Origin: an uncultured Sporobacter sp.
Lineage (GTDB): Bacteria; Bacillota; Clostridia; Oscillospirales; Oscillospiraceae
Direction: 5' to 3'
DNA length: 64,000 bases
Assembly (NCBI GenBank): GCA_963675425.1
Contig: OY776214.1
Location: 2,316,978-2,380,977 of the forward strand
A model generated the notes under the pieces. The model ran no database searches. It was not told where the DNA came from and saw only the letters and a program-made list of their open reading frames with translations. A program made the position numbers and the translations under genes. How positions within the stretch are numbered: the stretch's first letter is position 1; the number at the start of each line of letters is the position of its first letter. This document shows positions 1 through 64,000 of this stretch, in pieces.

Positions 1-1516
1 CATGCAGGAGCTGATCGAGAATTTCTATATCAAGATATGGGACCTCAACAAGCTCAGAAATCACATTTTAATCAAAACCTTTGGCAACGGCGGCATCGGC
101 GGCCCGGCGCTCACCGTGGGCGGTATCAAAAAAGACGGAGGCGACGGCACCAACGAGCTGACCTTCATGGTGCTTGACGCCCACGCCCACGTACGCATTC
201 CCGCGCCGTGGCTGGCCGTGCGGCTGCACGCCAACACGCCCTGGGAGCTGAAGGTCAAGACGGCCAATCTTATCCGCATGGGCACCGGCGAACCGAAGAT
301 ATTCAACGACGATGTCGCCATCCCCAGCATGCTCACCTCCAATGTCGATCTGTTCGATGCCCGGGATTATCAGGTCGTCGGCTGCGTGGAGCCCGACGTT
401 TCCGGCAAATCCTACGGCTGGAAGGACTGCGGCCATATGAACATTGCACGCGTTTTGGAGCTGGCGATCAACGACGGACGCTGCTTCAACTGCTCGGATC
501 AGTGCCCGCGCTGGGAAAAATGCGCCGGTATCGGCGGGCAATTGGGCCTTAAAACCGGCAGCCTTGCCGACTTTACGTCCTTTGAGCAGGTGCTTGAGGC
601 GTATGACAAGCAGATGGAATACTGGTGCGACCGGCAGGTGGCGCTGTTAAATGCCGTGGATCTGGCGCATCAGGCGCTGCGCCCGCTGCCGTACCTGTCC
701 ATCCTTATGGACGGCTGCATAGAGAACGGGAAAGACGTGACGATGGGCGGCACGAAATACAACTTTACCGGTCCTCAGGGCGTTGGCATCGGCACGGCAG
801 GCGACGGGCTGGCGACCATCAAGCAGCTTGTGTTTGATGAAAAGCGCATCACGGGCCGAGAACTCCTTGACGCCGCCATCGCCAACTGGGAAGGGCACGA
901 GGCCCTGTACGCCTACGTCAACTCCGACCGGGTCCACCACTACGGCAACGACGACGATTATGCCGACCGGCTCACGAAATTCGCCATGGATACCTGGTGC
1001 AAGCATATCGAGCACCGACCCAACGCCCACGGCGGCTTCTTCCAGCCCGGCGCGTACTCCGTCACCGTCAATGTCGCCCACGGGCAGAACCAGTGGGCTT
1101 CCGTCGAGGGCCGCAAAGCCTTTGAGCCGGTTTCGGACTGCATGGGGGCCGTCCATACGAAATGCTGTTCCCATGATATCAAGGGGCCCATCGCCATCTG
1201 TAAGTCTGTGACGAAGCTGGACCATGCACGCGCCACCAACGGCACGCTGCTGAACTGGAAGTTCTCGCCCTCCACGCTGGTCGGCGAGACCGGGCGCGAC
1301 AATTTCATCGCGCTCATGGACGAGTACGTCCACCGTAAGGGCATGCACAGCCAGTTCACCGTGGCCAATCGGGAGACGCTTGTGGCCGCGCAGAAAGACC
1401 CGGACGAATACCGGGACCTGCTCGTCCGCGTCGCCGGGTACAGCGCGTACTTCGTAGAGCTCAACAAGGCCCTGCAAGACGATATTATCGGCCGTACGGA
1501 ATTATCGTTCGATTAA
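1..1516 (+). CDS. Glycyl radical enzyme (PFL2/GD/PD-like eliminase class), 5'-truncated by window edge
   Basis: Cys-loop YQVVGCVEP (nt ~368-394) and C-terminal glycyl radical motif LLVRVAGYSAYF; LLNWKF and MHSQFTV motifs; activase downstream. The ATG at 2 is probably an internal Met. Confidence 0.95.
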   Translation, partial: MQELIENFYIKIWDLNKLRNHILIKTFGNGGIGGPALTVGGIKKDGGDGTNELTFMVLDAHAHVRIPAPWLAVRLHANTPWELKVKTANLIRMGTGEPKIFNDDVAIPSMLTSNVDLFDARDYQVVGCVEPDVSGKSYGWKDCGHMNIARVLELAINDGRCFNCSDQCPRWEKCAGIGGQLGLKTGSLADFTSFEQVLEAYDKQMEYWCDRQVALLNAVDLAHQALRPLPYLSILMDGCIENGKDVTMGGTKYNFTGPQGVGIGTAGDGLATIKQLVFDEKRITGRELLDAAIANWEGHEALYAYVNSDRVHHYGNDDDYADRLTKFAMDTWCKHIEHRPNAHGGFFQPGAYSVTVNVAHGQNQWASVEGRKAFEPVSDCMGAVHTKCCSHDIKGPIAICKSVTKLDHARATNGTLLNWKFSPSTLVGETGRDNFIALMDEYVHRKGMHSQFTVANRETLVAAQKDPDEYRDLLVRVAGYSAYFVELNKALQDDIIGRTELSFD

Positions 1517-1519
1517 AAA

Positions 1520-1539
1520 GGGGCGGCTTATGCCGCCCT
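1520..1539. repeat. 20-bp palindromic direct repeat (target-site duplication or terminator hairpin), copy 1; copy 2 at 1762-1781
   Basis: gggcggc-ttat-gccgccc hairpin present twice, directly after the GRE stop codon. Confidence 0.85.
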
Positions 1540-1761
1540 CAGACTGTCGAAAAAAGCCACGGATGCGGCTTTTTCGACAAATAAAGGGTTCTCGCGCTGA
1601 GGCGCTCGCAAAGTAATGCTTTTCGGAAGTGAATGCCTCAAAGCATTGAAATTAAACCATTTTCGCCGATGAGACCAGACAACTCGCCGTCATCGCCGAA
1701 AATTAAATCGCACGGCGATTGGACGCACAAAAGAAGGACAAAAGACTTTTTCGACAAGCTG
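1540..1761. mobile_element. MITE-like non-autonomous element (IS1182-like ends)
   Basis: Imperfect terminal inverted repeats cagactgtcgaaaaa (1540-1554) and tttttcgacaagctg (1747-1761), flanked by a perfect 20-bp direct repeat ggggcggcttatgccgccct at 1520-1539 and 1762-1781; no transposase. Confidence 0.7.
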
Positions 1762-1966
1762 GGGGCGGCTTATGCCGCCCTGATTTCATATCCCGCTCTC
1801 TGCCCAATTAAGGTATAGGGCTTCAGTTCTGCCAAGCCTGACATGGGTAACAGATTGTTCGGAGACATGGATCACAGTTTAAAGTGTTTCCGGCCTTGGG
1901 CTCAAGCTTGGCCTGGGCAATCCTATATCAACAGGGTAGGGGACCGGTATAAACGGAGGTTGCCTC

Positions 1967-2956
1967 TTGCTGTACAGAAACGCCGCCGGCGAGCCGTGCG
2001 CGCTCGTCAGCAATATTCAGAAATATACGATCCACGACGGTCCGGGCATCCGCACGGAGATTTTCTTCAAAGGATGTCCGCTTCGCTGCCTGTGGTGCTC
2101 CAATCCCGAAACGCTCGATACGAAGCCGCGTATTGGCGTTTATCCGACAAAGTGCCTGACGCTTACAAAATGCGGTGCATGCGTTAAAGCCTGTCCGGGA
2201 AATGGCACGCCGCTTGAATTTGAAAACGGTGTTTTAAAGGCTGCAAATATGACCGATGCCTGCAAGGGCTGTTTCAAATGTACCGACGTCTGTCCGCCCC
2301 GGGCGCTCAAGCAGTGGGGCGAGTGGATGAGCCTTCCTGAGCTGATGAAAGTCATTGCCGAGGACCGGAGCTTTTATCAGAAGACGGGCGGCGGCGTTAC
2401 GCTCAGCGGCGGGGAAGTGCTTCTGCAATGGGAAATCGCGGCGATGCTGCTGGAGGAATGCCATAAAGAGCATATCAATACATGTGTCGAGTCGGCTCTT
2501 TGTTGCCCGCCGGAGCACATGGAAACCGTCTGGCAGCATACGGACCTTGTCATTACCGATATTAAGCATATGGACCCGCTGAAACACCGGGAATACACCG
2601 GTGTTGACAACAAGCTGATCCTTGAAAATATCAAACGCACCGTTGAGCTCGGCAAGAAGCTCGTGATCCGGACGCCCGTCGTCGCGGGGTATAACGATGA
2701 TCTGGAAAACATACGCGCCACCGGCGCGTTTATCCGGGATGAGCTGGGTGGCAAAATCGTCCAGTATCAGCTTCTGCCTTATCGCAGGCTGGGCATGGAA
2801 AAATATGATTCACTCAACCTGCCATACCCGATGGGGGATTACGTAATGCCCGAGCGCGCCGTCTGGGAAGAGAATCTTCTGAAACTGACCGACATCCTCG
2901 TCTCGGAGTATGGCCTACCCGCCGTCGCTGGCTCCGGCAGCAAGCTGGAATTTTGA
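1967..2956 (+). CDS. Glycyl radical enzyme activating enzyme (radical SAM, ferredoxin-like insert)
   Basis: IQKYTIHDGPGIRTEIFFKGCPLRCLWCSNPE; Cys-rich insert (CLTLTKCGACVKACP ... CKGCFKCTDVCP); GGGVTLSGGE; TTG start with GGAGG RBS. Confidence 0.95.
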   Translation: MLYRNAAGEPCALVSNIQKYTIHDGPGIRTEIFFKGCPLRCLWCSNPETLDTKPRIGVYPTKCLTLTKCGACVKACPGNGTPLEFENGVLKAANMTDACKGCFKCTDVCPPRALKQWGEWMSLPELMKVIAEDRSFYQKTGGGVTLSGGEVLLQWEIAAMLLEECHKEHINTCVESALCCPPEHMETVWQHTDLVITDIKHMDPLKHREYTGVDNKLILENIKRTVELGKKLVIRTPVVAGYNDDLENIRATGAFIRDELGGKIVQYQLLPYRRLGMEKYDSLNLPYPMGDYVMPERAVWEENLLKLTDILVSEYGLPAVAGSGSKLEF

Positions 2957-3057
2957 ATATGTAAAATACCCATCTTTATCTGAAGCGCAGTGATCTGAGA
3001 TGTAGAGACTTTTGGCTAAAGCCAAAAATGAAGGTCTTTCACACATATATTTATGAT

Positions 3058-3104
3058 AAAAACGGCCGCTATCTCTTGTATAAAGTGATTGCGGCCGTTT
3101 TTTT
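3058..3104. terminator. Probable bidirectional intrinsic terminator
   Basis: aaaacggccgc...gcggccgttttttt between the convergent activase and DUF169 genes. Confidence 0.65.
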
Positions 3105-3146
3105 ATTACGTTGTCTGCAGTCGGAGGTTATTTCTATATTACGCAG

Positions 3147-3920
3147 TCAAATACATTGGGGATCCTCTTCCAGCTCCTGAGCCAGATCAGCAAAAACCTG
3201 TTTGTCAAATTCAATATACTTTTCCCGCCCCAGGGTATAAGCTTTGGGGACCCAGTTCATTTCGTTAAGGTTTTGGGTTATTTCAGGAATTTTTTGGTAG
3301 GGTATGGTTACCAATATCATTCCTTCCGGGAAACACTCCCTTGACTTGGCGCCGAAAGCCAAGCCGGTTACGAGATAATTGATCTTCCCGCTCTTATAGG
3401 GATAAACCAGCTGCCAGGAACAGTTTAGGACAGGCGTTGATTTGGATTCGACGATATCCCCGCTGGAATAGGATATGGCCCGGACAAGAACTTCCGCCTG
3501 GCTGGGTTTGGCGGTAAGGATGAGAAGGTCGGGTTCAAATGTCAGCTGATCCAGAGGAGCAAAAACCACATAATTCATAAGGCCTTTTTTAAACAGGTAA
3601 AATTGGTCGTATAGTCTCCCGTTGGCGCGTCCTTCCTGAAAAATGTCAAGTTTTTCGCCGAGTTGCCCGTATTCCGCAAAAGGCGGCAGGTCTTCCCAGC
3701 CCATGGCTAATTTGCCCGCGCAGTCCTCATTTTCTTTGGTAATATAAAACGGCTTGTCGCTCTCCTGAGCTTTCCAGAACATTTCGCATAAGCCGGCGGT
3801 CCCTTTCATTTTTTCAATTCCTTCGGGTTCGTGCAATAAAAATTTTACGCCTATCGGCGGCCGTTCAAAACCGAATTTATTGTAAATGGACAGGTCTTGT
3901 TTTAATGCTCTCATTTTCAT
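3147..3920 (-). CDS. DUF169-family protein
   Basis: FERPPIGVKF, LCEMFWKAQ, EDCAGKLAMG, PDLLIL and CSW motifs typical of DUF169; start placed at ATG 3920 rather than the ORF-track 3965. Confidence 0.75.
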   Translation of the reverse strand: MKMRALKQDLSIYNKFGFERPPIGVKFLLHEPEGIEKMKGTAGLCEMFWKAQESDKPFYITKENEDCAGKLAMGWEDLPPFAEYGQLGEKLDIFQEGRANGRLYDQFYLFKKGLMNYVVFAPLDQLTFEPDLLILTAKPSQAEVLVRAISYSSGDIVESKSTPVLNCSWQLVYPYKSGKINYLVTGLAFGAKSRECFPEGMILVTIPYQKIPEITQNLNEMNWVPKAYTLGREKYIEFDKQVFADLAQELEEDPQCI

Positions 3921-4071
3921 CGTTATAATAATTCCTTTCGAATCGTTCAAGGCACAAAACGGCATGAACCCTATTGTCCTTGAGCGTTATTTACTTTAAT
4001 AATTAAACAAGATAACAAGAATTCTGAACGATAAGTTGTTGATTAACCAGTCTGCAGATACGATCGATAGG

Positions 4072-4764
4072 TTACATTGGCCTTAATATTACACGGGCAG
4101 GAGCAGCATCCCCATCGTGAACTTTAAGCGGCAGACAGATCATTTCGTAGTTTCCGGGTTTTACGTCGTATAAGTCGAGCGATTCCATGATCCAGACGCC
4201 GCCGTTAAATAGGGTAACATGACCAAACACGATATCATCAAAATCAGGACCGGCTATTGCAATATAATCGATACCGGCAATAAGAGTTTTTTTCTCAACC
4301 AGGTAGAGTGCGGCATCCGGAGCAACTGCGACAAAATTATCAAACCAAGTTTTTTCCTTGGACCTGTAATAAGTAGAATTTATTGTCTTGAACAGAAGAC
4401 GTTCGCCGGTTTTAATATCATGGCGTTCAAGCTCTTTACGCCTGATTGCAGTCTTGTCCTCAATTTCGATAACACGGGCCGGCCCGATAACAACATCCAT
4501 CGGTATCTCATCGATACTGGTCCGTTTGGGAACCATTTCTTTAGAAAAATGGCGGGGAGCGTCAATATGTGTGCCGGTGTGAGGATTCACCGTCAGTTGA
4601 ACCAGATAATCCATATGGTGGTGCTTATCCGGATGGCGAACCCAATCGACACGGGGATCCAATGGATCCATCGGATTAAAATGCATGCCGTTGAAAATAG
4701 GGTAGGTCACATCGATCCACTCGGATGTGGTATTGCTGATGTCAATGGGTTTTTCCGCAGCCAA
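4072..4764 (-). CDS. Cyclase-family metal-dependent hydrolase (kynurenine formamidase/isatin hydrolase-like)
   Basis: Canonical HTGTHIDAPRH motif, GIDY, downstream His (FGHVTL) and IMESL Glu, GDAAPARVIL C-terminus. Confidence 0.9.
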   Translation of the reverse strand: MAAEKPIDISNTTSEWIDVTYPIFNGMHFNPMDPLDPRVDWVRHPDKHHHMDYLVQLTVNPHTGTHIDAPRHFSKEMVPKRTSIDEIPMDVVIGPARVIEIEDKTAIRRKELERHDIKTGERLLFKTINSTYYRSKEKTWFDNFVAVAPDAALYLVEKKTLIAGIDYIAIAGPDFDDIVFGHVTLFNGGVWIMESLDLYDVKPGNYEMICLPLKVHDGDAAPARVILRPM

Positions 4765-4806
4765 TATTCATACCTCCTAACAATTTATTATTGATAATGA
4801 AATATT

Positions 4807-5496
4807 CTATTTTAACGGTCTCAAGACGGCCCGGGCGGGAGCGGCGTCTCCGTCCAGAATTTTTATGGGCAGGCAGAATATTTCATACTGCCCCGGTTCG
4901 ACAGAGTACAAGTCAATAGCTCCCAGGAGCCAGACGCCGCTATCAAGAAGTGTTGCGCGAACCTTATCAAAGGGGTTTAGTTCCTTTTCGCCGAAGGTAA
5001 CAGTACTGTAGGGACCGAGACCTAAATAATCGAAGCCTACGACTGATACTTTTTTTTCTGCGAGAAAGCGTGCGGCTTCAAGTGTGAGGTAACAATAATA
5101 ATCAACAAAATGCTCCATTTTATAGTATGAAGAGTTAATGGTTTTAAAAAGAATCCGTTCACCCGGCTGAATATTGTGAGTTTCAAGCTCCTCAGGGTTT
5201 ATCGACACGCTGTCTTTGATTTCTATCACACGTGCCGGGCCGATAATGGCGGTCAGAGGCATCTTGTCAACACTGGTCTTGTTCGGATCAAAATGACGCG
5301 CGGTTTCGACATGGGTACCGTTATGACCGTTTATACAATATTGATACATGTAACACGCACTGCCTATGGCGGGGTCTATCACCCAGTCAAGGTGCGGCGG
5401 TATGTTGTCAGTCGGCAGATACTGCATATTGGGGCTGAGCGCATATGTAATATCTATCCAATCGGTGGAATCGCTGTTTGTTAGCATCTCTTTCAA
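4807..5496 (-). CDS. Cyclase-family paralog with degenerate metal site
   Basis: HNGTHVETARH (D>E, P>A); the equivalents of the second-metal His and Glu appear replaced (KVRATLL, LLGAID); same GDAAPARAVL tail. Confidence 0.85.
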   Translation of the reverse strand: MKEMLTNSDSTDWIDITYALSPNMQYLPTDNIPPHLDWVIDPAIGSACYMYQYCINGHNGTHVETARHFDPNKTSVDKMPLTAIIGPARVIEIKDSVSINPEELETHNIQPGERILFKTINSSYYKMEHFVDYYCYLTLEAARFLAEKKVSVVGFDYLGLGPYSTVTFGEKELNPFDKVRATLLDSGVWLLGAIDLYSVEPGQYEIFCLPIKILDGDAAPARAVLRPLK

Positions 5497-5551
5497 AATA
5501 AACCATCCATTCTTAATTTGCTAATAGTGAGATTAATTCATTTTTATACAG

Positions 5552-6850
5552 TTAAGCTAGGAAGGTCACAATCTGGGGAAATGCGACTAGTATTGCAGCA
5601 CACACAATGATTGCTATTAAAAATGGCCATATTCCTTTAAAAATATCTTCGAGAGGTACTTCTTCTTTAACGATGTCTTTTACGACATAAACATTCATTC
5701 CTACCGGAGGTGTAATAATCCCCATACCTTGTATCAGTAGTATTACTACTCCGAACCACATGGGGTCATATCCCAAAACGTTCACAACTACAGGGTAGAA
5801 AACCGGAATGGTAAGTAACACTAAAGCGGGAATGTCGATAAAACAACCTAAAACCAGGTAGACAAATAATATTGCTGCCATAATTATAAAACGTGGTAAT
5901 GATAATACACTGACAGCATTGGCTAAGGAGGTGGGAAGGTTGCTAAGCGCCATGAAGCGCCCAAAAACTATCGCTCCGGCAATTAAAAGAAGGATCATTG
6001 CAACAGAGCGGGCTGTCGAATATAGAGATCTTTTAATACCGTCCCATTTCAAATCGCCTGACAGCAACGTTACAATAAGTACCCCGAATGCACCTACGGC
6101 GCCGGCTTCAGTGGGGGTAAACCAACCGGCGAACAATCCGCCAAGGGACAGAATAAAAATAGCAACTATTTGCCAAAGGCCGCCTGTCAGAGATTTAAAT
6201 CTCTCTTTCCAGTTTGATTTTTCAGTTCTGGGAGCCAGGGCCGGATTGCGTCTAACTAAAATATAAATAACGATTATATTAAGACACAGGAGAATTATCC
6301 CGGGAATTACGGAGCATTTAAACAAAGTTTTAATTGAATTTTGCGTTGCAATACCGTATAACATTATGACGGTACTCGGAGGTATTAAAACTCCCAGGAT
6401 TCCTCCGCAAGCTACACTCGATGTTGCCAGCTTCATATCATAGTTGTATTTTTTCATCTCGGGTATGGCGATGGAGCCAATTGTGGCCGTTGCAGCCAAA
6501 ACCGATCCGCAGATTGCCCCGAAAACAGCACTGGCGCATTGAGCAGCCATAGCCAGGCCGCCCCGCCGATGCCCAATCCATTTGTTAGCCGTATCAAAAA
6601 ACTTACTGCCGATACCTGATTCATATGCAAGGTAACCCATCCATATATACATGGGCACCACAATATAATTGTAATTAGAAAACTCTTGAAATAAATTCAA
6701 AGAAACCGTTTCAAAAGCAACTTGAGGCGAAGTATATATCCACACGCCGATAAAGCCTATTAAAAGCATTGAAAATGAAATAGGCATACCCATCAACATG
6801 ACAACAAGAAAAACCAACATCAGCAACAGGCCTATTATTTCCGGGCTCAT
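5552..6850 (-). CDS. dctM: TRAP transporter large permease
   Basis: 432 aa hydrophobic protein; GGILGVLIPPS, TPTEAGAVG and ITPPVGMNVYV motifs. Confidence 0.95.
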   Translation of the reverse strand: MSPEIIGLLLMLVFLVVMLMGMPISFSMLLIGFIGVWIYTSPQVAFETVSLNLFQEFSNYNYIVVPMYIWMGYLAYESGIGSKFFDTANKWIGHRRGGLAMAAQCASAVFGAICGSVLAATATIGSIAIPEMKKYNYDMKLATSSVACGGILGVLIPPSTVIMLYGIATQNSIKTLFKCSVIPGIILLCLNIIVIYILVRRNPALAPRTEKSNWKERFKSLTGGLWQIVAIFILSLGGLFAGWFTPTEAGAVGAFGVLIVTLLSGDLKWDGIKRSLYSTARSVAMILLLIAGAIVFGRFMALSNLPTSLANAVSVLSLPRFIIMAAILFVYLVLGCFIDIPALVLLTIPVFYPVVVNVLGYDPMWFGVVILLIQGMGIITPPVGMNVYVVKDIVKEEVPLEDIFKGIWPFLIAIIVCAAILVAFPQIVTFLA

Positions 6851-7356
6851 TTTTCTTCACTTCCTTTCCCAAATTCATTTATAATTTTCATTAAAATAGC
6901 CAGAGCCAGGATCAATATACCTATTGCTAAGACATAATAAAGAGGGTAATGCGGCGTTGATGTTGTTAAAGTAGTCTTTCCGCTCAGCTTCACATTTTTA
7001 GCATAGCATGACAGAATAAACCAGCCAATTGCCCCAAACATTATCGTGCTGATTACATTAAGAATTATCCTAACCAGTTTTTGAACTATTACAGGAAATT
7101 TATCCATAATAAAAGTAATATTAACGTGGCCGTCGGTTAGATAGCAGTGGGCGAGAGACAAGCTAATTGCTGATATAAACAGCATCAACAAAATGTCATA
7201 AACACCCCTGATTGGAGTATTAAAAAAAGCCCGTAAAGCAACATTAACGACTATCAAAGCCATCATTGCAGCGATTAATATCTCACTTGCAATATTTAGA
7301 ACTGAACATAGTTTTTCTATAGTTTTGTTGATTAATTTCATATTAAACCAGCTCAC
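6847..7356 (-). CDS. dctQ: TRAP transporter small permease
   Basis: Four TM segments, GHVNITF motif, between dctP and dctM. Confidence 0.9.
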   Translation of the reverse strand: MSWFNMKLINKTIEKLCSVLNIASEILIAAMMALIVVNVALRAFFNTPIRGVYDILLMLFISAISLSLAHCYLTDGHVNITFIMDKFPVIVQKLVRIILNVISTIMFGAIGWFILSCYAKNVKLSGKTTLTTSTPHYPLYYVLAIGILILALAILMKIINEFGKGSEEK

Positions 7357-7387
7357 CTTTGATTTCCCAATATTATTTTTATTTCAT

Positions 7388-7419
7388 CGCACCCGAAGAT
7401 AATACCCCGGGTGCGATGA
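7388..7419. terminator. Stem-loop between dctP and dctQ (mRNA stabiliser or attenuator)
   Basis: tcatcgcaccc...gggtgcgatga 11-bp inverted repeat. Confidence 0.45.
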
Positions 7420-7439
7420 TCTTGTTTATTTTTATTTTT

Positions 7440-8633
7440 TTATTGATACTGAGCGATTAACGCGTCTATTCTTCCTCTCAAATCGGCAGAATAGTCTGCG
7501 AACTCTGTGTTATATTGGTCTACCAATTCTCCGATCTTTGCTAAAGCTTCGGTTCCCGGTAAGCCTTGTTCGTTTAAGAAATCTTCATATGATTGTCGTG
7601 AAGAGGACAACGCTTCTGTAATTTTTCCGTATTCTCCGTCGGAGAGCGTCGTTACTTTGAGGCCGTTCTGCAGGCCGAATTCCAGACTATCACAATATAT
7701 GTCGTCAAAAGCGGTGGACACATCTTCAAAATGCTGTTCATTAACCTCACGGATAATATTTTGGAGATCTTCAGGCAAACTGTTCCATGCATCTTTATTC
7801 ATGCAGACATTTGGTGAAGCGTTATACAAACAGGGCACTTCTACCATGTAATCGACGACTTCATATAAATTCCAGCCGACTAAAGGTTCGGTATTACCTA
7901 AAACTCCGTCTATGGTGTTTTTGGAGAGAGCTTCATAGGCTTCCGCCATTGTCATGGCTACAGGTGTTGCACCCAATGCAGCTACAGCATCGGAGGCCGA
8001 GCTATCGCACCTAATCTGCAAGCCTTTTAAATCTGCTAAGCTTTCTATCGGTTTATTAGTAAAAATGCAGCCGGGCGCCGGGGAAAAGATAAACATGAAT
8101 TCTAAATCAGAATCTACTACTTCAGGAAATGCTTTGACGTAGTCATTATTTACATTAATGGCAACTCTGCCGTTAGTCCATTCAAAACCGGGAACCGCCA
8201 GAGCATTAAACAGCGGAAGTTCGCCCGGACAATAATTATTGATAACTAAGCCTGCATCGGCAAGGCCACTGCCAATTCCTTGAAGCGCGCTGTCGGCTGC
8301 TAATAATGTTCCACCGTAATACATTGTAAATTGTACCCGCCCATTGGTGGCTTCCTCAACTTTTTCCACCCAAGGATCCATAAAGTTTTCAACCATTGGG
8401 TGCCCGTCGGGCATTGGGGAGGCAAAAGTAAAGACGTAAGTTTCCGAAGAATTTTCTTTGCCAGAAGCAGCGCCTTCACTGGAAGCAGCGTCCCCGCCGG
8501 AAGCAGCGTCCCCGCCGGAATCAGCGCCTTCTGCTGCATTATTGTTGGCACATCCGGAGAATAACATAAAAGTGGTGAGAATCAGGGCCAGGGCTACCAA
8601 AATTGAAATACCTTTAAAATTTTTAATCTTCAA
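7440..8633 (-). CDS. dctP: TRAP substrate-binding lipoprotein
   Basis: Lipobox FSGC; low-complexity linker; YYGGTL, DLKGLQIR, LGATPVAMTMAEAYEALSKNTIDG motifs; TTG start with GAGGAGG RBS. Confidence 0.93.
   Translation of the reverse strand: MKIKNFKGISILVALALILTTFMLFSGCANNNAAEGADSGGDAASGGDAASSEGAASGKENSSETYVFTFASPMPDGHPMVENFMDPWVEKVEEATNGRVQFTMYYGGTLLAADSALQGIGSGLADAGLVINNYCPGELPLFNALAVPGFEWTNGRVAINVNNDYVKAFPEVVDSDLEFMFIFSPAPGCIFTNKPIESLADLKGLQIRCDSSASDAVAALGATPVAMTMAEAYEALSKNTIDGVLGNTEPLVGWNLYEVVDYMVEVPCLYNASPNVCMNKDAWNSLPEDLQNIIREVNEQHFEDVSTAFDDIYCDSLEFGLQNGLKVTTLSDGEYGKITEALSSSRQSYEDFLNEQGLPGTEALAKIGELVDQYNTEFADYSADLRGRIDALIAQYQ
8461..8531. repeat. 18-bp coding tandem repeat (GGDAAS linker) in dctP
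   Basis: ggaagcagcgtccccgcc twice exactly, plus degenerate flanking copies. Confidence 0.8.
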
Positions 8634-8976
8634 AACAATTCCTCCTCATAATTTTTATAGTTCATGCTGATCTTTTAAGGATATTTAGCCCAAATATAAT
8701 TCTCATCCCTTCCTTCCCTTCCTTCTTGATAGGCTATCTCTTTCCTTTCAGCACGTTCATTCACCCAATATATAGCCGGCAGATTTCATTTTCTTGCAAA
8801 TAATATTGAGTAATTATTGTAATCCAAGCTGTAAGAAATTAGCGGCTTATTCGTTCTTGGTTCCTGGAATACTTCCGCCTCTCATATCTGCTATGTATAT
8901 TCCGGGCATTTTTATATGCGGTTGAGCCTCTGTAAACATGGGGGCGTTCAAATATAATCCGTATTTTTACAGTGTA

Positions 8977-9285
8977 TATTTACGCCGTAAGATTATCACG
9001 TCGCTGTTCTAATAGCAATACCTAAATTAAATAGTTATGCTCGTCTTTTTTTGTTATTATTGTTATTTGTCAAAGGGGATTAGGGTGATGTTTCTTGCAG
9101 AATGCACATGACTTATCGACATACCGAGCTTTACAAACAGAATTTTATGCCGACAGGCAGGCGTTTAAAATTAACTGCAATTAATATTTACGCCGTAAGA
9201 ATATCATGCCTTTTTTCTAATAGCAATACCTTATTTAAAATCATTATGCGAACTTATTTTTGTTATTGTTTTCACTTGTCAAGGG
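8977..9285. promoter_or_regulatory. Duplicated ~105-bp intergenic block (8977-9078 and 9184-9285) with TTAC-N3-GTAA palindromes
   Basis: atatttacgccgtaaga-tatca...tctaatagcaatacct...ttatgc...tgttatt...ttgtcaa-gg occurs twice; third short copy tttacaatgtaagaatat near 9316-9333. Confidence 0.7.
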
Positions 9286-9348
9286 TCATTAAATATGTTA
9301 CTCTGATAATATAAATTTACAATGTAAGAATATAAAGGAGTTGATTAC

Positions 9349-9621
9349 ATGAATTGGGAACAGATCGTTATTTATAAAAAAGATGAGGTTGATGCTTTAT
9401 TAACAGAAAGAGGGATACTTGATGAGGACATAAAAAAAGTAATTTCGCAGGCTATAGAAAGCGGCGAAAAATTATACCAGGAAGAGGAGTACAGATTTCT
9501 GGCTAAAGCCAAGCTGGAGAGGTTTACAGTTTATGTGGAATATTCACCTGAAAATGACGGATTCCGCATCCATACAGGTTATAGCCATCGAGTTGATTTT
9601 AAATCAGAGCATGTAGAATAG
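9349..9621 (+). CDS. Small protein resembling the isolated C-terminal domain of the oxidoreductase/dicluster protein of DVU_155x-type loci
   Basis: LLTERGILDEDIKKVISQAIESGEKL...FTVYVEYSPENDGFRIHTGYSHR; AAGGAG RBS; family resemblance from recall. Confidence 0.65.
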   Translation: MNWEQIVIYKKDEVDALLTERGILDEDIKKVISQAIESGEKLYQEEEYRFLAKAKLERFTVYVEYSPENDGFRIHTGYSHRVDFKSEHVE

Positions 9622-9635
9622 GAGGTGTTTAATAA

Positions 9636-9827
9636 ATGGGTGAATGGTTATGTTCAACTTGTAAAGTAAAAATGGAAGAAGTGGATGATATCCAGATCTT
9701 TTATGGAGAAGTAGACTTGCCGGATGCATTAGGGATCAGATGCCCGAGCTGCGGCCGAGAATATCTATTGGAACAATTTGTGACGGATGAACTCATCGCT
9801 GCTGAAGAAATGCTTGAAGGCAAATAG
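9636..9827 (+). CDS. DVU_1557-family Zn-ribbon redox protein
   Basis: WLCSTCKV...IRCPSCGREYL...AAEEMLEGK; two CxxC pairs; GGAGG RBS. Confidence 0.8.
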   Translation: MGEWLCSTCKVKMEEVDDIQIFYGEVDLPDALGIRCPSCGREYLLEQFVTDELIAAEEMLEGK

Positions 9828-9838
9828 GAGAAACCTGA

Positions 9839-10576
9839 ATGGCGAAGACAGAAAAACCGTTGATTGAAGTATTTGGTCAGCGTCCTGGCCGGTTTAAGTT
9901 AGCGCTGAAGGGCGCTGAAATAGCAGGCATAAACTGCCGAAGTAAAGTTTTGGAAGTTGGCTGTTCTTACGGCGACACCTCGTTTTTGCTGGCGGAGTCC
10001 TTTGACTGTGAAGTAACCGGGATTGATTTAGAGCGTGAGTACATTGTCCAGGCCGCTGCCAGGACAGATCATACCGACCATAAAGTGCAATTTTGCGTTG
10101 CTGATGTGGTAAAAATGCCTTTTATGGATCAAGCGTTTGATTATATATTTTGCGAAGCGGCGTATTCTCTTTTAAAAGATAAAGAAGCTGCCGTAGATGA
10201 ATATCATAGAGTTTTGGGCGAAAAAGGAAAGGTAATTGTTAATGATTTTTATTTAAAAAGACAAGTTTCGGAAAACGTTCAAAAAAAGATGGATTTTATA
10301 CCGTGCTTTTATGGAATAAAAACTGCTGAAGAATATTGTAAGATTTTTAGCGAGAAAGGATTCAGTCAACTGTTGTTTGCTGATTATTCAAGTGAAATTA
10401 TCAGGATTTCAATGTGGCTGAGCAAAGCGTATGGCGTATCTTCCAAAGAATTGAACCGGCTGTTTGTCAAGCTTTTAAGCCAAAATGATGACGATCATTG
10501 TGATTGTTTAAACGACAGCAACGAATTTTTCAAGGAAGCCAGGCTGGGTTACGGCCAATTTATATTCGGAAAATAA
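9839..10576 (+). CDS. Class I SAM-dependent methyltransferase (DVU_1556-like by context)
   Basis: VLEVGCSYGDT motif I, VTGIDL, MPFMDQAFDYIFCE. Confidence 0.85.
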   Translation: MAKTEKPLIEVFGQRPGRFKLALKGAEIAGINCRSKVLEVGCSYGDTSFLLAESFDCEVTGIDLEREYIVQAAARTDHTDHKVQFCVADVVKMPFMDQAFDYIFCEAAYSLLKDKEAAVDEYHRVLGEKGKVIVNDFYLKRQVSENVQKKMDFIPCFYGIKTAEEYCKIFSEKGFSQLLFADYSSEIIRISMWLSKAYGVSSKELNRLFVKLLSQNDDDHCDCLNDSNEFFKEARLGYGQFIFGK

Positions 10577-10595
10577 TGATAAGAAGGGGATTCAA

Positions 10596-11384
10596 ATTAT
10601 TTTTGCAGGTGTAGATATTGGGTCGACAACGGCAAAAGCAGTATTGCTTGATGAGAATGAAGAAATTTTAGCGTCGGCAATTGTTTATACGAGCTTTGAC
10701 CGCAATGAAAGCGGTATGGAAGTATTAAATCTGGCATTGGAAGAATGCGGGAAATCATTAAAAGATGTAGAATATGTGGTTTCAACGGGTTATGGCAGAA
10801 GAGCCCTGAAGATATCCAATGATGCCATACCGGAGATCATTGGCCACGCTTTGGGAACCCAAAAATTATATCCCGGGGTACGGACCATTATTGACATCGG
10901 AGGCCAGGACAGCAAAGTCATCGCGCTTGATGAAAAAGGAATAATCGAAAAATTTGAGATGAATGACAAATGCGCTGCAGGAACAGGCCGCTTTTTTGAA
11001 GTTTTAGCAGGCCGTTTGTTAAATATATCAATGGATGAATTGGGGCCGCTTTATCTAAAAGCTGAAAATCCTTGTACAATCAGCAGTATGTGTACCATTT
11101 TTGCCGAATCGGAGATTATTTCCTACTTGTCGGAAGGTAAGCTCAAAGAAGACATCATTGCAGGAATGATTAATTCCGTAGCCCGCAGGGTGGTGGCCAT
11201 GGGTAAAACCGGGCAGATTCGATATGAAGAGCCGATTATTCTCTCGGGGGGAGTAGCCAAAAACATCGGGGCGGTAAAAGCCTTTTCAGAAATTATCGGC
11301 AAAGAAGTTCAGGCTATTGAAAACCCACAGTTAACGGGGGCAATGGGGGCGGCACTGAAAGCAAAGGACGAATTTACGAAATAG
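10596..11384 (+). CDS. 2-hydroxyacyl-CoA dehydratase/benzoyl-CoA reductase activase (ASKHA ATPase, HgdC/BadF-like)
   Basis: In-frame upstream of the ORF-track start: (I)IFAGVDIGSTTAKAVLL; STGYGR, IDIGGQDSK, MNDKCAAGTGRF, ISSMCTIFAESE, GGVAKN; probable ATT start at 10596. Confidence 0.93.
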   Translation: MIFAGVDIGSTTAKAVLLDENEEILASAIVYTSFDRNESGMEVLNLALEECGKSLKDVEYVVSTGYGRRALKISNDAIPEIIGHALGTQKLYPGVRTIIDIGGQDSKVIALDEKGIIEKFEMNDKCAAGTGRFFEVLAGRLLNISMDELGPLYLKAENPCTISSMCTIFAESEIISYLSEGKLKEDIIAGMINSVARRVVAMGKTGQIRYEEPIILSGGVAKNIGAVKAFSEIIGKEVQAIENPQLTGAMGAALKAKDEFTK

Positions 11385-11398
11385 GAAGGTGAACAAGG

Positions 11399-12793
11399 GT
11401 GAAGGATTTTGACGTGGTTGTAATCGGCGGTGGTTCCGGCGGTTGTGCCGCTGCAAGCAGGTCGGCCGATCTCGGGAAAAAGGTGGCGTTAATCGAAGGC
11501 AGAGGGAAAGAAGGCCTCGGCGGAACATGTATTAATAGGGGCTGTATACCGGCTAAAATACTTTTGGCATCCGCTGAAACGTATTCCGGGGTGCAGAAAG
11601 CCAAAGATTTTGGAATTGGGGTAACAGGCATCTCCTTTGACTATGAAAAAATCGAGCAGAAAAAACAGGCGTCAATCAAAACCTTGCGGTTCGGCTTGCA
11701 GAATTACATTCTTAAACCCAGAGGAATTGAAATTATCACCGGTTTTGGTAAGATAATTGACTCTCATACGGTAGAGGTGCATGACAACGGGCAGACAGAA
11801 CGGGTTCGGGGTGAAAATATAATTATTGCTTCCGGTTCCGAGCCGGCTATGATTCCATCTTTTCATATTGATGGCCATAACGTCATTACCAGTGACGAAG
11901 CTTTAGAGGTTCGGGAGATCCCCCCGAAGATTACAATTATCGGAGCGGGCGCCCTGGGACTTGAGTTTGCGCATTTGTTTTCAACGTTTGGCAGCAAGGT
12001 GACAGTTGTGGAAATGGCGCCTCAGGTCGTGCCGGCTTTGAAGGATAAGGAATTCACCGGTATGGTTCAAAAATACTTGGAGAAGCAGGGAATTACCGTC
12101 AAGACCGGAGTCAAAATCGACGGCGTAGAAGTCGTTGATGCAGGAAAGGTCGTTTCCAGTTTAAGCAACGGTGAGAAAATCGAAAGCAGTAAAGTGCTGG
12201 TCGCCATCGGCCGCAAACTGAATACCGAAAATATGGGGATTTCGGAATCAGGAATAAAAATGGAAAAGGGCTGTATTCTTGTTGATGATGAAATGAGAAC
12301 GAATATCCCTAATGTATTAGCGGTAGGAGATATCGTCCACGGCCCCCAGCTTTCCCATAAAGCGCAACGGGAAGGAATCGTAGCTGCCGAAGTGATTGCA
12401 GGACTGAGTACGAAAATGGATTATGAGGTTATTCCCTGGGCTATTTTTACACAGCCTGAAATTGCAGCGGTAGGGCTGACCAGGGACGAAGCGGAAGAAC
12501 AGGGAATTAAAACTATTGTCGGCTCCATGCCTTTGATGGCGAATGAAAAGGCCAATGTCATGAAAAAAACAACCGGACAGGTTAAAATTGTAGCTCGCGT
12601 AGATAACAAACAGGTAATTGGCGCTCAGATTTTTGCAGCTGAAGCTTCCATTTTAATTGGCGAATTGGCCGTGGCAGTAAAAAACAAAATTTCCATTGAA
12701 GGCTTATCCAACACGGTTCATGTTCATCCGTCCTTGTCCGAAGCGATTATGGAAGCGAGTAAGAGCAGCTTAGGCAAAGCCTTTCACAAATAA
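11399..12793 (+). CDS. lpdA: Dihydrolipoyl dehydrogenase-like flavoprotein disulfide reductase
   Basis: GGGSGG, redox disulfide GGTCINRGCIPAK, GAGALGLE, HVHPSLSE; GTG start. Confidence 0.92.
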   Translation: MKDFDVVVIGGGSGGCAAASRSADLGKKVALIEGRGKEGLGGTCINRGCIPAKILLASAETYSGVQKAKDFGIGVTGISFDYEKIEQKKQASIKTLRFGLQNYILKPRGIEIITGFGKIIDSHTVEVHDNGQTERVRGENIIIASGSEPAMIPSFHIDGHNVITSDEALEVREIPPKITIIGAGALGLEFAHLFSTFGSKVTVVEMAPQVVPALKDKEFTGMVQKYLEKQGITVKTGVKIDGVEVVDAGKVVSSLSNGEKIESSKVLVAIGRKLNTENMGISESGIKMEKGCILVDDEMRTNIPNVLAVGDIVHGPQLSHKAQREGIVAAEVIAGLSTKMDYEVIPWAIFTQPEIAAVGLTRDEAEEQGIKTIVGSMPLMANEKANVMKKTTGQVKIVARVDNKQVIGAQIFAAEASILIGELAVAVKNKISIEGLSNTVHVHPSLSEAIMEASKSSLGKAFHK

Positions 12794-12834
12794 ATTTCAA
12801 CGAAATTATTTACCCCAAAAAGGAGGCTAAAAGA

Positions 12835-13989
12835 ATGGAAAAAACTTTACGAGAATTGGATGAAGCAGCGAAAAAACGCCCCATTCAGCTGAAAGAGGCA
12901 AAGAAACAAGGCAAAAAGGTTATTCAATACACGGGTAATTTTATACCACCGGAAATGATTTATGCGGCAGGAGCGGAGCCGTATCTTATGTGCAGGGGCG
13001 GAGAACCTGAACCGCCGGACGCTGTCCTGGAGTATATGCTGCGTTTTATGAATCCGCTGGCCAGGTCCATGGCCGGTTATCACATGCTGGGCCTTGATCC
13101 TGTAACGCCGATATCTGATCTGATCGTGACCCAGCAGACCGATTGTCATGTAGGCAGGGTGACAGAACTGTTGGAATTTTTAAAACTGCCCATTCATAAA
13201 GTAGGTGTTCCCTCCGACTGGAAAAAAGGATTTACAGCTGAGTATTACTATAAGTCTTTAGATAAATTAAAAAAAAGACTGGAGGATATAACCGGCAATA
13301 GTATCACGAACGACAATCTGAAGAAATATATCGGTTATACCAACCGGATTAATCGAGTATTAAGAAAAATCGACGACCTGCGTAAAAAAGATAATCCGCC
13401 GCTCGGGGAAAACGAATTCATTCACCTCAATCATTATTCTTTGCTGTGCGAGCCTGAATTTGCAGCTGACAAACTGGAAGAACTATATGAAAAGATAAAA
13501 GACGCTCCCGGCAAGTTCCCGGAAAAAGCTCCCAGATTGCTTTTCGCGGGGCATGCCCTGGCAATCGGAGATTACATTGTCCCTAAACTGATCGAGGACT
13601 ATGGCTCCGTGATTGTTACAGAAATGCTTGATGAAGGAATCCGGCCTTTCAAGTTTGATATAGAAACCGAAGGGGATATGCTTCGTAATTTTGGGGAAAC
13701 CATGTTTTTGAAAAAGACACCTATTAATGTGTTCCAGCCTTCCTGGGAAGACAGGTTTGCCTACATGAAGCAGCTCATCAGTGACTATAAGGTAGACGGC
13801 GTAATTTGGTATCAATTATGTTTCGACGAAATTTACGACATGGAGTGTACCTGCCTGGCTAAATGGCTCGGTGAATTGAACATACCGCTTTTAAAACTGG
13901 AATCCTCTTATGAATACTCCAGGGAGGCAATGGGCCCGCTAAAAACAAGAGTTGAGAGTTTTCTCGAATCTATAAAAGGGAGGAAATAG
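12835..13989 (+). CDS. 2-hydroxyacyl-CoA dehydratase-family subunit (beta/HgdB/BcrC-like)
   Basis: IQYTGNFIPPEMIYAAG, LEDITGNSITNDNLKK, DYKVDGVIWYQLCFDE, LKTRVESFLE. Confidence 0.88.
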   Translation: MEKTLRELDEAAKKRPIQLKEAKKQGKKVIQYTGNFIPPEMIYAAGAEPYLMCRGGEPEPPDAVLEYMLRFMNPLARSMAGYHMLGLDPVTPISDLIVTQQTDCHVGRVTELLEFLKLPIHKVGVPSDWKKGFTAEYYYKSLDKLKKRLEDITGNSITNDNLKKYIGYTNRINRVLRKIDDLRKKDNPPLGENEFIHLNHYSLLCEPEFAADKLEELYEKIKDAPGKFPEKAPRLLFAGHALAIGDYIVPKLIEDYGSVIVTEMLDEGIRPFKFDIETEGDMLRNFGETMFLKKTPINVFQPSWEDRFAYMKQLISDYKVDGVIWYQLCFDEIYDMECTCLAKWLGELNIPLLKLESSYEYSREAMGPLKTRVESFLESIKGRK

Positions 13990-13990
13990 C

Positions 13991-15415
13991 ATGGCTACTA
14001 ATGTGTATGAAGAGTTTTTGGAGCTTTGTGCTTTTGAGCCGGAGGAAATACCGGAAATCCTGCCGCAATGGATCGAGGCCGCTAAGACTTTTGAGCTGAC
14101 GGAAGAGGACATCCGCTTCTCTATAGAAAAGTGGATCCCGGAGAATTGGGATATCCAGTATAGGGGTATCCGCAAGATGATTGGTGCTTGGATCAGGGAA
14201 CTGATTGAACTTAGCAAGGCAACGAAGTATAAAGAAGCGGGCGCCAAGATAATCTATGGGATCATACCGGCTATTACAACCAGTTATCAGGCGATGAAAT
14301 ACAGCGCCGGGGACAATATTTACATAAGTTTTCCCGACGCTATGCTGGTAACGGTCCTGAATGCATTTTTCCATAAAGTCAACCCCTACTTGGAATGTGC
14401 GGAGGAAAACGGCTTTACCTATGGCTGCCGTCATTGTGCGTTGAATAAAACAAGGATTGCAGCCCGCTGGAAAAAAGTGATCCCGGCTCCCGATGTGATC
14501 TGGTCCTGGGGGTTTAACTGCGACGAAGGACCGAAAACGGATGAATATATTCAATGCCTGTTTGATAAGGATTGGAAATACGTTATTACCAGGCTTCCGC
14601 ACGATACCAGTTTTGGGGAGAACGACGACGAACTGGAAGACCGGGTAGAATTTGTGGCTCAGGAGATCAAGGACGGCCTGAGACAAATTGAGGAGATAAC
14701 GGGAATTGAAATAACGGAAGAGCATATGAAAAAAGCGCTGCAAGATTCCAACAGGTATGCGTTTAAAAACGGGATGCTCGTTAGTTTAATGTCCAAAGCT
14801 GATCCCGTGCCTCTGGGTGGAAGTGATATCGTCAATTTCCAGCAGCCGATGGGTGTGCCCTTTAATACCGGTCTAAAATACCTGGAGGAAGCGATTGATT
14901 TGACCATCAAAGAAGTCAGACAAGCCATAAAAGACGGGAAAGGCGTGGCTCCCAAAGGCGCTCCCAAAGTAGCCTTTTACGGCGTGCCTATTGCCGTACC
15001 CTGGGTTGACAGAATGTTCCGGGAGAACGGGGTTGCCCCTACGTTAAGTTTTAATCTGTCGCCAACGAAAAAAATGCTGATGCCTCAAAAATATACGGAC
15101 CCGTATATGGCAACAGCCGAACAATGGTTAAGAATGCCCTTGGGCATGAACATGAGAAGTGAAACAGATACCATGGTGCAAAAAATAAAAGATAATAAGC
15201 CGGATGCCGTGGTTATGGGTTTCTTCGACTTTGACAGGTGGCTCGGCGCCCAGCAAAAGATGGCGGCGAAGCTTATGGAAGATGAGACGGGGGTGTCTAC
15301 TTTTTATATGGAAGCGGACTGGTGGGAAGACAGGGACTATAGTCCGGAAGCCCTTCGTACCAGGATAGAAAGTATTTCCCAGGTATTAAAGCTTAAAAAA
15401 ATAAGCAATGAATAG
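13991..15415 (+). CDS. 2-hydroxyacyl-CoA dehydratase-family subunit (alpha-like), paralog 1, with N-terminal extension
   Basis: CRHCALNK, GFNCDEGPK, LEEITGIEITEEHMKKAL, EADWWEDRDYSPEALRTRIESI. Confidence 0.85.
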   Translation: MATNVYEEFLELCAFEPEEIPEILPQWIEAAKTFELTEEDIRFSIEKWIPENWDIQYRGIRKMIGAWIRELIELSKATKYKEAGAKIIYGIIPAITTSYQAMKYSAGDNIYISFPDAMLVTVLNAFFHKVNPYLECAEENGFTYGCRHCALNKTRIAARWKKVIPAPDVIWSWGFNCDEGPKTDEYIQCLFDKDWKYVITRLPHDTSFGENDDELEDRVEFVAQEIKDGLRQIEEITGIEITEEHMKKALQDSNRYAFKNGMLVSLMSKADPVPLGGSDIVNFQQPMGVPFNTGLKYLEEAIDLTIKEVRQAIKDGKGVAPKGAPKVAFYGVPIAVPWVDRMFRENGVAPTLSFNLSPTKKMLMPQKYTDPYMATAEQWLRMPLGMNMRSETDTMVQKIKDNKPDAVVMGFFDFDRWLGAQQKMAAKLMEDETGVSTFYMEADWWEDRDYSPEALRTRIESISQVLKLKKISNE

Positions 15416-15425
15416 TATTGAGCGA

Positions 15426-15561
15426 AAGCATAGCCAGTTAATGCTTAGTGTATAATAATTATTGGCCAGAAATAAGGAGGAATAGCGAAACTATTCCTCC
15501 TGTATACGAACTTGTTAATGTTGCCAACGTTTACCTGATACATGCCGGCTAATGGCTGTGC
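15426..15561 (+). other. Structured intergenic segment with a strong hairpin
   Basis: 11-bp perfect stem aggaggaatag/ctattcctcct (15475-15501); 15428-15440 can pair imperfectly with 15550-15561. Confidence 0.45.
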
Positions 15562-15635
15562 TTGCTTTTAGAATAAAATTAAGGTAATGTTTTCTATAGG
15601 GCAGTATCAATAATAATTGGAAGGCGCATGAGGCT

Positions 15636-17057
15636 ATGAATAATAATATTTATAAAGAGTTTTTAATGCTGACCGGTTTTGAAAAAGAAGAAATTGCAGA
15701 GTATTTGCCTGAATGGATAAAAGCCTCAAAAAAATTGGGTATTTCTGAAGAGGATATGAATCATGCTGTTAGAGAATGGCTACCCAAACACTGGAGTATT
15801 AACTTAAGGGGAATTAGGAAATGTATTGGCGCTTATATCAGAGAAGTAATTGAAATAACAAAAATATTTGAATATAAACAAAACGGAATTAAAGTGGTTT
15901 ATGGCTCTTTACCGGCTAATCCGATTAGTTTTCAGGCGATCAAAATAAGCGGCGGAGAAAAGGTTTTTGTGGGTTATCCGGGAATTCACATTGTTACAGT
16001 CTTGGGTTCCTTTTTTCATAAGACCTCGGCGTTTACTGAAAAGACTAATAAATGCATTCTGAATGCCGGTTGTCCTCACTGTGGCCTGACCAAGATGAGA
16101 TTGAGTGCCAAAATGGCGGAAGTAATTCCTTCGCCCGACGCCATTTGGAGCTGGGGATTTAATTGTAACGAAGCACCAAAAATGGATGAGTTTATTCATT
16201 GTTATGCTGATGCAAATTGGAAATCAGTATATTGCAGCCTTCCCCATGATACCTATTTAGGGGAAATAGAAAATGAAAGCCAAGAGAGGGTAAAGTATTT
16301 AGCTTTGCAAATTGAAGACGGGCAGCGGCAAATTGAAAAAATAACCGGGATCAAAGTAAGCGAGCAGCATTTTAACCAGGCCCTGGAGGATGCCGACCGG
16401 TTATTGCAAAAAGTTAATTGTCTCAATGATTTGGTTATTAATGCGGACCCGCAACCCTTAAGCGGCAATGAATTATCCCTTATCGAACAGATGATAACCA
16501 TAGCCTTTAATACCGGTTTAAAATATATGGAAGAGGCTATTGATATCACTATCGAGGAAGTGCGGGATTTAATTGACAGAAAAGAAGGAATTTTGCCGGT
16601 TGGAGCGCCTAAGCTGGGTTGTTATTTTGTCCCCTTCTGCGTGCCATGGGTTAATGGGTTATTCCTGGAAAACGGCGTGAATTTATCTTTTAGCACGTTC
16701 TATACAGCGGCGGATAAATTCCTGGAAAAGTCAAGCTATCAGGACCCATTCAGCATAATTGCTGAACAATGGCTGCAAATGCCGGGCAGTGTCAATATAG
16801 CATACGAAGTGGAACTGAATTGCCGGATACTTAGTAAATATAAGCCTGATGCCATGCTGCTTGGTTTCTACAGCTTTGAAAGATGGGTGGGGGTACATCA
16901 CAAAATAATTGTTAATAAGATTGAAGAAAAAATGAAAATACCTCATTTTTATATAGAAGGGGACATCTGGGAAGACGGGATGTTTCGCCTGGATGATTTA
17001 AGAACAAGGATCGAAACTATTTGCAATTTCTTGAAAATGAATAAAATGATTATTTAG
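15636..17057 (+). CDS. 2-hydroxyacyl-CoA dehydratase-family alpha-like paralog 2
   Basis: Colinear with 13991 protein: CPHCGLTK, GFNCNEAPK, ADPQPLSGNE, EGDIWED, LRTRIETI. Confidence 0.85.
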   Translation: MNNNIYKEFLMLTGFEKEEIAEYLPEWIKASKKLGISEEDMNHAVREWLPKHWSINLRGIRKCIGAYIREVIEITKIFEYKQNGIKVVYGSLPANPISFQAIKISGGEKVFVGYPGIHIVTVLGSFFHKTSAFTEKTNKCILNAGCPHCGLTKMRLSAKMAEVIPSPDAIWSWGFNCNEAPKMDEFIHCYADANWKSVYCSLPHDTYLGEIENESQERVKYLALQIEDGQRQIEKITGIKVSEQHFNQALEDADRLLQKVNCLNDLVINADPQPLSGNELSLIEQMITIAFNTGLKYMEEAIDITIEEVRDLIDRKEGILPVGAPKLGCYFVPFCVPWVNGLFLENGVNLSFSTFYTAADKFLEKSSYQDPFSIIAEQWLQMPGSVNIAYEVELNCRILSKYKPDAMLLGFYSFERWVGVHHKIIVNKIEEKMKIPHFYIEGDIWEDGMFRLDDLRTRIETICNFLKMNKMII

Positions 17058-17080
17058 ACTGTTTATTAGGAGCAGGTTAT

Positions 17081-18511
17081 ATGGGGGCGTTTTATGAAAA
17101 AATTCTTTCTCTTTGCGGCTTTGATCAGCAAGAAATAGCAAAGAATACCGGCAAACTACGCAGGGCTTGCGAAAAATTTGGGATTGATGAAGAACAGGTA
17201 GCCTTTGCTGCAGAGAAGTGGATACCTCAAAATTATGATTTAAAGCTGGAGGGAATAAGGAAACTTATTGGCGTTTATATCCGTGAATTTCTCAGCATTT
17301 TGGACCTGTCTCTGGATAAAAATGATAATCGTAAAATTGTCTACGGGACGGTTCCTTCCCCTGTGCCTCTTTTTCATGCCTTGAAAGACAGCTGCAAGGA
17401 GGGAATATATACTGGTGCCCCGGATTTTGTTTTCATGATCGTGTTAAACAGCTTTTTTCATTGGCGTAATATAGGTTTGGAAAGATTGGAGGAACAAGGA
17501 TTTACTCAAGCTTGCAGGCATTGCGCCCTTAATAAAATGCGGGCATTTATCTATTCCGATAATTATATTCCCAGTCCTGATATCGTCTGGACCTGGGGAA
17601 CTGCTTGTGATGAGGCGCCTAAAACTGAAGAGTTTATCCAATTTTGTTATGGTAAACAGTGGTTTTATGTTTCCACAAAAATGCCGCATGATACCTGCAA
17701 AGATGAACAGGGCGACAAGGAGCGGATAACATATCTGGCCAGGCAAATACAAGACGCCGTTTATACAATTGAACAAAAATGCCGATTAAAACTATCCCAA
17801 GAAGCTGTGAGGAAGGCAATGTATAATTGGGGTAAAATTACGGCCAAGATATATTACCTGAATACTTTGATTGCCAATGCCGACCCGGTCCCACTGGGAG
17901 GTAATGAGCTTTCCCTGATTAATTCATTGCAGCTGGCGCCATTGAATATAGAGGTTGAGCTTATTGAGGAGTCTATTGATATTATCATTAAAGAAGTAAA
18001 GGAACGGATCAGAAACGCAGAGGGAATATTACCACGTGGAGCTCCGAGGTTAGGTTGCTATCTTGTCCCTTTTTGCCTTCCCCATATTGTTAAACATTTT
18101 GAAAGGGCCGGTGTTGCTTTAACATTTAATACTTGTATGATGAGGGCAGGCATTCCGGATAATAAAGTACATGGTAGCTGTAAAGTGAGAGATAATAAAA
18201 CGGTTAAGCATCCTTATGAAATAATAGCCGGACAATGGCTGAGCTTGCCGTTGTTTAATAATGTTTTTTATGAAGCAAAGGCAATTGCTCATTTGCTTGC
18301 CAAGTATAAGAATGATGGTTTGATACTCGGTTTTTTCACATTTGACCGTTGGTTGGGGGCACACCAAAACCTTCTGAAAATCATACTCAAAGAATCAATT
18401 GCGAAACCGGTTTTTATAATGGAAGCAAATTTCTGGGATGAACGGTTTAATAATAAACAAAGAATAATAAATCAAATTGAAAGTATCGGAAGATTATTGG
18501 AGAAAGCGTAA
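17081..18511 (+). CDS. 2-hydroxyacyl-CoA dehydratase-family alpha-like paralog 3
   Basis: CRHCALNK, GTACDEAPK, ADPVPLGGNE, EANFWDER. Confidence 0.83.
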   Translation: MGAFYEKILSLCGFDQQEIAKNTGKLRRACEKFGIDEEQVAFAAEKWIPQNYDLKLEGIRKLIGVYIREFLSILDLSLDKNDNRKIVYGTVPSPVPLFHALKDSCKEGIYTGAPDFVFMIVLNSFFHWRNIGLERLEEQGFTQACRHCALNKMRAFIYSDNYIPSPDIVWTWGTACDEAPKTEEFIQFCYGKQWFYVSTKMPHDTCKDEQGDKERITYLARQIQDAVYTIEQKCRLKLSQEAVRKAMYNWGKITAKIYYLNTLIANADPVPLGGNELSLINSLQLAPLNIEVELIEESIDIIIKEVKERIRNAEGILPRGAPRLGCYLVPFCLPHIVKHFERAGVALTFNTCMMRAGIPDNKVHGSCKVRDNKTVKHPYEIIAGQWLSLPLFNNVFYEAKAIAHLLAKYKNDGLILGFFTFDRWLGAHQNLLKIILKESIAKPVFIMEANFWDERFNNKQRIINQIESIGRLLEKA

Positions 18512-19108
18512 ATGCCAAGAAAAAAAGTGATATTTGAAAAACAGAAAATTATTGATGCTTCTTTTCATATTATTAAAAGTGAGGGCAATGAAGCTTTCTC
18601 GGCCAGAAGATTAGCCACGGAACTAAACATTTCGTCAATGACTGTCTATAATTATTACAAAAACATTGATGAAATAAAAAAAGAAGTTATTATTAGAGGT
18701 TTTAGTATTCTTTACAAGATGATTTTTCGTGATATGGAAAACAAAAAGGAAAAGTTGGATGAAGACGGTATTGGTTGTTTATGCAGAATTATCGCGCTCA
18801 ATATGATGAATTTCGCTTTGGAAAATAAAGAAATATATATTTTGATGTTTACTGAGTACGGTTATAAGTTTAGAAATGATCACGAGATCAGGCTTTTTTA
18901 CAATTTCTTGCCGCAACTAGCCAATAGCATTAAACTTGCTCAATCTGAAGCGCAGGAATTAAAAAAAAGGTGCTATATATTTGAAAGCATGATTCAAAGG
19001 CTAATTATGGAAAAATTAAATAAGCTATATGATTATTCCCTGGAAGAATATAATGATTATATTGATTTTAGTTTAAAGCATTTATTTAGGATCGATTCAG
19101 AAGGATGA
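18512..19108 (+). CDS. TetR/AcrR-family transcriptional regulator
   Basis: N-terminal HTH SARRLATELNISSMTVYNYYKNIDEI; TAA-ATG coupling to the upstream gene. Confidence 0.92.
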   Translation: MPRKKVIFEKQKIIDASFHIIKSEGNEAFSARRLATELNISSMTVYNYYKNIDEIKKEVIIRGFSILYKMIFRDMENKKEKLDEDGIGCLCRIIALNMMNFALENKEIYILMFTEYGYKFRNDHEIRLFYNFLPQLANSIKLAQSEAQELKKRCYIFESMIQRLIMEKLNKLYDYSLEEYNDYIDFSLKHLFRIDSEG

Positions 19109-19117
19109 GGTGGAAAA

Positions 19118-20455
19118 ATGAATAGTATAACTGACACGAAAAGTCTATGTCCGGAATGTCTGAACATAATCCCGGCGCATTATGTTGTTGATAATAATAA
19201 TGTCTATTTACATAAAGAATGTCCTGAACATGGTCCGTATAAAGCCCTGGTATGGAGAGATGCCGAGTTATATGAACAATGGCAATCACAGAGTACCCAT
19301 GCGGAAAAAATGGAAAATGGCATTCCCCCGGTAAAGGGGTGTCCCTTGGACTGCGGCTTGTGTACCGAACATGAGGGAGGGACCTGTACAGCCGTTGTGG
19401 AAGTTACTTATCGCTGCAATATGAATTGTCCCGTTTGTTTTGCGGATAGTGCTCAAGAAATTTTCGAGCCGGACATCGATAAAATCCGGGAGATGTTTGT
19501 TGCTGTCCAGAATGAACAAAACACCCTTTGTTCGGTCCAAATAAGCGGAGGGGAACCAACAGTGAGAGATGATCTGCATGAGATTATCCGGTTGGGGAAA
19601 GAGATGGGGTTCGAGCATATTCAAGTTAATACGAACGGCTTGAGAATAGCGGAAGACTTTAATTATTTGCAGCAGCTTAAAGATAGTGGCGCTGATCTAA
19701 TATATTTGCAGTTTGACGGACTGAATGATGACATCTATCAAGCGCTTCGCGGAAAAAAAATGCTTGATACCAAGTTGAAGGCCATCGAAAACTGCCGGGC
19801 TGTTAATATTGGGGTCCTTTTGGTGCCGACAATTGTTCCCCAAGTTAATTTTTCTGAAATAGGTCGGATTATTAATTTTGCCAGAGAACAAATGCCCATA
19901 GTCAAGGGAATCCACTTTCAGCCTGTAAGTTACTTCGGTCGTTTTCCGGTAAGCAGCCCGCAGGATGAGGATAGAGTCACGCTGGCTGATATTGTCAAAG
20001 GAATCGAAGCGCAGACCCAGGGAGAAATAAAAGTTAGGAACCTTGTTCCCCGTAAAAGGTTCAATTCTCACTGCGCGTTCAGCGGATTGTTTTATTTACA
20101 GGATAATGGGAAGTTTCAGCCTATTACCCAAAACAAAACAGAGGAAGTGCCCGAACCCGAAAAAACGACTCAGGATTTTGTGGCCAAGGCAAATCAGTAC
20201 ACCAAAAACCATTGGCAACTGACAAGCGATCCTCAGAAGGAAAAGCAGACGCCTCAATCCGGAAGCCTGGCGAAAAGAATAAAAGACTATACCCTGTCGC
20301 TAACCGGTATGCCTTTCCAGGACGTTTGGAATATTGATATAGGCAGGCTAAAGGGCTGTTGTGTTCAGGTGGTTGATAATAAGGGACAGCTAATTCCACT
20401 TTGCGCTTTTCATCTGACCAGTACAAAAGGGAAAAGGTTGTATCGCAATGAATAA
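19118..20455 (+). CDS. Radical SAM protein, TrsS/MJ0619(Tes)-like architecture, copy 1
   Basis: N-terminal CPEC...CPEHG, GCPLDCGLC, CNMNCPVC SAM motif, SGGEPT, C-terminal HCAF, GCCVQV, PLCAF. Confidence 0.9.
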   Translation: MNSITDTKSLCPECLNIIPAHYVVDNNNVYLHKECPEHGPYKALVWRDAELYEQWQSQSTHAEKMENGIPPVKGCPLDCGLCTEHEGGTCTAVVEVTYRCNMNCPVCFADSAQEIFEPDIDKIREMFVAVQNEQNTLCSVQISGGEPTVRDDLHEIIRLGKEMGFEHIQVNTNGLRIAEDFNYLQQLKDSGADLIYLQFDGLNDDIYQALRGKKMLDTKLKAIENCRAVNIGVLLVPTIVPQVNFSEIGRIINFAREQMPIVKGIHFQPVSYFGRFPVSSPQDEDRVTLADIVKGIEAQTQGEIKVRNLVPRKRFNSHCAFSGLFYLQDNGKFQPITQNKTEEVPEPEKTTQDFVAKANQYTKNHWQLTSDPQKEKQTPQSGSLAKRIKDYTLSLTGMPFQDVWNIDIGRLKGCCVQVVDNKGQLIPLCAFHLTSTKGKRLYRNE

Positions 20456-21758
20456 ACAACGGGACAGGGCATTTTTAATTAAAGAAACCGTAAGCTTATG
20501 CCCTCGCTGTCTGAAGCGGATCCCGGCCAGAATAGAGGAAGTAAACAGCGAGATATATATGAATAAAAGGTGCCCCGAGCATGGCGAATTTCAAACGGTT
20601 ATCTGGCGGGACAATAAGGAAAACTATCTGCAATGGCTGGAATATGGCGGGGGAGAGTCTTTCCTTTCTTCGGAAATACAATCCGACTCCGGTTCAGGAT
20701 GTCCTCATGACTGCGGGCTGTGTGAAGACCACCGGCAGGAAATTTGTTCAGCAGCAATTATGGTTACCAACCGATGCAATCTTAATTGTCCGGTTTGCTT
20801 TACCCGGAGTCCTGAAGAGCATTATTATGAACCTGATTTAAACAGTATTAGAAGTATGTATGAATTTTACCTAAATTCGTGTGGTGAACCATATCCTGTG
20901 GAATTATGCGGGGGTGAACCTACGGTAAGGGATGACCTGCCGCAAATCATTGCGTTGGGAAAGCAATTGGGTTTTGATTATATCCAGCTCAACACGAATG
21001 GCATTAGAATCGCCCAGGATCAGGAGTATTTACATAAGTTAAAAAATGCCGGATTAACAACCGTATACTTGGGATTAGACGGAATATCGGAAGAGCCTTA
21101 TAAATATTCTTCCGGGTATTATCTGGGAAAAAGCATTCTAAGTTATAAGCTGCAGGCTATTAAAAACTGTGCGGAAGCCGGTTTGGCTGTGATTTTGGTT
21201 CCCTGTGTTATTCCCGGGGTCAATGACAGTCAATTAGGAGAAATTATCCGTCTGGCGAAGAAATGGATGCCGGCGGTTAAAGGCGTTCATTTTCAGCCAA
21301 TCAGCTATTTCGGCAATTATCCTGTCGAGCCTCAAAATAAAGACAGGATTACCATACCGGAAGTTTTACGGGCCATCGAAGAACAAACCGGTGGCGAGGT
21401 AAAACGGGATCATTTTCTGCCGACGGGCTGCGAGCATCCCCAATGTTCCTTTAATGGATTTTTTATGATGGCGAAAAATGGAAAGCTGCAGGCTTTGACC
21501 AAATACCAAAAAAGAGAGCAGCGGGAGAGTGAGCCCGCAAAAAAGACGCGTCGTTTCACCAAAACCCAATGGATATATAATGAGCGGATGTCTTTAACCA
21601 TAGGAGGAATGGCGTTCCAGGATGCCTGGAATGTTGATCTTGAAAGATTAAAGCGGTGTATTATTCATATTATCTGCTCTAATCAAAAATTTGTTCCTTT
21701 ATGCGCCAAGTATCTGACGGGTGAAAATGGGTTAAAAATCTTTCCGGGGATAAGCTGA
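20448..21758 (+). CDS. Radical SAM protein, TrsS/MJ0619(Tes)-like architecture, copy 2
   Basis: CPRC...CPEHG, GCPHDCGLC, CNLNCPVC, GGEPT, GCEHPQCSF, RCIIHI, PLCAK; overlaps copy 1 by 8 nt. Confidence 0.9.
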   Translation: MNKQRDRAFLIKETVSLCPRCLKRIPARIEEVNSEIYMNKRCPEHGEFQTVIWRDNKENYLQWLEYGGGESFLSSEIQSDSGSGCPHDCGLCEDHRQEICSAAIMVTNRCNLNCPVCFTRSPEEHYYEPDLNSIRSMYEFYLNSCGEPYPVELCGGEPTVRDDLPQIIALGKQLGFDYIQLNTNGIRIAQDQEYLHKLKNAGLTTVYLGLDGISEEPYKYSSGYYLGKSILSYKLQAIKNCAEAGLAVILVPCVIPGVNDSQLGEIIRLAKKWMPAVKGVHFQPISYFGNYPVEPQNKDRITIPEVLRAIEEQTGGEVKRDHFLPTGCEHPQCSFNGFFMMAKNGKLQALTKYQKREQRESEPAKKTRRFTKTQWIYNERMSLTIGGMAFQDAWNVDLERLKRCIIHIICSNQKFVPLCAKYLTGENGLKIFPGIS

Positions 21759-21769
21759 GGTATTTATTT

Positions 21770-23134
21770 ATGAATGGCATTGTGAAGATGCAGGACGGCC
21801 TGTTCAGGCTGTGCAGGAACCAGATTACCGAAGAAAAGCAATTCGGGCAGGAAAAAAATCTGACGCCGGACGCTAAAATCACGAATCAAATATTTGAGGA
21901 ATTCCGTTTATATAAATTAAAGAAAACGCTGCAGTACGTTTATGATAAAAGTAAATTTTACCGTGAGCTTTTCGACCGGCATAACATATTACCGGAAGAT
22001 ATTCAGTCTATACAGGACTTAAAAAAGATCCCATTAACGTCCTCCCAGGACCTGGCTGCCAGGGGGTACGACTTTCTATGCCTGTCGCAGGGAGCAATGG
22101 AAAAAGCTGTTACCTTTACCAGTTCGGGGACTGTTGGCCCTCAGAAGAAGATCTTTTTTACCGCAGGTGATCTGGAAAAGATGACAGATTTTATGGGTGT
22201 GGGCATGAATACTGTAACCGGGGCGGATGGTGTTGTCCAGATCCTGCTTCCCAGTGGGCCGGTCATGGGTCAAGCCGATTTGCTGGCCCAGGGAGTTCGG
22301 AAAATGGGAGCGGAAGCTGTTTATACAGGGATGTTTGTTCCCAGCGAAGAGCAGATTCAAGCAATTATTAAGTATGGAAGCACTGTGATTTTTGGCGAAA
22401 CCAGATTGATTTACCGCATAACAAAAGAGATGGAAGATAAGTACGATCTAGCTAAATTGGGCGTTAAGACACTCTTCGTAACAACAAGTCATCTTTCGGA
22501 TGTTATGCGTCAAAATCTTGAAACAGCCTGGAATTGTCAAATAGTGACCCACTATGGTCTGACTGAAATGGGCCTGGGCCTGGCAGTTGATTGTCCTTAT
22601 GGTGAGGGTTACCACACCAACGAGTTAGATGTAATTGCCGAGCTTGTTGATCCGAAAACAGGTGAGGTTTTGCCGGACGGAAAAGAGGGCGAACTGGTAT
22701 TTACGACGATCACCAGGGATGGGATGCCGTTAATCCGTTACCGGACGCATGATATAGCCACGTTAACCTCTCAAACTTGCCCCTGTGGTTCTCATTTAAA
22801 TACAATCAGCCGAATCAACCGCAGGTTGGAATCCATTGTGCAAATAAGCCCGGAATTCAGTATTTATCCCGCTTTATTTGACGATGTTTTGTTTAAACTA
22901 CCCGAGGTAGTAGATTACGAAATTTACCTGGAGAAAAAGGACGGGAAACAAAACCTTATATTTGAAGTGGAGCTTACTGCAGAGAGTGAAAATGTAAAAA
23001 AAGAAATCATACGGCAATTACAGAATAACGAAATTATTATGAAATACTTTGATTTGCCGGTGATAAAAACCGTTCCCCCGGGAGCTTTAAAGGGTGGGGC
23101 ACATTTTAAAAAGATGATTAGAGTTTTACCTTAG
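21770..23134 (+). CDS. AMP-dependent CoA ligase, PaaK/F390-synthetase-like (DVU_1553-like by context)
   Basis: FTSSGTVG P-loop, HYGLTEMG, GELVFTT, PLIRYRTHD. Confidence 0.88.
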   Translation: MNGIVKMQDGLFRLCRNQITEEKQFGQEKNLTPDAKITNQIFEEFRLYKLKKTLQYVYDKSKFYRELFDRHNILPEDIQSIQDLKKIPLTSSQDLAARGYDFLCLSQGAMEKAVTFTSSGTVGPQKKIFFTAGDLEKMTDFMGVGMNTVTGADGVVQILLPSGPVMGQADLLAQGVRKMGAEAVYTGMFVPSEEQIQAIIKYGSTVIFGETRLIYRITKEMEDKYDLAKLGVKTLFVTTSHLSDVMRQNLETAWNCQIVTHYGLTEMGLGLAVDCPYGEGYHTNELDVIAELVDPKTGEVLPDGKEGELVFTTITRDGMPLIRYRTHDIATLTSQTCPCGSHLNTISRINRRLESIVQISPEFSIYPALFDDVLFKLPEVVDYEIYLEKKDGKQNLIFEVELTAESENVKKEIIRQLQNNEIIMKYFDLPVIKTVPPGALKGGAHFKKMIRVLP

Positions 23135-23215
23135 TAGGAATTTTTGTCTTGAAAGTATTTAACCGGGACTTACCGCAAACGCGGACATAATAATTTTAAG
23201 ATTTGAGGTATCGCT

Positions 23216-23860
23216 ATGGAAAACAAAACATCAGGAATACAAAGCCGGTCCGAGGCGGCGGTTATACCCGCGCCCGAACCCGATCCCAAAAGCATGTTCG
23301 GCGTAGATAAAAACATAAATATGGCGACCATAGACGATTGGCTTGGACGCGGCGACGTTCTTTACAGGGATGTCAGGATGCTGTTTGACCCGGCCGAATA
23401 CGCCACCATCGGCGGCAATCAGGAACTGTCCGAAACGATCACAGGTTTCAAAATCGTTCCCCATCCTTACCTTGCGACGCTTATGAAGCTCCCGGTCAAG
23501 AACGCCTATTTGGGCGATACGCTCTTTACGCTTACGTGGGATAAAAAGGGCGCGATCACGTCGGCGACAGCTAATTACAAGGAATCACTGACTATCCTTG
23601 AGGAGCTCTTCCCCAAAAACAAAAAAATATTCATTATGTGCGGCGGCGGCGGTTATGCCTCCATGACACGGGCGCTCCTGATCCATCTGGGTTGGAACGC
23701 GAACGACCTGTATAATATCGGCGGAAACTGGGCCTATAAAGGCGGTAACGCGCTCAAACTCATCGAGTACCCGGAAGAAACGGGCGGCGACACCCTTTAT
23801 GCGCTTTGGAGGGCCGACTATGCGCTGATCGATTTTACCAGACTTCACAAAGCGGAGTAA
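23216..23860 (+). CDS. Rhodanese-like domain protein
   Basis: YRDVRML, FIMCGGGGYAS active-site loop, YNIGGNWAY. Confidence 0.7.
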   Translation: MENKTSGIQSRSEAAVIPAPEPDPKSMFGVDKNINMATIDDWLGRGDVLYRDVRMLFDPAEYATIGGNQELSETITGFKIVPHPYLATLMKLPVKNAYLGDTLFTLTWDKKGAITSATANYKESLTILEELFPKNKKIFIMCGGGGYASMTRALLIHLGWNANDLYNIGGNWAYKGGNALKLIEYPEETGGDTLYALWRADYALIDFTRLHKAE

Positions 23861-23902
23861 CACCGCTTTCCGCGCCGGCGGGCCGGGACGGCATCAGCAG
23901 TT

Positions 23903-23941
23903 AAGTGTGTAAACCGGAAATACGGTTTACACACTTTTTTC
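23903..23941 (+). terminator. Intrinsic terminator
   Basis: aagtgtgtaaaccg-gaaata-cggtttacacactt followed by a T tract. Confidence 0.75.
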
Positions 23942-24188
23942 TGGCGGTTGGCCCCTCGACGGTATAACACAGCATTGAGTAAAATTCATTTACCTCGTCC
24001 AATCCTGCCCTTGGTTACCCCGAAATGTCAAAAAGCTCGTTGTAGAAAGGCGGCCGCGAGAAGTCCGGCTGCACCTCTTTGGACAGCTGCGCATACCCCA
24101 TACCCCGGTCATAAATTAAGATGATATCCGGTTTATAAGTACAGTGCTTAGCAGCGCTGTAACAATTCCAATATAGGATCCTTGCGGC

Positions 24189-24235
24189 AGCATTGGAAAA
24201 GCAGCGAAGAATTCCTTCGCTGCTTTTCCAATGCT
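24189..24235. repeat. Perfect 21-bp inverted repeat
   Basis: agcattggaaaagcagcgaag-aattc-cttcgctgcttttccaatgct. Confidence 0.85.
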
Positions 24236-24377
24236 ATACTATTACAGACTGCATCAAACGCTTTAGACACGGCTTCCCATCAACAAAGTCGAATCTCATA
24301 AGCTATTGTTATAGAATCCATATAAAAATACGGGTAATACGCAATCAAGCGATTACCCGTGTTCTAAATTCCTTATT

Positions 24378-25355
24378 TCAGGCCTGGCTGGCTTTAAGCT
24401 TCTTCGATCTGAGTTCGGTGGTAATATAGTCGACAAGGAGCGCTGCAACGAGCAGGAGTCCGGAAGCTACGATCTGCCAGTAAGTGCCAAGCCCAATAAT
24501 GGACAGCCCATTGTTGAAAAAGTTTAACAAAAGCAGGCCGAAAAACGCGCCGAGCATGCCGCCGGAGCCGCCGCCGAAGGAGATGCCGCCGAGCAGGATG
24601 GCGATAATACCGTCAATTTCCGTACCGTGTACGGAAAAAGGCGTGGCGTTGTGCATACGCCCGACGAGAATGGACCCGCCGATTGTGGAGATCACGGAGC
24701 AATTAATTAATAGGAGGGTCTGCACGCGTTTAATGTTAATGCCGGCCAGCCGCGCGGCGTTCCTGTTGCCGCCGACCATATAGATATTCCGTCCAAAATT
24801 TGAGTGCTTGAGCATCAGGCCGTATAAGACATACAACACGATCATAATAACGAAGGGAAGCGGAAGACCCAAAATCGATATAACGCCGATTTTATGAAAA
24901 GCCGCATTGGAGACGGAAATGCTTTGATTATCGGTTATGATGTAGCCCAGCCCTTTCCAGACGGATGCCATTGCCAGCGTTGATATGAAGGGCATCATAC
25001 GACACACATTGATAAAAAATGCGTTGAGAAATCCGGCGGCCACGCCAAATCCCATGGCGATGAGAAGCGATGGGAACCAGCCCAGGCCCGCATTCATTAA
25101 CATAGCAAGTAAGAGGCCGCCTATGCAGCCGACAGCGCCGGTCGAAAGGTCTGGAATGCCTAAAATGAGAAGACAACCCATGCCCACAGCCAGCGTACCG
25201 GAAAGGCTGGCGGCGTTGAGTATGTTACGGAAATTGTCGGAGGACATATAGTTTTTGTTAACAAGCTGGAAAATGATGATAATTGCTATAAGCACAATCA
25301 GAAGCGTAAAGCTTCTATCTTTGACAAATTTTTTAATAAAGGTATTACTTTTCAT
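24378..25355 (-). CDS. Sugar-type (CUT2/RbsC-like) ABC permease
   Basis: PDLSTGAV, FGRNIYMVGGNRNAARLAGI, LLGGISFGGGSG. Confidence 0.93.
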   Translation of the reverse strand: MKSNTFIKKFVKDRSFTLLIVLIAIIIIFQLVNKNYMSSDNFRNILNAASLSGTLAVGMGCLLILGIPDLSTGAVGCIGGLLLAMLMNAGLGWFPSLLIAMGFGVAAGFLNAFFINVCRMMPFISTLAMASVWKGLGYIITDNQSISVSNAAFHKIGVISILGLPLPFVIMIVLYVLYGLMLKHSNFGRNIYMVGGNRNAARLAGINIKRVQTLLLINCSVISTIGGSILVGRMHNATPFSVHGTEIDGIIAILLGGISFGGGSGGMLGAFFGLLLLNFFNNGLSIIGLGTYWQIVASGLLLVAALLVDYITTELRSKKLKASQA

Positions 25356-25423
25356 ACTTTCCTCCTTCTAATCGAGCAAGGGAACGACAGCACTGTTTCT
25401 TTGTCGCATCCACTCGGAAGTCG

Positions 25424-26401
25424 TCATAAAAGCTTTCTTTCCTTGCGCATCATACTGATAAAATCAAGCATTAGCGCAATCAGCAGCAGCGCACCGGAAG
25501 CGACTGTCTGCCAGTACGGGTTAACGTTCATGACGGTCATACCATTATTGAAGCAGTTTAGCAGGAGTAAGCCGAAAAATGCCCCGAGCATACCGCCGGA
25601 ACCGCCGCCGAAGGAAATGCCGCCGAGAATTGCGGCCGTAATACCGGCGAACTGACTTGCTGAGATGCCGGTGACGGTGGCCGATTTCATACGAGCGGCC
25701 AGAATGATACCGGAAAGCGATGCTAAAATGCCCATGTTAACAAACAGAATATAGCAGATTTTTTCAGGCTTCAGGCCAGCAAGGCGGGCTGCTTCACGGT
25801 TGCAGCCACACATATACACGGAGCGCCCAAATTCCGTTTTACTCATGATGAGACCATAAATCAAAAATAGTGCGAGGGCAATGATGACGGAGATAGGGAT
25901 GAGCCCGTCTGCAAAACGGTACGTGCCGATAAACGTCAAAACAGGGTCTTTGACTTCTACGGCAGCAGCGTTGCCGAAAACGTAGGTCAGGCCTTCGGCA
26001 ACCGATGCCATAGCCAATGTCGCTATAAAACCCTGAAAGCGGAATTTAACAATCAGCGTGGCATTTAATATACCGAAAGCCGCGCCGACGGCAAATGCGG
26101 CCAGCAGACTTATATACCACGGAAGACCGAGGTTGGTCAAAGCGCAGCCGAGGATAACGGAGGATAACGTACCCACAGCGCCGCTGGACAGATCGATATT
26201 TCCATAAATGATCAGCATGCCTTCGCCGATGGTCAGGAAGCTGACGATAACCATAGCGTTGAGAATATTGCGGATATTTAAAGGTTTAATAAAGATGCCG
26301 CCTGTAAAAATCGTGAAGAAGACTATAACGGCAATAGTCAGCAGGAGCATAGTAAACGCTTTTGACTTGAAAAATGACTTTAATCGATAGCTGTTTTTCA
26401 T
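25424..26401 (-). CDS. Sugar-type ABC permease (second)
   Basis: NIDLSSGAV, FGRSVYMCGCNREAARLAGL, ILGGISFGGGSG. Confidence 0.93.
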   Translation of the reverse strand: MKNSYRLKSFFKSKAFTMLLLTIAVIVFFTIFTGGIFIKPLNIRNILNAMVIVSFLTIGEGMLIIYGNIDLSSGAVGTLSSVILGCALTNLGLPWYISLLAAFAVGAAFGILNATLIVKFRFQGFIATLAMASVAEGLTYVFGNAAAVEVKDPVLTFIGTYRFADGLIPISVIIALALFLIYGLIMSKTEFGRSVYMCGCNREAARLAGLKPEKICYILFVNMGILASLSGIILAARMKSATVTGISASQFAGITAAILGGISFGGGSGGMLGAFFGLLLLNCFNNGMTVMNVNPYWQTVASGALLLIALMLDFISMMRKERKLL

Positions 26402-26413
26402 GATACTCTCCTT

Positions 26414-27907
26414 CTAGCCGAGCATGGCCAGCGACAGAACTTTTTCTTCAGTTGCCTCCTGTCTGGACAGTCTGCCGGTGATATGGCCGCTTTGCATGAC
26501 GATAATATTGTCACAAACATTTAGGACTTCTGTCAGCTCCGACGAGATAAAAATGACGCCGATGCCCTGCTTGGCAAAATCGCATACCTGTTGGTAAATC
26601 TCGGCCTTAGTTCCAACGTCGATGCCTTTGGTCGGCTCGTCCAGCAAAAGGACCTTCGTCGTCATAAGCTCAGACGTCCAGCGGCCCAGAATGACCTTCT
26701 GCTGATTGCCGCCGGAGAGCTCTGCCGTGAGTTTATCGATTGTCGGGGTCCTTATCGAATATTTCTTTACGGCCGCTTCGGCTAAATCCATCTCGATTTT
26801 GCGATTTAAAAACGGCCATTTTTTAACTTTTTTAAGGACCGGAATACTGATGTTATCCGATATGGAGCGCAGCAGCGCCAGCCCCTGATCCTTACGGTCC
26901 TCCGGGCACAGGGCGATGCCGGCGTCAACGGCGTCCCTCGGCATTTTAAATTTTACGGGTTTACCCTCCAGCAGTATTTCCCCTGAGATAATCGGGTCGG
27001 CCGCAAAAATCGCGCGCATAACCTCCGTGCGCCCCGCGCCGACAAGGCCGGCAAATCCCAAAACTTCGCCGGCCCGCAGCGTGAAGCTAACATCGTGCAC
27101 CATGTCGGTCTCAAGATGCCTCACCTCCAGCAGCACATCGCCGTACCGCTCATTCCGGCTGAGGTTTTTATATGTATCACCGATATCCCTGCCCACCATC
27201 GCTGTGATAAGCTCCGGTTCGCTCGTTTGAGATGTTTGATATTTCTTGATAAATTTGCCGTCCTTCAAGACGACAATCTCGTCGGTTACCTGGAATATTT
27301 CCGCCATGCGGTGCGATACGTACAGGATGATCTTGCCCTCTTTTTTAAGTTGCTTGATAATTCGGAAGAGGATTTTAATCTCCGCGTCCGTTAGAGGCGC
27401 TGTCGGTTCATCAAATGCGATAATCGTGGAATCGCGTCGATACGCCTTCATGATTTCAACCATCTGCTGATACGCAACGCTAAGGCGGCCAACAAGTTCG
27501 GTAGGGTCGATCGGCAAGCCGAATGTATCAATAATTTCTTGTGCTTTCCGCTTGAGCTCGCCGCCTCTGATAATGCCAAGCTTCGTCCTCGGTAGGTCAT
27601 CCAGAAAGATGTTTTCCATGACCGTCATGGTTGGGACGAGCTGGCGTTCTTGATAAATAACGCTGATGCTGGATTTAATTGCCTCGTTGGGACCTGAAAA
27701 CTTTTTTACCTCGCCGTTAATACTGAGCGTACCTTCATCCGGTTTCAGATCACCGCTCAATATCTTCAGTAAGGTACTTTTGCCCGCTCCGTTTTCGCCC
27801 AGCAACGCGCAGATGTTCCCTCCGTTTATATCGAAGCTTATGTCCTTAAGCGCCTGTACACCGGGGAACGCCTTGCTGATTCCTCTGAACTCCATCTTGT
27901 GATTCAC
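26414..27907 (-). CDS. Sugar ABC transporter ATP-binding protein (RbsA/AraG-like, two NBDs)
   Basis: GENGAGKST, FDEPT, LSGGNQQK, LDEPTKGIDVG; GTG start at 27907 with GGAGGG RBS. Confidence 0.95.
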   Translation of the reverse strand: MNHKMEFRGISKAFPGVQALKDISFDINGGNICALLGENGAGKSTLLKILSGDLKPDEGTLSINGEVKKFSGPNEAIKSSISVIYQERQLVPTMTVMENIFLDDLPRTKLGIIRGGELKRKAQEIIDTFGLPIDPTELVGRLSVAYQQMVEIMKAYRRDSTIIAFDEPTAPLTDAEIKILFRIIKQLKKEGKIILYVSHRMAEIFQVTDEIVVLKDGKFIKKYQTSQTSEPELITAMVGRDIGDTYKNLSRNERYGDVLLEVRHLETDMVHDVSFTLRAGEVLGFAGLVGAGRTEVMRAIFAADPIISGEILLEGKPVKFKMPRDAVDAGIALCPEDRKDQGLALLRSISDNISIPVLKKVKKWPFLNRKIEMDLAEAAVKKYSIRTPTIDKLTAELSGGNQQKVILGRWTSELMTTKVLLLDEPTKGIDVGTKAEIYQQVCDFAKQGIGVIFISSELTEVLNVCDNIIVMQSGHITGRLSRQEATEEKVLSLAMLG

Positions 27908-28143
27908 TGTTTCCCTCCTGTTCTGTATTACCCTCATTATAAAATTGGTAAATAAGATACATGATGTTTCTTTTAGGCCCTATATAATAACGCATCGGTG
28001 TCGTGTCGATGATTATGTTAATGATGAATAACAGATCAACCGATTTAACCGATGCTATAACTTTATGGGGTGCTGCCCAGATATAGCGGGGACGGGAGAG
28101 CGCCCCCGCCATACAGGGTACTAAGAGGAAAGCTGTTATATCA

Positions 28144-30417
28144 TTAAGCCTGCTCAAACTCTCGCTCAAGCTCTAGCATGATATCCATATCGTCGGTTGG
28201 ACGCTCCAGATCAAATTCGACGCGGTCTATTACGCCCGTGTACCTGAAGTAACCCTTACCCTTATGCTGATGCTGTACGGGAGAGGAGGCATATCGTCCA
28301 ATTCCCAGTCCGCCGGCAGCAGGGAACAGCGGGTATTCGCTGATGGCGATGGGTTGTCCGGCCTGGCCGTCTACCAGCACCCGGCCAACGCCCTTATCCG
28401 GGCTTGTATTTACGAAGTCGAATACGAAATTATGCTCGCCGTCCTCAATCTCAGTAGCGGATTCTACTTGATAGTATCGCTCGTCGAGATAGTTGAAATG
28501 GAATTTGAGCCGATTGCCCTCAATGTACAAAACGTATCCGCCAACGTTAACGCCGGCAGAAACCAGCACGCCCTCGTCTCCTTTTTTGTAATTGGCCACG
28601 ACCATGAGTGTGAACGATTTATTGCCCAGACGCGGTGCGGGGCCGTTGATATCCATTTCAGGGTAAAATATGAGATGAGATTTATATTCAACCGGAGCAA
28701 AACGCAGCATTCGGTTAAAATCAAAACCGTCCCGTTTGGTGAAATGGCTTTCCAGCATCGGCAGTACGCCGTATGTGCCGGCTTCGTGCCACCAGAGATT
28801 AATGAGTTCCTTGAGTTTTTCCGGATGTTGTTCCGCCAGATCACGGGACTCGGAGAAATCCTTATCCGTGTTGTAAAGCTCCCACTTATCCTGATCGAAA
28901 TCCAGCGTGTCTACATGATTGGCAACAGCCTTCCAACCATCGCGCCAGATACCGCGATTTCCAAGCATTTCATAGTACTGGACATGGCGCCGGCGCTGCG
29001 CGTGTGCGTCATCAAAGCTGTACCGCATACTGATACCGGGCTTTTTTTCCTGGGTTACGCCACGGATGACGTCCGGCTGAGCAATACCGCATATGTCGAG
29101 AACTGTAGTGTTGATGTCAATAACGTGATGATATTGGCTGCGGATGCCGCCCTTGTCCCGAATATGGTCTGGACAACTAATGATGAGGGGCACCTTGACG
29201 CCACCGGCGTGTGTCCATGTTTTGTACCATTTGAGTGGAGTGTTGCCCGCCCAAGCCCAACCGGGCGGATAATTGTTCTGGGCGTCTTCCGTGCCGATTT
29301 TCTCATATTCCTCCTCGTCGGCGAGCTTTGGCCAGTGCATGGACAGCAGATGGTACAGCTCGCTTACACTCCCGTTAGGGCCGCCTTCGGCGGAAGCGCC
29401 GTTGTCGGATACTAAAACAATCATGGTGTTGTCGTACTGGCCGATTTTTTTGAGATAATCAAGCAGACGTCCCAGTTGGGCATCCGTATAATTGAGATAG
29501 CCGGCAAAGGCTTCCATGAAACGTGCGTAAACCTTTTTCTCCCAAGGGGTCAAGGAGTCCCAGGGTTTTGCCATGTCGTTGCGCTCGGTTAAGACAGTGT
29601 CTTCAGGAAAGAGACCCAATTGCTTCTGGCGGTTAAATACTTTTTCGCGGTATACGTCATAACCCTCGTCAAACTCTCCGCTAAATTTATCCAAATACTC
29701 TTTGGGCGCGTGGTGCGGCCCGTGCATTGCGCCGAGCGCGAGATAGCAGAAGAAGGGCTTTTCCGGAGCCACAGATTTTTGTGTGCCTATGTATTTAATC
29801 GTGTGGTCAATCAGGTCTGCGCTTAGGTGATACTCCTTGTCAGGATGTTTCGGTGGATCAATTGAAGTGTTATCCTGAATAAGGGTTGGATGGAACTGGC
29901 TTGTGGAAGCGTTTAAAAAGCCATAGTATTTTTCAAAGCCTCTTCCCAAAGGCCATTGGTCATACGGGCCGGCGCCGCTCATACTGGTCTGATTGCACAG
30001 GTGCCACTTACCAACGGCAAATGTAGAATAACCGCTTTCCAGAAGCGTCTCGCTAATGTAGCCGTACTTGGGATTAATATTTCCGGATACAGCCGGAAAG
30101 CCGAGGTTGTAATTGGACAGATAACCCAATCCTACGGTGTGATGATTGCAGCCTGTCAATAGGCTAGCGCGTGTTGGCGAGCACATGGCGTTTACATGAA
30201 AATCACTGTACCGGAGGCCATCTGCCGCGATGGAATCGATATTCGGTGTGGGTACCAGCGAGCCGTAACAGCCGAGCTGAGAATAGCCGGTATCATCCAG
30301 CACGACATACAGCACATTTGGTGCACCTTCCGGTGGCTTTTTAGAAGCCGGCCACCACGGGGCGGAATCCATATAGCTGGTTTCAATAACGCCTTTAAAT
30401 CCTACGCTGTCTGACAA
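28144..30417 (-). CDS. Cys-type formylglycine arylsulfatase (AtsA-like), no signal peptide, C-terminal beta domain
   Basis: VLDDTG, CSPTRASLLTG (CxPxR), GKWHL, SDNGA, WELYN motifs. Confidence 0.95.
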   Translation of the reverse strand: MSDSVGFKGVIETSYMDSAPWWPASKKPPEGAPNVLYVVLDDTGYSQLGCYGSLVPTPNIDSIAADGLRYSDFHVNAMCSPTRASLLTGCNHHTVGLGYLSNYNLGFPAVSGNINPKYGYISETLLESGYSTFAVGKWHLCNQTSMSGAGPYDQWPLGRGFEKYYGFLNASTSQFHPTLIQDNTSIDPPKHPDKEYHLSADLIDHTIKYIGTQKSVAPEKPFFCYLALGAMHGPHHAPKEYLDKFSGEFDEGYDVYREKVFNRQKQLGLFPEDTVLTERNDMAKPWDSLTPWEKKVYARFMEAFAGYLNYTDAQLGRLLDYLKKIGQYDNTMIVLVSDNGASAEGGPNGSVSELYHLLSMHWPKLADEEEYEKIGTEDAQNNYPPGWAWAGNTPLKWYKTWTHAGGVKVPLIISCPDHIRDKGGIRSQYHHVIDINTTVLDICGIAQPDVIRGVTQEKKPGISMRYSFDDAHAQRRRHVQYYEMLGNRGIWRDGWKAVANHVDTLDFDQDKWELYNTDKDFSESRDLAEQHPEKLKELINLWWHEAGTYGVLPMLESHFTKRDGFDFNRMLRFAPVEYKSHLIFYPEMDINGPAPRLGNKSFTLMVVANYKKGDEGVLVSAGVNVGGYVLYIEGNRLKFHFNYLDERYYQVESATEIEDGEHNFVFDFVNTSPDKGVGRVLVDGQAGQPIAISEYPLFPAAGGLGIGRYASSPVQHQHKGKGYFRYTGVIDRVEFDLERPTDDMDIMLELEREFEQA

Positions 30418-30903
30418 TTTGCCTTCCTCCTTATTGTGTTTAGCTAATAAGTGCCCGGAAATGTTCCGTCGTTTTTCGGCGCCTTCCAGTTAGCCTGCCC
30501 TCCATTTCAAATGGTCACATGCCACTCCAAATCATGGACGGGGGATGAGCTGCGGTGGTTGCTGAGCCATATATCCTGGAGCACAGAAAACAGGAAGCAC
30601 TATTTCGTCATTTGCACCTAATAATACCAAAAAATGATACTTTATTTTATTGTAAACGTTGATTACCGATAAAACAATTTCTATTCAGAATGACAGCCAT
30701 TCCACACAGAAATAGCGGGGAAGGGGCGTGGATTTCGTGATTGTTTATTCCGGTGGCGAATCACTATAAGTCTCCATTTGAATTGATGCTAAACACCGTT
30801 AATGATACATTACAAATAGGATTTTTAAATAAAATGTATAGACTTGTCCATGGTAATACAAGTTTATATAAGCAATACACACAAATAATAAGGAGGAAAC
30901 AAG

Positions 30904-32184
30904 ATGAAAAAAATGGCATGTATCCTATTGGCATTCGTTTTACTGCTAGCTCTGGCAGCCTGTGGCACGGGCGGCAGCACGACGCCTGGTGAATCATCTT
31001 CGCCAGCTTCCACAGTACCCGAATCACCGGAACCCGACGGCGAATCGCCGGCAGCACCGCCGGAAGACGCGGCTGACGACGCCACAAAGGAAGATATCAT
31101 TAAAGGACTCATCGGTGATGACGTCGAGATTTTCCCCGAATTTCTCGGCCTCGTTGGCGGCTCGGTCGGATATATAACCGACGATGTGGACCACCAGGCC
31201 CGAGATACGTATCAGTTTGTGTTGATCGGAAACACGTCTTCATCCGCCACAACGAACACATTCAACGGCTTCGTTCAATTCTCCAAGTACTTTAATTATG
31301 AAATCGAGCAATCCTACAGCGACAATGATAACGACAAATTTATAACCTTGATGGAGACGTATGCGCTTCAGGGCAAAAACGGCTTTATACTTAATCCAGA
31401 CAACAACGTGTTTGACCGGATCAAGGAAGTTGCCGATGAACTGGAAATACCGTACATATTCATCCTGACACCGTACAAGGACGAAGACGGGCACAATCTT
31501 GTCCCATGCGTCGGTGAAGATGATTATACGGACGGCAGCAATGTGATGAACTGGCTGCTGGACAACTATCAGGACAGACTTGGTGATATTAATATGGACG
31601 ACGTCGGCGTGATGGCTATTGGTTGGTCTGTTGTAAAGCCCTTCGCTGTCCGTGCGCAGGCCGCAGAGGACGTCTGGAATGAACGCTTCCCAGGCCGAGA
31701 GGATCAGTTCTATTTTATTGATACCGCAGCACAGGATAACCCCGTTACGCAGGAAGCCGCTTATAACGAGGTTGCCGCCTTCGTATCGGCACATCCTGAA
31801 ATTAAATACTGGATTATTCCGAGTGGGGCAGGCCTGTTTGCCAATGGCGCCGCCCGCGCGCTTGAGTCCCTGAATGTCGATCAAAACTGCATTATTTGCT
31901 CCATCGGCATTGAAGAGCTTATCAATGAATGGAATGCCGGCTATGACGGGTGCTGGGCTGCCTGCTTGTCCATTAAGCCCAACATCTACTCCATGCCAAT
32001 GCTGGCCGGACTGCTTGCACTAGCGGATGGCCGAGCCACGCCTGAAACACTCTGGCAGGAAGTTCGTGCGGAAGGTGATAAAGCCACCTACTATATTATG
32101 GATACTACGGTTATTACGAGAGATACATATAAACAATACGGAGAAGCCTGTGATATTCTCGCGGCGAAATTTACAGTTGAGTAA
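30904..32184 (+). CDS. Sugar-type ABC substrate-binding lipoprotein (periplasmic binding protein type I fold)
   Basis: Lipobox LAACG, Pro/Ser/Glu linker, VGEDDYTDG, EVAAFVSAHPEI; divergent from the permease operon. Confidence 0.75.
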   Translation: MKKMACILLAFVLLLALAACGTGGSTTPGESSSPASTVPESPEPDGESPAAPPEDAADDATKEDIIKGLIGDDVEIFPEFLGLVGGSVGYITDDVDHQARDTYQFVLIGNTSSSATTNTFNGFVQFSKYFNYEIEQSYSDNDNDKFITLMETYALQGKNGFILNPDNNVFDRIKEVADELEIPYIFILTPYKDEDGHNLVPCVGEDDYTDGSNVMNWLLDNYQDRLGDINMDDVGVMAIGWSVVKPFAVRAQAAEDVWNERFPGREDQFYFIDTAAQDNPVTQEAAYNEVAAFVSAHPEIKYWIIPSGAGLFANGAARALESLNVDQNCIICSIGIEELINEWNAGYDGCWAACLSIKPNIYSMPMLAGLLALADGRATPETLWQEVRAEGDKATYYIMDTTVITRDTYKQYGEACDILAAKFTVE

Positions 32185-32221
32185 TCGCTGATTTGCTTCC
32201 CAAAATAAAAATTTAATGCTG

Positions 32222-32255
32222 AAAAAGCCGCCGGCTTATGCCGGCGGCCTCTTTT
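32222..32255. terminator. Bidirectional terminator-like hairpin
   Basis: aaaaa-gccgccggc-ttat-gccggcggc-ctctttt between convergent genes. Confidence 0.7.
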
Positions 32256-32267
32256 GGTAGCTTTGAA

Positions 32268-33182
32268 TTACAGTGGGGTGTTCTTTTTTATAGTGTCCAG
32301 GTACTTTATAAACATCGTCAGTGGAGCGCTCATGTAGTCGCAGTTCCACGCGAGCACGGTGTGTACGGACGGTGAATTGCTTATGGGGATCAGCCTAAGC
32401 GCATTGGTATTGCAACATTCGCTTTCGTTCATGATCCCGATGTAGTCCGAAGCGGCGACATGCATCATCATACCATAGTAAGAGCTTTCATTTGATTTTA
32501 TTTCTGGCATTATACCGTTATCTGCAAATATATCAAGTGCCATTTTATGTGCGCTGGGCGAGTAACTTTCTCGGACGTTTACAAAGCAAAAGTCCGTAAG
32601 GTCCATCAGTTCAGGCGCGTCGAACTTCTCAAACAGCGGATGGTCGCGTCGGGCGATAGCAACCATCTTGCATGTGGACAGAATCCTGAATTCGCCTTCG
32701 GCGATGAAGGTCATATCATGCTGCTTGGTGATAATTGCATCAATTTTCTTGGAAATAAGCAAATTGCGGGCAGTCTTCGTCGTCATGGGTATATAATCGA
32801 TGCTATAAAGCGGGCATTCTTTATAAAAACTATAAAAGATATCGGTAATTTCTTTAACGATACCATGCATGCCATAGATGCCGATGTCAATATGGCCACG
32901 CTTACCTTCATTGATTTCCCGCGCGTAGGCCGTTGCATTCTGCATCTCAAGAAGAGAGTTTTTAAAATATTCGTATAGATATTCACCCGCGGGAGTAAGC
33001 GTTACATTGCGGTTGCTTCTTAAAAATAGTTGGCAACCTAGCGTCTGTTCAAGGCTGGCTATGCTTTTTGACAGAGATGACTGCGTTGTATAAAGTCTGT
33101 TGGCCGCTTCGGTAAAACTGAGGCATTTTGCGATTTCGCAAAATGCAAATATTTTCGGATAATCAACCATAAGCATTACCAC
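32268..33182 (-). CDS. LysR-family transcriptional regulator
   Basis: SFTEAANRLYTTQSSLSKSIASLEQTLGCQLFLRSNRNVTLTPAG. Confidence 0.95.
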   Translation of the reverse strand: MVMLMVDYPKIFAFCEIAKCLSFTEAANRLYTTQSSLSKSIASLEQTLGCQLFLRSNRNVTLTPAGEYLYEYFKNSLLEMQNATAYAREINEGKRGHIDIGIYGMHGIVKEITDIFYSFYKECPLYSIDYIPMTTKTARNLLISKKIDAIITKQHDMTFIAEGEFRILSTCKMVAIARRDHPLFEKFDAPELMDLTDFCFVNVRESYSPSAHKMALDIFADNGIMPEIKSNESSYYGMMMHVAASDYIGIMNESECCNTNALRLIPISNSPSVHTVLAWNCDYMSAPLTMFIKYLDTIKKNTPL

Positions 33183-33299
33183 TTCCTTTTTAAGGGCTAA
33201 AAAGTTCGTCTGTTTTCACTATACATTTTAAAATACAACCATGGATTTTGTCAATTATATTCTATTCTGTCAATTAAGTAACTTTGAGAGGGTGATTTG

Positions 33300-34424
33300 A
33301 TGCCGCCAATCAGCGTACTTATCAAACCGGCGTCAGGAAAATGCAACTTGAGGTGTGAATACTGCTTTTATGAAGACATAGCCGTTAACCGCAGCGTAGC
33401 GGATTTTGGATTTATGACGCCGGAAACACTGGAAACCATCGTTCGAAAAGTCATGGCGTTTGCCGACGGTCAGGCGACGTTTTCATTTCAGGGCGGCGAG
33501 CCGACGCTGCGGGGTTTGGATTTTTACCGAATGCTGATTGATCTTCAAAAGAAATATAACACAAAAAACGTCACGGTCAGCAATTGCATCCAAACTAATG
33601 GAATATTACTTGACATAGAGTGGGCTGAATTCCTTCACGACAATGGTTTTCTCGTGGGCTTGTCGCTCGACGGCCCCCAAAAATTACATGACCTGTACCG
33701 AAAGGATGCAGTTGGCGGCGGCACGTATACCACGGTAATGCAAAAAGCGCGCCTTTTGAAAAAATATGGTGTGGATTTTAATATTTTATTGGTGGTTACA
33801 GGTGCTACGACGGAAGACGCGGGGAAAACATATGCATTCTTTCAAAAGAATGGATTTAATTATCTGCAATTTATTCCATGTATTGACCCGCTGGCAGAAA
33901 AGAGGGGCGGTTATTCCTTTTCTTTGCGTCCGGCTGAATACACGCGTTTCCTAAAAAGATTTTTCGATAGATGGAGTGCTGATATCCTGAGCGGAACGGA
34001 TGTCAGCGTAAGATATTTTGATAACCTGGTACGAATGATAATGGGTATGCCGCCCGAGACATGCAGTATGCGCGGTATATGCAGCTGTCAGTTTGTATTT
34101 GAGGCAGATGGATCATGTTACCCATGCGATTTCTATGTCACGGAAAACTGGCGACTGGGAAACATACACGAAATGGGAATTATGAATTTTTACGAATCAA
34201 AGACGAATCAATGCTTTCTCGATATGAGTAAAGCCGTCGCTGACGAATGCCGACGATGTAAATGGCAGCAGCTCTGTCGCGGCGGCTGCCGGAGAGACCG
34301 AGAGGATGCTCTGGCTGGCGCCCCAGGCAGAAACTATTTCTGTCAGTCTTTCTATAGTTTTTTCGACTACGCCTACCCAAGGCTCAAGGAAATAGCGCAT
34401 TATATTATCCGCCAAGCAAAATAG
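33300..34424 (+). CDS. Anaerobic sulfatase-maturating enzyme (anSME, radical SAM/SPASM)
   Basis: IKPASGKCNLRCEYCFY, QGGEPTL, SPASM Cys (CSMRGICSC, CYPCDF, CRRCKWQQLCRGGC). Confidence 0.95.
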   Translation: MPPISVLIKPASGKCNLRCEYCFYEDIAVNRSVADFGFMTPETLETIVRKVMAFADGQATFSFQGGEPTLRGLDFYRMLIDLQKKYNTKNVTVSNCIQTNGILLDIEWAEFLHDNGFLVGLSLDGPQKLHDLYRKDAVGGGTYTTVMQKARLLKKYGVDFNILLVVTGATTEDAGKTYAFFQKNGFNYLQFIPCIDPLAEKRGGYSFSLRPAEYTRFLKRFFDRWSADILSGTDVSVRYFDNLVRMIMGMPPETCSMRGICSCQFVFEADGSCYPCDFYVTENWRLGNIHEMGIMNFYESKTNQCFLDMSKAVADECRRCKWQQLCRGGCRRDREDALAGAPGRNYFCQSFYSFFDYAYPRLKEIAHYIIRQAK

Positions 34425-34504
34425 CGCTCACTGATGTATCGGCGGCACGGCGGTAAAGGTCGGCGTCCGTATTTGAGTGTGTTTTAGCAGGCAAGAGGTT
34501 ATCT

Positions 34505-35299
34505 ATGTACATAATATTTTTCATCATCAGCATCTCCGCGTCTATGATCGGGGCAATTTGCGGTATTGGCGGCGGCATCATCATCAAGCCGGTTTTGGAC
34601 GCGTTCGGGGTGTTGAGCGTTGCCGCCATCAATTTTCTTTCCGGGTGCACGGTTTTGTCCATGACGCTGTGTACGGTTGTCAAATCCAAAATCAAGAAAG
34701 AATCGACTATTGATTTCAAGGTCAGCGCCGCGCTAGCTGCCGGGGCGATTTTGGGCGGAATACTGGGTAAGGCGTTATTTCAAACCATTTGGAATAACGT
34801 GGCGGACAAAAATATCGTCGGTTTAATTCAGGCGCTCTGCCTTATAGCCGTTACAGCGGGCACGCTTGTCTATACCGTCTGTCAGAAAAAAATCCAAACG
34901 AAGAAAATAGAAAACATTATTGTTACGGTAATTCTGGGTTTAGTTTTGGGACTGATGTCCTCGTTTTTGGGTATCGGCGGCGGCCCTGTTAATCTTGCTG
35001 TTCTTTTTTACTTTTTCTCGATGGAGATTAAAGTGGCTGCAGAAAATTCACTTTTCATTATTCTGTTTTCACAATCGGCAAACCTCGTGAGCTCTGCTGT
35101 CACGCATACGATCCCCGGTATTGACGGCTTGTTGCTGATTTTGATGATTGGCGCTGGGATTGCGGGCGGCCTGATTGGCAAGGCGATCAATAAAAAGATC
35201 GACAGTGCAGCAGTTGGAAAATTGTTTACGGGATTAATGCTGTTTATTATTCTTGTCAACATTTATAACGCTGTCCGTTTTTCATTGCTCTGCGTATAA
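34505..35299 (+). CDS. Sulfite exporter TauE/SafE-family membrane protein
   Basis: GAICGIGGGIIIKP and repeated SFLGIGGGP half-motifs. Confidence 0.88.
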   Translation: MYIIFFIISISASMIGAICGIGGGIIIKPVLDAFGVLSVAAINFLSGCTVLSMTLCTVVKSKIKKESTIDFKVSAALAAGAILGGILGKALFQTIWNNVADKNIVGLIQALCLIAVTAGTLVYTVCQKKIQTKKIENIIVTVILGLVLGLMSSFLGIGGGPVNLAVLFYFFSMEIKVAAENSLFIILFSQSANLVSSAVTHTIPGIDGLLLILMIGAGIAGGLIGKAINKKIDSAAVGKLFTGLMLFIILVNIYNAVRFSLLCV

Positions 35300-35364
35300 A
35301 ACCAAATATGACATACCCTGTGCAAATCGTTAACTCTTCAGAATTCAAACCTGACTTTCCGGAG

Positions 35365-35405
35365 AAAAGAAAAAAGAGCCGAAAACAGTGTGTTTTCGGC
35401 TCTTT
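35365..35405 (-). terminator. Intrinsic terminator (minus strand) immediately after a tRNA-like 3' end
   Basis: aaagagccgaaaac-agtgt-gttttcggctcttt, with an A-run on + giving a U-tract on -. Confidence 0.7.
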
Positions 35406-35450
35406 GGCACCCCCGAGACGATTCGAACGTCCGACCCCTGCGCGTAGGAG
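35405..35450 (-). pseudogene. 3' fragment of a tRNA (Arg-CCT-like); putative att site
   Basis: Minus strand CTCCTAC GCGCA GGGGTC GGACG TTCGAAT CGTCT CGGGGGT G CCA: intact T arm and CCA end, but no matching 5' acceptor or D arm upstream. Confidence 0.65.
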
Positions 35451-35476
35451 TATGCGGTGTTGTACAGTCTAGCGTT

Positions 35477-35507
35477 TGGAGTGGTGTCTTGCAGTGCCCC
35501 AAACCCG
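35477..35507. repeat. 31/32-bp direct repeat, copy 1 (copy 2 at 46110-46141)
   Basis: tggagtggtgtcttgcagtgcc(g)ccaaacccg. Confidence 0.85.
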
Positions 35508-35696
35508 AAAGATATTATCTCTGATTTGCGCCGCTTTTGCCGAAGCAACAGCCTTAGATATCACATCTTCTTTCGTCATAGAAGCGTGCTCTGGCTGTGG
35601 ATAATTCCGTCTGTTCCCGGCCACACTTCGGGTACCGGGAACGGCATCGCGTGACCGAGTATTCATTCCTACTAATTCTTGTGTGTCGCAGTGCGG

Positions 35697-36068
35697 TTAC
35701 ACCTCTGCGATGAGTTCAATTTCGCAAAGGACATTCTTTGGAAGGGTCTTTACGGCAACGCAGGAACGGGCCGGTTTCCCGGTGAAGTACCCGGCGTAAA
35801 TTTCGTTAAATGCGGCAAAATCGCCCATGTCAGCCAGATAGCACGTGGTTTTAACAACCTTTGTGAAATCGGTTCCCGCTGCTTCAAGAACGGCCTTCAG
35901 GTTTTTGCAGACCTGTTCTGTCTGACTTTCAATGCTTGTGCCTGCGATTTCACCCGTCAGCGGGTTTACAGGTATCTGACCGGAGGTGTACAGCATATTG
36001 CCGGAAATAAAGGCTTGAGAATACGGCCCGATGGCCGCCGGCGCCTGATTTGAGTGAATGAGTTTCAT
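35697..36068 (-). CDS. ridA: RidA/YjgF enamine-imine deaminase
   Basis: APAAIGPYSQA, SGQIP, FNEIYA, PARSCV, LCEIELIA. Confidence 0.95.
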   Translation of the reverse strand: MKLIHSNQAPAAIGPYSQAFISGNMLYTSGQIPVNPLTGEIAGTSIESQTEQVCKNLKAVLEAAGTDFTKVVKTTCYLADMGDFAAFNEIYAGYFTGKPARSCVAVKTLPKNVLCEIELIAEV

Positions 36069-36144
36069 ATATAATCCTTACTTTCTTAATGTTGGTGTTT
36101 CCTGCCGTTGTACATCTTACCTGACCGCATAAGCCGAAGTCTCG

Positions 36145-37131
36145 TTATAAGACGTCCCGCAGCAGGCGCAGCACGTTTCCGCGTGCGAATTTTTCAACCT
36201 GACGCTCCGATAGCCCCTTTTTTAAGAGTGCCTGGAACAGCATTTCCATGTCCGTGGGCTGACCGATCTCAAATTGCCCTTGAATCCCATCGAAATCTGT
36301 GCCGAGGCCAACGCAGTCCTCACCGCCCTGGTTTACGAAATGAAGCACGTGACGGCAGATATCATCGATGCGGCTTTCACATTTTCCATCTCCGGTGAGG
36401 AATTCCGGCCCGAAATTTACTCCGGAGACACCCCCTGCGGCAGCAAGCTGCCGGATCATTGCATCCGTGAGATTCCGGGGATGATCACATAGCGCTCTGC
36501 AATTAGAATGGGTCGCGGCAAACGGCTTTGCCGAATGCTGTGCCACGTCCCAAAAGCCACCGTCCGACAAGTGTGATACGTCCACAAGAAGTCCCATGGA
36601 ATTCATTTCTGACAGAGCGTCCATACCGAAGCCGGTCAGTCCCAAACGCATGAGTTCGGGATCGGAGGAGTTAGGGTATCCAAAGCAATTGGGATGATTC
36701 CACGTTAAGGACATGGCGCGTACCCCTGTGTCGTAAAGCCGACGCAGCCGCCGTAGGTCGCTGTCCACAACGCGGGCGTCCTCAACGGTCAGAACGGCGG
36801 AGCAAAGACCCGCCGTCTCATTTCTGACGATGTCGGCTGCATTGTATGCCATCGCGATGACGTCCGGGTGCGCTGCAACGGTATCCAGCAATAAAGCAGC
36901 AGCTTTTTCAAACAGATCGTCATCCGCGGGGAACGGCCTGCTTTCTCCAGATGTGGAATGGCCGGACGGCCTTGGCGGAAAGAACACCGCGAAGAATTGA
37001 GCGCCTTGACCGGCTAAGGCCATCCGGGACACATCAAACATGTGTCCCGGATGGTCGTACAGTTGTCCGTCCATGATTCCCTTGAGAATAGAATCACAGT
37101 GCATATCAATATATCTGTGCGCCTTGTTCAT
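36145..37131 (-). CDS. Membrane/renal dipeptidase family (M19)
   Basis: DMHCDS, LTVED, SLTWN, DVSHL, THSN, VGLGTDFDG. Confidence 0.92.
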   Translation of the reverse strand: MNKAHRYIDMHCDSILKGIMDGQLYDHPGHMFDVSRMALAGQGAQFFAVFFPPRPSGHSTSGESRPFPADDDLFEKAAALLLDTVAAHPDVIAMAYNAADIVRNETAGLCSAVLTVEDARVVDSDLRRLRRLYDTGVRAMSLTWNHPNCFGYPNSSDPELMRLGLTGFGMDALSEMNSMGLLVDVSHLSDGGFWDVAQHSAKPFAATHSNCRALCDHPRNLTDAMIRQLAAAGGVSGVNFGPEFLTGDGKCESRIDDICRHVLHFVNQGGEDCVGLGTDFDGIQGQFEIGQPTDMEMLFQALLKKGLSERQVEKFARGNVLRLLRDVL

Positions 37132-37170
37132 GATCTCTCCTGCAAAGGAAATCGAGGTTTATGACTTAGA

Positions 37171-38856
37171 TTATTTTGCTGCGGTCCATTGGTATATAAC
37201 GACGCCTGCGGCATTTTTAACCCACGTGTAATCTTGATTCTCAAGGTTTGAGGCAGCCAGCTGGTACAGCGGCAGGATAGCCGCGTCGTTGAGGATTAAT
37301 TTTTCCATATCAGCTTGAGCCTGAATACGCTTATCCTGATCCAATGAATACTCACCGTTCTCTAATGCGAACAGCGCATCATAGTCAGGGTTGCTGTAAG
37401 CACCGTAGTTCATCTGAGCATCCGAGGTCCAAATGTCAACATAAGTTGAAGCTTCAGGATAATCCGCGTACCAACGCGTGAAACCAAGCTGGAAGTCCTG
37501 GGCGCCCATCAGTTCAAGACGGTTGTTGTAAGTGGTCGATACGAGGTTGATGGTGAGGCCGGGAAGGGTGTTTTGCCACTCGGACTGCAGATAGGCGCAC
37601 ACAGCCGGGAATATGGGGTCCTCATTGTACAGCAGATCGAGAGTAAGGCTGTCGACGCCGAGCTCGGTTTTTGCTTTTTCCCACAGTTCAGCGGCCTTTG
37701 CCTTGTCCATGGTGTTATAGGTCGGATTGCCGATTTTATCGCGGAAGAATACACCGTCAGCATCTGGAGCGAAGGTATCGGGAATGATATAGTCCGCGGC
37801 TTTCGATCCATTGTTGAGGATGTTGTCCACGATGGCTTGCTTATCAACAGCAAGCGAGAGGGCCATGCGCAGGTTGTCGTTGGCGATTGTCTCATCCGTC
37901 ATATTAAATGCCACCCAAAACATAGCGGCCATATCGTTGATAACAAGCGCAGGATCATCCTTGTACTTTGGCACATAGTCGCCGCTTACGTTAACAAAAT
38001 CCAATGCGCCGCTGTCCCAACTCATCAGCGTCTGTGATGGATCGGTGATGACACTAAAGTTGAGTTCCTCGGCGGTCACCTGGTCCGCATTGTAAAATTT
38101 ATCGTTCTTAACTAAAGTATAGCTTGTACCGCCGACTTCCCAATCGGAGAAGACATAAGGGCCGCACGAGAGATAATGGTCGATGTCAAGTCCAAACTGG
38201 TCGCCGCACTCATTGAAATAGGCTTCGTTAATGGGCATGAGGTAGCTTGAAAGTGCGGTGAGATAGAGAAAATAGGAGCGGGGGGCGTCCAGCTCCACGA
38301 CAAAGGTGGATTCATCCGGAGCGCTGATGCCAAGGGTGTCAACCGGTGCACCGGCATAGGCAACGGCAAAACCATTCTTTACGCCGCTGGCGCCTAACGC
38401 ATACGCAACAGGGGAACCGGTGGCGGGGTCAGTGACATGTTGCCAGGCAAACAAAAAGTCATAAGCTGTTACCTTATCGCCGTTGTTCCAATAAGCGTCA
38501 TCACGAATATGGAAAGTATAAGTCAATCCATCGTCGCTGAGGTCGTAGCTGTCGGCTAAGCCGTAGGTAACTGCACCGTCCTTATCAAAGGACATCAGGC
38601 CATAGTTGGTCAACGTGATCATTGTCATGGTCCACATCGAGCCATTCTGAGAGGGATCCAGAGTGCTTAAGGCTTCGCTAATTGATAGGTTCAGTTTTAC
38701 ACCTTCAGTGGCTGCTGCGGAATCAGTCGCCGCACTGCTGCCGGGAGTAGTACCGGGGGATACTTCGCCGTTGTCCGTGGCCTTACAGCCCGCAAGAACG
38801 GTAACCAACATTGCTATACCCATAAGTAAGGCTAGAATTCTTGTTCGGTTTTTCAT
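37171..38856 (-). CDS. oppA: Oligopeptide ABC substrate-binding lipoprotein
   Basis: Lipobox LAGC, STLDPS, DGLTYTFHIRDDAYWNNGDKVTAYDF, GPYVF, RWYADY. Confidence 0.92.
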   Translation of the reverse strand: MKNRTRILALLMGIAMLVTVLAGCKATDNGEVSPGTTPGSSAATDSAAATEGVKLNLSISEALSTLDPSQNGSMWTMTMITLTNYGLMSFDKDGAVTYGLADSYDLSDDGLTYTFHIRDDAYWNNGDKVTAYDFLFAWQHVTDPATGSPVAYALGASGVKNGFAVAYAGAPVDTLGISAPDESTFVVELDAPRSYFLYLTALSSYLMPINEAYFNECGDQFGLDIDHYLSCGPYVFSDWEVGGTSYTLVKNDKFYNADQVTAEELNFSVITDPSQTLMSWDSGALDFVNVSGDYVPKYKDDPALVINDMAAMFWVAFNMTDETIANDNLRMALSLAVDKQAIVDNILNNGSKAADYIIPDTFAPDADGVFFRDKIGNPTYNTMDKAKAAELWEKAKTELGVDSLTLDLLYNEDPIFPAVCAYLQSEWQNTLPGLTINLVSTTYNNRLELMGAQDFQLGFTRWYADYPEASTYVDIWTSDAQMNYGAYSNPDYDALFALENGEYSLDQDKRIQAQADMEKLILNDAAILPLYQLAASNLENQDYTWVKNAAGVVIYQWTAAK

Positions 38857-38905
38857 TTGTTTTCCTCCTTTTAATTTATATTGTCAGCTGATGCTGCAAT
38901 AAACT

Positions 38906-39850
38906 TTAAAGTGTCCATTTTTCAATTTCGCTTTCTGTTCCAAGAACCATGTGGGTTGGTGTAAGAAAATGCTCTTTGCCCACCAGGTAGTCAATACCCT
39001 CGGCGGCACGGTCATACGAAACCGATTTTTTATGGCGTTCAACCATCGGGTTTGGCTCAGGAATAGCTGATAAAAGCGATCTGGTATAGGGATGTATAGG
39101 ATTATTAAAAATCTCGTCCTTTGTTCCGGCTTCCACCAGGTGACCCAGATGAATAACACCTATGTCGTCAGATATATACTTGACCATAGACAGATCGTGA
39201 GCAATAAACAGATATGTCAGGTTCCGCTCAATTTGCAGGTCTTTCATCAAATTGACGACCTGTGCCTGAATGGACACGTCAAGAGCTGATATGCATTCGT
39301 CAGCTATGATTAGGTCCGGCTCCATGATAATGGCTCTTGCGATACCCACACGCTGCCGCTGCCCACCGGAAAACATGTGCGGATAGCGACACGCAAACTC
39401 GCGAGACAGGCCGACGCGCTCCAACATTGCACACACTTTTTCCTCGCGCTCAGCTGCGGACTTGCAAAGATGATTGGCGTCGAGCCCTTCGGCGACAATA
39501 TCAATAATCTTTTTTCGTGGGTTCAGGCTGGCCATGGGGTCCTGAAAAATCATTTGCATCTTCTGTGTAATAAAGCGGCGGGTTTCTTTATTGAGTTTGC
39601 CGGCGATTTCCACATTGTTAAAGGTGACGCTGCCGGCGGTCGGGTCGTAGAGCCGAATCAGCGCCCTGCCGATGGTAGATTTACCGCTCCCAGACTCTCC
39701 GACCAACCCGAAGGTGCTGCCGCGTCTTATTTTGAAGCTGACACCGTCAACCGCTTTGACCAACTGGTCTCTACTGGGGCAAAAATACTGTTTGAGGGCG
39801 TTGACGTCCAAAATGTTTTCTGTATCTTTATTGGTTTTCATCACCGGCAC
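38906..39850 (-). CDS. oppF: Oligopeptide ABC ATP-binding protein
   Basis: GESGSGKST, FSGGQRQR, HPYTRSLLSA. Confidence 0.95.
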   Translation of the reverse strand: MPVMKTNKDTENILDVNALKQYFCPSRDQLVKAVDGVSFKIRRGSTFGLVGESGSGKSTIGRALIRLYDPTAGSVTFNNVEIAGKLNKETRRFITQKMQMIFQDPMASLNPRKKIIDIVAEGLDANHLCKSAAEREEKVCAMLERVGLSREFACRYPHMFSGGQRQRVGIARAIIMEPDLIIADECISALDVSIQAQVVNLMKDLQIERNLTYLFIAHDLSMVKYISDDIGVIHLGHLVEAGTKDEIFNNPIHPYTRSLLSAIPEPNPMVERHKKSVSYDRAAEGIDYLVGKEHFLTPTHMVLGTESEIEKWTL

Positions 39851-40943
39851 CTCCTAGCTTGACGTTACTGAGTATTTTATCTATTCTCTGACGGAGCGTT
39901 TCAGGCATTTCAACCGTCGGTGCGTCAGGATGCCGGAGCCAGGAGGCTACTTCATGGGTATCGGAAATTTTAAAGACCGGCGCCTCCTCCTCAAAGTCAA
40001 TATTCAGTGCAAAGGTGTTTCGGACAGCAAATGCGTCACCCTTGACATGGTGCAAAAGATTGGGGGGCGAGCCCGGGATTGTATAAAGCCGGTCGTCTGC
40101 TGTGCTGAGATCCGGCATGGATAACAGTAAGCCCCATGTATAGGGATGAGCCGGCTCAAAATAAATCTCATATGCTGTCCCGCGTTCCACAATTTTTCCG
40201 GCATACATGACTGCGACATAATCGGCTACCTTGGCAACGACACCAAGATCATGGGTGATATAGATGACGGAGATATTCCTTTTTTTCTGCAGGGACTGAA
40301 TCAGCTCGAGAATTTTGGCTTGAATTGTCACGTCCAGCGAGGTGGTAGGCTCATCGCAGATAAGAATATCCGGATTGCAGCTGATGGCAATGGCAATAAC
40401 AACACGCTGCCTCATACCGCCTGACAGCTGATGCGGATAGCGCTTCATATTCAGTTCGGGGTTGGTGATGCCGACCTCCCTGAGCAGTTCAACACCCTTT
40501 TTCCAAGCCTCTTTTTTGCTTACATTCAAATGGAGCCTTATGCCTTCGGTAAGCTGATACCCAATGGTCAGCAGCGGATTTAACGCTGTCATGGGGTCCT
40601 GAAATACCATGGCAATGTGTTTGCCGTTGATCTCGCTAACCATTTGCTGTTTTGTGTATTTTAGTAAATCAACCGTTTTCTTCTCACCGTGGTCTATATA
40701 AGTGAAGATAATTTCACCGTCATTGATGATCTGGTTGCTGCTGCGGATGCCCATAACCCCTTTAACCGTTACGGACTTCCCACTGCCGGATTCTCCCACA
40801 ATAGCCAAAGTTTCACCCTTGCGCAGGGAAAAGTTAACGCCGCGAATCGCGTTGAGCGGTCCTCTGGAGGTTTCAAAGGATACTGACAGGTTTTTTACTT
40901 CAAGAATGGGGTCTCCCATCCGAATCTCGTTTTTCTGCTCCAT
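39828..40943 (-). CDS. oppD: Oligopeptide ABC ATP-binding protein
   Basis: GESGSGKS, LSGGMRQR, DEPTT, HPYTWGLL. Confidence 0.95.
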   Translation of the reverse strand: MEQKNEIRMGDPILEVKNLSVSFETSRGPLNAIRGVNFSLRKGETLAIVGESGSGKSVTVKGVMGIRSSNQIINDGEIIFTYIDHGEKKTVDLLKYTKQQMVSEINGKHIAMVFQDPMTALNPLLTIGYQLTEGIRLHLNVSKKEAWKKGVELLREVGITNPELNMKRYPHQLSGGMRQRVVIAIAISCNPDILICDEPTTSLDVTIQAKILELIQSLQKKRNISVIYITHDLGVVAKVADYVAVMYAGKIVERGTAYEIYFEPAHPYTWGLLLSMPDLSTADDRLYTIPGSPPNLLHHVKGDAFAVRNTFALNIDFEEEAPVFKISDTHEVASWLRHPDAPTVEMPETLRQRIDKILSNVKLGGAGDENQ

Positions 40944-40954
40944 CTGTATCCTCC

Positions 40955-41947
40955 TTAAACCCTTTTCATGGTTGGATCCAGCGCATCTCTGAGACCGTCG
41001 CCGATGATATTGAGCGAGAGCATTAAAAGCGCAAAGAAAACAGTCGGAATTGTCAGCTGATAGGAATACAGCAGCATGTTCTGAAAACCGTCATTAATAA
41101 GTGACCCCAGAGACGCTTGCGGATTTGGAATTCCCAAACCCACGAAGGAGAGGAACGCTTCCATGAAAATAGCTCCCGGTATGGACAGCATGGTCATGAC
41201 GATAACGGTGCTTAAAAGGTTTGGGAATATTTCCCTGAACATGATGCGCCATGTCCCAACACCAAGAGTTCTCGATGCCATAACATGCTCTGTTTCTTTA
41301 AGCCTTAGAGTGCTTGCGCGAACAAGTCTTGCTGTAACGGTCCATTGTGAGATGGCCATGGCAATGATAATGGACATGATGCCCGGATTAAGCACGATGA
41401 CCAACAATGACACGATGACAAGAGTCGGAATGCCGGCGATGACTTCGAGAATACGTTGCATCAAGATATCCAGTTTGCCGCCTTTGTAGCCGGAGACAAG
41501 GCCATACGTTACGCCAATGATCATATTAAGAAGCGCGCTGACAGCGCCAATAAGCAGAGATATCTGCGTGCCCATGCAAAAGCGGGTAAAGAGATCGCGG
41601 CCAAGCTTATCGGTTCCAAATAAAAAATATGAATCGTTAAAGCCCTTGGCCAGATAGATGTCTTCGCCGTTACGCATGCCGTTGAATATCCCGATGTTTT
41701 CCAAAAGAGGGATTCTCGGGGGAAGATTCTGCCGCGCCAATTCAATTCCGTCATAGGTGTAGCCACTCAAAAGCGGGCCGACCAAAGACACGATAATCAT
41801 GACAATCAAGAAGATAAAGCTGATAACAGCGCCCTTGTTTTTCGAGAATACCAGGAGCGTTTCTTTCCATTGGGGGCGGCTTTCATAAACTTCGTCCAGA
41901 ATGCTGTCGGGGCGTTTTGCAAAAGCAAACTTATTTAATATATCCAT
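40955..41947 (-). CDS. oppC: Oligopeptide ABC permease
   Basis: FGTDKLGRDLF, EAA-like ASRTLG, EAFLSFVGLG. Confidence 0.95.
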   Translation of the reverse strand: MDILNKFAFAKRPDSILDEVYESRPQWKETLLVFSKNKGAVISFIFLIVMIIVSLVGPLLSGYTYDGIELARQNLPPRIPLLENIGIFNGMRNGEDIYLAKGFNDSYFLFGTDKLGRDLFTRFCMGTQISLLIGAVSALLNMIIGVTYGLVSGYKGGKLDILMQRILEVIAGIPTLVIVSLLVIVLNPGIMSIIIAMAISQWTVTARLVRASTLRLKETEHVMASRTLGVGTWRIMFREIFPNLLSTVIVMTMLSIPGAIFMEAFLSFVGLGIPNPQASLGSLINDGFQNMLLYSYQLTIPTVFFALLMLSLNIIGDGLRDALDPTMKRV

Positions 41948-42883
41948 TTATTTACGCCCTCCCGCCAGTCGGATTCGCGGATCGATAACACCGTATAGAA
42001 GATCAACCACGAGCATTGTTCCAATAAAAAGCGCGCTAAAAATGAAGGCAAGGGTCAAGACGACATTATAGTCGTTTGTTGTAATCGCGGTGACAAACAG
42101 CTTACCGATTCCGGGGATTGAAAAAATGTTTTCAATAACGGTGCTTCCGGTTAATAACATGATTACCATTGGCGCCATTGCCGTGATTAATGGAACCAGC
42201 GTATTCTTCAGTGCGTGCACAACGAGAACGCGTTTCCTTGGAACGCCTTTCGTCTCAGCGAGGGTTATGTACTCGCTGCTTAGTACCTCCAGCATTTCGT
42301 TTCGAGTAAATCGGGCCGCAATGGCCATTGGGAAAATTGCCATAGACGCTGTTGCCAATATCGTCGAATATATCGGTTCTTTTGTAGAGTAGGTCAGCGG
42401 GAACCATCCAAGTTTAAACGCTAAGACATAAACCATTCCAAGAGCGAGCACCTGGGCTGGAATACTTGCGCCGATCATTGCGATAAAAGTTGTTAATGTG
42501 TCCCAAAAGCCGTTGTGGAAGATTGCCGCAACGATTCCCAGAATCACACCTAAGGTCAGCCCGATTGCGGCGGCCGAAAGCCCAATGCGAAGTGTCGTGG
42601 GAAATTTGTTTGCAATCAGGCCCGCTACTGGGTAGTTGGGCTGAATGGAATACGAGACGCCAAAGTCGCCCGACATCATATTCTTGATGTAAAGAAGTAT
42701 TTGCACGAATATAGGCTTATCCAACCCATATTTAGCCTCCACCGCCGCCCTTTGCACATCTGTCATTCGTTCGTTGTTAAACGGCGAGCCCGGCATCAGC
42801 TTGAGAAGGCAGAATAGAACTACAATTATAACGAGCAATGTAATAGCCGCAATAAAGAGTCTCTTCAAGGTGTACTTGACCAT
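41948..42883 (-). CDS. oppB: Oligopeptide ABC permease
   Basis: MPGSPF, GDFGVSY, AETKG..HALKN, IPGIG. Confidence 0.95.
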   Translation of the reverse strand: MVKYTLKRLFIAAITLLVIIVVLFCLLKLMPGSPFNNERMTDVQRAAVEAKYGLDKPIFVQILLYIKNMMSGDFGVSYSIQPNYPVAGLIANKFPTTLRIGLSAAAIGLTLGVILGIVAAIFHNGFWDTLTTFIAMIGASIPAQVLALGMVYVLAFKLGWFPLTYSTKEPIYSTILATASMAIFPMAIAARFTRNEMLEVLSSEYITLAETKGVPRKRVLVVHALKNTLVPLITAMAPMVIMLLTGSTVIENIFSIPGIGKLFVTAITTNDYNVVLTLAFIFSALFIGTMLVVDLLYGVIDPRIRLAGGRK

Positions 42884-42959
42884 AATTTCCCTCCGTTGCT
42901 TGAAAACCTTTGTGTTATTGGCACTTGCTTAGTACGCAACATTAATTTGTTGCACCGCT

Positions 42960-44147
42960 TCAGCGTTCTTTCAGAGCCAAACTTAGGCGGTGCAGGGCCT
43001 CCTGCAGGACGTGTGTCGGGCAAGCGATATTAATACGTTCAAAGCCCTTCCCGGATTCACCGAACATATATCCCTCATCCAAGAAAAGATAGGCCTTCTT
43101 TGTCATGAATTCTTTCATTTCTTCGTCGTTGTCAAATAGGTTCCGGCAGTCCCACCATTGGAGATAAGTGCCTTCGAGAGGATAGACTTTTATCTCCGGA
43201 ATATATTCCGCCATGTAGTCTTCTATAAACCTGGCATTGTGATGGATAAGCTCAATGACTTGATCCAGCCAATCCTCGCACTGTGTATAGGCAATTTCGC
43301 AGGCCTTGTATCCGATTGTATTCAGAGTAAACAGTGCGCTGCTGAACACTTGCTTTGAAAACGTTTCACGCAGTGCGTCGTTTGGAACAAAGATATTGGA
43401 GGTTTGAAGCCCGGCCAGCGAAAAAGCTTTTGACGGCGCTGTGAATATCAGACAGTTTTGCTCCGCTTCCTTTGAAATTGTGGCGTAGACGGTATGTTTA
43501 TACCCCGGCATGATCAGGTCGTTATGTATCTCATCAGAGAGCAAAAGCACATCGTTGGCAAGGCATATTTTCGAAAGCCGTGTGAGTTCCTCCACCGTCC
43601 ATACACGTCCTACAGGATTATGTGGACTGCAAAACAATAGCACCTTATTCGCCGGATCCCTTGCCGCTTCTTCAAATTTATCCCAGTCTATCTCATAGTG
43701 CATATCATGGTCAATAAGCGGGATATCCACGACGGTACGCTGAGACACGTCGATCGACATCTTAAATGGATAGTAAACAGGCGTGAAAATAACGACGCCG
43801 TCTCCAGGCTCTGTAAAGGCTTTTACAGCGTTAAAAAATGCACTGACGACACCGGGGCTTAAGACGTTCCAGCTCATATCCACATCCCAGTTGTGACGCC
43901 TTTTCATCCAGCCCCGAACAGCCTTGTTATAGCTTTCTGTGGGGGATGTGTAGCCAAAGGATACTGTATCAACATCAAGGAATTCCCGAAGCCCTTCCAT
44001 GATCTGAGGGGCGTTTTTAAACTCCATATCGGCAACGGAGAACGGGACGATGCCATCGGGGACGTCCGGATTTGCCTTTTTCATGCCACTCCACTTGCTG
44101 GATCCAATCTTGCTGCGGTCTATAATGTTTTCAAAATCATATATCAT
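42960..44147 (-). CDS. MalY/PatB-family PLP-dependent cystathionine beta-lyase (C-S lyase)
   Basis: VADMEF, CSPHNPVGRVW, SDEIH, APSKAFSLAG (PLP Lys), RINIAC; start at Met27 of the ORF-track protein. Confidence 0.93.
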   Translation of the reverse strand: MIYDFENIIDRSKIGSSKWSGMKKANPDVPDGIVPFSVADMEFKNAPQIMEGLREFLDVDTVSFGYTSPTESYNKAVRGWMKRRHNWDVDMSWNVLSPGVVSAFFNAVKAFTEPGDGVVIFTPVYYPFKMSIDVSQRTVVDIPLIDHDMHYEIDWDKFEEAARDPANKVLLFCSPHNPVGRVWTVEELTRLSKICLANDVLLLSDEIHNDLIMPGYKHTVYATISKEAEQNCLIFTAPSKAFSLAGLQTSNIFVPNDALRETFSKQVFSSALFTLNTIGYKACEIAYTQCEDWLDQVIELIHHNARFIEDYMAEYIPEIKVYPLEGTYLQWWDCRNLFDNDEEMKEFMTKKAYLFLDEGYMFGESGKGFERINIACPTHVLQEALHRLSLALKER

Positions 44148-44399
44148 TTTGTATAACCTTCCGGCGTCATATTTTGACGACTTGAAATTAACAAAAGGCG
44201 GCAATAGAATCATCTGTGATGACACCCTTGCCGCTCTTTCTTCTATATATTGAGGTTCATCAAATGTAATTCACTCATGTGCCTCATGTTAAATCTATAT
44301 TAAAAATACCACAGAGGATTTTAGAATGTAATCCGTAAAAGGTTGACTTTTAAGGTGCTGAATTTATACTAAGGATATAAATAGCTGGGAGGTCTGGCG

Positions 44400-45956
44400 A
44401 TGAGAATCAGTATGTGGATGTTATATGATGCGATATCTGCTTCAGTTTGCGATCATAACCTCGGCGATACGGCAGAGACGCGCCTGTTAGAAGGTGTGTT
44501 ACCCTTTCTGCCCGGAGAATCAGCGGCGGCGGACCACGTTTATCTGGCGCATATATCAGATTTAGGAAAAGAACGACTGAGCGACGGGGTATCTCTGGTC
44601 ATCTACGGAGACGGGGACGCGGTTCAGGCTGACATCGGTAACCAATACATTCGTCTTGAGCCGGAATTGAGCGCCGGTGCATCCTTCAAGCTTGTGCTCA
44701 ATGCCTTTGAGAAATATAACACCTGGTATGACAGGCTGCGGCAGGAGCTCATTGGAAAGCCTGATCTGATGCGCATTTGTGAGATAGGCAATGAGCTGCT
44801 TGATAATTATATCACGTTGTTTAATCCGGAGCACGTTCTCATTGCTTATGCTGATCTGCCTCCACAGATGATCGGTTCGGTATTGGAAAATAAAGGTGGA
44901 TCTTATTACTCGCTGACGGATACTGCTTATAAAGCAATGGTAAGCAGCCCTCAGCATACGGATGACATGAGGGCGGAACACGCGGCGTTTTTCTTTGATC
45001 CAATGCGGCAGCTCCGGATTTTGTACGCTAACGTCGGTCCGGGCAGCTTTGAGTGCCGGCTTTGTATCGGCGAGGAAAAGCGCTTGTTTAAACAGAGCGA
45101 CGCCCAGCTTTGTGAGGTACTTGCGGAAGTTCTCCTGACCGCCTTCCAAAATGATCATTTAAGCGGTGCGGGTACCAAAACGAATTTGCGGGATTTGCTC
45201 CAGAGTATTCTTAAGGAGTATTCTGTTGAAAACGTTACACTTGAAAGGAATCTGACAGGGATACAGTGGAGCCGGTACGACAGCTTTATCTGCATGGAGA
45301 TCGAAAAGATAAACCCGGATAACATGTTCGTTTCCAATGATCGGTATATCTGTTCGAGAATCGAAGAGCTTCTAAATGACGACGCCTGTGCTTTCTTCAT
45401 GGATGGGAAAATTATCTGTCTTGCCAGACTGCTGCCTGAGGAGCAGCCTGAACAGGTTGTTGAACGATTGGCCGGTTTCCTGAGGGACAGCATTTTTATC
45501 GTCGGCGCCAGTGAAAAATTCAAGGATATATTGGATATTGGAAACCACTATAAGCAAGCATGCATTGCTGCACAGCTGGGAAGAGTAAAGCGCCCCGACG
45601 ACTGGTACCACATGTTTGCAAACTATGCACTTTTGCACTTTTTCCAGTATGGGACATCCATACTGCCTGCCATTTATTATTGCGACCGAAATGTACAAAA
45701 GCTGATGGAGATTACCAATACAAAGGTTGATTACTGCGAAACGCTGCGGGTTTATCTGGAAAACGACCGTAACCTGCTTCATGCCTCGGCAGCGCTTCAT
45801 ATCCATCGAACCACCCTGTTTTATCGCTTAAACCGTATTGATGAGATGATTGACGGCAGCCTGGATGATCCGAACGTACGGCTGCGTATGTTGTTTTCCT
45901 TCGAATTGCTTGAGTTGGATAAAAATCCGCGTAGGTTTGTGGGGGTATTGTCCTGA
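44400..45956 (+). CDS. PucR/CdaR-family transcriptional regulator
   Basis: C-terminal TLRVYLENDRNLLHASAALHIHRTTLFYRLNRI HTH; divergent from patB. Confidence 0.9.
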   Translation: MRISMWMLYDAISASVCDHNLGDTAETRLLEGVLPFLPGESAAADHVYLAHISDLGKERLSDGVSLVIYGDGDAVQADIGNQYIRLEPELSAGASFKLVLNAFEKYNTWYDRLRQELIGKPDLMRICEIGNELLDNYITLFNPEHVLIAYADLPPQMIGSVLENKGGSYYSLTDTAYKAMVSSPQHTDDMRAEHAAFFFDPMRQLRILYANVGPGSFECRLCIGEEKRLFKQSDAQLCEVLAEVLLTAFQNDHLSGAGTKTNLRDLLQSILKEYSVENVTLERNLTGIQWSRYDSFICMEIEKINPDNMFVSNDRYICSRIEELLNDDACAFFMDGKIICLARLLPEEQPEQVVERLAGFLRDSIFIVGASEKFKDILDIGNHYKQACIAAQLGRVKRPDDWYHMFANYALLHFFQYGTSILPAIYYCDRNVQKLMEITNTKVDYCETLRVYLENDRNLLHASAALHIHRTTLFYRLNRIDEMIDGSLDDPNVRLRMLFSFELLELDKNPRRFVGVLS

Positions 45957-46109
45957 CAAACGCGTTGCCCTGACCGAAATAGCTTACGCGAACCTAACGA
46001 CCTGCAAATCTAGGTTAGGTGCCACACAAAACCTTCATATATAAAAGGTATCTGCGAGATATTGCGGACTGGTACGCGTTGGGAACTTATTAACGATATA
46101 GGTATGCTC

Positions 46110-46141
46110 TGGAGTGGTGTCTTGCAGTGCCGCCAAACCCG
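46110..46141. repeat. Direct repeat copy 2
   Basis: tggagtggtgtcttgcagtgccgccaaacccg. Confidence 0.85.
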
Positions 46142-46690
46142 CACAGTACAAGGAATATTAGCGATTAGAATGTTATTTTGTGTTCGCCCGTGTTCGCTGG
46201 TTCTTGCTGGTTTCTCAGCTTTTAATTGGTAAAAAATCTACAAAAAACGAAAAACGACAACAGGACACCTCCCAGTGCCCTGTAAAAGTGTGTTTGTTAT
46301 CCACATTTCAGAGTGATTTTGCAGATTGCCGTCCGCATTTGTGCCTTAAAATGCCGGGAGTGCCTCAATTTGTTTTGAGACACTCCCTTTTTTATATAAC
46401 ATTGATTATGATAGTTGGCTGGTGGGTTACAAGGTGCGGATAAAACCATTCCGGCTATTGTCTGTCTGCTTGTTCTTGTGGCCATGCTTGGAGTAGCCTA
46501 GTCGCACTCAAGCTCCGCTCAGCGAACGCATATAACTTAAAACAATGGTGACGCCACTTGAAAAACGGTGCCAGCTTGATTATTTCTCTGGTGTTTTACG
46601 ATTGGGGATTCTTTCTCGTGTCCGTTTACTCTAGGGCAGTACACATTACAGATGCTATAACTTTTGGTGTGTTTCCATTACGTGGACTTT

Positions 46691-47749
46691 TCATAACGGC
46701 TTATTGTCCGGCAAAATAACGGGACTTGGGCAGCTTTCTCTATAAGTAAGAATGCATTCGTGTTTTTTTACGTTGCCCTTTCCAATGGCGCCTCTCATCG
46801 ATTGGTCTATCATCTGGATACAGTCATAACCCATATCGCTGGTGGGTGGGCAGATGCTAGTAATTGTCGGAGTTATAATCTCGCATGCAGTGTTGTTGCC
46901 ATAGGAAATTATGAATATATCGCCTGGTATCGAGCAACCATGATCTGTACAGCACTTAACGAAACCGGCCAGCATTGAATCTCCGGATACAAATACGCCG
47001 AAGGGCTCTTTGGCACTTTTTATGATCCTTTGCGCGGCGGCGTACCCGCCGTTGAAGTTATTCTCTTCATAAATAGTGTATATGTTTTCATACGGAAGCC
47101 CTGCTTTCACGCACGTATCATAAAATCCGGCATACCTAATACCTGGGTTTTTATGCATGATAAGAGGATTGATACAAGCCATTGAGACCGGAGAATTATT
47201 AAGCAGGCATTTTGCGGCTCTTTGACCAACAGAGTAATTGTCGATATATACCGCATTATAGTTGCCGGTGTCATTATTGAAAAGGACGATGGGCATCTCG
47301 GTATTTACCGACTTAAGAAAATCTTCATCTTCTTCGGAAAGACCTGTAACGACAATCCCCTGATAGATCCCAAGAGAAATTATTTGACTCATTGAAGACA
47401 GCGTGCCGGTCTCGTAAGGATGGATGGCGAACTCAAAGCCGGGTACACATTCGTTTTTATATCGCATTAATCCTTCAAAAAATTCTTTTAGCGGGCCATG
47501 GTCGAAGAAAGCTTCCCAGAATATACATACAATTGGATTCTCGACAGCATTACCCATGGCGAGCTTCTTTGCGTAGACATTAGTCCTGTATTTTAGTTCT
47601 TTAGCCACAGAGAGAACTTTCGCCTGTGTATTTTTTGATATTCTGTACTTGTTTCCATTATTGTTGAGGATGATGGAGACGGTGCTGGGCGATACGCCAG
47701 CTGCTACGGCTACATCTTTTATTGTGATGACTTTATTTTTTTTTGCCAT
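46691..47749 (-). CDS. LacI-family transcriptional regulator
   Basis: TIKDVAVAAGVSPSTVSIILN HTH, IDNYSVG, GYGNN-like ISYGNN, PTITSI. Confidence 0.95.
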   Translation of the reverse strand: MAKKNKVITIKDVAVAAGVSPSTVSIILNNNGNKYRISKNTQAKVLSVAKELKYRTNVYAKKLAMGNAVENPIVCIFWEAFFDHGPLKEFFEGLMRYKNECVPGFEFAIHPYETGTLSSMSQIISLGIYQGIVVTGLSEEDEDFLKSVNTEMPIVLFNNDTGNYNAVYIDNYSVGQRAAKCLLNNSPVSMACINPLIMHKNPGIRYAGFYDTCVKAGLPYENIYTIYEENNFNGGYAAAQRIIKSAKEPFGVFVSGDSMLAGFVKCCTDHGCSIPGDIFIISYGNNTACEIITPTITSICPPTSDMGYDCIQMIDQSMRGAIGKGNVKKHECILTYRESCPSPVILPDNKPL

Positions 47750-47862
47750 AACTCAGACATCCCCTTTGCAGAAATACTAAAACAATTATACATCAATTGC
47801 CATTACTTTCAAATAATATTACCGGAGTTGAATTTGTCCACCCGCGGTAGTGGCAATGGCGA

Positions 47863-47880
47863 TTGCTAAACTTTTAGCAA
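47863..47880. promoter_or_regulatory. LacI-type operator 1
   Basis: TTGCTAAA-CT-TTTAGCAA palindrome in the lacI/ABC divergent intergenic region. Confidence 0.65.
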
Positions 47881-48041
47881 TATTTTAGCATTATATCGGT
47901 CGTTTGTCAAAGTGAAATGCTTAAATATATTGAAATAATAAACAAAATATTATTTAAGATAATGTTATTATAAACGAAATTGTCAAATATTTAAAATTTA
48001 CCCTTGAAATATCCGCAGTTTTAATTTAACATTTGCTTAAT

Positions 48042-48059
48042 TGCAAAATCGTTTTAGCA
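48042..48059. promoter_or_regulatory. LacI-type operator 2
   Basis: TGCAAAATCGTTTTAGCA, with central CG, related to operator 1. Confidence 0.6.
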
Positions 48060-48111
48060 TCATTTGAAAGTGTGTAGGACCTCACTTTGAACGCCGAAGG
48101 GAAATGAGGAT

Positions 48112-49044
48112 ATGGGTAAATTCATTTTAAGGCGGTTGCTCTGGATAATCCCAGTCATAATCGCAGTATCAATCTTTGTCTTCACAATCATGTATTTCAC
48201 GCCGGGTGATCCAGCGATGATCATTCTTGGCCCAAATGCATCCGAGGAGATGTACGAAGCACAACGAGCTGAGTTGGGTATTGACGAGCCATACATAGTG
48301 CAGCTTGGGGTTTTTTTGAAAGATGTGTTTTTAAAGGGAGACCTGGGAAATTCCTTTAAAACGGATCAAGAAGTCTCCAAACAAGTAATAATGCGCCTTC
48401 CGTACACACTTAAGCTGGCTCTGGGCAGTGTGCTGTTGTCTGTATTGATAGGAATACCAATGGGTGTCTATGCAGCAACCCATCAGGCAAGCTGGAAGGA
48501 CAACCTCTCAATGTTTGGGGCACTCTTCTGCCTTTCTATGCCGGACTTTTGGTTTGCCCTACTGCTGGTAATGTTGTTTTCACTTAAGCTCGGATGGCTG
48601 CCGTCAATCGGAGCGGACGGCTTTATATACTATATATTGCCCTGTTTTGCACTGGCTCTCGGTGGTGCCGCTTCAATAGCCAGGCAAACACGATCAAGTA
48701 TGTTGGAGGTTATCCGCCAGGATTATATTGTAACGGCCAGATCAAAAGGACAGAAGGAACGCGTAGTTATTTATCGTCATGCCCTCAAAAATGCGCTCAT
48801 CCCTATTATAACAGTCGCCGGCATGCAGACCGCCAAAATGTTTGGAGGCGCGATCGTAGCGGAAGTAATTTTCTCGATACCTGGCGTTGGTTCCTATATG
48901 CTGACAGCTATCAATAACCGTGACTATCCGGCGGTACGTGGGGGCGTTCTCATCATTGCCGTATGCTTTTGCTTAATCATGTTGATTGTCGATATCATAT
49001 ATGCCGTCGTAGATCCCAGAATCCGCGAGCAATACGAATCATGA
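48112..49044 (+). CDS. Peptide/nickel-type ABC permease (DppB-like)
   Basis: TPGDPA, GDLGNSF, TARSKG..HALKNA, IPGVG. Confidence 0.95.
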   Translation: MGKFILRRLLWIIPVIIAVSIFVFTIMYFTPGDPAMIILGPNASEEMYEAQRAELGIDEPYIVQLGVFLKDVFLKGDLGNSFKTDQEVSKQVIMRLPYTLKLALGSVLLSVLIGIPMGVYAATHQASWKDNLSMFGALFCLSMPDFWFALLLVMLFSLKLGWLPSIGADGFIYYILPCFALALGGAASIARQTRSSMLEVIRQDYIVTARSKGQKERVVIYRHALKNALIPIITVAGMQTAKMFGGAIVAEVIFSIPGVGSYMLTAINNRDYPAVRGGVLIIAVCFCLIMLIVDIIYAVVDPRIREQYES

Positions 49045-49057
49045 AGAAGGTGCGCTA

Positions 49058-49948
49058 ATGGACAACATAATGAACGAATCCGCGAAGGCCTCAAAATCCC
49101 CCAAAAACAAATCCCGCTCTGCCACGGTATTCCGCCAATTGAAAAAGAACAAGCTTGCTATGGCGGGTATGGTTATCATAATCTGCCTTATAATCCTCGC
49201 TGTCATTGCCCCCTTTATCACGCCTTACGAATATGATTATCAGGATCTTAACGCCGTCCTGGTTTCGCATTCTAAGGACCACCTTCTTGGAACCGATAGT
49301 CTCGGAAGGGATATCCTCAGCAGGCTTATATACGGCGCGCGCGTTTCACTCTCGATGGGCTTGATGATCGTTGTCATCGGTGCGGTTATCGGAATAATTC
49401 TGGGTAGTATATCTGGATTTTATGGTGGGAGGACCGACAACTACATTATGCGTTTTCTTGACATATACCAGTCGATACCCAGCGTCCTGCTTGCCATAGC
49501 GCTGGCCACCGCAATGGGTCCGGGTATTAAGAGTGCGGTCATCGCACTGGGAGTAGCGTCCTTTCCTAAATATGCAAGACTAATAAGAGCCGCCATACTA
49601 CAAGTCAGAGGGCTGGAGTATGTCGAAGCCTCGCGTGTTATCGGCGCAAGCGATTTCCGAATTCTGCTGACGCATATTATTCCCAATGCGTTTTCCCCAA
49701 TGATCGTCTTTATTACGATGTATGTCGGAACAAGCATACTGGTTGCAGCATCGCTCAGCTTCATAGGCCTTGGCGCTGAGGCGCCGCTGCCGGAATGGGG
49801 CGCAATGCTTTCCGGCGGCAGATCTCTGATGCGCGATTATCCAACGCTGGTCCTCTACCCGGGGATCATGATAATGATAACTGTGCTGGCGTTTAACGTG
49901 TTCGGAGATGGGCTCAGAGATGCGCTGGATCCGAGACTGAATGACTAA
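49058..49948 (+). CDS. Peptide/nickel-type ABC permease (DppC-like)
   Basis: LGTDSLGRDILSRL, EYVEASRVIGA, LSFIGLG, PEWGAML. Confidence 0.95.
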   Translation: MDNIMNESAKASKSPKNKSRSATVFRQLKKNKLAMAGMVIIICLIILAVIAPFITPYEYDYQDLNAVLVSHSKDHLLGTDSLGRDILSRLIYGARVSLSMGLMIVVIGAVIGIILGSISGFYGGRTDNYIMRFLDIYQSIPSVLLAIALATAMGPGIKSAVIALGVASFPKYARLIRAAILQVRGLEYVEASRVIGASDFRILLTHIIPNAFSPMIVFITMYVGTSILVAASLSFIGLGAEAPLPEWGAMLSGGRSLMRDYPTLVLYPGIMIMITVLAFNVFGDGLRDALDPRLND

Positions 49949-49959
49949 GGAGAAGAATC

Positions 49960-50982
49960 ATGGCTGAAAAAAAGGGGAAGACCATCGATGCAGAGCGGCT
50001 TGTCGAACATGCTGAGACATTACTGACGGTTAATGATCTGGTCGTCAAATACATAACCAGTCTCAATACAATAAATGCCGTAAACAGCGTTAGCTTTTCC
50101 ATTAACAAAGGGGAAACGCTTGGTTTGGTTGGCGAAACTGGCGCAGGAAAAACCACAATAGCAAAGGCAATTATGCGCATACTCCCGGAACCGCCATCAA
50201 AAATCTGTGGTGGAGAGATAAGACTTAACGGTGAAGAGATTCTTACAGCTAAACCGATTCGTATTAGGGCCATTCGAGGCGATAAGATTTCCATGATATT
50301 TCAGGATCCGATGACATCGCTAAACCCAATTGAGAAGGTTGGTAATCAGATTGCTGAATCTATCAAACTCCATTCCAGTTTTTTGAAAAAGGAAGTCGTA
50401 GAGCGTGGAATGCAGATGCTTGAGAAGGTCGGGATTCCCCGTGAGCGTTATTACGATTATCCAAACCAATTTTCCGGTGGTATGAAGCAGCGTGTTGTAA
50501 TAGCTATGGCACTGGCCTGCAACCCGGAGCTTCTGATTGCGGACGAACCGACAACGGCTCTTGATGTCACGATTCAGGCCCAGGTGCTAGAGATGATGAA
50601 CAACCTTAAAACCGAGCTGGGAACGTCTATGATTTTGATAACCCATGATCTGGGGATAGTGGCCGAGACATGTGATAATGTAGCCATTGTTTACGCGGGT
50701 GAAATAGTTGAATACGGAACAGCAGAGGAAATCTTCGACCATACAGCACATCCATATACAATCGGACTATTCAATTCAATTCCTGGAGCCAATAAAAAAG
50801 CGCGGCGCCTGAACCCTATTAAAGGTCTTATGCCTGATCCCTCAAACCTGCCATCTGGATGCAAATTCCACGAAAGGTGTCCATATGCCACAAAGCGCTG
50901 TTCTCATGATATTCCTGATTACAGATACCGTTCAGACACACATTACACGAGATGTTTTGTTGAAGGAGACATGAAACGGTGA
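49960..50982 (+). CDS. ABC ATP-binding protein (DppD-like)
   Basis: [17 protein letters not shown]-terminal CKFHERCP...C. Confidence 0.95.
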
Positions 50983-51935
50983 ATTCAATGATTGAAGTCA
51001 AGAACCTGAAAAAATACTTTAAAACGTCACATGGAATGCTGCATGCCGTCGATGATGTGAGCTTTACAATAAAACCCGGTAGGACATTCGGACTTGTCGG
51101 CGAGTCCGGATGCGGTAAATCCACTCTGGGGAGGCTCCTGGTCCACCTCACGGAGAGTACCGGCGGGCAAATAATGTTCAACGGCAGGGATATTACCCAT
51201 CTGAAAAAGACGGAGTTAAAGGAATACAGAAGTCACGCGCAGATTATTTTCCAGGATCCATACGCATCCCTAGATCCGCGGAAGACGGTCAGGCAAACAA
51301 TTGCCGAGCCGCTCGTCATAAGACGAGAGCTTTCCAGACAGGAAATATATGATAAAGGCAACGAGCTTATGGAATTGGTCGGGCTTGCAGAACGTTTTGC
51401 TGAGGCCTATCCCCACGAGCTCGACGGCGGTCGCAGGCAGCGTATCGGCATAGCAAGGGCGCTGGCCCTTGAACCACAGTTTATTGTCTGTGATGAGCCT
51501 GTCTCTGCTCTGGACGTATCCATTCAGGCCCAGATAATCAATCTGCTGCAGGATCTACAGGAACAACTGGGGCTGGCCTATATATTCATAACCCACGATC
51601 TTTCGGTTGTTGAACATATTTCCGATGAAATTGCGGTTATGTATCTCGGACAGATTGTTGAGAAGTCCTCCACCGAGGCGCTTTTTGAAAACCCACTGCA
51701 CCCGTACACTAAAATTCTGCTATCGGCCATACCGGTACCCGATGTCCACTTTACTCAAAAACGCATCATTGCAAAAGGCGAGATAACCTCACCCATCAAC
51801 CCTGCCCCCGGCTGCCGATTTGCTGCCAGGTGCCATTATGCAACTGAGGAATGTAAAAAGCCGCAGGCGCTGGAGGAAATTAGAAGTGATCATTTTGTTT
51901 CTTGCTGCAGAGTAAAAGAAATAAATGGTTTATGA
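50979..51935 (+). CDS. ABC ATP-binding protein (DppF-like)
   Basis: GESGCGKST, LDGGRRQR, CRFAARC. Confidence 0.95.
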   Translation: MNSMIEVKNLKKYFKTSHGMLHAVDDVSFTIKPGRTFGLVGESGCGKSTLGRLLVHLTESTGGQIMFNGRDITHLKKTELKEYRSHAQIIFQDPYASLDPRKTVRQTIAEPLVIRRELSRQEIYDKGNELMELVGLAERFAEAYPHELDGGRRQRIGIARALALEPQFIVCDEPVSALDVSIQAQIINLLQDLQEQLGLAYIFITHDLSVVEHISDEIAVMYLGQIVEKSSTEALFENPLHPYTKILLSAIPVPDVHFTQKRIIAKGEITSPINPAPGCRFAARCHYATEECKKPQALEEIRSDHFVSCCRVKEINGL

Positions 51936-51959
51936 AAATAATATGAAAGGAAGAAAGAA

Positions 51960-53564
51960 ATGAAGAAATGTATTGTTGTCCTGCTTTGCTTGGTTTTAAT
52001 GTTCTCCTTTGTAGCTTGCACTTCTACTCCAAACAGCAATTCCCAAGAGACCGTATCTTCAGGAGACGCGTCGTCGGGTGACACGTCGTCAGATAACGGA
52101 GCTTCTCAGCCCGCTGAAGCGATAGATTCTATAGTTGTAGCCTATCCCACAGACCCTGGAAACCTGAGCCCCTTCGGAACCAGTAATTCCTTTACAGACT
52201 TTATTGTATACAATATATACGAACCCCTGTTTAAACTCGAGGATGCCACCGGTGAGATCGTCCCGGTCATTATGGAAAGCTATGACTTGAGCGATGATGG
52301 TTTAATCTACACCTTCCACCTCAATAAAGGTGTTAAGGACATCAACGGAAACGAGATCACAGCCCAGGATTGTCTTTTCAGTTTCCTTCTTTGCAAAGAC
52401 AGCCCGATGGGAAGCAATACGAATATGATCGACTTTGACAAAACGGAAGTCGTTGACGACTATACCTTCAAACTGGTTACAACGAGCACCGGGAAAATAT
52501 ATATGTCACAAATCGCCAAGATCTATATTATCAGTGAGAAATCATATACCGAGAGCCCCGATCAGTTTGTCACAACACCCGTCGGAACAGGCCCCTACAA
52601 GCTGGATGAGTGGGTGCAGGGATCTTCTGTCAAGCTTGTCGCAAACGATAACTACTGGAATGACAATAAACCCACAGTTCAAAATTTAGAGTTTAAAATT
52701 ATAGGTGAGCCGTCCCAGCGTACAAACACGCTTATGACCGGCGAGTGTAACTTCGTATATGATTATCTCATCAGCGACGCCGATTACATAAACGGCACAG
52801 ACGGTTTGAAAACCGAGGACCGCAACACAAATACCGTATATGCCATTTTCTTCAATTGTGCTGAAGGCAAAGCCGGTTACGATATCAACTTCAGAAAAGC
52901 TGTCTGTCTCGCCCTTAATAACGAAGGCCTGACAAACATGATTTATCAAGGACACAATACGCCGGCAACTACCTGTGAATCCAACTCCTGCTCGGATTAT
53001 ACTCAGGAATGGGAAGGCTGCGAGTTCTATAAATATGACGTCGAGGCCGCCAAGGAGTACCTTGCGCAGTCAAACTATGACGGCTCACCACTTGTGCTTG
53101 TTACCAAAAGCAATGTAAATAACTTTCAGATGCTGTGCGAAGCCGTACAAAATCAGCTTAAGCAAATTGGCGTAACTGTAGAAATCCAGCAGTATGAAGC
53201 GGCGACGCTGAGGACTATTATCATAGAGCAGCCTGAAGATTGGGATATGCAGATATCGGATCACAGCACATTCTCAAACTACGGTGTAGACTCCATTCAT
53301 AACATGCATGTAAGACGTAACTATCCCCACATTGAGGGTGAATTATTTGATTTATTCACTGAGTACTGCGAAAAGGCTATCTCCAGCACCAACGAACAGG
53401 AGTGTTTGGAGTATGCTGCAAAAGCGGTCCAGCTCAATCAGGACAACTGTACTATTCGCGGGATTTGCTATGCAACTATGAAAATTGCCTATGCAGATTA
53501 CATCTCCAATATTAACACCTATACCACCAACAAAATTGACTGGCGTGAGGTAACCATCGGGTAA
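51960..53564 (+). CDS. Family-5 ABC substrate-binding lipoprotein
   Basis: Lipobox FVAC, IYEPLF, DGLIYTFHL, PVGTGPYK. Confidence 0.92.
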   Translation: MKKCIVVLLCLVLMFSFVACTSTPNSNSQETVSSGDASSGDTSSDNGASQPAEAIDSIVVAYPTDPGNLSPFGTSNSFTDFIVYNIYEPLFKLEDATGEIVPVIMESYDLSDDGLIYTFHLNKGVKDINGNEITAQDCLFSFLLCKDSPMGSNTNMIDFDKTEVVDDYTFKLVTTSTGKIYMSQIAKIYIISEKSYTESPDQFVTTPVGTGPYKLDEWVQGSSVKLVANDNYWNDNKPTVQNLEFKIIGEPSQRTNTLMTGECNFVYDYLISDADYINGTDGLKTEDRNTNTVYAIFFNCAEGKAGYDINFRKAVCLALNNEGLTNMIYQGHNTPATTCESNSCSDYTQEWEGCEFYKYDVEAAKEYLAQSNYDGSPLVLVTKSNVNNFQMLCEAVQNQLKQIGVTVEIQQYEAATLRTIIIEQPEDWDMQISDHSTFSNYGVDSIHNMHVRRNYPHIEGELFDLFTEYCEKAISSTNEQECLEYAAKAVQLNQDNCTIRGICYATMKIAYADYISNINTYTTNKIDWREVTIG

Positions 53565-53596
53565 GCGCGTTGCAATAAAACCGAGGCGTCTATGGA

Positions 53597-53626
53597 GAGG
53601 GGCTGCCTAAAAACAGCCCCTTTTGT
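53597..53626 (+). terminator. Hairpin or terminator after the SBP gene
   Basis: aggggctg-cctaaaaa-cagcccct-tttgtt. Confidence 0.55.
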
Positions 53627-53655
53627 TATTAAGCTATCATTTAGGAGAAATAGCA

Positions 53656-56010
53656 ATGAATAATGATGAAATGTTAGAAACTACGCCTGTTACAGCGAGT
53701 GCCACAACAAAGGGCTTTGGTGGGGATGTGACCGTTACCCTGACAGTACTTGAGGACAGGATCACAGATTGCCTGATTCGCGGAGACGATGAAACCCCGG
53801 ATACCGGCGGCCGTGCAATAAGGACAATGCAGACAAGGGTTATTGAGGCCGGAATTGCAAAAGTGGACGGGGTCAGCGGTGCGACCTCTACCTCCAGAGC
53901 GGTTTTAAGAGCCGCTGCTAAAGCCTATAATGAAGCGACTGGCCGCGAAGCGGGAGAAGTGAAAATGATGCCCGGCGAATACACAGCCGCTGAAACGGGG
54001 TACTGGGGTATATGGAAGCTGCCTGTAACTATTACGGTAAATGAAAAGGCTTTGCTGAAAATTGAAGTGCCAAGTGACCGCTTTGCCCACGGAGAAACAG
54101 AGGTGATTTTGCAAAGCGTTAAGGATAAGCTGTTTCCACGCATAATCGAAACCCAATCTCTCAATGTGGATGCAATAGCAGGCGCGACAGTATCAAGTAA
54201 TGCCGCCAAGCAGGCTATTGAGTCCGCGCTTAAAGAAGCGCTTGCAGAAGGGGAGTCGGAGGAATCCGCGATTGAGCATTTTTATAAACCGCTGTATAAG
54301 ACTGAAACAGATATGATAGAGGAGATTGATACAGATCTTCTCGTTGTTGGGATGAGTACAGGCGGTATTCTGGGACTGTACAGCGCGATGGAGACGATGA
54401 AGAGCCTCAACGGGAATAAGCGCGTCAGTATCCTTGCTATCGATAAGGCTGGAAAGTATGGAGGGAGGTCTGCGCTTGTTCATGAAATGGCCGCTGTCAA
54501 TCCTCGGGAATACCAGAACGCCGTTAATAATGGCGAGGATTTTGTTGATTCGGCAAGATTTTTGAAGGAATGGCTTGATTATACGACAAACAATGGCGTT
54601 CAAAGCGCTAAGGAAGAGTTGATTAGACTGTTCTTCGAGGAATCCGGGAAGACAATCGATCTGATGTACAAGCTGGGCTGGTTGTTCGGTACTGCTAAAA
54701 AATCTGACATGACCGACGGTTACACGGCTTTCAACACCGCGCTGACTTCCAATGTGGATATCGGCACATATGAAGACCGCCGCAATATTCTCGACACTTA
54801 TTATAAATATCTTTTAGCCGCTGTGGTGGCGCAGGGTGGCAATTATATGCTTGAAACCGAGGGTTATGATTTTGTAATGGACGAAGACCGGGTTAAAGGC
54901 GTGAAAGCCCGGAATATCGTTACCGGCAAAGAATATTTAATTAACGCCAAAGCCGTGATTATGTCAACAGGCGGTTTCGGTGGTAATGACAAGATGTTAA
55001 CTGAACTTATTGATCCCCGCTGGGCAGGCCCACGGAAAAAGCTCGGAACAGGAATGGACGATGGCAAGATGTTTAAGGCGGCTCTTGAATCCGGCGCTGG
55101 AACATGGAATATAAATATGTCGCCGCTTGTCATGCATTTTAGCCTGCCACATACATTAACGCGTTTTCCAATCATGCTTCAGGAAGGTACTTTGAACGGG
55201 AGAACCGGGCGCAGTACATCTTGGACGCTTAACGACTTGCCTCTCGGTTTAGGTATCTCAGCCGACACGATATACGTCAACAAAGACGGCACGCGCTTTT
55301 GCGACGAGTCGCGTGTAGGACAATTCGCGACTGACCCCACTATGGATTCATGGCTCGGTTCATTGGCTGGACAGTATTACTATGCCATTTATTCAAAAGA
55401 CCAGCTGGATGTCATAGCGAAAGAAGGCCTGAATAATGTATCACGTTGGGAAGGTTATTGCAGTCAGGGCGGCGTCCCAAAAGACCTCCCCATTCCGGTG
55501 GTATATGAGTGCCTTGATGTCTGTGTGGAAGAAGGGATGGCGTGGAAAGGCGACACTCTTCATGAGCTGGAAAAGCAGATGGAGATGGAACGGGACTCAT
55601 TGGTCAAAGCAGTAAACACCTATAATAACTTCTGCGCTACCGGCAATGATGAGCAATTTGGTAAGGCTTCAAAGTATCTGGCTGGCGTAGGTTCAGGCCC
55701 TTATTATGCTATCAAGATCATGTGTGTCATCTTTGCTACTTCCGGCGGTTTGGATGTCGATACTCAGATTCGCGTTCTAAAGTCGGATCACAAAACCCCA
55801 ATTTGCGGTCTTTACGCGATTGGAAATGATTCTCTCGGCGTGCTTCTCAATGGGGATCGTAATTACATTGGTTTCGGCGGTATTGCCCAGGGGTGGCTTG
55901 CTACATCAGGCCGCCTGGCAGGCATGAACGCAACAAAGTATATCAATGAAGCGTATGGACTTGCGGACGTCAGTCCAGCACTTGTGAACCTCGATTCAAT
56001 GATATCATAA
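53656..56010 (+). CDS. Flavoenzyme with two N-terminal FMN-binding domains and an FAD-binding (flavocytochrome c/SdhA-like) domain
   Basis: VDGVSGATSTS and VDAIAGATVSS flavinylation-type motifs; KAVIMSTGGFG, GPYYAI, TSGGLDVD, GLYAIGND; no signal peptide; start Met12 (AGGAG RBS). Confidence 0.88.
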   Translation: MNNDEMLETTPVTASATTKGFGGDVTVTLTVLEDRITDCLIRGDDETPDTGGRAIRTMQTRVIEAGIAKVDGVSGATSTSRAVLRAAAKAYNEATGREAGEVKMMPGEYTAAETGYWGIWKLPVTITVNEKALLKIEVPSDRFAHGETEVILQSVKDKLFPRIIETQSLNVDAIAGATVSSNAAKQAIESALKEALAEGESEESAIEHFYKPLYKTETDMIEEIDTDLLVVGMSTGGILGLYSAMETMKSLNGNKRVSILAIDKAGKYGGRSALVHEMAAVNPREYQNAVNNGEDFVDSARFLKEWLDYTTNNGVQSAKEELIRLFFEESGKTIDLMYKLGWLFGTAKKSDMTDGYTAFNTALTSNVDIGTYEDRRNILDTYYKYLLAAVVAQGGNYMLETEGYDFVMDEDRVKGVKARNIVTGKEYLINAKAVIMSTGGFGGNDKMLTELIDPRWAGPRKKLGTGMDDGKMFKAALESGAGTWNINMSPLVMHFSLPHTLTRFPIMLQEGTLNGRTGRSTSWTLNDLPLGLGISADTIYVNKDGTRFCDESRVGQFATDPTMDSWLGSLAGQYYYAIYSKDQLDVIAKEGLNNVSRWEGYCSQGGVPKDLPIPVVYECLDVCVEEGMAWKGDTLHELEKQMEMERDSLVKAVNTYNNFCATGNDEQFGKASKYLAGVGSGPYYAIKIMCVIFATSGGLDVDTQIRVLKSDHKTPICGLYAIGNDSLGVLLNGDRNYIGFGGIAQGWLATSGRLAGMNATKYINEAYGLADVSPALVNLDSMIS

Positions 56011-56051
56011 GATGCATTTTGAAATAATTATGGACACATGGAGAACAAAAT

Positions 56052-56984
56052 GTGGATATACATACCGTAAAATGCTCATTTTTCAACACCGAGAACACCA
56101 TCACCGCCGCTTGTGATCCGCCGCTGTTGGAACGGGTGATAGCAATGTGTAATTTCTATGACCGTCTGCTCAGCAAGACCGCTCCGGGAAGCGACGTGTG
56201 GAGACTCAACCAGGCGCACGATGTCCCGGTTGAGGTGAGCGAGCACACTATCAAAATCCTGAAGCTGGCGATGGAGATGTATGAGGTTTCCGGAGGGCGG
56301 TTTAATATCGCGATAGGTTCCGTTATGGCGCTTTGGAACTTTAATGGCGGGAACGAAGACCTCCCGCCTTCAGCGGCATTGGATGAAGCGCTGGGTATTA
56401 TGGACTGTAAAAAGATTAGGCTATCAGGACGTTTTGTTCGTGTTCCGGACGGAATGCAAATCGACTTAGGCGGTATTGCCAAAGGGTACATTGCCGATAG
56501 AATCGCAGAGGAGTTGCGCAAAAACGGTGTAGAGAGCGCCCTCGTTAACCTCGGCGGGAATATTATTACAATAGGTAAAAAGCCGGATGGAACGCCGTGG
56601 AGAGTCGGCTTACAGGTTCCGTTTACTGAACGGAGTTATCGGGACAGCTTCTGGTCGGCTGTAGATTGTACCGACGCATCCATTGTGACAAGCGGCTCTT
56701 ATGAGCGTGGATTTTCCAAAGGCAATCGCTGGTATCACCATATAATCAATCCAGAAACAGGGATGCCGGTTGATAATGACGTCCTGTCGGTCACAGTCTG
56801 CGCGACGTCGAGTTTTCTGGCAGATGCTCTGTCCACACCATTATTTATGCTCGGTAAGCGTGAGGGAATGGATTTGGCTGAACGCTATGGTGTTGACGTC
56901 GCGTATTATCTTCGGGATAACCGCGTGATTGTCAGCAGCGGCATGGAAAAGAGGTTGCGTGTTCAGGTAAACATTGAGAAATGA
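56052..56984 (+). CDS. apbE: FAD:protein FMN transferase
   Basis: IDLGGIAKGY, VTSGSYER, YHHIINPETG, ADALST; no signal peptide or lipobox. Confidence 0.93.
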   Translation: MDIHTVKCSFFNTENTITAACDPPLLERVIAMCNFYDRLLSKTAPGSDVWRLNQAHDVPVEVSEHTIKILKLAMEMYEVSGGRFNIAIGSVMALWNFNGGNEDLPPSAALDEALGIMDCKKIRLSGRFVRVPDGMQIDLGGIAKGYIADRIAEELRKNGVESALVNLGGNIITIGKKPDGTPWRVGLQVPFTERSYRDSFWSAVDCTDASIVTSGSYERGFSKGNRWYHHIINPETGMPVDNDVLSVTVCATSSFLADALSTPLFMLGKREGMDLAERYGVDVAYYLRDNRVIVSSGMEKRLRVQVNIEK

Positions 56985-56991
56985 AAGGAAT

Positions 56992-58686
56992 ATGAAGCTC
57001 ATGTATCAAATCAAGGAGTCATGCTCCGGGTGTCATTATTGTGAATTGGCGTGCCCTATGAGGGCTGTCTACTATAACGGCTCGAAATACGAGATCGACC
57101 GTGAGCAGTGCGTGGAATGCGGGCTCTGCGAGACGCTGTGCCCCACGTGTTCTATCTGCGATGAGCACGACAGGTTGAGTCCGGCGTCTCATGAAAGGAT
57201 TACCCGCAAATGCGATTTGGTCGTATGTGGCGGCGGGAGCGGTTTGGTCGCGGCTGTCAAAGCGGCCCAGCTTGGAAAGAAAGTTATTCTGCTGGAAAAG
57301 GCAAAGCGAATTGGCGGAAACATGTGCCTTGCCCACTCCTTTTTCCCGGTCTACAGCAGACTTCATGCCGAGCTTGGCTTAAATGATGTCAGGGAGGAGG
57401 CGGTCTCGGAGTTATCGGACCGCACAGGCGGCGTAATCGGCAGTGATATGATGCGTACAGCGGTGTATGGCTGCTCGGAGTTTACTGACTGGTTCTTGGA
57501 GTTTCCAGGTACGCGCAATCGGTTTTCACTTGAGCTGTCCGAACACGCGGTGGCTCGTCCTGTTTTCGGACCGGCTGTCCTGCGATTTCCCAAACGGATC
57601 GAAAACAAGCTAAGCAAGGATCCCTCCATAGGTCCGGGCTTTATGGGAAGCTTTGTGAAAAAGATCATGCTGGAGGCAATACCCAGCCAAAAGCTGGACG
57701 TTGAGATATTGCCCCGGCATGAAGCCAGACATCTGATAACCAACGGCGCCGGGAGAGTCACCGGCGTGATCGCCGGGGATCCCGGAGGTGAGACGGAAAT
57801 CCACTGCAAAGCCGTGATACTGGCGACCGGCGGTTATGGCGCAAGCGACGAAAAGCTGCAGAGGTATTTTAGATTCTTTGATACACAGTGGCCTATGCAA
57901 CGATTTACGGTTCCCAGCAATACCGGCGACGCAATCGATATGCTTCAGGAGTTGGGCGTAGAGCCTGACACTGAGCGTATGCATGTATCAACGTCCGGGC
58001 CGGCGCACCGCCCGTTCAGCTATAGCCTGTGCCGCGTATTGGAGCATCCCGCCGCATTGCTTGTTGACCTCAGCGGTAAGCGCTGGATCGATGAAAGTAC
58101 CTGCTTAACGGACGGGGCGGCAAGAATAAAGAGCAGCCTGGAAAAGGTCACATGGGGTATTTATACGCAAAAGAACATAGATGATATCATGCAAGGCTAT
58201 CTGGGTAATCCGTCACTAGCGGACGACTACGAATGCCTCGCATATTATCAGGAGGATCTGGATCGGGAGGCGGGCTACAGGAAGCCGCCCGTTTATAAGG
58301 CAGATACCATTGAAGAGCTCGCTGAAAAGCTTGATATTGACCCCGACGTACTGAAAAAGACGGCAGAGGACTATAACCGTTTCTGCAGAAACGGAATCGA
58401 TGAGGAGTTTAACAAAAACGCCGAATATCTGGCCCCAAGGGAGCAAGGGCCATACTATGCGATTTACGGGCAGTTGTTTTCGGAATGTGCCGCGGGCGGC
58501 TTAACGGTGGACGCGAAATGCCGCGTTCTGCATAACGACAACACCCCGATCTCCGGGCTTTACGCGGGCGGCGACGCTACGTCGGCGATGCAACGCCGCG
58601 GTGAGCCGGCAGTAGTTTCCGAACTGACATGGGCGCTGGCTTCAGCTTACCACTGTGCGGTTCAATCTGTAAAAGAAATGGAGTGA
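56992..58686 (+). CDS. 2x[4Fe-4S] ferredoxin fused to FAD-binding (SdhA/flavocytochrome c-like) oxidoreductase
   Basis: CSGCHYCELACP and CVECGLCETLCP; VVCGGGSG, LATGGY, TGDAI, GPYYAI, GLYAGGD. Confidence 0.88.
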   Translation: MKLMYQIKESCSGCHYCELACPMRAVYYNGSKYEIDREQCVECGLCETLCPTCSICDEHDRLSPASHERITRKCDLVVCGGGSGLVAAVKAAQLGKKVILLEKAKRIGGNMCLAHSFFPVYSRLHAELGLNDVREEAVSELSDRTGGVIGSDMMRTAVYGCSEFTDWFLEFPGTRNRFSLELSEHAVARPVFGPAVLRFPKRIENKLSKDPSIGPGFMGSFVKKIMLEAIPSQKLDVEILPRHEARHLITNGAGRVTGVIAGDPGGETEIHCKAVILATGGYGASDEKLQRYFRFFDTQWPMQRFTVPSNTGDAIDMLQELGVEPDTERMHVSTSGPAHRPFSYSLCRVLEHPAALLVDLSGKRWIDESTCLTDGAARIKSSLEKVTWGIYTQKNIDDIMQGYLGNPSLADDYECLAYYQEDLDREAGYRKPPVYKADTIEELAEKLDIDPDVLKKTAEDYNRFCRNGIDEEFNKNAEYLAPREQGPYYAIYGQLFSECAAGGLTVDAKCRVLHNDNTPISGLYAGGDATSAMQRRGEPAVVSELTWALASAYHCAVQSVKEME

Positions 58687-58691
58687 TCGAT

Positions 58692-60047
58692 ATGAGCACC
58701 CGTAGGCCCGATATGTCGCCCCACAAAACCCCGATGGCTGAGCAGCCTGTGGAGACGAGAATCAGTAATTTAAGCGAGGTGGGATTGGGTTATACCGATG
58801 AGCAGGCCATGGCCGAAGCCGAACGCTGTATGAACTGTCCCGAACGCTATTGTGCGGAAAACTGTCCGGCTCATACCGCCATACCGGTATTTATTGAAAA
58901 AATACGAGCGGGAGATTTTGAAAAGGCATATGAAATCATTGCCTCCACAAACCCGTGCGCCGCGATTTCCAGCCGGTTGTGCCCGTATGAGCGCCAATGT
59001 GAAAGCGCGTGTACACGCGGGATAAAACATGAGCCTGTAGCTATTGGACGTCTTGAGCGGTTTGTCTGCGACAAGCATCGCATGAAAGGTGCCGAAATAC
59101 TATATTCTGGGCCCCAAAAAAGAGGCAGCGCGGCTGTGGTGGGTTCAGGCCCCGCTGGATTATGCTGCGCGCGCGCCTTGGTAAAAGCAGGTGTATCAGT
59201 CACCGTTTTTGAAAAATCGGATCGCGTAGGTGGCGCTCTGTCATGGGGTATCCCGGCATTTGTGGTTCCAAAGATTCTGCTTGGGGATCTGGTCGGTGAG
59301 CTCGTTACGTATGGTGTGACGTTCAAAACCGGGATGGAGCTAGGCAGGGACATAACGCTTTGTGATTTACACAGCAAGTATGACGCGGTCTTTCTCGCCT
59401 GCGGGGCCGGTAAGCCGACCGACTTCCCCGCCATGGACGGCCAGCCAGGAGTAATGCAAGCCGCGGATTATCTGGTGGCGCCTGTGAAACCCTCCGCTGC
59501 GCGGGTTGCTGTATTCGGGGACGGTGGCACGGCAATCGATACAGCGCGGACTGCTTTAAGAGCGGGTGCGGATGAGGTTTCTTTGGTAATTTGGCGCACC
59601 GAAAAAGAAATACCCACCACTCAGGTTGAATTGGAATTAGCCCGAACAGAGGGCATAAAGGTAATTACTCTTTTAAGCCCCGCCAAATTTATTGCTGAAT
59701 CAGGAAAACTGACAGGGGTTGAGTGTCATATAATGACATTTATCGAACCCGATTATCCGGGCGGGTTTGGAAATGTCGCTCCTTCCGGACGGCGGACGGT
59801 TATAGACGCCGACCTTGCGATAATTGCTTTCGGGTTTGTAAACAAGCCTATTGAAGGAGTGAAGACGGATTCGCGAAACCGTATAATTGTGGATGAGAAA
59901 TACATGACTTCGACAAGCCGTATTTTCGCAGGGGGCGAGGCTGTGACCGGCCCTTCAACATTTATGAAATCGGCAGCCGCAGGCATGGCCGCCGCCGAAG
60001 CGATGCTACAGGTCTGCTTCGCTGACCAAATGAGGGATACAGAATAG
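58692..60047 (+). CDS. GltD/PreT/SudA-like NAD(P)H:Fe-S flavoprotein oxidoreductase
   Basis: EAERCMNC...CAENCP, RLCPYERQCESAC, GSGPAGL, GDGGTAIDTAR, FAGGEAVTGP; start at Met22. Confidence 0.88.
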   Translation: MSTRRPDMSPHKTPMAEQPVETRISNLSEVGLGYTDEQAMAEAERCMNCPERYCAENCPAHTAIPVFIEKIRAGDFEKAYEIIASTNPCAAISSRLCPYERQCESACTRGIKHEPVAIGRLERFVCDKHRMKGAEILYSGPQKRGSAAVVGSGPAGLCCARALVKAGVSVTVFEKSDRVGGALSWGIPAFVVPKILLGDLVGELVTYGVTFKTGMELGRDITLCDLHSKYDAVFLACGAGKPTDFPAMDGQPGVMQAADYLVAPVKPSAARVAVFGDGGTAIDTARTALRAGADEVSLVIWRTEKEIPTTQVELELARTEGIKVITLLSPAKFIAESGKLTGVECHIMTFIEPDYPGGFGNVAPSGRRTVIDADLAIIAFGFVNKPIEGVKTDSRNRIIVDEKYMTSTSRIFAGGEAVTGPSTFMKSAAAGMAAAEAMLQVCFADQMRDTE

Positions 60048-60048
60048 C

Positions 60049-60062
60049 GGGGGGGGGGGGGG
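60049..60062. repeat. Poly-G homopolymer (14 G)
   Basis: Directly read, immediately after the stop codon at 60047. Confidence 0.9.
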
Positions 60063-60272
60063 CCTCTTCAGCTGTGACAAGCGGATCCTGCAAATGCAGA
60101 TTTCTAAAACTCGGGTATTGGTATCATAACATCCTAGATATCCGCAGTATAGTAACCGTGTGGATCGCCCGATTTTCCATTTTTCTCGATGCGCAGTCCA
60201 CACCATTCCTTGAAACGGGAAGAGGGCTTCAAAATGAAAGCGGACTAATTTATATTATAGGGATGTGACAAC

Positions 60273-61283
60273 ATGGCAAATTCACCAAAAGAAAACCTGA
60301 TTATGGCGCTTCGGCACCAAACACCGGAATATATTCCCAACTTTCGGCTTGAGGCGATGTCTTATATTCCCTCGTGCATACATGAGCGCGCACCCGGCGA
60401 TGGATCGCCGCAGCAGCGCCAGGGGGGAACCGGGAAAGACTGGTTCGGGGTCGAATGGCTTTTTGAACCTACAGTCGGCGGTTCAATGGTCAACCCTCGT
60501 ATCCCGCCGATGCTTTATGATGTGAACGAATGGAAAGAGGTTGTTAAGTTCCCTAATTTGGACGCTATCGACTGGCAAGCAGCCCGGGAGCGGGATGAAG
60601 AACTGATCGACCGGGATAAGCTGCTTGTTATCACCATTTTAAACGGTCCCTTCGAGCGTATGCACTCGCTTATGGGTATGATAGATGCCAACTGCGCATT
60701 GGTCACCGACCCGGAGGTTTCCGCAGAATTATTAATGGCCATCGCTGAATATAAGATGAAGCTCATCGATAAAATCGTCGAGTATTATCCCGTGGATATG
60801 ATTGAGGTTCATGACGATTGGGGTCACCAGAAAAGCACCTTTATGTCGCCTGATACATGGGATGCACTCATAGCCCCGGCCATGAAAAAAATTGTGGCTC
60901 ACGTCAAGAGCAAGGGGAAGCTGTTTATGCTCCACTCCTGCGGAAAAATTGAGTCCCTGATTCCACGGATAATCGAAATCGGTATCGACCATTGGTCGTC
61001 CTGCCAGACCTGTAACGATATTGACGGGATTATCGCCAGGTATGGAGACAAAATAACGCTCCTTGGCGGGATGGATACACCCGAGCTTTCAAACTCCTCG
61101 AAGTCAAGGTCGGAGCTAAAAGAACTGGCCGCAAAACGCATTGACAAGATATGTAGAGGCTGCGGGCTTCTTGTATACGGTTCAATGAATAATCCGACGC
61201 TGATCGATGTCATTACTGAAGTAATTGAGGAAAGGAAACATTTCTTCAGTAAGCCTGAAAATCGGGAGCTGCCAAGGCTGTAA
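60273..61283 (+). CDS. Uroporphyrinogen decarboxylase-family protein (MtaA/CmuA-like methyltransferase fold)
   Basis: GKDWFGVEW, NGPFERMHSLMG, HDDWGHQ, FMSP, LHSCG. Confidence 0.82.
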   Translation: MANSPKENLIMALRHQTPEYIPNFRLEAMSYIPSCIHERAPGDGSPQQRQGGTGKDWFGVEWLFEPTVGGSMVNPRIPPMLYDVNEWKEVVKFPNLDAIDWQAARERDEELIDRDKLLVITILNGPFERMHSLMGMIDANCALVTDPEVSAELLMAIAEYKMKLIDKIVEYYPVDMIEVHDDWGHQKSTFMSPDTWDALIAPAMKKIVAHVKSKGKLFMLHSCGKIESLIPRIIEIGIDHWSSCQTCNDIDGIIARYGDKITLLGGMDTPELSNSSKSRSELKELAAKRIDKICRGCGLLVYGSMNNPTLIDVITEVIEERKHFFSKPENRELPRL

Positions 61284-61453
61284 TACATACCCGGGCGGGA
61301 GAAGAGGGAAGTTGTGAGAAACCCGCTCCCGCCATTTTTAATCAGCGAGCCCAACCCGCGCCTTTACACCGAGGTTGTCATCGGTGAGTTTGCAAGATGT
61401 ACCACAGATAACGATAATCGAATAACGTTGTTTGTTAATTGCTGGGAGATATC

Positions 61454-61482
61454 TTGACAACTTTGCCTTTGTACGCTAATAT
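61454..61482 (+). promoter_or_regulatory. Sigma70/SigA-type promoter for tetR
   Basis: TTGACA (61454-59), 17-bp spacer, TAATAT (61477-82). Confidence 0.7.
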
Positions 61483-61499
61483 GCAAGTATTCACTTGCA
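61482..61499. promoter_or_regulatory. TetR operator 1 (TGCAAGT-N4-ACTTGCA)
   Basis: tgcaagt-attc-acttgca abutting the -10 box. Confidence 0.8.
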
Positions 61500-61517
61500 G
61501 CAAGGGCGTGAGACTGG

Positions 61518-62099
61518 GTGGACGAGACGGCACAGAGAATAATCGATGCCACAATGGAGCTTTTAAAAGAAAAAGGTTATGTCGCAACGACGACAAAGGA
61601 CATAGCAAAAAAAGCCCACGTTAATGAATGTACAATTTTCCGGAAATTCAAGAGTAAAAAAGATATTGTTGTTTTGGGAATAGAACAGAATAAATGGCGG
61701 GGAAATGTTTCTTCCGAGATATTTAACAATGTCACATGGGACTTGCAGGCTGACCTCACAATGTACATGAGAAGCTATCTGGAGAGAATAACTGCAGATT
61801 TTGTTAAGCTTTCCATCGGCTTGCGCGCGCCGCAGATTAATGAGTACACCATTCCGTATATTATGAAAATTCCCGAGGCGTTTCTTAAATCACTCGTTCG
61901 ATATTTTGAGGCGATGCATGAAAAAGGTAAAATCGGTAAATTTGATTATGAAAGCCTGGCAATGACGATTTTTTCAGCCACCTTTGGTTTTACTTTTTTA
62001 ACAGCATCCTTTGGCGACCAATTAACAAAAGTAACGCAGCAGGAATATATCGAAAAAAGTGTGGCGTTATTTGTAAACGGAATAAGTATAAAAGATTGA
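61518..62099 (+). CDS. TetR/AcrR-family transcriptional regulator
   Basis: TTTKDIAKKAHVNECTIFRKFKSKKDI HTH. Confidence 0.93.
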   Translation: MDETAQRIIDATMELLKEKGYVATTTKDIAKKAHVNECTIFRKFKSKKDIVVLGIEQNKWRGNVSSEIFNNVTWDLQADLTMYMRSYLERITADFVKLSIGLRAPQINEYTIPYIMKIPEAFLKSLVRYFEAMHEKGKIGKFDYESLAMTIFSATFGFTFLTASFGDQLTKVTQQEYIEKSVALFVNGISIKD

Positions 62100-62140
62100 T
62101 GGTACCATCACAATGGATGGTACCAAAAAAATAGGCAGCA

Positions 62141-62158
62141 TGCAAGTGCGCACTTGCA
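62141..62158. promoter_or_regulatory. TetR operator 2 upstream of ilvB
   Basis: tgcaagt-gcgc-acttgca, perfect palindrome with arms identical to operator 1. Confidence 0.8.
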
Positions 62159-62180
62159 CGTCCGAAATGGAGTTGAATTT

Positions 62181-63902
62181 ATGGAGATAACAGGCGCAGA
62201 GCTTTTTGTAAAGGCTTTGAAGGAAGAGCGGGCTAATATGCTGTTTGGGTATCCCGGTGGTCAGGCCATCGACCTTTTCGACGCGCTGTATGGACAAGAT
62301 GATATCGAGATCATTTTGCCGCGCCATGAGCAGGGCTTAATTCACGCCGCAGACGGTTACGCGCGCTCAACAGGAAAGGTTGGCGTTTGCCTCGTTACAA
62401 GTGGGCCGGGTGCAACCAATCTGGTAACGGGTATCGCAACGGCAAATTATGACAGCGTACCATTGGTCTGCTTCACAGGTCAGGTGCCGACGAACCTCAT
62501 CGGCAACGACGCGTTTCAAGAGGTTGATATTGTCGGCATCACTAGAAATATTTGCAAATACGCGGTAACTGTCCGTAACCGACAGGATTTGGCGCGAATT
62601 ATCAAAAAAGCCTTTATTATAGCCAGGACGGGAAAGCCGGGCGTGGTGGTGGTTGATCTGCCCAAGGATATTCAGCGCGCCTATGGTGATGACACATACC
62701 CCGAGCTTGTTGACATTAGAGGGTATAAACCGAACAGTACCGTCCATGAAGGTCAGCTCAAAAAAGCGATGGAGGCTTTAAATCAGGCAAAGAAGCCGCT
62801 GTTTTTGGTTGGCGGCGGCGTCAATATCGCCGGGGCCGGCAAAGAAATGCGGCAACTGGCGGAACTCACCGGAATTCCTGTGGTGACAACTATGATGGGA
62901 AAAGGCGCCATACCCACAAGTCATCCCCTTTATATCGGAAATATCGGAATCCATGCCGGTTATGCCGCCAACTCAGCCATCAGCGCGTGCGACGTATTGT
63001 TTTCCATCGGAACGCGCTTCAACGATAGAATCACAGGAAAAACCGAGTCCTTCGCAAGAAATACGACGCTGATCCATATTGATATCGATCCGGCATCGAT
63101 TTCAAGAAACATTGCGGTTGATATCCCGATTGTGGCGGACGCCCAAAAAGCGATTGAGCTGCTGCTCAAGAAGGCAAAGCCTCTGGAATGCAAGGACTGG
63201 TTGGGTGAGATCGCGGCATGGAAAGAGGCCTACCCGCTTACGATGAAGCGAGGCGGCCTGACGCCACAGAGTATCATCGAACACATCAATCAAGACTTTA
63301 GAAACGCCATTGTCGTAACTGATGTGGGGCAGAACCAGCTTTGGACCACGCAGTTTCTGGAGCTGGACGAAAACAGACAGCTGCTGACCTCCGGCGGCCT
63401 TGGGACCATGGGCTATGGCCTCCCTGCCGCGCTGGGCGCCAAATTGGGAAACCCGCAAAAAGATGTTATCGTGATTTCCGGAGACGGCGGGATTCAAATG
63501 AATATTCAGGAGCTGGCCACAGCCGTTGTTCAGGAGCTGCCGGTAATCGTCTGTATATTCAATAACGGGTATCTTGGAAACGTGCGTCAATGGCAGGAAA
63601 TGTTCTATCATAAGCGGTATTCCGGCACCTGCCTGCGGTACCGAAAAGGCTGTGCGGCGCATTGCAGTGCACCTGGGCAAAATTGTCCGCCGTATACGCC
63701 CGATTATATAAAGCTGGCGGAAAGCTACGGGGCCTGCGGTATCCGTGTAACGCAGGCGGAAGAGATAGATGCGGCGTTGCAAACCGCAAAAAAGAACCTT
63801 TTCGCCCCGACTGTTATTGAATTTATAATTGAGCCGGAAGAAAACGTCTTGCCGATTGTCCCGCCGGGCAGTCCGCTCAATGACATGATTATGGAATACT
63901 AA
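62181..63902 (+). CDS. ilvB: Acetolactate synthase large subunit
   Basis: FGYPGG, RHEQG, TSGPGATN, GTRFNDRITG, ThDP motif GDGG...NN; start at Met10. Confidence 0.95.
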   Translation: MEITGAELFVKALKEERANMLFGYPGGQAIDLFDALYGQDDIEIILPRHEQGLIHAADGYARSTGKVGVCLVTSGPGATNLVTGIATANYDSVPLVCFTGQVPTNLIGNDAFQEVDIVGITRNICKYAVTVRNRQDLARIIKKAFIIARTGKPGVVVVDLPKDIQRAYGDDTYPELVDIRGYKPNSTVHEGQLKKAMEALNQAKKPLFLVGGGVNIAGAGKEMRQLAELTGIPVVTTMMGKGAIPTSHPLYIGNIGIHAGYAANSAISACDVLFSIGTRFNDRITGKTESFARNTTLIHIDIDPASISRNIAVDIPIVADAQKAIELLLKKAKPLECKDWLGEIAAWKEAYPLTMKRGGLTPQSIIEHINQDFRNAIVVTDVGQNQLWTTQFLELDENRQLLTSGGLGTMGYGLPAALGAKLGNPQKDVIVISGDGGIQMNIQELATAVVQELPVIVCIFNNGYLGNVRQWQEMFYHKRYSGTCLRYRKGCAAHCSAPGQNCPPYTPDYIKLAESYGACGIRVTQAEEIDAALQTAKKNLFAPTVIEFIIEPEENVLPIVPPGSPLNDMIMEY

Positions 63903-63919
63903 TGGAGGAGGCGGTTTTG

Positions 63920-64000
63920 GTGAAGAAAAGATGGCTCTGTTTGTTTGTAGAAAATGAAATCGGTGTACTTGCCCATATATCAGGTCTGTTTTCAGGTAAA
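63920..64000 (+). CDS. ilvN: Acetolactate synthase small (ACT) subunit, 3'-truncated by window edge
   Basis: gtg aag aaa aga tgg ... gives MKKRWLCLFVENEIGVLAHISGLFSGK; GGAGGAGG RBS. Confidence 0.85.
   Translation, partial: MKKRWLCLFVENEIGVLAHISGLFSGK

Follow-up and report, generated by a model that had tools for sequence, protein, structure and literature searches.

A putative cytosolic flavinylation system with a double-FMN-domain reductase and a signal-less ApbE in a Tat-less Sporobacter species

Genes and features of the locus

The window analyzed here is a stretch of 64,000 nucleotides from the genome of an uncultured Sporobacter species, and all positions refer to this window. The following genes and features are relevant to the analysis:

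46691..47749, - strand: LacI-family regulator, divergent from the importer operon (Pfam LacI and Peripla_BP_3)
48112..53564, + strand: Opp/Dpp-type ABC importer with two permeases, two ATPases, and an SBP_bac_5 lipoprotein (Pfam)
53595..53624, + strand: G+C-rich hairpin followed by a U-run, terminator- or attenuator-like, 3' of the binding-protein gene (RNA fold)
53656..56010, + strand: gene 1, signal-less reductase, 784 aa (Pfam FMN_bind twice, FAD_binding_2)
53884..53886, + strand: Thr77 codon, predicted FMN attachment site 1, DGVSGAT (D71 to T77), full motif match
54187..54189, + strand: Thr178 codon, predicted FMN attachment site 2, DAIAGAT (D172 to T178), 6/7 motif positions
56052..56984, + strand: gene 2, signal-less ApbE (FAD:protein FMN transferase), 310 aa (Pfam ApbE)
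56992..58686, + strand: gene 3, 2x[4Fe-4S] ferredoxin fused to a second FAD_binding_2 flavoprotein, 564 aa (Pfam Fer4 and FAD_binding_2)
58692..60047, + strand: gene 4, NfnB/GltD-like NAD(P)H oxidoreductase, 451 aa (Pfam Fer4_20 and Pyr_redox_2)
60273..61283, + strand: URO-D/MtaA-like protein, 336 aa (Pfam URO-D, 62 bits)

The initial annotation covered only the range 53656-56984, and the two genes therein are real, but genes 3 and 4 (56992-60047), the upstream importer, and the regulator had been left out. Orthologues of the LacI regulator occupy the equivalent position at the related loci L008, L009, L012, and L056, and the importer is kept beside the reductase in L008, L009, L012, L015, and L057. 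The binding protein of the importer (51960-53564) begins with a lipoprotein signal, MKKCIVVLLCLVLMFSFVAC; its nearest solved relatives, agrocinopine AccA and YliB, were rejected as guides to the ligand, as they are too distant to name it. The region between the binding-protein gene and gene 1 (53565-53660) folds with -29.4 kcal/mol (z = -2.9), the hairpin at 53595..53624 was not among the calls of a simple terminator scan, and a promoter scan gave no clear promoter for gene 1. As this hairpin lies between the importer and gene 1, their co-transcription is uncertain, which counts against the model.

The double-FMN-domain reductase

Gene 1 follows an AGGAGA ribosome-binding site 7 nt 5' of its start and encodes two FMN_bind domains (aa ~12-95 and ~107-198) and an FAD_binding_2 domain (aa ~221-765), with Pfam scores of 84.5 bits for the two FMN_bind stretches (cut-off 22) and 82.1 bits for FAD_binding_2 (PF00890, cut-off 20.4). 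The AF2 model has a pLDDT of 90.4 and a pTM of 0.89, and its best structural matches in Foldseek are Fcc3, UrdA, and KstD at ~20% identity, with E ~1e-32 to 1e-30 for Fcc3 and UrdA. An in-frame stop lies 11 codons 5' of the ATG and the gap to the preceding gene is only 91 nt, which means that a signal peptide cannot be encoded; the description of gene 1 as a 784-residue protein with two tandem FMN-binding domains and no signal peptide thus stands, and the search for a true signal peptide further upstream, whose presence would have spoken against a cytosolic enzyme, found no coding room 5' of the gene. In 19-residue windows, none of genes 1-4 reached membrane-helix hydrophobicity save for one borderline value (1.62), which belongs to gene 4 and falls on the Rossmann fold, and the neighboring binding protein, serving as internal control, gave a clear lipoprotein signal.

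The flavinylation motif is D-x-x-[S/T]-G-A-[S/T] (PMC12052999), and gene 1 is predicted to carry covalent FMN on both Thr77 and Thr178. In an alignment of 108 family members, the first site is Thr or Ser in 107/108 and the second in 108/108, with an invariant Asp172. The Ala that replaces Ser/Thr at position -3 of the second motif is found in 48/108 members and is about as frequent as Ser/Thr. The segments LLVVGMSTGG and GVLLNGDRNYIGFGG read as initially stated, including the VVGMSTGG that had been taken as an atypical Rossmann start, but the Ser in GxSxxG is an ordinary lineage variant of the family, present in 22/108 members and also in Tat-exported ones. Neither the Ser nor the Ala is therefore peculiar to gene 1. 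The idea that the Ser marks a lost FAD binding was rejected, since exported relatives have the same variant.

With respect to the active site, R547 (GTRFCDE) aligns with GNRFMNE and corresponds to the catalytic Arg402 of Fcc3; it is invariant in 108/108 members, and Arg547 and Glu551 are kept throughout the family, as are the flavinylation residues. The position of Fcc3 His504, however, is Phe-Ala in gene 1 (VIFATSGG), and in place of HGANRLGG there is LLNGDRNYIGFGG, which contains an insertion, in agreement with the reported absence of HGxNRLGG. The carboxylate-binding set of Fcc3/FRD (His365/Thr377, His504, and Arg544 in HGANRLGG) is thus not found in gene 1, and the score against TIGR01813 is 131 bits, below the cut-off of 285. 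Despite the retained catalytic Arg, the replacement of His504 and the remodeled HGANRLGG segment support the view that gene 1 would not act as a fumarate reductase. The best NCBIfam match, 'vinyl phenol reductase', was rejected as an assignment (149 bits versus a cut-off of 600), and the steroid reductases OsrA/OsrB were rejected as relatives, as they are of the FadH/OYE type and unrelated.

The signal-less ApbE

Gene 2 has a GTG start with a GGAGA ribosome-binding site, matches the ApbE domain (PF02424) with 274.6 bits (cut-off 25.6), and aligns with solved FmnB/Ftp/ApbE structures at E 6e-48. The alignment shows that the ApbE motifs DLGGIAKG, SGxYER, YHHI, and ADALST are kept; the only departure is an Asn for Asp in HHIIDP, which we count against the model. 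In gene 2, about 10 residues precede the conserved F-[DN]-T-x-N-T motif of the catalytic domain, and the protein shows at its N-terminus none of the lipoprotein or secretion signals of canonical ApbEs, as had been noted from the start. In this it differs from the two ApbE paralogues of the same genome (loci L001 and L003), which are lipoproteins with a lipobox and the N-termini MKRLTAVFLLLLILSSC and MKRIISIILALLLMLVTGC. The nearest ~85 homologue clusters of gene 2 are likewise signal-less. As judged from the retained motifs, gene 2 would transfer FMN to the Thr residues of gene 1.

Gene neighborhood and the downstream electron module

A signal-less ApbE adjoins the signal-less reductase in 9/11 loci that cover this slot (the window, L008, L009, L013, L014, L026, L027, L041, and L056, not L012 and L057). 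Within the clade of the window, the neighbors further include LacI, Opp, and genes 3 and 4 (L008, L009, and L056; the ApbE is missing in L057), whereas the 73%-identical Tat form of the reductase stands alone. It has also been observed that reductases with Tat signals occur beside signal-less ApbEs, as in L058.

Gene 3 contains two CxxCxxCxxxC motifs (aa 11 and 40), has a Pfam score of 145.5 bits for Fer4 plus FAD_binding_2, and retains the catalytic Arg (GKRWIDE). The best solved relatives of gene 4 are NfnB (4ylf_B) and NfnI-L (5jca_L) with E ~1e-81, and the eight Cys in its N-terminal part could bind two [4Fe-4S] clusters. None of the usual partners NfnA, GltB, or PreA is encoded in the operon, and the conserved partner is gene 3. 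Throughout the reductase subclade of the window, each member has a gene 3 homologue on its contig, always directly downstream of the reductase, and gene 4 follows wherever the contig reaches that far. In L012, a polyferredoxin and a Fer4-GltD fusion take the place of gene 3, indicating an Fe-S/NAD(P)H module as the constant partner. Genes 3 and 4 (56992-60047) likely constitute an electron-input module.

Genes 3 and 4 could alternatively form a self-contained NAD(P)H:substrate reductase that merely shares a catabolic operon with gene 1. Gene 1, flavinylated by gene 2, would then be fed by ferredoxin, flavodoxin, or an unlinked NAD(P)H flavoprotein, and the two independent cytosolic reductases would work on the imported compound at successive or related bonds. 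Such an arrangement draws on the wide occurrence of the gene 3/gene 4 pair by itself, at 60-65% identity in many Clostridia, beside HxlR regulators and without an FMN_bind protein or ApbE, which means that the pair can function independently, and on the catalytic Arg of gene 3. In other signal-less clades, moreover, the nearby donor differs or is not obvious: L027 has an FMN_red neighbor, L013 and L014 have no GltD-like gene, and no electron donor gene was seen near the reductase in L013, L014, and L041. Against this stands the strict downstream position of gene 3 (and gene 4) throughout the subclade, and the GltD-like module with a polyferredoxin lacking a catalytic flavin domain in L012 fits a donor role; we regard two separate reductases as rather unlikely. 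The URO-D/MtaA-like protein is 35% identical (E 3e-55) to the product of the gene directly 3' of the reductase in L012, but the gene is not present in L008, L009, and L056, and its participation in the system is possible but uncertain.

Loss of the Tat signal and selection

The signal state of the 108 family members was scored using an alignment anchor: 82 carry a signal, mostly for Tat export, 21 carry none, and 3 have a relic, and the state switches at least 5 times on the family tree. The relics are found in the closest relatives of gene 1 (P0007-9, 79-82% identical), which carry a decayed Tat signal of 57 residues, MSTDAKSVSHPDYHNG..VAVGAC, that aligns with the Tat-lipoprotein signal MNKDANSVSRRDFLKGAAVGAVGVAAMGVLGAC of P0011/12. 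These relics evolve faster (dN/dS 0.26-0.53) than the remainder of the protein (0.08-0.17). Neither TatA nor TatC is encoded in the complete source genome. TatC is missing from 5/5 genomes with signal-less forms and found in 14/14 with twin-arginine forms, counts that ignore shared ancestry, with the signal-less genomes representing about three lineages.

The decaying relics in close relatives could suggest that the reductase is an evolutionary leftover, stranded in the cytosol after the loss of Tat and now non-functional or decaying. However, genes 1-4 are under purifying selection, with a dN/dS of 0.10-0.22 for all four genes and each FMN domain at dS 0.4-1.2, the reading frames are intact, all catalytic and flavinylation residues are kept, and gene 1 has lost the relic cleanly and has a good ribosome-binding site, which makes a leftover very improbable. 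Equally improbable is that gene 1 is still extracytosolic, exported by hitch-hiking or with a non-classical signal and flavinylated outside by a lipoprotein ApbE, with gene 2 being otherwise employed. The family is indeed overwhelmingly exported and the genome encodes two extracytosolic ApbEs, but such an export would have to operate without TatA and TatC, neither a signal nor a membrane helix is seen in any operon partner, gene 1 is accompanied by cytosolic NAD(P)H/Fe-S proteins and an importer, and gene 2 is conserved, signal-less, and under purifying selection.

Discussion

ApbE-dependent flavinylation is usually explained as a means to prevent the loss of flavins outside the cell. Our analyses suggest that genes 1 and 2 form a cytosolic flavinylation system, and this assignment, already proposed in the initial annotation, is well supported: the nearest homologues carry a relic Tat signal, the genome has no Tat system, TatC correlates with the signal state across genomes, the ApbE belongs to a coherent signal-less clade, and the locus also encodes an importer and a conserved NAD(P)H/Fe-S partner.

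We consider it probable that the locus encodes a cytosolic, substrate-inducible reductase system that descended from Tat-exported respiratory 'flavin reductases'. Gene 1 would fold in the cytoplasm with non-covalent FAD, and gene 2 would link FMN covalently to its Thr77 and Thr178. NAD(P)H would deliver its electrons to gene 4 with its two [4Fe-4S] clusters, from where they would move on to the ferredoxin domain in gene 3, across both covalent FMNs, and finally to the FAD in gene 1. This FAD, together with Arg547, would reduce a C=C bond in a compound brought in from outside, probably an α,β-unsaturated acid or carbonyl compound and not fumarate. Uptake would fall to the adjacent Opp-type ABC transporter, with the LacI regulator in control. 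Domain content, missing signals, the relic signal in relatives, the lack of Tat, conserved synteny, and purifying selection are observed, whereas flavinylation itself, the chain of donors, the reaction direction, and the type of substrate are what we infer. Gene 3 has kept its own catalytic Arg and may therefore act on a further bond or on a related substrate.

A further possibility, which we judge distinctly improbable, combines two ideas: genes 1, 3, and 4 would form one electron-bifurcating cytosolic complex, and signal-less ApbEs would flavinylate Tat substrates before export. The NfnB-like flavin would split the electrons of NAD(P)H, one going downhill via the Fe-S clusters and then both covalent FMNs towards a high-potential C=C acceptor, and the other reducing ferredoxin. 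If true, this would be a new flavin-based bifurcating enzyme by which a Tat-less fermenter conserves energy from a former respiratory acceptor, and flavinylation before export would contradict the view of ApbE flavinylation as an extracytosolic event.

The novelty originally claimed for an intracellular flavinylated reductase was overstated, as cytoplasmic ApbEs and flavinylated cytoplasmic enoate reductases have already been described, namely the NADH:fumarate reductase FRD of Klebsiella pneumoniae, the NADH:acrylate reductase ARD of Vibrio harveyi, and the NADH:cinnamate reductase Crd of Vibrio ruber (PMC12052999), and FRD and ARD require a cytoplasmic ApbE (PMC12052999; 10.1101/2022.01.20.477176). 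Like FRD, ARD, and CrdAB, the system described here would be soluble and cytoplasmic, with FMN_bind feeding FAD_binding_2, Thr-linked FMN attached by a signal-less ApbE, and a pyridine nucleotide as donor, features that are predicted here from sequence and genome context. The three known systems, all from Gammaproteobacteria, combine a single FMN_bind domain with an OYE-like (PF00724) NADH-oxidizing domain that is fused or resides in the partner subunit, whereas gene 1 has two FMN_bind domains, PF00724 gave no Pfam match in genes 1-4, and the candidate donor is a separate NfnB/GltD-like protein with a ferredoxin-fused FAD_binding_2 protein. The host is also different, a Clostridium-class anaerobe, the locus adds an importer and a LacI regulator, and the origin from exported reductases appears to be recent.

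Listeria FrdA, Shewanella UrdA, and the cinnamate, itaconate, and urocanate reductases of Eggerthella/Holdemania belong to the same protein family as gene 1 and have the FMN_bind - FAD_binding_2 order and the catalytic Arg in common with it, and its homologues of up to 73% identity are Tat-lipoproteins of the extracytosolic 'flavin reductase' family. Extracytosolic flavin reductases have Sec, Tat, or lipoprotein signals and receive electrons from membrane electron-transport chains, whereas gene 1 has no signal, a Tat-less host, and linked cytosolic donors. Gene 4 shares both domains and the cluster cysteines with NfnB, GltD, and the N-terminal module of dihydropyrimidine dehydrogenase, and the latter also resembles the proposed system in its path from NADPH via an Fe-S wire to a flavin that reduces a C=C bond. 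Unlike in Nfn, GltD, and dihydropyrimidine dehydrogenase, the partner of gene 4 is a ferredoxin-fused FAD_binding_2 protein and, presumably, the covalent-FMN reductase.

A large survey of flavinylation deliberately left out signal-less genes (PMC8238504). The locus and the ~85 clusters of signal-less ApbEs now reveal that anaerobic Firmicutes have a cytosolic branch of considerable size, and they offer an unusually clear view of an exported respiratory reductase turning cytosolic. On the proposed route, the Tat signal would have decayed and then been deleted, with the Tat machinery absent and a cytoplasmic ApbE already there, and a new NAD(P)H/Fe-S donor as well as an importer would have been recruited. 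The Tat-signal reductases beside signal-less ApbEs raise the question of whether some flavoproteins are flavinylated before export. Predictions of the 'respiratory reductase' repertoires of gut microbes that are based on signal peptides will miss such cytosolic enzymes.

Gene layout and absence of export signals

The initial annotation had read the reductase (gene 1) and the ApbE flavin transferase (gene 2) as lacking signal peptides, and all its sequence statements hold. Both genes belong to a tightly spaced run of four on the plus strand, downstream of a hairpin:

46691-47749, minus strand: LacI-family regulator, divergent from the importer
48112-53564, plus strand: Opp/Dpp-type ABC importer
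53595-53624: G+C-rich hairpin with U-run, 3' of the importer (binding-protein gene) and 5' of gene 1 (-29.4 kcal/mol, z = -2.9)
53656-56010, plus strand: gene 1, 784 aa, two FMN_bind domains, then FAD_binding_2; good ribosome-binding site
56052-56984, plus strand: gene 2, ApbE, GTG start, 274.6 bits
56992-58686, plus strand: gene 3, two CxxCxxCxxxC motifs fused to a second FAD_binding_2 domain
58692-60047, plus strand: gene 4, Fer4_20 and Pyr_redox_2
60273-61283, plus strand: URO-D/MtaA-like gene, 3' of gene 4, as is a TetR regulator gene

The most likely starts are the ATG at 56992 for gene 3 and position 58692 for gene 4. The hairpin may act as a terminator or attenuator, or protect the importer mRNA from decay.

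A signal peptide of gene 1 cannot be encoded, because a stop closes the frame 11 codons 5' of the ATG and the gap to the gene before it spans only 91 nt. A search of genes 1-4 for hydrophobic stretches of membrane-helix strength found none, the single borderline window (1.62) lying at the Rossmann fold of gene 4. The N-terminus of the importer's binding protein, MKKCIVVLLCLVLMFSFVAC, exemplifies an exported protein of the same organism. Two of the three ApbEs of the genome open with lipoprotein signals (MKRLTAVFLLLLILSSC and MKRIISIILALLLMLVTGC); gene 2 opens with MDIHTVKCSFFNTENT, about 10 residues ahead of the conserved domain start, and has neither signal nor lipobox. It evidently belongs to a coherent signal-less ApbE clade: among the best 120 homologues, those down to ~47% identity are roughly 300-315 aa long and, with a single exception, begin a few residues before F-[DN]-T-x-N-T, and lipoprotein N-termini occur only below ~47%. 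Its catalytic motifs are intact, with one change, Asn for Asp in HHIIDP.

About a dozen full-length FAD_binding_2 proteins (480-570 aa) of the same genome lack FMN_bind domains; the genes of three lie upstream of the window, at a distance of 50-70 kb (genome positions 2247289-2266452). A 522-aa lipoprotein encoded around 1722829 (locus L004, G000:C1) combines FMN_bind with a long C-terminal periplasmic-binding-protein-like region and is a predicted separate, extracytosolic flavinylation target.

Origin from an exported family

The homologue search with gene 1 gave about 600 proteins, and the 108 full-length ones were classified by signal: 82 carry twin-arginine or lipoprotein signals, 21 none, three a relic, and two are ambiguous. 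On the homologue tree, the signal state switches at least five times. The clade of gene 1 comprises signal-less P0006 and P0010 and the relic-bearing P0007-9 (79-82% identical), with the Tat-lipoproteins P0011 and P0012 (73% identical) as sisters. P0007-9 have a 57-residue N-terminal extension, MSTDAKSVSHPDYHNGVKDDFADVAV----GAC, which aligns with the P0011 signal MNKDANSVSRRDFLKGAAVGAVGVAAMGVLGAC and is preceded by a strong ribosome-binding site, but the twin arginines are lost and the hydrophobic core is shorter and charged. Their dN/dS is 0.26-0.53 in the relic extension versus 0.08-0.17 in the remainder of the protein. In gene 1 of the window, the relic signal has evidently been deleted.

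Neither TatC nor TatA was found in the window's genome, a single 4.6-Mb contig that is 97.6% complete. TatC is absent from all five genomes with signal-less reductases (the window's, a Papillibacter MAG whose reductase gene is 88% identical to gene 1, two Parasporobacterium MAGs and a Lachnospiraceae MAG) and present in 14 of 14 with twin-arginine forms (Fisher ~9e-5, uncorrected for kinship, the signal-less genomes representing only about three lineages). A Sec-lipoprotein form of the reductase occurs in another TatC-less genome. The absence of the Tat pathway independently supports a cytosolic gene 1 product.

All four genes are maintained by selection, as dN/dS between the window and L008 or L009 is 0.10-0.22 for each gene and 0.09-0.22 for the individual domains of gene 1 (dS 0.4-1.2). 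Asp172, Gly75, Gly176, Thr77, Thr178, Arg547, Glu551 and Tyr737 are conserved across the family, signal-less members included.

Predicted activity

Both flavinylation motifs, DGVSGAT77 and DAIAGAT178, read as annotated, and Ala is as frequent as Ser/Thr at position -3 in the 108 relatives. The Rossmann start indeed reads G-M-S-T-G-G, but it can hardly be called atypical, since 22 of the 108 relatives have Ser there, exported ones included. The AlphaFold2 model of gene 1 is confident (pLDDT 90.4, pTM 0.89), and in structure it comes closest to flavocytochrome c3 fumarate reductases, urocanate reductase and ketosteroid dehydrogenases (~20% identity). Arg547 (GTRFCDE) is aligned with Arg402 (GNRFMNE), the catalytic acid of Fcc3, the position of Fcc3 His504 is Phe-Ala, and the fumarate-reductase segment HGANRLGG is replaced by LLNGDRNYIGFGG. 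With the motif scheme of Bertsova et al. (10.1101/2022.01.20.477176), gene 1 is predicted to reduce C=C bonds without specificity for fumarate. The presence of the importer and of a LacI regulator implies a substrate that is taken up and acts as inducer; the closest solved relatives of the importer's binding protein (agrocinopine AccA, YliB) are too remote to suggest a ligand.

Genomic context and electron donor

A signal-less or relic reductase is followed by a signal-less ApbE at 9 of the 11 loci covering the slot (window, L008, L009, L013, L014, L026, L027, L041, L056). The exceptions are L012, where a URO-D-like gene occupies the slot, and L057 (3541-7718), where relic-signal P0008 and the gene 3 homologue have no ApbE between them, so that the transferase must be elsewhere in that genome or missing. 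The URO-D/MtaA-like protein occurs in two divergent cluster versions, at 60273-61283 in the window and, filling the usual ApbE slot, at 12476-13444 in L012 (35% identity, E 3e-55). The full set of LacI regulator, Opp importer, reductase, ApbE and genes 3 and 4 recurs in L008, L009 and L056. The Tat-lipoprotein sister P0011 adjoins a response regulator, and its locus lacks ApbE, importer and NfnB-like genes.

The closest solved relatives of gene 4 are NfnB and NfnI-L (E ~1e-81). Genes 3 and 4 could work beside gene 1 rather than feed electrons to it, as the pair is common alone, next to HxlR regulators and with no FMN_bind protein or ApbE, and gene 3 retains the catalytic Arg; the two genes can therefore function independently. 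However, every member of the window's subclade has a gene 3 homologue on the same contig, and in L012 the place of gene 3 is taken by a polyferredoxin and a Fer4-GltD fusion, so that the constant partner is an Fe-S/NAD(P)H module rather than another catalytic flavoprotein. Because of this strict synteny and the polyferredoxin variant, we favour genes 3 and 4 as the putative electron donor to gene 1. The stand-alone pair, seen for example in L050, L051 and L052 (8001-11035 each; 60-65% identical to genes 3 and 4, HxlR-family regulator adjacent) and widespread in Clostridia, looks like a family of NAD(P)H flavoenzymes not yet characterised.

In a Parasporobacterium MAG (L027, 8985-13253), FMN_red and LysR regulator genes precede the signal-less reductase and ApbE, and this FMN_red, which resembles NAD(P)H-dependent FMN reductases, adds a third type of possible cytosolic donor. 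The donor module seems interchangeable, like the fused OYE domain of the Klebsiella and Vibrio enzymes. In sister clades, the neighbours of the signal-less reductase and ApbE genes are PrpD, a CitMHS transporter, aconitase X and AtuA (L013, 6013-18786) or glutamate mutase and MutL (L014, 3504-12490). This is a hint that the reductases of these clades act on unsaturated di- or tricarboxylates, for example of the mesaconate or aconitate type, which need not apply to the clade of gene 1.

Relation to known flavinylation systems

The cytosolic flavinylation system proposed in the initial annotation is well supported, but its novelty was overstated, as a cytoplasmic ApbE and cytoplasmic reductases with covalently bound flavin are already established in K. 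pneumoniae (FRD), V. harveyi (ARD) and V. ruber (Crd) (PMC12052999; 10.1101/2022.01.20.477176; 10.1101/2023.03.04.531086). Those enzymes combine a single FMN_bind domain with an OYE-like NADH module, whereas the system described here has a Firmicute host, two FMN domains, a candidate Fe-S/NfnB-like donor, a linked importer and an origin traceable to Tat substrates. A broad flavinylation census left out every gene without a signal peptide (PMC8238504), and a later study saw the chief role of flavinylation in preventing extracellular flavin loss (10.1101/2024.03.13.584918).

At four further loci, a twin-arginine reductase is directly followed by a signal-less ApbE (L020, 9782-13120; L029, 10001-13412; L042, 815-4054; L058, 5141-11564), and TatC is present in all three genomes checked (L020, L029, L042). 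This arrangement suggests that flavinylation may take place in the cytoplasm ahead of Tat export at these loci, a sequence of events of which we found no description in the literature. If true, pre-export flavinylation would explain why loss of the signal sufficed for a working cytosolic enzyme.
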